IMG/VR virus record: IMGVR_UViG_3300029156_000002
Span: 85,023 to 106,975 of that record
DNA: 21,953 nt
From: a virus
Direction: 5' to 3' (one strand)
Made by a program: the position numbers and the translations under genes. This document shows, one piece after another, positions 1 through 21,953 of the stretch. A model generated the notes under the pieces. The model did not search any database and had not been told where the DNA came from. It saw nothing but the letters and a program-made list of their open reading frames with translations. Every line of letters starts with the position of its first letter. Positions within the stretch are counted from its first letter, which is position 1.

Positions 1-1
1 C

Positions 2-532
2 GGTATCCTCAGCAAAGCGCTCAAGAATCTGCCGGTACTCATTAGCGATTGTTGCTGACGTGCATGGCTTCCAAATCATGCACGACATCACGCTCTCTAG
101 ATAGTTCGTCAGCCAAAAGAAGTTAGGCAGCGTGTTCTTAATGGTTAGAACAGGTACGCCCATAGCAACGCGTGAGCCTTCTGGCAGCGCCTTGATCTGA
201 ATCGGCAGATAACCTAGGTCGTGGAGCTCGCCAATGTGCTCAACGGTAATAGCGTCAGGCCCAAGGGCGTTGCGCATACGCCGAGCATAATCCGCGACGA
301 CTTCCTCTTTCGGAAGGTCAAAGAAATTTTGCTGAAACGTCTCGATTAGAAAGCTTTCGATGAAGTGTTGCAGGCCAAAGAACACAACGGTGTCGCTCTT
401 GACGCCTAGGCGCTTCGCGATGTGGTTGCTTCGAGGCGTGAAGTTCGAATAAACGACCTCAGTCCCCTCAGGGTATTGGCTACGATGGTCAGCCTTGTAA
501 AAGTCGATTGCGGTGAGTGGATTTATACGCAT
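2..532 (-). CDS. nadV: Nicotinamide phosphoribosyltransferase-like protein (NAMPT/NadV family; probable Namat of NARP1), N-terminal part, truncated by the window edge
   Basis: Not in the ORF track. Manual translation from ATG at 532 gives MRINPLTAIDFYKADHRSQYPEGTEVVYSNFTPRS...FFGLQ...LGYLPIQIKALPEGS...WLTNYLES, with the DxYK..H..QYP, YSNFTPR, FFGLQ and GYLP motifs of NAMPT. The start overlaps the end of the PRS-like gene. Confidence 0.93.
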   Translation of the reverse strand, partial: MRINPLTAIDFYKADHRSQYPEGTEVVYSNFTPRSNHIAKRLGVKSDTVVFFGLQHFIESFLIETFQQNFFDLPKEEVVADYARRMRNALGPDAITVEHIGELHDLGYLPIQIKALPEGSRVAMGVPVLTIKNTLPNFFWLTNYLESVMSCMIWKPCTSATIANEYRQILERFAEDT

Positions 533-1272
533 GTCAAAATTCCTTCGTCGTCGATTGTAAAGATTTGGTCGATGATGCCGTCGAATACATCGAGACCCTT
601 CGAAAAGATGCCGTGAGTTACGAATAAGCTAACGTTTTTGGCATTGTGCTTCCTGAGAGCCTTTCCCAGCTCAATGAACGTCCGGCCCCCATCGCAGATA
701 TCGTCTACGATCAGACATTCTTTACCTGATACTCGAACAGGATCAAGAATTTTTGTTTCTATAATTTCTCCTGTTCGCGAGTCTCGGACCTTCGTTGCCA
801 TGACGTAAGGACGTTTCTGCTTCTGGATCTTCTTCTCTGCGCCAGCATCGGGGCAGACGATCAATTTGTCTGCGAAAGCAGCGCCTTTTAGCAATGAATG
901 TTGTTCAATTACAGTTACGTTATTGAGCAAAGCTGGCGTAACGTCTGAGTGAGGATCGATGATCACAACCTTCTCAATATTCATGCCGTTAATCAGGTTA
1001 GTCATTACCTTTACGCTGAGCGCCTCGCCTTCGTTGCACACGCGGTCTTGTCTTGCATATGGAAAGTAAGGGATCGTCAGTTTGGTAATTTTAGTCCCAG
1101 ACCGTTGAACCGCATCATTCAGAAGCAAAAGCTCCATGATGTCACGCGAGCTTTTCAGGTTCGCATAGACATTCACTCTTAATGATAGACGCTGAAATTT
1201 AACGTGTACCTCTCCGCCTGGAAAGGTAGAGGTCTCGTGCGTTGAACCTTCAATTCTTATGTTTGACTTCAT
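523..1272 (-). CDS. prs: Ribose-phosphate pyrophosphokinase-like protein (probable ADPR-PP synthetase, Adps, of NARP1)
   Basis: Motifs FPGGE, IPYFPYARQDR, DPHS, PDAGA, LIVDDICDGGRTF and VTHGIFS. Short 249 aa phage-type form, directly upstream of the NAMPT-like gene. Confidence 0.93.
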   Translation of the reverse strand: MKSNIRIEGSTHETSTFPGGEVHVKFQRLSLRVNVYANLKSSRDIMELLLLNDAVQRSGTKITKLTIPYFPYARQDRVCNEGEALSVKVMTNLINGMNIEKVVIIDPHSDVTPALLNNVTVIEQHSLLKGAAFADKLIVCPDAGAEKKIQKQKRPYVMATKVRDSRTGEIIETKILDPVRVSGKECLIVDDICDGGRTFIELGKALRKHNAKNVSLFVTHGIFSKGLDVFDGIIDQIFTIDDEGILTCV

Positions 1273-1656
1273 CTAAGCAACTCCCCATGCAGCAAGCGAA
1301 ATAGCAATCAAGCTAAAAAGAAATGATGGAATTATTAGCCACGCAACGCAGAGGTGCCCCCTAACGTCGGTTTTGTGTGGATCGTTATAGCTTACAGAAA
1401 GAAATGCAAAGGCAAATAAACACGCGCATGCAAGCCCACAGCCCATGAATAGGAAGTTTTTGTTGGTTATGGCAAAGCCAAGTGGCATTTGCATGAGAAA
1501 GCAACCGGCGGCTATCCAAGGAAGCATTTTCGTAGGAATGGAGCTCCGAATCTTTTTCATTTTAGCTGCTCTGATGCGTGCACGCTTGCGACGCTCACAA
1601 GGCTTACAACGCTTGCTGTAATTGATGTCCTTAGATGATTGTTTATATGGACTCAT
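1273..1656 (-). CDS. Hypothetical membrane protein (basic CxxC N-terminus, about 3 TM segments)
   Basis: CKPC followed by an Arg/Lys-rich stretch and three hydrophobic segments. GAGGGA lies upstream of the ATG, and the TAG stop abuts the next ATG. Confidence 0.7.
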   Translation of the reverse strand: MSPYKQSSKDINYSKRCKPCERRKRARIRAAKMKKIRSSIPTKMLPWIAAGCFLMQMPLGFAITNKNFLFMGCGLACACLFAFAFLSVSYNDPHKTDVRGHLCVAWLIIPSFLFSLIAISLAAWGVA

Positions 1657-1695
1657 TGTCCGGTCCCTCTGATTGTTCTGATTCGCTTCGACAGC

Positions 1696-1941
1696 TCATC
1701 GCTTTGCCGCTCTCCTCTTCCTTGCCCTTAGCTTATCTTTCGGAATCTCCCAGCCATGATCCTTTAGCGCTTGGTACCAAGCTTCGTCGTCGTGTTCGAT
1801 GCTATCAACATCCCATTCGTATTGCAAGAGTTCTCCGAGAATTTCGAAGTAAAACTTTCGCCTCCGCTCTTTCGTTGCCTTGACTTTGTCAAAGCCGCGG
1901 ATAATAGCTAGAACCAAGTGATCTACGTTCTGTGTTGCCAT
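1696..1941 (-). CDS. Hypothetical protein, 81 aa
   Basis: Tiles the minus-strand operon; its ATG directly follows the upstream TGA. Confidence 0.65.
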   Translation of the reverse strand: MATQNVDHLVLAIIRGFDKVKATKERRRKFYFEILGELLQYEWDVDSIEHDDEAWYQALKDHGWEIPKDKLRARKRRAAKR

Positions 1942-2331
1942 TCAGCCCGTATGCGCGATAGCAAAAACGCCAGGTTCAGAGAGTTCGAAGCCAAGCTCTT
2001 CAAGAACTTTGCGGGCATGCTTCAGAGCTTTGAGTTCTCCAGGTCCTGCCGGCGAAAATTCTTTTAGCGAAACCGGTTGCATGTCAAATGCATACAGCGA
2101 ACAAGACCTAACTACAAGCATTGTTGTCTGAAAACATCGATCCCACTCGACATGTCCACTCACATCCGTACTCAAAACTGATCCAGAACCACACAGCTCT
2201 TCACCAAGTAACTTTTTAATTACATCACAGGGATGCATGCCATCTATGTAAAGCTCTTCCTGCTTGTCTTGCGAAGGTTCCTGAAACACTTCACACCCAT
2301 AAACTATACTAACTGATGTGCTTTGGCCCAT
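1942..2331 (-). CDS. Hypothetical protein, 129 aa
   Basis: Tight operon packing with no recognisable motif. Confidence 0.7.
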   Translation of the reverse strand: MGQSTSVSIVYGCEVFQEPSQDKQEELYIDGMHPCDVIKKLLGEELCGSGSVLSTDVSGHVEWDRCFQTTMLVVRSCSLYAFDMQPVSLKEFSPAGPGELKALKHARKVLEELGFELSEPGVFAIAHTG

Positions 2332-2336
2332 AAATT

Positions 2337-2519
2337 CTACTTGTTGTTGGCCAATTTCTGATCATCTGGGGAAAGTTTGATGTCGTTAGCTTCAATGAAT
2401 TTTGCTGCATTATCTAGCGCCTCAAATACGGCAAGGCGAACTTCTGTGTTGTGGTTGAAATTAGGATCGTTTCGCAAGATGGAACTGAAGCGAAGGAAGT
2501 TAGTGATTTTTTCATTCAT
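2337..2519 (-). CDS. Hypothetical protein, 60 aa
   Basis: Fills the gap between neighbours with 4-5 nt spacers. Confidence 0.6.
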   Translation of the reverse strand: MNEKITNFLRFSSILRNDPNFNHNTEVRLAVFEALDNAAKFIEANDIKLSPDDQKLANNK

Positions 2520-2523
2520 GTGT

Positions 2524-2835
2524 CTAGCCCGATGAGTCGCACATTACCGCGACTTTATAAAGAAAGCTGCGCTGAGATGCTGGACGTTTGCTATTTTCGT
2601 CGACAATCCATTTACGTAAACGTTGATCCGGTTGCAATTTGAATTTTTCGGCTGTACTCTCGATGACTTCGCTGCTGATAAGCTTGTATGTTTGTCCGCT
2701 ATGGAACGAAAGTTTATACAGCTCTGCGATTTCCTTATGCATCAACGGACGATCTGATGTTATTTCATAGTAATGTTCATTCAAACAACGTCCAACATTT
2801 TTCGATCCAGTAGATTCAATTTGAAGTTTAATCAT
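2524..2835 (-). CDS. Hypothetical protein, 103 aa
   Basis: AAGAGGT Shine-Dalgarno-like sequence upstream of the ATG; operon packing. Confidence 0.7.
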   Translation of the reverse strand: MIKLQIESTGSKNVGRCLNEHYYEITSDRPLMHKEIAELYKLSFHSGQTYKLISSEVIESTAEKFKLQPDQRLRKWIVDENSKRPASQRSFLYKVAVMCDSSG

Positions 2836-2854
2836 ATTTGATTACCTCTTGCGT

Positions 2855-2941
2855 TTACAGAGAGAAACGCCTCTCACAACTTAAGTCTCTGCGGACTTCA
2901 GGTAATACGTCTTTTTCTGCTTTATACGTTGTGATTTTCAT
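2855..2941 (-). CDS. Putative 28 aa microprotein MKITTYKAEKDVLPEVRRDLSCERRFSL
   Basis: ATG overlaps the TGA of the HD gene (ATGA). It fills the otherwise empty gap and is below the ORF-track cutoff. Confidence 0.45.
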   Translation of the reverse strand: MKITTYKAEKDVLPEVRRDLSCERRFSL

Positions 2942-3432
2942 GTCAATGTTCTTAGGTTCAACCAAAATAGCTTTAGTGCTAGTTCTGCGTTCTGAGGATC
3001 CGCCCCAACAGCGGACATAAACTGCGGAAATTCCTCAGCATACTTCGCTCGCATCTTTTCATTTTCAATGCTCTGCTTCATATTCGCCAACCTATCGGCT
3101 AGCTTGACCTGCTTGGTTCGCCAATCATGCCAAGCTAGCTTTTCATACGTCTTCCATTTTCGTATCGCGCGGGTTTCGCCTGGTTCGTCCGTGCAGCCAT
3201 CGACAATGCGCGCGACGGCGCCGCCAAACGTTTCGCGAATCTCTGTCAACGTTACGTCCGTATCCTCTACCACGTCATGCAACCATGCCCCGGCGATCAT
3301 CTCAGGCGTTGCGTTAGGTAGCAAGTTCTCTGCAACTGAGGACAAGTGGAATTCGTATGGAAGCTCTCCGTACTTCATGCCCTTATGAGCCTGAATTGCA
3401 AAGTATGTCGCTCGTGTAACTAAATTTGTCAC
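2938..3432 (-). CDS. HD-domain small alarmone hydrolase-like protein (SpoT-HD/Mesh1 family)
   Basis: AH.G...G..PY..H, LHDVVEDT and VKLADRLAN motifs, with no synthetase domain. Likely start is GTG at 3432 (GGAG upstream, GTGA overlap); the ORF track extends it to 3489. Confidence 0.88.
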   Translation of the reverse strand: MTNLVTRATYFAIQAHKGMKYGELPYEFHLSSVAENLLPNATPEMIAGAWLHDVVEDTDVTLTEIRETFGGAVARIVDGCTDEPGETRAIRKWKTYEKLAWHDWRTKQVKLADRLANMKQSIENEKMRAKYAEEFPQFMSAVGADPQNAELALKLFWLNLRTLT

Positions 3433-4259
3433 TTTCTCCAAGCCTTCCGGACGTCGTTCTTTGTCCGGCACCCTCCAGCCTGAATGCATTTAGCGAGCGA
3501 GCGAAAGTAGTGCGCAGCGATTGAGACATCGTTCCTGTCGAGTTGCGCTGGATCCCAGCACCCGTCTTTGTCTTTCAGATACTTGAATGCGATTGCGTTG
3601 TTGTCGATCGGCCCACGTGCCCCAAACTGCTCGTAGTCTGGCGAAGATGAAAGCCAAGCACGCTTCATCTTGTTCGTTAGCTTCGTCTTGAACGGCCACT
3701 CTCTAGCGAGCTCCCACGTTGCTTGCGGCTGAAGCTTCTTCGTGTCTACTACATGGTAAAGGCACGTCTCGGGCTTGATATAGCCAGCAAATTTGCCATT
3801 CAACCAAAATCGCCACGCAGTTGGCCGATCGCGATCGTGGATTTGGCTGCCGTCGATTCGTGATACGATCTTATTTCCCCGGCTTGAGTGATAAACGCGA
3901 TGCATGCAATAGTCAACCAAAGCTTTTGTGCGTACACGCACACTTTTCCCCTTGGCGTTCTTGTAGAGCTGCTTTTCGCTGGCAAAATTAAAAATCTCCG
4001 CCCTGCACGCTTCATAAGGGCGACTATATCTATCCGTCTCCGGAAATCCATCAGGTATAGGCGAAGGCGCCTGAGGCTCTTCAGGCACGTCCGTAAGCGG
4101 CTCTACCAGCTTCGTGGAGGGACCAGCCTTCCAAGGGATAACAAACGATTCTGAGGCCTCCTGAGAAGGCTCAGCGGCTTTGTGCGCTTTCGCTCGCTCT
4201 TTCGTACAGCTTAGAGCGGAAACGCTCATAAACAAGATAAGAAATAGATATTTGATCAT
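3429..4259 (-). CDS. Lipoprotein with Pro-rich linker and possible divergent lysozyme/lytic transglycosylase-like domain
   Basis: Signal peptide with lipobox (SALS-C), AGAGGA RBS and a Pro/Glu-rich linker. HSSRGN, GARGP and WDPAQL...IAAHY loosely recall SLT motifs (function is inference). Confidence 0.7.
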   Translation of the reverse strand: MIKYLFLILFMSVSALSCTKERAKAHKAAEPSQEASESFVIPWKAGPSTKLVEPLTDVPEEPQAPSPIPDGFPETDRYSRPYEACRAEIFNFASEKQLYKNAKGKSVRVRTKALVDYCMHRVYHSSRGNKIVSRIDGSQIHDRDRPTAWRFWLNGKFAGYIKPETCLYHVVDTKKLQPQATWELAREWPFKTKLTNKMKRAWLSSSPDYEQFGARGPIDNNAIAFKYLKDKDGCWDPAQLDRNDVSIAAHYFRSLAKCIQAGGCRTKNDVRKAWRK

Positions 4260-4269
4260 GGTTCCTCTT

Positions 4270-4581
4270 TTAGCGCCGCAACTTTTCTAGTTGTCGTTTT
4301 GGCGCAACACAAGTCATGTGCTTGAAGATCTGCTGTCGTTGGACTTCAAAGCAATCATTCTTGTCGCATTTTGTCTCTATGCTTTTTTCAGTTTTCGTCT
4401 CTACTTCGTGGGGTTTGCCTTGCACACAATCAAAGCCACGAATCTTCTTGATTTCTTGCGTTTCAGCTTGTTTTGCAGAGCTAGCCAAAGCAACGCTCGA
4501 AGCCTCTTCGCTGGGAAGTTTAGTTGCTGTTGATTTGCACGCTGCCATCAAAAGAACTGAGGCTATAATTTTCTTGTTCAT
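4270..4581 (-). CDS. Small Cys-containing lipoprotein
   Basis: MNKKIIASVLLMAA-C lipobox and four further Cys residues. Confidence 0.75.
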   Translation of the reverse strand: MNKKIIASVLLMAACKSTATKLPSEEASSVALASSAKQAETQEIKKIRGFDCVQGKPHEVETKTEKSIETKCDKNDCFEVQRQQIFKHMTCVAPKRQLEKLRR

Positions 4582-4582
4582 G

Positions 4583-4984
4583 TTAATTTCCCATACTTTC
4601 AGCTAAAAGGTTGATGATGCGATCGCGTGTCTCGCTCGCAGCGACTTTTGAATCACACGGATATGAGACTGAGACGCAGTCTCCTTGGATCAATACGTTA
4701 CGATCATCTGATGAAATGGCAGCGATTTGATCTGTGCGTACAATGTCACCTGATGGCAAGCGAATGTAAGACAGCAAAGGCCCGTCGTAAGGGCGCTGAG
4801 GCTCTTGTCTGGCTTCGGTTTCAGCCAACATGTTCACTAGCACATCAAAGTTTTTGTTTGTGTTCGAGGAATTCTTTTCAAGGGCTTTGTTGTGGGCCTC
4901 TTGCAAACGAAAGGTACCTGCTACAAGCAGAAGTGAAAGGACGCCAATAAGCAAAACCATAGTCAGAAGTGTCGTAGTTAGCAC
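4583..4984 (-). CDS. Hypothetical protein with N-terminal TM helix
   Basis: Hydrophobic residues about 5-25 followed by a soluble domain; GGAGGA upstream. Confidence 0.72.
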   Translation of the reverse strand: MLTTTLLTMVLLIGVLSLLLVAGTFRLQEAHNKALEKNSSNTNKNFDVLVNMLAETEARQEPQRPYDGPLLSYIRLPSGDIVRTDQIAAISSDDRNVLIQGDCVSVSYPCDSKVAASETRDRIINLLAESMGN

Positions 4985-5382
4985 GTAATGTCTTCCTCCC
5001 AGCGAGCATTCATTTTTTCGATCACATCTTGCGGAACGCCGTGAACATTACCAAATTGGTTTTGGCACTCAACGACAAACACCTTATAGCCTAGGCGCTC
5101 AGCGAGCTCAAAATATTTCTGCGCCTCAGATTTTCGGGAGAAGGTGTTATGCACAGCGATCGTATCCACGCGCTCACGCATACAGGCTTCTACGTACTTG
5201 AAACACTCAGCGTGACAGTATGCCAGCTGCTCGATCCTAAAATCATAGTTGCCATCGTCATCGATCATGTAATCGTCTGCCGCTACGTTTGCGTTTGGTG
5301 CAAGCTCGTGTGCCAATGTCGACTTTCCAGAACCCGGCAGCCCCCTTACAAGAAACAGCCGTTTCATATTTTCTTGGTTCAT
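4978..5382 (-). CDS. P-loop kinase (AAA_33 / polynucleotide-kinase-like family)
   Basis: LVRGLPGSGKST Walker A, ADDY, V.NTF and C-terminal HGVP..VI.KM..RWE signature. Start placed at ATG 5382 because the ATG at 5400 lies within the promoter. Confidence 0.85.
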   Translation of the reverse strand: MNQENMKRLFLVRGLPGSGKSTLAHELAPNANVAADDYMIDDDGNYDFRIEQLAYCHAECFKYVEACMRERVDTIAVHNTFSRKSEAQKYFELAERLGYKVFVVECQNQFGNVHGVPQDVIEKMNARWEEDITC

Positions 5383-5390
5383 GATGCTAG

Positions 5391-5419
5391 AACGTAACAT
5401 GATCGGGAACTCATGTCAA
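5391..5419 (-). promoter_or_regulatory. sigma70-type promoter
   Basis: Minus strand TTGACA (5419-5414), 17 bp spacer ending TGT, then TACGTT (5396-5391). It has an extended -10 TG and lies immediately downstream of a terminator. Confidence 0.8.
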
Positions 5420-5421
5420 CC

Positions 5422-5462
5422 AAAAGAAAAAGCCCGCCAAGCGAAAAACCTGGCGGGCTTTT
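5422..5462 (-). terminator. Intrinsic terminator, potentially bidirectional
   Basis: Inverted repeat AAAAGCCCGCCA / TGGCGGGCTTTT with an 11 nt loop, followed on the minus strand by TTTTTCTTTT. Confidence 0.88.
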
Positions 5463-5482
5463 GATGTAAGGGGCTTTCCTAG

Positions 5483-5635
5483 TTAGAGCGGGTCTTGTCC
5501 CTGCTCGATAGCTCTAGCAGCCAAGCTGCTAAAAGCATTAGGCAGGCTTTGCTCTCGAAAAAACTCTCCAGCTGCAACGCTAGTTGGATTAGCGTTATTC
5601 CTCCTGATCCGTCCATCCGAAGCAGGATACGGCAT
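5483..5635 (-). CDS. Putative 50 aa protein MPYPASDGRIRRNNANPTSVAAGEFFREQSLPNAFSSLAARAIEQGQDPL
   Basis: Manual translation; fills the gap between the upstream ORF and the terminator. No clear RBS. Confidence 0.45.
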   Translation of the reverse strand: MPYPASDGRIRRNNANPTSVAAGEFFREQSLPNAFSSLAARAIEQGQDPL

Positions 5636-5653
5636 GCGCGCGTTATCGCTTAT

Positions 5654-6025
5654 TTACCGAAACCAAACCTTTCCAACCAGCGTTCTTGTATGATTGCCGT
5701 CTTCGTCGTAGAAGCCGCCGATCTTGTCTGTCACAGAGTCGATCAATTCGATCGGCTTCTTGTTTCCGCGGCGCCGACCATCACGCATCGCCAAAAATGA
5801 ATCGTTGTCGTCAACGTCGCCGTTCTCTACAAGCTCTGTCAGATCGACCGCAACAGAGAAGGCGATTTTCTTCAGGCGGATGTCTCGTTCAAATTCTTCA
5901 AACTGACTCCATGGAAGCTGAAACCCAACAACCTGAACGTCAGGTTGCCCCTTAGCCTCACGGTTAATAACCGCAAAGCCTCGGGGCATTTCTCGCTTGA
6001 CCTTCTCTAAATGAATGAAGCTCAT
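5654..6025 (-). CDS. Hypothetical protein, 123 aa
   Basis: Operon packing with no recognisable motif. Confidence 0.7.
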   Translation of the reverse strand: MSFIHLEKVKREMPRGFAVINREAKGQPDVQVVGFQLPWSQFEEFERDIRLKKIAFSVAVDLTELVENGDVDDNDSFLAMRDGRRRGNKKPIELIDSVTDKIGGFYDEDGNHTRTLVGKVWFR

Positions 6026-6040
6026 GACGAGAATGAGCCT

Positions 6041-6433
6041 TTAGCTTCCTGTCGCTTGGCTTTCAGTATCCGAAGAGAACAGGATCGCAGCGGGGGAAGT
6101 TCCGCTAGGCGGAACAGGGGTTGCCGCTGTGCCTCCTGCTGTGCCTCCCTCTTCAGTCAAGCCCAACGCAGGGGCAGCGACCTTATAGACCTTCTCAAGC
6201 TTATCTAGGCTGTCTGAGGCATGAGTAATCGCGCTCTTTAGCTGAGCGCATGCGCGGCGTTTATCTGCTGGGAGCTCCGCAACATCGCAAGCAACTTTTG
6301 CCGCCAAGTGCATTGTGTCTAGCGCCTTTTGCGTGGGAGCAAAAGCGGTGCTAGGTTTTTTCAGAAGCGCACACGAGGCGGCGCCAGAGAGAAGCAGGAA
6401 AATTGCGATGTAAATGTGTTTAATGTTTTTCAT
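6041..6433 (-). CDS. Lipoprotein, helical core with a low-complexity G/T/A/P/S tail
   Basis: Start at ATG 6433 (ATGA overlap) gives MKNIKHIYIAIFLLLSGAAS-C, a signal peptide with lipobox. Confidence 0.75.
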   Translation of the reverse strand: MKNIKHIYIAIFLLLSGAASCALLKKPSTAFAPTQKALDTMHLAAKVACDVAELPADKRRACAQLKSAITHASDSLDKLEKVYKVAAPALGLTEEGGTAGGTAATPVPPSGTSPAAILFSSDTESQATGS

Positions 6434-6636
6434 TTTAGGGCCTTGAAGTTTTTCGTAATGGTAAGGACTGCTGCGCACATGATCGGGACAAGCGGAACGC
6501 TCATGATCACTGCAGGAACAATTCCACCGTAAGCACCAACGCTACCAACTAGCGTCAGCATAAAGAATGCGAGCATAACAACACCAATGCTGGTGTGCAA
6601 CCCGTAACCGAATTCATCTGGATAATTGAGGCTCAT
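6430..6636 (-). CDS. Small two-TM membrane protein (holin-like topology)
   Basis: Two hydrophobic segments and a basic C-terminus (KNFKALK); ATGA overlaps on both sides. Confidence 0.7.
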   Translation of the reverse strand: MSLNYPDEFGYGLHTSIGVVMLAFFMLTLVGSVGAYGGIVPAVIMSVPLVPIMCAAVLTITKNFKALK

Positions 6637-6959
6637 TTTTTCTTCTTGGGTTTGTTTTTGGGTTTGACGTAATCGATTCCTAGATGCCAGATTAGCATGA
6701 TCGCATTCGTAGCTAAAAGAATTAGGTGGTGCTGGCCGGTCTCTTCATCGATGTCCGGCTCTGTAGGATCTGTGAACTTCTCACCGTGGCGACGGAGAGC
6801 GGACTTGTGCTCGTTGACCCGTGCTTCTCTGTCGCCATTGTCTTGCGTCCAATCCCAAGGTGCATATTTGAATGCACCACAAAGAAACCCTCCAGCGATC
6901 GCCCGCAAAGGCCTGGCTGGAATCAACCACAAAGGGGCTTTATTTCCTAGTTCTTTCAT
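6633..6959 (-). CDS. dATP/dGTP diphosphohydrolase-domain protein (DUF5664-like)
   Basis: K..L.LIP, GA.KY..W.W, ALRRH and DEETGQHHL...A.N...L pattern. Probable start is ATG 6959 (TAATG overlap); alternative TTG at 6980. Confidence 0.82.
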   Translation of the reverse strand: MKELGNKAPLWLIPARPLRAIAGGFLCGAFKYAPWDWTQDNGDREARVNEHKSALRRHGEKFTDPTEPDIDEETGQHHLILLATNAIMLIWHLGIDYVKPKNKPKKKK

Positions 6960-7474
6960 TAGAATTTGATCTTTCGCCAATCGGCTGTGTCGTCATGGAC
7001 GCTATCAACGCTAGGAAACGCTGTCAAGCCTTTTTTTTCCGCAGCCTCTTTTCTGACCTGCTTTGAGATTTTCTTGAATCTTCTCAGATGCTTAGCTTCA
7101 TGTTTTTCGAGCTTTCGAGCAGCTTGGATCCGTTCTTCTTCAGCCAAGAAGGATTCGTTTCTAGGGACATGGCTGGGGCACCAGGACTCGTCGCCATCCC
7201 AAAAGACACACGCATTTTCGCAAACACGCTTTCGGCGCTTGACAAACTTGCCTCGGCCTGTTTTGACTTTAACGATCTTGACATAGCAGCACTTATATGG
7301 CCGAGGCTTGCCCGGTCCTTTGTGATAGAGAACGGTGCCACAATCGCCGCAACGGTATCGGCGAATAGAAACGCTTGCGATTGGTTGCAAATCAGCATGT
7401 TTGCATTTGAGCTTCTTGATCCTGATCGGTTCAAGAGTGCTACAGTAGGTGGGACCCCACTTAATCGGTTTCAT
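6959..7474 (-). CDS. Basic Cys-rich (zinc-binding) hypothetical protein
   Basis: CKH, CGDC, CC, C...C and CPSH motifs; very Lys/Arg-rich. Likely ATG at 7474; the ORF track extends it to 7525. Confidence 0.68.
   Translation of the reverse strand: MKPIKWGPTYCSTLEPIRIKKLKCKHADLQPIASVSIRRYRCGDCGTVLYHKGPGKPRPYKCCYVKIVKVKTGRGKFVKRRKRVCENACVFWDGDESWCPSHVPRNESFLAEEERIQAARKLEKHEAKHLRRFKKISKQVRKEAAEKKGLTAFPSVDSVHDDTADWRKIKF
6999..7027 (-). promoter_or_regulatory. Internal sigma70-type promoter
   Basis: Minus strand A-tract, TTGACA (7027-7022), 17 bp spacer ending TGA, then TAGCGT (7004-6999). Same architecture as the 5391-5419 promoter. Confidence 0.65.
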
Positions 7475-7670
7475 ACGTCTCGTTCGCGTAAAGGATTGCT
7501 TCGTTTTTGTGCTTCCTAACGCCAAGCAGACGCTTGCAACAATGCGGGTGATGCTTTCCTAGCTCCGAATCAAGATCGCCAGGCCAAAACATACGTGCCC
7601 AGGTCATGCAAGCGCACTCCCCAGGCATCGTGTGCGTGTCCTTTGTGTTGTGGCGGACACCAAAGAGCAT
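7461..7670 (-). CDS. Small Cys/His-rich hypothetical protein
   Basis: CAC...HHPHCC; ATG lies 1 nt after the upstream stop. Confidence 0.55.
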   Translation of the reverse strand: MLFGVRHNTKDTHTMPGECACMTWARMFWPGDLDSELGKHHPHCCKRLLGVRKHKNEAILYANETYETD

Positions 7671-7671
7671 G

Positions 7672-7917
7672 CTACAGAGCTTCGATAGAGACGATGTCTT
7701 TCAGCTCATGCGTAAAGGCGTCTTCATCGTCAAGGACCACTGTATCAGGCCATTCACAAGAGACGACCCCGGTGCCTGCATCAACCTCTAGCTTCCTGCA
7801 CGTAAACGCAGTTAGCTTCCCTAGCTGTTGAGAACCAGAGCGAAGGGTGATGCGAACATTTGTCCCTACCAGATCGAAAATTTTCGCGATTGCTTTGCTT
7901 GTTTCAAGTGTGTTCAT
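7672..7917 (-). CDS. Small protein with possible Sm/LSm/Hfq-like fold
   Basis: N-terminal helix, then LVGTNVRITLRSGSQQLGKLTAF (Sm1-like) and C-terminal LKDIVSIE (Sm2-like). The ORF is solid; the fold is inference. Confidence 0.6.
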   Translation of the reverse strand: MNTLETSKAIAKIFDLVGTNVRITLRSGSQQLGKLTAFTCRKLEVDAGTGVVSCEWPDTVVLDDEDAFTHELKDIVSIEAL

Positions 7918-7918
7918 T

Positions 7919-8887
7919 TTAAATAGCTACCTGTGTAATGTTGTTTAGGCGGACTGGGGAAAATAACTCATAGGCCCCAAGATCTTCTAGTATGGTTTGC
8001 AGTTCAATTTTGGACGTTGGCGAATCAGGTACGCAGAAAACTTCCAGATCGTCACGGATGCCTCCAACTTCAAAGCTCATTAGCGCTTGAGCTTCATATT
8101 GCTTCACGAGTTCGCGCTTTGATTCTGTAGAACCCCACTCTTCTTTGAGTCGTTCTTTGTAGGCCTTCTTTGTTTCGCACTCTTGGCGATCCAAATCCTC
8201 AGCTTTAGCCGCTTCGATGACAGCATGAACTGAGCCGTGGTGCCTGATAAGCTCTGTGGCAAGCTTCTTGCCGATGCCGGACACGCCTGGGATGTTGTCG
8301 CCTACGTCGCCTACGAGTGCCTTCACATGCGGCACAAAGCGAGGGAGCAAGCCGGTTACCTCTACAACCTCGCGGGGCCCAAGGGCCATGTCAGATGCGT
8401 TGCGCTGCGGAACGATGAGCGTGATTTTTTCGCTAGCGAGTTGCAGCAAATCGCGATCTGTCGAGTAAATCCCTACCGACTTCCCTTCGCGCTCTAACTT
8501 CTTGGCAACGGTCGCCATAATGTCGTCGCCTTCTCCTTTGATGCCGTCCCACTGGGCAATGTTTGTGTGACACAAAAGCTTCTTGAGGATTTGCTGCGCG
8601 CGCTTGACTTTGCGTGAAAGTTCGCTTGGCTCGCGCTGCCCCTTGTACTGTGGGTGAATTTCGAACCGCCAGTTATCGGCGCCGTTCGCCAAACCCTCCC
8701 AGCAAACATGCGGTTCTGCCTCATACCATGAGCGGATCATGAGAAGTTTCTTGACGAACTCAACGATTGTTGGCATGCAAGTCTCCCCGCCTGCCATGTG
8801 ACCCATGCGGTAAAGCAGGTTGTTCGCGTCGACTACAACAACATCGACGTCTGCACAAGGTGTGTCGCTAATCTCAAATGGCATCAT
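7919..8887 (-). CDS. 5'-3' exonuclease / flap endonuclease (PolI N-terminal PIN + H3TH)
   Basis: VDANNLLYR, YKGQR, EGDD, STDRDLLQL and LVGDVGDNIPGVSGIGKK motifs. Confidence 0.93.
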   Translation of the reverse strand: MMPFEISDTPCADVDVVVVDANNLLYRMGHMAGGETCMPTIVEFVKKLLMIRSWYEAEPHVCWEGLANGADNWRFEIHPQYKGQREPSELSRKVKRAQQILKKLLCHTNIAQWDGIKGEGDDIMATVAKKLEREGKSVGIYSTDRDLLQLASEKITLIVPQRNASDMALGPREVVEVTGLLPRFVPHVKALVGDVGDNIPGVSGIGKKLATELIRHHGSVHAVIEAAKAEDLDRQECETKKAYKERLKEEWGSTESKRELVKQYEAQALMSFEVGGIRDDLEVFCVPDSPTSKIELQTILEDLGAYELFSPVRLNNITQVAI

Positions 8888-9513
8888 GGTATGAACTCCG
8901 ATCCTTCAACAATTTTGACTCTGTCTGCGCTGTAGTTGTGCTTAAGTTCGTTCGCAACAAAGTATTGGCATCGCGCCATGTGGGCCAGGATATGCGCGTC
9001 TGCCAAGTCCCCAGCTGTCTCGCTGCTCTTTAGTCCGCAGTCGTATTTGGCCCAGTCTTTCCCGAATTCTTCGCGGCATACGTCGATCATATCGGCCTTG
9101 CTAACGCACCGCCCGCGCCCTGTAGCGAACTTCTTGACCTCCGTTGGTTTCCAAGCTTTGAAAGGCACGGACCATGACATGAGTTGAACTCGCGCAGCGC
9201 CGCCGACTTCACCAATTTGATAAGCGCTATTCGTCTTCGCGCCATAAGCATAATCTTCGATCGCGACGTATGTATCAGCTGGGCAATCGGAGCGCGGATC
9301 AAATACTCCGCTAAGGAAACCTAGCCGCCTTGCGTTGAAGTGCTCTTTGCTTTTGCACGCACCCTCTGGCATCAAGTCGCCTCCCCACGCCTCAGCAACC
9401 TTCTTAATCGTGGTCGTGAAGCTGAAGCTGTCGAGCTTACCTTGCTTGTTGATGACGACGAAACCACTGTGGTTCAGCGCTAGATCCCAACCCTCAAATT
9501 TCATGCGTTTCAT
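8884..9513 (-). CDS. ruvC: RuvC-like Holliday junction resolvase
   Basis: GWDLALNHSG, VAIEDYAYG, EVGG, P.EVKKFATGRG...K and DLADA acidic catalytic pattern. Start at ATG 9513 or 9504. Confidence 0.85.
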   Translation of the reverse strand: MKRMKFEGWDLALNHSGFVVINKQGKLDSFSFTTTIKKVAEAWGGDLMPEGACKSKEHFNARRLGFLSGVFDPRSDCPADTYVAIEDYAYGAKTNSAYQIGEVGGAARVQLMSWSVPFKAWKPTEVKKFATGRGRCVSKADMIDVCREEFGKDWAKYDCGLKSSETAGDLADAHILAHMARCQYFVANELKHNYSADRVKIVEGSEFIP

Positions 9514-9838
9514 CTCCCGGCTCCCCTGGCTCAGGATCTTCACCTGCGTTCCCGTAAACGTTTTGCTCAAGCAGCCTTATGCGAACTTCGTGTTCCATAA
9601 GCTCTTCACGATCAAGCTTCAGCTTTTCTAGCAACGTTAGCGATCCTTGGATCTCAACGATATCGCTATGGTTTACTTCGCGGTTTCTTCGAACCTCGAT
9701 CCAAGCGCCGAGCAACGTAGCGGCCGAGACGACTAACATGTAAAGCCAATCAGGATCTGGAAGATCGAAAAGCAGAAGCGCTACGATCGCTAGCGCGATT
9801 ACTGCACCAATAACAATAACAGGGGAAGTGCTCTTCAC
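9494..9838 (-). CDS. Two-TM membrane protein with coiled-coil C-terminus (holin-like candidate)
   Basis: Two TM segments, then a heptad-like stretch (HEVRIRLLE) and an acidic tail. GTG start overlaps the nrdJ stop. Confidence 0.65.
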   Translation of the reverse strand: MKSTSPVIVIGAVIALAIVALLLFDLPDPDWLYMLVVSAATLLGAWIEVRRNREVNHSDIVEIQGSLTLLEKLKLDREELMEHEVRIRLLEQNVYGNAGEDPEPGEPGDETHEI

Positions 9839-12039
9839 TAGAGATCACATGCTCCAGCCATACAGGCAAGCTCTTGCGCTGCGGTTGTTTGGTCTTCGAT
9901 TTCGAACGCGTAAAGTTGCGCGAAGTCGATGTCTGGGAAAATCTCAACCATGTCGTTGTACTGCTCTTCAGTAATCTCGACATTCGGGGTCTGCTGATAA
10001 ATCGTATCGTCCGCTGGGAGAAAGGCCATACCGCCCACAATCTTTTGGTTCTGGTAAAGCCATTGCATCAAGTCGATGAGTTCATGTGGGTAATAGTAGA
10101 TCGTGCAAGAAGGGTTGTGCTCTGTCCAACACAGCTTATTTTTCTTCCACTCTTCGCACTGCTCAATGGCCGAGACGTCCTTGCGGCATCGTGCGCCCGC
10201 TGGTGCCTTCAAAGGGAATGAAGCAACGATCGTCGTGTCCTCTTTGCCAACAAGCGGCTCAATGGGAACCCCGGCGCTCTCAAGTGTTTTGTGCATCGCG
10301 CCTCCCTTACCAACTTGCACGTTGCGGATCTGGTATTTAGACCAACGCGGCGAAATGCCTGATGAGCATCCAAGCAAAACAGCACTATTTCCGCCTGGCT
10401 TGACGCACGTCACGGCAGCGGCGCGGTTGATACCTAGCTTCGCGGCATACTCTACGTTCGTCTGTACGGCTAACGCTCGCAAGCTCAGAAGCTCATCAGC
10501 AGATAGTGGCTGATCCATCTGCCCCGTGATGTCGACACCAAGCAAAGCCTCTTCTTCGCAGTTGCGCTTCCAATCCTCGCCAAGCCGCGGGAAGTATGTG
10601 GCGCTGCTCTGAATCGTTCCGATGATGGCAGCGATGCGCACAGCCTCTGCAAGCTCCTCGTACGTCTGCTCAGGGCGCGAGACAGCGATCGTTAGGTTGC
10701 AGAACTGCCCGCTACGCAAGACAATCTCACAGCAGGGATTAGTCCCAAGGCCCCAGCCAACTCCAGTAAAATCGCGGCGATTAGGAGACATCTCCATCGC
10801 GTTCTTGCGGCTGAAAATCCCTGGCTCGCCCGCTTTAGATTCATTCATCTCTAAGACAAGTTCAGCGATCTCTTGCGCTGTCAGTTCACGATCTGGCCAA
10901 ACCATCGAGTTGTTTGCGTTCGTGCGCCACTTCGCGGTCTCATACCAGTTCCCGTGCTTGGCACGGCGCATCTCGCGGTCGTCCCAGTCAAACAGAGAAA
11001 TCATAGCTGTGCGCCGCACGCCGCCTTGAACAACGCAATCGCCAATTACGCACATGATGTCATGAACGTCTAGTGCCCGAAGCTGTTCGTCTTGGCGAGA
11101 AAGGATCTTGTCGCGAACGAAGTTCAGCATTTTGCGCAAAGGCTCTGGGCCGCTGGACGTGCCGCCTTTGACTTTCAGGATGCTCCCGGCTGGGCGAATG
11201 CGAGAATAGTCAAACTCAACGTCGGTGCCGGCAAACCAAGCTTTTAGGCCTGCATCTAAAGCATCTTCCCAGCCTTCTGAAGAATCATCTATGGTGTAGA
11301 CGTCGGCTTGCCCAGTTCTTTGCTTTTCAACTCTCGGGAGGTCATCGACAAAACGGCGTTCAACCGAAAAGCCAACGCCACAGCCACACATGGAATTGCT
11401 AAGGGCCTCAACGAATACCTTAAGAGAATTAACGCCATTGTAAGAACAGTTGTAAATACATGCATTGTTTCGTCTTGCTGGGGCACCTGCCATTGCAAGC
11501 ATTCGCATAGAAGGCATAGCCCGGTGCTGTAGCATTGCTTTGCGAATAAGCGCAAAATCCTCTTCTGAGATTTTGCCGTCGCTTAGCTCGCGCAAGAAAT
11601 CGAGCGTGCGATCAACTGTCTCGACCCATGTTTCGCGACGATTCAATTCGTGATTGAACCGAGCATACTTGTCGTAGAACTGAAATTCTTGGATCGCCGT
11701 TGGGAAGAATCTCTTCGATTCCTGAAACGCCTTCGCAACCTCAGGGGGAACGGCACGGCCGCGCTCTTTCGCTTGAGCGTCGCGATAGAGGATGTATGCT
11801 TTCGCTGCATCAAATTGAGCGTGCTGGAGGAGCTGACGTTCTACTTCGTCTTGCACGTCTTCAACGGTAAGTGCGCCCGTGAGGCCGAGGGCTTGAACGA
11901 CATCATGCGTTAGAGTGTAAACTAACTCCTTAACTTCTCCAGCCTGAATAGCTGCGAAACAGGCAAAAAGAGCGCCTTGAATTTTCTCAGCATCAAACGG
12001 TGCGACTGTTCCGTCGCGTTTCGTAATCTTGTAGGTCAT
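9838..12039 (-). CDS. nrdJ: Class II (adenosylcobalamin-dependent) ribonucleotide reductase with N-terminal ATP cone
   Basis: ATP cone (KRDG...FD..KI...AKAYILYR), PSMR, YNCS, GCGVGF, GGVRRTA, NPCCEI, TCVKPGG, EHNPS and C-terminal CMAGAC redox pair. Confidence 0.94.
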   Translation of the reverse strand: MTYKITKRDGTVAPFDAEKIQGALFACFAAIQAGEVKELVYTLTHDVVQALGLTGALTVEDVQDEVERQLLQHAQFDAAKAYILYRDAQAKERGRAVPPEVAKAFQESKRFFPTAIQEFQFYDKYARFNHELNRRETWVETVDRTLDFLRELSDGKISEEDFALIRKAMLQHRAMPSMRMLAMAGAPARRNNACIYNCSYNGVNSLKVFVEALSNSMCGCGVGFSVERRFVDDLPRVEKQRTGQADVYTIDDSSEGWEDALDAGLKAWFAGTDVEFDYSRIRPAGSILKVKGGTSSGPEPLRKMLNFVRDKILSRQDEQLRALDVHDIMCVIGDCVVQGGVRRTAMISLFDWDDREMRRAKHGNWYETAKWRTNANNSMVWPDRELTAQEIAELVLEMNESKAGEPGIFSRKNAMEMSPNRRDFTGVGWGLGTNPCCEIVLRSGQFCNLTIAVSRPEQTYEELAEAVRIAAIIGTIQSSATYFPRLGEDWKRNCEEEALLGVDITGQMDQPLSADELLSLRALAVQTNVEYAAKLGINRAAAVTCVKPGGNSAVLLGCSSGISPRWSKYQIRNVQVGKGGAMHKTLESAGVPIEPLVGKEDTTIVASFPLKAPAGARCRKDVSAIEQCEEWKKNKLCWTEHNPSCTIYYYPHELIDLMQWLYQNQKIVGGMAFLPADDTIYQQTPNVEITEEQYNDMVEIFPDIDFAQLYAFEIEDQTTAAQELACMAGACDL

Positions 12040-12194
12040 TCAGAATCGGCAGCTTTGGACATGAGGTAAATAATGCTTGTGAGTGCGTTGGCAAAGAGAA
12101 TAGGATCTACGTCGATTTTTTCGCAGTGCTCTATAATCTCGACCGCAAACTCAGAAATCTCACTAAACGCTTCTTGTGTTTCTTCGTTTTCCAT
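12036..12194 (-). CDS. Acidic 52 aa hypothetical protein MENEETQEAFSEISEFAVEIIEHCEKIDVDPILFANALTSIIYLMSKAADSE
   Basis: Manual translation. The stop overlaps the nrdJ ATG (ATGA), and the start is 1 nt after the CCA of tRNA-Thr. Confidence 0.65.
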   Translation of the reverse strand: MENEETQEAFSEISEFAVEIIEHCEKIDVDPILFANALTSIIYLMSKAADSE

Positions 12195-12195
12195 G

Positions 12196-12269
12196 TGGAG
12201 CCGCGTGAGGGAATCGAACCCCCATCATCTGATTACAAAACAGAAGCTTTGCCACTAAGCTAACGCGGC
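12196..12269 (-). tRNA. tRNA-Thr(UGU)
   Basis: Acceptor GCCGCGT/ACGCGGC, D stem GCTT/AAGC, anticodon loop TTTGTAA, T arm GGGGG-TTCGATT-CCCTC and encoded CCA. U31:U39 mismatch. Confidence 0.9.
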
Positions 12270-12271
12270 TA

Positions 12272-12360
12272 GGGTGCCTTGAGTTGGGGATTCGAACCCC
12301 TGCCCGCCGGATTTAGACACCACCCTGATTCACCGGAACAATCGGGGAAGACTCAAGGGC
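12272..12360 (-). tRNA. Aberrant tRNA-like element with CUA (amber) triplet at the anticodon position; suppressor or pseudo-tRNA
   Basis: 8 bp stem CCTTGAGT/ACTCAAGG and T arm GGGG-TTCGAAT-CCCC. Loop GTCTAAA sits at canonical spacing from the T arm. D region enlarged, anticodon stem weak, no perfect CCA. Confidence 0.55.
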
Positions 12361-12363
12361 TTT

Positions 12364-12449
12364 TGGCTGAGGGGGCCGGGTTCGAACCGGCATGGGCGTA
12401 CTCGCCACTCATTAACAGTGAGCTGCATTTCCAGTTATGCTACCCCCCA
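12364..12449 (-). tRNA. tRNA-Asn(GUU) with long variable arm, 86 nt
   Basis: Acceptor TGGGGGG/CCCCTCA, G73 and CCA; D stem GCAT/ATGC; anticodon arm GCTCA-CTGTTAA-TGAGT; variable hairpin GGCG-AGTA-CGCC; T arm GCCGG-TTCGAAC-CCGGC. Confidence 0.9.
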
Positions 12450-12479
12450 AAAGCCAAGGAGCATTTTCAGCTCCCCAGC
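12449..12479 (-). terminator. Terminator-like hairpin between the SSB gene and the tRNA cluster
   Basis: Minus strand GCTGGGGAGC-TGAAAAT-GCTCCTTGGC (10 bp with three G:U pairs) followed by TTTT. Confidence 0.5.
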
Positions 12480-12489
12480 AAATGACTTA

Positions 12490-13296
12490 CTATTCTTCCA
12501 TGCCTTCAGGCGATTCGGCTGGAATGCCATAAAGCTTTTCGTTAATCTCCGATGGAGACGGAGCAAACTTTTCCGCAAGAACAGTAAACAGATCACAGTA
12601 GCCGCCCGGTCGAGTTGCGTCTGCGATATCTGCTTTTAGCTCGTCAGTAAGAACAGCTGTAGCGTTGTCACCGTCAGCCATTTTCAGCTTATATGTGGTA
12701 TCGTTGAACTCGCGACCCTCTCGTTCAAACGAGACAAGCGCGGGGTTCTCTGGATCGAACAACTTCGGGCCTTCGCCATCGCCCAACAACTTATAAATTC
12801 CCGCCTGAATGTGCGGGTTCTTGCGGTTGCCTTCTTTCGCGATGATATACTTTGGCTTCGTGTAGATGTTCTCAAATTCACCCTTGCCTGGTCGGCGTCG
12901 GTGCCAGAGAGGAACGATAACCCAAGCAAACTGATCCTTAGCTTGAGCTCCCTTAGCGTCTTTCGAACTAAGGTTTTCTCGAATGTACTTCGCAATGGGG
13001 CACGGAGTAGGAGGGTCGAAGGGAAGTGCCGCGCGCATGTGAGGGTTGTCGATCAGAGGGTTAACGTTAGGATCGTAGCTCATTGCGCTGCGACCTACGC
13101 CGTCTTCCTTTTTCCCGATCTTTCCGCCATGCATCGCGACAGAAACCCATGCACGACCACGTGTTGAAGGATGGTCATCCCCGTCACGCTGAAAGGGAAC
13201 AAGAACGCAAAGTGTCTCGCCCTCGTCGAAAATGTGGTTGTTCTTCTCTTGCGATTGTACGGCCGTTTTGGCCATTGCTGCGTAATCAAGTGTCAT
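12490..13296 (-). CDS. Probable single-stranded DNA-binding protein (gp32-like)
   Basis: H...CPI putative zinc site, FDPEN...FEREG...DTTY pattern and acidic C-terminal tail; located in the replication module. Confidence 0.6.
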   Translation of the reverse strand: MTLDYAAMAKTAVQSQEKNNHIFDEGETLCVLVPFQRDGDDHPSTRGRAWVSVAMHGGKIGKKEDGVGRSAMSYDPNVNPLIDNPHMRAALPFDPPTPCPIAKYIRENLSSKDAKGAQAKDQFAWVIVPLWHRRRPGKGEFENIYTKPKYIIAKEGNRKNPHIQAGIYKLLGDGEGPKLFDPENPALVSFEREGREFNDTTYKLKMADGDNATAVLTDELKADIADATRPGGYCDLFTVLAEKFAPSPSEINEKLYGIPAESPEGMEE

Positions 13297-13297
13297 T

Positions 13298-13702
13298 TTA
13301 CTTCTTCGTTTCTTCGTTATTTTGTGTAGATGAGTTAATATTCAAATGATCGTTTGATGGATTATTCTGTTGTTCTTCTTTTTTCAGCCAAGGGTTAATC
13401 TTGGCAATATTTGCTCTTGCGGCAGTAAAGGCAAGCTGAAACCGCTCGGGAACGTCGACTTCACCAAACGGGCTTGTAAATTTCATAGCCGCGAGCTTTT
13501 TTACTCCGAAGCGCCCAAAGCCGTGGACCTTCACATCTTTTCCCAGCGCAATCTGATCAACGATTGTCCTGAACAGGGCGTTAAATTCGCGATGGATGCT
13601 GAAGCGATGTGCGCAGTGTGGGCATTCCACGGCATAAAGATGCTTCTCTTTAAGGATCTCGGTTAACGCACGAGAAGGACGCTTTATTTTTCGTGACGGC
13701 AA
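13298..13702 (-). CDS. HU/IHF-family DNA-binding protein with N-terminal CxxC
   Basis: I...IALGKDVKVHGFGRF.V and V.VPER..L.F.A HU signature. TTG start with GAGG upstream. Confidence 0.8.
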   Translation of the reverse strand: MPSRKIKRPSRALTEILKEKHLYAVECPHCAHRFSIHREFNALFRTIVDQIALGKDVKVHGFGRFGVKKLAAMKFTSPFGEVDVPERFQLAFTAARANIAKINPWLKKEEQQNNPSNDHLNINSSTQNNEETKK

Positions 13703-13762
13703 ACGATCGAACCCTCATATAGTTAAACACCAAACAGGATCACAAATGACCCCCCTCGTCAA

Positions 13763-14683
13763 CTATTTTGACGTGAGAATTCTCTCAATGCCTTTATGCT
13801 TCCATGCCTGCCTAGCAATATGATCTAGACGACCAATATTGCGAGCGTTGTCAAGAGCGCGCAACGCTTTAGGCAATCGAACGTTAGCACGATGAAAGCG
13901 GCCAGGAAGCAGCACACGGCCAATATGAGAGACTGACTCAACATTACCATCAAACAGCATCGCCACTAAAGGCAACGCCCACTGAGCTGCTCCGGCGTTC
14001 CTGGCGAAACGGCGCGAGACGGGGTAAACTGCGTCCCCCGTCCCAAGCGAGAAAACTTCAATGCATTCAAGCGGGATGTGCATTGCTACAAGCTCAGCTA
14101 CACCGCAAAGTGCAGGGTTGTTGACAACAATGCTTCCGTCAACCAGCGAAACTCGTTCACCCCGAACTTTCATTTCGTGGGCTGGGAAGTAGATAGGTGC
14201 CGAAGAGCTAGCTTTGATAACGTCGCGCAGCCGGTAATTCTCGTGATCCTTTTTGTGGCTCTTGAAAAAAACGGCTTTCGTGTTGGTCACGTCATACGCC
14301 GGAACAACTAGATTAGCTTTCAGTTCACCTAGCCTCAAATCGCCGAGCTCTTTTTTCAAAGCATTTTCCAGCCCCTTGTCTGAATACTTTGGTGCTGAAA
14401 TGCCTGATCGAAACGCCCGACCGATCCGTTTAAAAAACCACCTAGCTCCGCTTTCGAAAATTTGATCGCCGTGTTCGGTGTACAGACCTATAAGCTCTTT
14501 GGCCGGACGACCTGACGCAATCAAGCCGCCTAGAATAGCCCCTGTGCTGGTCCCGCAGATCATATCGAATTCTTTGTAAAGAGGCTTTCCAAGTTTTTGT
14601 TCCAGATGAAAAAGCCAACGTGCAGGGATGATTCCGCGAACCCCGCCGCCATCAATTGATAGTACTTTATATGTCTTCGCCAT
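13763..14683 (-). CDS. Patatin-like phospholipase (CapV-like subfamily)
   Basis: LSIDGGGVRG oxyanion loop, GTSTG nucleophile, ASSSAP.YFP and DGS...NNP. Confidence 0.92.
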   Translation of the reverse strand: MAKTYKVLSIDGGGVRGIIPARWLFHLEQKLGKPLYKEFDMICGTSTGAILGGLIASGRPAKELIGLYTEHGDQIFESGARWFFKRIGRAFRSGISAPKYSDKGLENALKKELGDLRLGELKANLVVPAYDVTNTKAVFFKSHKKDHENYRLRDVIKASSSAPIYFPAHEMKVRGERVSLVDGSIVVNNPALCGVAELVAMHIPLECIEVFSLGTGDAVYPVSRRFARNAGAAQWALPLVAMLFDGNVESVSHIGRVLLPGRFHRANVRLPKALRALDNARNIGRLDHIARQAWKHKGIERILTSK

Positions 14684-14798
14684 GGGTTGAACTCCACTCT
14701 CTAATCTTTTCTGACGCCTTCAGACCAACGCCAACACCTAGCGTCAACCCGCCAATGCAAATAATCCAGGCAGCCCACATAGGTATAGTTTCATTCAT
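14667..14798 (-). CDS. Small single-TM protein, 43 aa
   Basis: MNETIPMWAAWIICIGGLTLGVGVGLK...; ATG at 14798 overlaps the upstream stop. The longer ORF-track version overlaps another gene. Confidence 0.55.
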   Translation of the reverse strand: MNETIPMWAAWIICIGGLTLGVGVGLKASEKIREWSSTHGEDI

Positions 14799-15258
14799 CG
14801 TCGGCAACCTCGCTTTCTTTGATCTTCTTCTTGCCCTTGCATTTCCAGCAAGGGTGTCTCTGATTTGAGTTGACCCCAAAGCCCGGCAAATCCCCAGCAC
14901 CACGGCATACCGGGCAAGAAACTTCTTCTTCTTTGTTGCCGAATGGGTTGTGTGGATCAGGCAATCCGAACTGTGACGATATGCGGATCGTTGCAATCTC
15001 CAAGCCGGATGTGCTTATGTTGCCGCTAGGCAGAACTTCAAGATGCTCTTTAGCTTTGAAGGCCATCTCAGTAGACGGCTCCCGTTCCTTGAGAATCACG
15101 TAGGAAGTAACTTGCGTAAATATTTCAGTTCGCTTCGACCCGTAATCGATCGCGAATCCCTGAAGCTCCATGTAGTAAAACGCTTCATCACGTACCGCGC
15201 CGAAGAATTCCCAACTAAAACGAACCTCAAACTTTTCGCCAAGGTGAATGCGCCTCAT
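14791..15258 (-). CDS. Hypothetical protein with C-terminal DnaJ-type zinc finger
   Basis: CPVCRGAG and CWKCKGKK repeats; ATG at 15258 overlaps the dnaE TGA. Confidence 0.72.
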   Translation of the reverse strand: MRRIHLGEKFEVRFSWEFFGAVRDEAFYYMELQGFAIDYGSKRTEIFTQVTSYVILKEREPSTEMAFKAKEHLEVLPSGNISTSGLEIATIRISSQFGLPDPHNPFGNKEEEVSCPVCRGAGDLPGFGVNSNQRHPCWKCKGKKKIKESEVADDE

Positions 15259-18200
15259 CCTAAAACCCTGAACTCCCCATCGCCATAGATGAACGACTTG
15301 CCGCCGTTCCAACTGTTGACCTCAAGATCAACGCGCACAAATTTGCCAACTTTCAAGCGTTCCTTTAGGTTTTGCCAACTTCTAGGGAAGAAACTAGCTT
15401 TAACGAATCCGTCATGCCCCATGAAACCAACGATCGCCATCTCGTCGCCCTTCTTGGTAACTTTGGGTTGCACGCTGCAGATGACTCCAAGAACGGGCAT
15501 GACATCAAACTCCCCAGCGAAACCGCGTTGCTTCATAGCTTCTAGGTCAGCAACGGCGATCTGTCGCTCTCGCTGTGATGTGTACTCGCGCATGATAGCG
15601 GGATGTTTACCATATGCGATATCCGACCAAACGCTTTTGTGCTCTCCTGTGCGCAGGTTTTCAAGCGGAATAACAACTTCTGCGTAAAGTTTTGACCAGC
15701 GGCCAAGCGGCACAACGTAAGCAAGGATCGGCGTTCCGTCCTCTGCAGCCTCTTTGCAGTGCTCAAAGACATTCCAACCGATCTTGATGCCTACTGAACC
15801 GCCTGAGTCACTTTGAAGCTGAGCGTTCACAAGCTGCTTTCCGTAGCTATAGTGCTTCTTCTTGGCTTCAGAAAACGTCTCGTCTTTGTATTCGACGTTC
15901 TCAGCGTGCCGCAGCTCTCCTAGCGTGCCAGTAACCCAGCAAGCCCGGCCGTTATACTCCGCGAAGAAATGCTCATCTGTAAAATCCGCTGGTTGGATCG
16001 AAAGGCGCCCGAGCAGTTGAGTATATGGGTTCTCAAGGCTCATCGGGTTTACAATCGTCTGCATGACAAGGCGCTCTTCGTCCGTCCAATCAACGCCCAT
16101 GTCGGCAGCCTCTTCGAACGCGTCTGCCCAGCTTGTCCATTTCTTAAGCTTGGCTTTGTGAAAGAATTCGTCTGCATTCTCAACAAACCATTTCGTGTTG
16201 GGGATCAGGTCTCCCAACGCACCAGCTTGCGCAAGCGCTTTAATCGCGCCAGAGTTCACGCCCCGACGAGGGGTTCGGTTGTAGAAATCGTCAAACGACT
16301 CGTATGGCTGGTTAGCAACGATCGCTTTGGCCGCAGCTGGGCCAACTCCGTTGATGTCGATAATAGCCCCACGAATTGCATTCTCTTCGCGGTCGATGCT
16401 AAGTACGTCGCTAGACTTAGAAACATCTGGGGGAAGCAGCTTGATCCCGTGCGCCTTTGCGTCGCGAGCAAAGCTGCTCATCTTAGATTTCTTGCTCTCC
16501 GTCAGGATCAGCGCCCAATAGAACTCAAGCGTGTGGTGCACCTTCAGGTACTGGCAGAAGTAGCCGATCTTCGCGTAGGATACGCTGTGGCTCTTATTGA
16601 AACCGTACCGCCCGAAAGTGCAGATGTCGTTGAAGAGTTTTTGCGCAGCCTCTTCGGTCATGTCTTTGGCTTGACAACCTTCCCAAAACTTAGGCCACTC
16701 TTCTTGCAGCGCAGCGAGCCCCTTGGACTTGGCGATCTTCTTGCGCAAAGCATCAGGGTTCTCATAGCCTGCAAGCTCAGCTGCAATATACATGATCTGC
16801 TCCTGATAGATCATCACGCCGAGCGTGTCTTTCGTGATCCGCGAAACGATCTCGTGGTAATCCATTTCGATCAGTGATGGGTCCGCCTTGCGCTTGACGT
16901 ACTCTGTTGCCATGCCTGAGTCCAACGGGCCAGGACGATTCAGGGCGGTCATATCTGAAACAGCTCCGAAGCTATCGAACGTGACGCCTTTGCAAAGGTT
17001 CTTGGCGCTCACGCTGTCGTATTGGAAGACGCCGCCAAAGTCCTGCGCTGTAAAGGCCGCAAGTGTCTTAGCATCATCCAAAGGCACGTCAGCGAGATGA
17101 AAGTTCGGGTTGCTTTTGCGAATCTCTCTGTCAGCCTTATCGAGCGTGTTGACTGTGTTCAGACCAAGCATATCGACCTTCTGAAGGCCAAGAGCTTCCA
17201 CGCCGCCCATATCCCAGGCTGTAACTACAAGGTCTTCGCCGCTCTTCGAATCTTTGCGCTTCTCAAGCGGGATGAAGTTATGCAGAGGGCCGGGCGAGCA
17301 AACGATTCCCGCAGGGTGCACGCCAACCTGGCGCGTCAGCCCTTCAATTTTGGCCGCATAGATCTCAAGATCGGGATACTCTTCCTTAAGGAGCTTACCA
17401 GAGTCGGAGCGCGTTAGCCCTTCGTTCGCGAACGCATCAATCGCAGTCATAAAGAAACGCGGGTCGCTGCTCTTGCGCTTGACGTCAACGAGCATCGTTA
17501 CTTCATTGCAAAGGTAGCTGGGAACCTTCAGAGATCGACCAACGTCATTGATCGCGACCTTCCCTCTAAGCAAACCGAACGTGCTGATCTGAGCGACGGA
17601 CTCTTTTCCCCAGCGCTCCTGCATCGCTGCGACCAAGTCGGCGCGGCGCTCGCCATCAATGTCAACGTCGATGTCCGGAGGATTGACGCGGCCTGGCGCA
17701 ACGAAGCGCTCAAACGATAGCTTGTGCTCAATAGGATCAACGTCTGTAATCCCAAGCACATAATTCACCAGCGAACCAGCGGCCGAGCCACGTCCTGGTC
17801 CAATTGGAATGTCCATCTCGCGACACATATCCAGAATCTGCACAACGTAGAGGATGTAGCCAGAGAACTTCAACTCTTTCAGCGTCTTCAGCTCTCGATC
17901 TAGGCGCTCTTGATAAGCCGGGTCGCTGTTATCGAGGCATGAGTTCGCAAGCATTTCTAGCTCTTCATCGACATCATCGAAACCAAGATCGGGCATGATC
18001 AGCGCGAACGGATCAAACTCGATCTTAGCCGTACATCGCTCAGCAAAGTTGACCGTTTCTCTGCATGCTTCGTCCGCCAAGCCCCGATCGACCCCTAAAT
18101 CTTCAAACGCTTTCAGCATCTGAGCATGCGAGCGGAAAAAATAAGAGTCGATCGGGAGCCCTGCGATCGAAAGCTCGGAGCGGGGATTTCCGATGTTCGC

Positions 18201-18956
18201 TAGCATCTTCTGATACTTCAAGTCTCCTTCACTCACGTAGTGAGAGGCATTCGTTGCAAGGAGTTTTGCGTTAGGCAGCTTATCAGCCAACTTGATCGCG
18301 AACTTGTTTGCTTTCGATTGTTCAAGCAGTTTATGCGGGCGAATCTCCAGATACATTCGCTCGCCAAACGTGTCATAGAGCTTCTGTGCCACGTCCAAAG
18401 CTTCGCGGCGCTTCCCTGCAAGAGCTGGGGAGTTCACAGCGCTGCCAGGCCCACCCGTGCCTACCGCAACACCCTCTGAGAGCTCGCAGATTGCGTCCAG
18501 ATCGACGCGCGGCTTGTAGTAGAACCCTTGGAGCCACGAGCGCGTGGTCAGCTCATAGAGGTTCCTGAGGCCCTTATCGTTCAAGGCCCAAAGGGTCAGC
18601 GTTGTAAGGTCGCGTTCGCTTCCCATGTAGCCATGCTCCCGCTCGTATTCAGCGATACGTTCCGCGTGCTCATGGGCCATCACGCCCTCTGTAACCTTAG
18701 CCTTTTGTTCCTTCGTCAGGCCTTTCTTGCTCATGTCTCGCGTAACGTAGACAGTCACGCCAAAAATGGGCTTAATTCCGTGCTCGTTAGCTTGCTTCTG
18801 AGCTTCGTAGAAACCCCGGAGCGAGCCAATTTCTGTGAAACCGACCGCACCCATCCCCAGCACTTTAGCTCTGAGAATGTAATCCTCTACCTTGGATGCG
18901 CCAGTAAGCAGCGAAAAGTCAGATACAGTTGAGAGATGGATGAACTTGTCGGACAT
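15255..18956 (-). CDS. dnaE: DNA polymerase III alpha subunit (family C)
   Basis: PHP domain, GPGRGSAAGS, PPDIDVD, HPAG, KVDMLGL, GVFQ, YQEQ, YGFNKSHS, HhH and OB-fold C-terminus. Confidence 0.97.
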   Translation of the reverse strand: MSDKFIHLSTVSDFSLLTGASKVEDYILRAKVLGMGAVGFTEIGSLRGFYEAQKQANEHGIKPIFGVTVYVTRDMSKKGLTKEQKAKVTEGVMAHEHAERIAEYEREHGYMGSERDLTTLTLWALNDKGLRNLYELTTRSWLQGFYYKPRVDLDAICELSEGVAVGTGGPGSAVNSPALAGKRREALDVAQKLYDTFGERMYLEIRPHKLLEQSKANKFAIKLADKLPNAKLLATNASHYVSEGDLKYQKMLANIGNPRSELSIAGLPIDSYFFRSHAQMLKAFEDLGVDRGLADEACRETVNFAERCTAKIEFDPFALIMPDLGFDDVDEELEMLANSCLDNSDPAYQERLDRELKTLKELKFSGYILYVVQILDMCREMDIPIGPGRGSAAGSLVNYVLGITDVDPIEHKLSFERFVAPGRVNPPDIDVDIDGERRADLVAAMQERWGKESVAQISTFGLLRGKVAINDVGRSLKVPSYLCNEVTMLVDVKRKSSDPRFFMTAIDAFANEGLTRSDSGKLLKEEYPDLEIYAAKIEGLTRQVGVHPAGIVCSPGPLHNFIPLEKRKDSKSGEDLVVTAWDMGGVEALGLQKVDMLGLNTVNTLDKADREIRKSNPNFHLADVPLDDAKTLAAFTAQDFGGVFQYDSVSAKNLCKGVTFDSFGAVSDMTALNRPGPLDSGMATEYVKRKADPSLIEMDYHEIVSRITKDTLGVMIYQEQIMYIAAELAGYENPDALRKKIAKSKGLAALQEEWPKFWEGCQAKDMTEEAAQKLFNDICTFGRYGFNKSHSVSYAKIGYFCQYLKVHHTLEFYWALILTESKKSKMSSFARDAKAHGIKLLPPDVSKSSDVLSIDREENAIRGAIIDINGVGPAAAKAIVANQPYESFDDFYNRTPRRGVNSGAIKALAQAGALGDLIPNTKWFVENADEFFHKAKLKKWTSWADAFEEAADMGVDWTDEERLVMQTIVNPMSLENPYTQLLGRLSIQPADFTDEHFFAEYNGRACWVTGTLGELRHAENVEYKDETFSEAKKKHYSYGKQLVNAQLQSDSGGSVGIKIGWNVFEHCKEAAEDGTPILAYVVPLGRWSKLYAEVVIPLENLRTGEHKSVWSDIAYGKHPAIMREYTSQRERQIAVADLEAMKQRGFAGEFDVMPVLGVICSVQPKVTKKGDEMAIVGFMGHDGFVKASFFPRSWQNLKERLKVGKFVRVDLEVNSWNGGKSFIYGDGEFRVLG

Positions 18957-18960
18957 TCGT

Positions 18961-19512
18961 TTATTCTTCTAGTTTGGCGAAGTGAAGCAGAACAACTTTT
19001 TCGACGTTGTTGTTTGCTGCGAGTGTCTCGCAAATTGACGCAAGCGTTTCGCGGTTAAAACCAGTCCCTGGAGCATCGATGAGTGCTTGTGACGCTGATA
19101 CTCCATCAGGGCCCGCAAAGCTGTAGGAGACGAATGCCTTGAAGCTAGAAGGTACCTCGATCGCCTTGGCAACATCAGCAGGCATCCAACCTAGACCCTT
19201 GGTTGCTTTTTGCACGGGATGCTCCGGGGGCGTCTTGTCCATATTCGCGCGATGGACTTCAGCAAAGGCCGCTTGAAACTCAGCTTCGCTATAACCCGCT
19301 TCAAGAATCGCCCCAAGTGCAATGTAGATGTCGTCGCAAGCTTCATGCAAGATGTTGATGGAATCCTTGTTTCGTATCGCTTCTTTGAGCTCACTACCCT
19401 CTTCGTCGATCATGTCGCAACGCTTGTCATCGACAAACTCTTTAGAAATATCGACGGAGGAAAATGGAAACATACCCATTCGCTTGTGGAAGTCTCTTAC
19501 TTTATTGAGCAT
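18961..19512 (-). CDS. MazG-like / PRA-PH-type nucleoside triphosphate pyrophosphohydrolase with extra C-terminal domain
   Basis: VRDFH, EEGSEL, E.CD..Y...G, F.EVHRANMDK and K..GW.P motifs. Confidence 0.85.
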   Translation of the reverse strand: MLNKVRDFHKRMGMFPFSSVDISKEFVDDKRCDMIDEEGSELKEAIRNKDSINILHEACDDIYIALGAILEAGYSEAEFQAAFAEVHRANMDKTPPEHPVQKATKGLGWMPADVAKAIEVPSSFKAFVSYSFAGPDGVSASQALIDAPGTGFNRETLASICETLAANNNVEKVVLLHFAKLEE

Positions 19513-20104
19513 AACTTAGTTTCTCCATAATCTTCGCTAGGGAACGTTCTAGAACTTCATCTGTAGAGGCAAGCGCGTCGACAACTAAAAAATCATCCGT
19601 GAACGATTCGACAGTGTCCATATAAAGACCTCTAATCACTTTTTGTTGTTCGATGTTTTCCATTGCATCACGGGCTTCAATGCGATCGGAAAGTTTTTCA
19701 GGGTCAGCGTCAAGTAAAATTGTTAGGTTAGGGTCTGGGAATATTCGGCACAGGTCCCAGCAAATATTTTTCGTTGCGCCGAATGCAACTTGATACACAT
19801 ATGTGGAGAGCTTATAGCGGTCCGTCAACAAGATTGATTTATCGTCCTGAAGTTTTGGTTCGATAAGATCCAAGCAGTGTAGTGCGCGATCCGCAGAGAA
19901 AAGAACCGCCATATAATCCGGCGGTGCTTTGACTTCCGAGCGACCTTCAAACTGTTTGCGAATTTCTATTTCAAGCGCACGATGCCAGGGCTCGCGCGTC
20001 ATTATGACGTCTGCTTCAGGTCGTTCGATCTCAAGTCGATTTCTAAGCCTGCGAATCAACGTGCTTTTGCCAGATCCGTCAATTCCTTCGATTGAAATTA
20101 GCAC
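19502..20104 (-). CDS. tmk: Thymidylate (dNMP) kinase
   Basis: ISIEGIDGSGKST, TREP, LFSADR, DRY..S..VYQ and P.LTILLD. Probable GTG start at 20104 after AAAGGA. Confidence 0.92.
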   Translation of the reverse strand: MLISIEGIDGSGKSTLIRRLRNRLEIERPEADVIMTREPWHRALEIEIRKQFEGRSEVKAPPDYMAVLFSADRALHCLDLIEPKLQDDKSILLTDRYKLSTYVYQVAFGATKNICWDLCRIFPDPNLTILLDADPEKLSDRIEARDAMENIEQQKVIRGLYMDTVESFTDDFLVVDALASTDEVLERSLAKIMEKLSYAQ

Positions 20105-21090
20105 AGCAATTCCTTTCGTGCTACAACGCATCGAGCCATTGTGTCGTCAAGCGTACAAGACTGATTCCAAGTAGCATAAGGGCCAACGAGCATTACGTTG
20201 CTTGCAAAGCAAGCCATCTGGGGAGTATTCCCCACGTATCCCTTCAGGTCAAAAATTACGGAACTGATTTCGAAATCATCCCCAAACAAATCCTCCATGT
20301 CGTCCGCTACGCACTCCGGCGAATACTCTGTATTGGCCTCGCATGAGTAGAACTCTCCAGCCATAGTCACACGATGAATCGCGCTAAGATATGGCGTATA
20401 AAAAGAATCGCAAAGCGTAAATTCTGGCTTGATTGTCGTAACGTTATAAACAGAAGTTTTCGTAACTTCTGCGGCGGAAACGCCATGCTGAAGTGTCCGC
20501 TCAGCTTCCCAGAACGGACAAGCATAAACCAGAAGATCGTATTCTTCTACATGCTCTTGACCTGTATTCATGTCTGTATAGCATAACAGGGACTCTTGCT
20601 CGTTTACGTAGGTCACATTTCCGTGAACAGGGCTCGCAAAGTCGATCAGTTTTCGAGCCAGTTCAACGAAATCGGTTTTCGTGTACTCTTCCCCATCTTT
20701 TTCCGCATCGCTAAAGGCTTGATAAGCTTCTCTGTCGTCCTCAGCGTCGCGAAAACGAGTCCTGCGAAATTGATGTCTGTGAAGGGCTTCGGAATCTTCT
20801 GCGTTAAGTTCGTTCATAAGTTTGCTAAATGAGCGAAGCTCTCCATTCTTGTCCATGATGCCACTAGCAAGCTTGTATTCTGAGTGCTCAAGTTCAAAGT
20901 AATCAAGCATCGCTAAGACTTGCTCAGTTGGCCGAAGCGCACGAAGCGGGCCTGCATTGAATTCTAGTGTTCGATGCGAATATGCATTTAGGTTGCGGGT
21001 AATAACGGTTGCATCAATGGACGGAAGGCCGGACAGTACCCAGTTTGCTACGAGGCCGTGCATCCCTGCACCAATAATAACTACTTTCAT
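20098..21090 (-). CDS. FAD/NAD(P)-binding oxidoreductase (UDP-galactopyranose mutase / protoporphyrinogen oxidase-like fold)
   Basis: N-terminal KVVIIGAGMHGL dinucleotide-binding motif, EEYDLLV and C-terminal NVMLVGPYATW....LDD. Confidence 0.8.
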   Translation of the reverse strand: MKVVIIGAGMHGLVANWVLSGLPSIDATVITRNLNAYSHRTLEFNAGPLRALRPTEQVLAMLDYFELEHSEYKLASGIMDKNGELRSFSKLMNELNAEDSEALHRHQFRRTRFRDAEDDREAYQAFSDAEKDGEEYTKTDFVELARKLIDFASPVHGNVTYVNEQESLLCYTDMNTGQEHVEEYDLLVYACPFWEAERTLQHGVSAAEVTKTSVYNVTTIKPEFTLCDSFYTPYLSAIHRVTMAGEFYSCEANTEYSPECVADDMEDLFGDDFEISSVIFDLKGYVGNTPQMACFASNVMLVGPYATWNQSCTLDDTMARCVVARKELLC

Positions 21091-21755
21091 GCGCATTCCG
21101 CCTTTCGAATAAGTTCTTCCATCTCTTCCACCCCGCCAAGCGTTGGCGTGTACGTAACCTTGTGGCTTTCCCCGTGCTCGTCAGTAATCACCCAGCGGCG
21201 CGGGAAAGGACTGAGCGGATCGCCTGCAGGCTTCCACAGCGCCAGTGCTGAACCTCCGTTTGGCGTGCTCGCCTTGATGCCTGGGGGAGCGTCGAAGGGC
21301 ACACGACCAAGCCAGACAATCCCATCAGCTTCCCACAAGCTATCCCACCAACCAGCAAAATGAGCTGGGACAAGGGCGCCAACGTTTTTGTGCTTGCCGT
21401 CTTTTGCGCAGCGCTCAACCCAAGGCCGCGGGCGAGAGTAGTTTCCGTTGACGAACGTGTTACCGATCCAGTCTGCTTTCGTGCCGTCTTCTTCGGGCGT
21501 GTCACCCATATAAACGAAGCACCCTTCATCTTGGTTCATGAACTCCGCAGTGTGCGACCAAGGATTAAAGAACGGGTCTGTGTCGATCGGCCCAATCAGC
21601 TCGCGGTAAATCTCTAGGACCCAACGCGGCGTGCACCAGCAATCACGCAAGGCGTCTATCATTCTCTCATGAGGTTCTTTGTTTCGAGCTTTGTTCGGGA
21701 TAACTGGCTGATACCCCTCAATCAGCAAGTGGGCGTCTTTTGCATTAATGATCAT
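21087..21755 (-). CDS. Phage Dam-family DNA N6-adenine methyltransferase-like protein, atypical catalytic motif
   Basis: D.W.TP.W, IDTDP, EEDG...DW, FVNGNYS (in place of NPPY), WV..C, LVPA...WW and GRV.F. Confidence 0.75.
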   Translation of the reverse strand: MIINAKDAHLLIEGYQPVIPNKARNKEPHERMIDALRDCWCTPRWVLEIYRELIGPIDTDPFFNPWSHTAEFMNQDEGCFVYMGDTPEEDGTKADWIGNTFVNGNYSRPRPWVERCAKDGKHKNVGALVPAHFAGWWDSLWEADGIVWLGRVPFDAPPGIKASTPNGGSALALWKPAGDPLSPFPRRWVITDEHGESHKVTYTPTLGGVEEMEELIRKAECA

Positions 21756-21952
21756 TTAAAGTCTTTTCTGTGGCTAAAGTTCAGTTCCCCAGCCTCAATA
21801 AAGCTGACTGCAATACTAGCGACCAAAACGGCTTTTAATTTGTCGCAGTCGCGAACTGTAGTTTTGTAGTTCTGAACGTTGCTATCCAGAAAGTGCTGAG
21901 GTTTGAGTAATCTCTTTATCGCTACTGTGCGAATATGATCGTGACTGGGAAA
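21752..21952 (-). CDS. C-terminal part of an unknown protein, truncated by the window edge
   Basis: Open frame ...FPSHDHIRTVAIKRLL...SHRKDFK ending in a TGA that overlaps the methyltransferase ATG. Confidence 0.65.
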   Translation of the reverse strand, partial: FPSHDHIRTVAIKRLLKPQHFLDSNVQNYKTTVRDCDKLKAVLVASIAVSFIEAGELNFSHRKDFK

Positions 21953-21953
21953 C

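Follow-up and report, generated by a model that had tools for sequence, protein, structure and literature searches.

We analyzed a window of 21,953 nucleotides (positions 85,023 to 106,975 of virus record IMGVR_UViG_3300029156_000002), in which a run of minus-strand genes leads into dnaE. The first-pass annotation had described four overlapping genes that end 4 nt before dnaE, and the coordinates and reading frames bear this out. The first encodes a Dam-like methyltransferase (21755-21087, 222 aa, PF05869 E 7e-13) and is followed by a flavin-fold ORF (21090-20098, 330 aa when counted from the ATG that overlaps the Dam-like stop, with the longest ORF starting at 21096), whose only Pfam match is DAO at E 0.0055. 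Next come a dNMP kinase (20104-19502, PF02223 E 4.5e-29), which likely starts at a GTG after a purine-rich site and has its longest ORF from 20131, and a MazG-like pyrophosphohydrolase (19512-18961, PF01503 E 3e-10), directly before the DNA polymerase III alpha gene dnaE (18956-15255), which was assigned by family search. Upstream, the run is extended by the 3′ end of F2 (21752..21930, minus strand), a lineage-specific gene whose stop overlaps the Dam-like start and for which an Atlas search gave no usable match. Gene overlap is frequent along the whole minus strand of the window, so overlap alone is no mark of a dedicated module. A class II-type ribonucleotide reductase gene lies near the run, promoter and terminator scans gave chance-level results, and counts of four-base palindromes showed no strong avoidance (ratios 0.79-1.16).

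A 146-bp terminal repeat (21785..21930, identical to contig bases 1-146) closes the contig of this uncultured myovirus into a 106,806-bp circle and places the last 23 window bases outside it. F2 crosses the circular junction, where the F2 profile of related phages matches each end of the contig as well as the joined frame. In two public runs, contigs extend beyond 21930, and the letters that follow are those from contig base 147 on. The CheckV completeness estimate of 76% is at odds with this junction evidence. We rejected the idea that genes are missing in an unsequenced 24%, because the repeat, the F2 frame, and the public-run contigs all close the junction.

The kinase, which the first-pass annotation counted in a candidate modification module, has a P-loop and shares the REP, LFSADR, and DR-x3-S-x3-YQ motifs with the solved thymidylate kinase 5x7j, and it is likely an ordinary thymidylate (dTMP) kinase. 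The MazG-like protein, proposed as a dNTPase of the same module, has its best PDB matches in DR2231 (E 2e-8), an enzyme whose activity is exclusive to dUTP according to a reference title in PMC10014863. It carries an ExxE/ExxD metal motif and the segments EVHRAN and GWxPADV, and it is likely a DR2231-type all-alpha NTP pyrophosphohydrolase acting as a dUTPase; specificity for dUTP is only likely because the loop between EVHRAN and GWxPADV differs from that of DR2231. With these predicted activities, the phage ribonucleotide reductase would supply deoxynucleotides, the DR2231-type enzyme would convert dUTP to dUMP and keep uracil out of DNA, the host thymidylate synthase would produce dTMP (a sister phage would use its own ThyX), the kinase would make dTDP, and DnaE would then incorporate normal thymidine. 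The arrangement resembles phage dTTP-supply sets (dUTPase, thymidylate synthase, dTMP kinase, and ribonucleotide reductase) in that genes for a dUTPase-like protein and a dTMP kinase adjoin that of the polymerase and a class II-type reductase is encoded close by; in the sister, ThyX makes the set complete. It departs from such sets in that the window genome has no thymidylate synthase, the dUTPase is of the all-alpha DR2231 type, and a flavoprotein gene leads the run.

The closed genome was searched for enzymes that could form or transfer a modified base. Six-frame searches for ThyA (PF00303), ThyX (PF02511), and PurA/PurZ (PF00709) gave no match while finding their positive controls, 172 ORF scans revealed no glycosyltransferase, hydroxymethylase, deaminase, or deazaguanine-pathway family, and no aminotransferase was recognized. 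The PurZ, hydroxymethylases, and glycosyltransferases that the first reading proposed to look for are not among the recognized genes; an unrecognizable modification enzyme could be missed because the majority of the ORFs belong to no family. A DUF5664-like gene does lie at 6633-6959 (ORF to 6980, minus strand, PF18909 E 1.9e-14) as first described, yet it stands alone 12 kb from the four-gene run and unlinked to it. This family is that of the dATP/dGTP diphosphohydrolase N-terminal domain. In the accessible text of PMC12884076, the characterized DUF5664 protein of Wayne hydrolyzes dATP, dUTP, and dGTP, and this together with the PF18909 match could suggest a purine substitution (2-aminoadenine or 7-deazaguanine) that is served by the DUF5664 enzyme and has nothing to do with the run. 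We give that very little credence, since the genome has no PurA/PurZ match and its ORF scans no deazaguanine-pathway family, and the gene is solitary with its closest isolate matches in small Edwardsiella phages.

The Dam-like protein is 28% identical to the HK97 methyltransferase (NP_037744.1) over 157 aa and scores above the Pfam cut-off, its closest known counterparts being the lambdoid orphan Dam-family enzymes of PF05869. Unlike them it has NGNY where the HK97 enzyme has NPPY, so the catalytic (D/N)PPY motif is absent and its activity is uncertain. PF05869 was found in one of five relatives and not in the sister genome G006, and DUF5664 was found in none of five relatives and not in the sister, in a search run without a positive control. 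The two genes had been counted as parts of one module, and the failure to find them in the sister speaks against that; the Dam-like gene is likely an inserted orphan phage gene of the Dam-family N6-adenine methyltransferase type.

The flavin-fold protein is a divergent member of an uncharacterized viral flavoprotein family with the UGM/PPO/amine-oxidase fold. A profile of this family, for which we assembled 70 representatives, matches it along positions 4-317 of 325 (E 2.2e-49), which indicates full-length homology, and by synteny the gene holds the family's slot between F2 and dnaE. Its AlphaFold model is confident over the full fold (pLDDT 92.6); a single-sequence fold reached pLDDT 35. A comparison to Glf and PPO had been proposed at the outset; the best VIA structure match is the UDP-galactopyranose mutase 4dsg (Z 24.6, rmsd 3.3, 315 aligned), followed by PPO 2ivd (Z 21.9), with 3hdq at Z 19.3. 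The match spans the whole chain, but 4dsg and 2ivd exceed the window protein by about 120-140 residues and share 12-15% identity with it, the window genome has no glycosyltransferase, and a shared fold does not show a shared function. PF03275 (Pfam GLF) matched none of 56 family members, no isolated-phage protein matches the family, and none of its members turned up when GTDB genomes were scanned with one pattern. In word-index homologue searches the flavoprotein and the Dam-like protein each retrieved nothing but themselves, single-sequence locus scans found nothing, and a complex prediction of the flavoprotein with the C-terminal part of F2 (L016 pair) scored 0.02. The gp47 flavin lyase of PaMx11, which acts in thymidine hypermodification, is likewise a flavoprotein that a phage encodes within a cluster of DNA-metabolism genes, and the window genome has a GNAT gene. 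In the text of PMC8989533 available to us, however, gp47 is MnmC1-like and depends on 5-hmdU together with its DNA kinase and an amino acid:DNA transferase, none of which was recognized in the window genome.

Relatives place this family in a different setting. Among the 34 relatives with sequence spanning the flavoprotein gene to dnaE, 24 have the flavoprotein gene at the head of a cassette of MazG-HAD, a ThyX paralogue, and a class III aminotransferase, usually with its own kinase, nine carry nothing of the cassette, and one, the sister, has the kinase-dUTPase pair of the window phage and a canonical ThyX. In most relatives the flavoprotein gene comes after F2. The RHRx7S motif occurs in 0/30 cassette ThyX paralogues. 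Likewise, LFxAxR, which marks the window kinase as the canonical dTMP type, occurs in 0/25 cassette kinases. The cassette is a candidate thymidine/DNA-base-replacement operon. We found no literature description of it or of this gene set; hypermodification surveys could name the family in their supplementary gene tables. The window phage shares with cassette carriers the flavoprotein family, the slot between F2 and dnaE, and the lineage, and it differs from them in having no ThyX paralogue, aminotransferase, MazG-HAD, or cassette-type kinase. Profiles of the first three, built from 11-12 relatives each, gave nothing better than E 0.5 on the circularized window genome, and backbone profiles used as controls matched at 1e-11 or better. 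The early suspicion of a modified base was therefore well aimed at the gene family but is not supported for this genome, and the candidate for a new base would be the relatives' cassette rather than the window phage.

The residues of the flavoprotein follow the cassette. The window copy has an intact frame, retains GxGxxG, and keeps 13 of the 23 residues invariant in cassette copies, but it lacks the cassette-linked N142, H296, and R322 (L007 numbering) and the GG motif, with S129, Y287, and S313 (numbering from the 21096 ATG) in place of the three residues. N142 and R322 are kept in 21/21 cassette copies, four of them deep-branching copies left out when the columns were chosen, versus 0/8 flavoprotein-only and 0/2 window-type copies, these 10 cassette-less copies representing only about four independent lineages. 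Overall, the eight flavoprotein-only copies are no more distant from the core family than the others, yet they lack N142 and R322. Because the flavoprotein here has neither the cassette operon nor the signature residues, the window phage likely makes normal DNA. The protein, first put forward as a possible modification enzyme, is likely a non-catalytic or repurposed relic of the cassette flavoenzyme that would have lost its flavin chemistry. Simple pseudogene decay was rejected: frames are intact, and in one cassette-less clade, other than that of the window phage's own gene, dN/dS is 0.10-0.24 for the flavoprotein gene versus 0.10-0.17 for DnaE (five pairs, three further pairs being saturated without a ratio). 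Since dN/dS is low, some function of the gene persists in that clade.

The complete sister genome G006, whose DnaE is 43.5% identical to that of the window phage, has the same flavoprotein-kinase-dUTPase-dnaE order, so the synteny looked for is conserved in one relative, and that relative encodes a canonical ThyX with an intact RHRx7S motif. Its flavoprotein is far more eroded (3/23 invariants kept, GxGxxG lost), and 72 further G006 ORFs include no modification enzyme. A role for the flavoprotein as a third kind of thymidylate synthase between dUTPase and kinase was rejected because the sister has a canonical ThyX too and an eroded copy. The same genome weighs on the proposal that the window run remains able to produce a modified nucleotide or sugar not yet described, or to install one, in which the flavoprotein would act on a new substrate, the kinase would take the product, and the pyrophosphatases would remove the canonical competitor. 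Tight gene coupling next to dnaE, three genes syntenic in the sister, a fold closest to a nucleotide-sugar mutase with GxGxxG retained, a genome without its own thymidylate synthase, and the presence of DUF5664, NT5C nucleotidase, GNAT (far off on the other strand), and AlkB-like genes would all fit it, and a canonical kinase is compatible with a modified base because two cassette carriers, G002 and G004, have a separate gene for a canonical thymidylate kinase as well. Nevertheless, we regard it as quite improbable, given that the closed genome shows no recognizable base-forming or transfer enzyme, the motifs of both kinase and dUTPase are of the canonical kind, the sister pairs a canonical ThyX with a flavoprotein devoid of GxGxxG, and DUF5664-like proteins also occur, by the accessible text of PMC12884076, in phages with canonical genomes.

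The DnaE tree nests cassette-less groups at least twice inside the cassette clade, which suggests that the cassette was lost repeatedly while the flavoprotein gene stayed. The position of the window phage itself depends on the method: FastTree excludes it and L051 from the cassette clade (support 0.84), and IQ-TREE places them inside, weakly (57-76). The former would suit a flavoprotein that is an old core gene with a cassette-independent job, recruited when one clade later gained the cassette, so that the window line never had it, its DNA is canonical, and its gene is no relic. The nine of 34 relatives that keep the gene without a cassette, the near-complete G009 and G010 among them with no ThyX at all, fit this history, as do the purifying selection in a cassette-less clade and a basic K-T-R patch kept almost everywhere. 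We nonetheless think it unlikely: the flavoprotein residues lost in the window phage are also lost in lineages where loss of the cassette is clear, many lineage members have no flavoprotein gene altogether, the sister copy is badly eroded, and there is the IQ-TREE placement. Our preferred reading, which we hold to be probable, is that of an ordinary dTTP-supply pair of predicted dUTPase and dTMP kinase beside DnaE, preceded by an orphan Dam-like gene and a likely non-catalytic or repurposed flavoenzyme relic. From the observed gene content, gene order, motif states, closed circle, and presence/absence pattern we infer all of the substrates and the canonical DNA of this phage, as well as the loss of flavin chemistry and the direction in which the genes changed. 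A bolder scheme gives the flavoprotein a double role: across most of the lineage it would act as a catalyst in a thymidine-replacement pathway, amine-bearing and so far undescribed, and a second role would keep it under selection after pathway loss; here it would be re-tooled and still flavin-capable, putting a new base or sugar into DNA with the canonical-looking kinase and dUTPase, and we think there is little chance of it.

For the window genome the result is mostly negative, as the run looks like ordinary nucleotide supply. The value of the window phage is that of a natural control against which its relatives' candidate base-replacement cassette can be set; their comparison connects the flavoprotein with the cassette and names N142, H296, R322, and the GG motif as the residues linked to it. 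Should the cassette make a new base, such phages would illustrate how the lineage manages without it, relying on a canonical kinase and dUTPase and perhaps on protection by an orphan methyltransferase.

Re-examination of the window bore out the four open reading frames that the first-pass annotation had placed upstream of dnaE, together with the overlaps between them and the 4-nt gap before dnaE. In Pfam searches, the run matched Dam (E = 7e-13), weakly DAO (0.0055), thymidylate kinase (4.5e-29) and PRA-PH/MazG-like (3e-10), DnaE was also matched, and the distant DUF5664-like gene is PF18909 (1.9e-14). The window is the terminal part of a 106,975-base contig (G000 C1) that encodes tail-sheath, baseplate, terminase and portal proteins, and the phage is therefore a myovirus.

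CheckV labels this record linear and 76% complete, and if that figure were right, gene absences would carry no meaning. We find that window positions 21785-21930 are identical to contig bases 1-146 (a 146-bp terminal repeat), that the reading frame of F2, a lineage-specific gene upstream of the flavoprotein gene, runs through the contig join as far as the Dam start, and that past 21930 the contigs of two public runs, which are possibly the source DNA and not independent samples, carry the letters that follow base 146. We therefore conclude that the genome is a 106,806-bp circle, which falls within the 96-116 kb range of complete relatives. The final 23 bases of the window (21931-21953) lie outside this circle and mask the repeat, which probably accounts for the CheckV label. 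Six-frame searches of the circle, in which the controls were detected, gave no ThyX, ThyA or PurA/PurZ, and scans of 172 ORFs against Pfam and PHROGs, which covered all but several short window ORFs and left most ORFs without a family, gave no glycosyltransferase, hydroxymethylase, deaminase or deazaguanine enzyme. The PurZ, hydroxymethylase and glycosyltransferase genes that the first-pass annotation had proposed to look for in the rest of the genome were not found by these searches. We consider a purine substitution very improbable.

The Dam-like protein is 28% identical to the HK97 methyltransferase and differs from it in having NGNY at the position of NPPY, the Dam catalytic motif; its family is present in one of five relatives checked and was not found in the sister genome G006. 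The kinase aligns end to end with solved thymidylate kinases, with REP, LFSADR and DR-x3-S-x3-YQ all present. The sole significant match of the MazG-like protein among solved structures is DR2231 (E = 2e-8), whose activity is exclusive to dUTP according to a reference title in PMC10014863. Excerpts of PMC12884076 state that the Wayne DUF5664 enzyme hydrolyses dATP, dUTP and dGTP, and that phages with canonical genomes carry its close relatives. The earlier suggestion of a new modified base in this phage now appears unlikely, given the thymidylate kinase-type motifs, the DR2231-like pyrophosphatase and the lack of any base-forming enzyme found in the closed circle; that the compact four-gene module actively makes a new modification is, in our estimate, a poor prospect.

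In the complete sister genome G006 (96,391 bases, with terminal repeats; DnaE 43.5% identical), F2 is followed by the flavoprotein, kinase and dUTPase genes and then by two small ORFs and dnaE; no Dam gene interrupts this run, and a canonical ThyX is encoded some 9 kb downstream. A dUTPase, ThyX, dTMP kinase and reductase make up a complete canonical dTTP route, and this phage differs from G006 in having the same set minus thymidylate synthase. The G006 flavoprotein has lost GxGxxG and retains 3 of 23 cassette invariants, and 72 further G006 ORFs, chosen as having no match to this phage's structural or replication genes, yielded no modification enzyme. The most likely reading, which we favor with some confidence, joins three parts: the predicted dUTPase and dTMP kinase would feed normal dTTP to DnaE, with the thymidylate synthase step supplied by the host; the Dam-like gene would have been inserted late and be doubtfully active; and the flavoprotein would be a remnant, either non-catalytic or repurposed.

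Relatives were loci from viral and metagenome collections, with 80 primase loci left out of the analysis. They belong to a large uncultured myovirus lineage (L006-L021, L141-L193; about 96-116 kb, GC 0.34-0.65) for which no isolate and no prophage was found, and whose DnaE is longer in several members (1,545-1,990 aa) and possibly contains inteins. The lineage order is DnaC, DnaB, primase, (MoxR, vWA), sigma-like, F2, flavoprotein, a variable slot, dnaE and HU. In 24 of the 34 distinct relatives whose sequence covers the stretch from flavoprotein to dnaE, the slot is filled by a cassette that comprises MazG-HAD, a ThyX paralogue, a class III aminotransferase and, in most cases, a divergent kinase. 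In 9 it contains no cassette gene, and in 1 it contains this phage's kinase and dUTPase. The flavoprotein-kinase-dUTPase-dnaE order, whose conservation in related phages the first-pass annotation had proposed to check, thus recurs in one sister. The cassette profiles (ThyX paralogue, aminotransferase, MazG-HAD) matched nowhere in this phage's circle, and the LFxAxR motif separates its kinase from 25 of 25 cassette kinases. None of 30 cassette ThyX paralogues has RHRx7S, the ThyX motif, and two cassette genomes also encode a canonical thymidylate kinase elsewhere. Cassette extras vary between an NAD-dependent epimerase, a methyltransferase-like gene and a second class III aminotransferase (L009:12615-14027, L007:11826-12626, L018:11922-14744), suggesting from gene content that end products may differ.

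The flavoprotein gave 70 representatives in a full phmmer search, and its core profile drew 144 clusters out of 7,997 candidates scored; the closest Atlas clusters are unnamed and 95-100% viral, isolate searches matched no isolated-phage protein, and literature searches (main texts) gave no description of the family or the cassette. A model from a 56-row alignment (pLDDT 92.6) has UDP-galactopyranose mutase 4dsg as its top structural match (Z 24.6, rmsd 3.3, 315 aligned), with protoporphyrinogen oxidases below it (Z 21.4-21.9), and Foldseek ranked amine oxidases, UGM and renalase together. This modeled fold shows flavin ancestry, without assigning the protein a reaction. Four short-contig homologues (P0003, P0030, P0038, P0041) are nearest in pattern to this phage's flavoprotein, with flavin-binding motifs eroded further.

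Columns invariant in 17 core cassette flavoproteins were scored in all other copies (L007 numbering). Four deep cassette copies keep just 31-35 of 53 columns, yet all four have G32, G66, M141, N142, H296 and R322. Although 36-43 of 53 columns persist in the eight flavoprotein-only copies, N142 and R322 are kept by none, H296 by one, and G32, G66 and M141 by two each. N142 and R322 are also invariant in 111 further core-family matches, taken irrespective of gene neighborhood. From this pattern, which covers few independent lineages (about four without the cassette and three deep ones with it), we infer that N142, R322 and their companions may serve chemistry required only alongside the cassette. 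This phage's protein keeps 25 of 53 columns and an intact GxGxxG, with S129, Y287 and S313 (counted from the 21096 ATG) at the N142, H296 and R322 sites and an altered flavoprotein GG motif. In run X2, contigs break within this gene; in one of them the reverse complement of 20675-20704 is fused to 20757, with the junction at a 7-bp inverted repeat. Run X1 shows no break. The join may be an 82-bp inversion variant (20675-20756) or an amplification chimera, and in the inverted form the frame would stay open with residues 115-137 changed.

In the cassette-less clade L152/156/157/159, flavoprotein dN/dS (0.10-0.24) is close to that of DnaE (0.10-0.17; 5 pairs, with high GC that may bias dS), and therefore something is still selected. 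This, with the canonical thymidylate kinases of two cassette genomes, counts against a simple relic. The dN/dS result also speaks for a flavoprotein with its own ancestral role, independent of the cassette and with canonical DNA, a reading that we nevertheless judge unlikely for this phage. Both DnaE trees make this phage and G006 sisters and nest cassette-less groups among carriers at least twice; FastTree (54 sequences) places the pair outside the cassette clade (support 0.84) and IQ-TREE (24 sequences, 850 columns) inside it (57-76).

Window 1-1272 and 9838-14683 also hold NAMPT and PRPP synthetase (NAD salvage), an ATP-cone class II-type ribonucleotide reductase, and HU-like and patatin-like phospholipase genes, and 12196-12449 holds tRNA-Thr and tRNA-Asn. 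The contig further carries a DDE transposase gene (PF01609; L001:6855-8285) on the strand opposite to the adjoining replication cluster, genes for three paralogues of 184-208 aa without an assigned function (66863-67489, 72656-73210, 74220-74789), an AlkB-like gene (76919-77497) and a GNAT gene (9911-10369). The locus is useful as a natural control, bringing the candidate cassette of its relatives into sharper focus.
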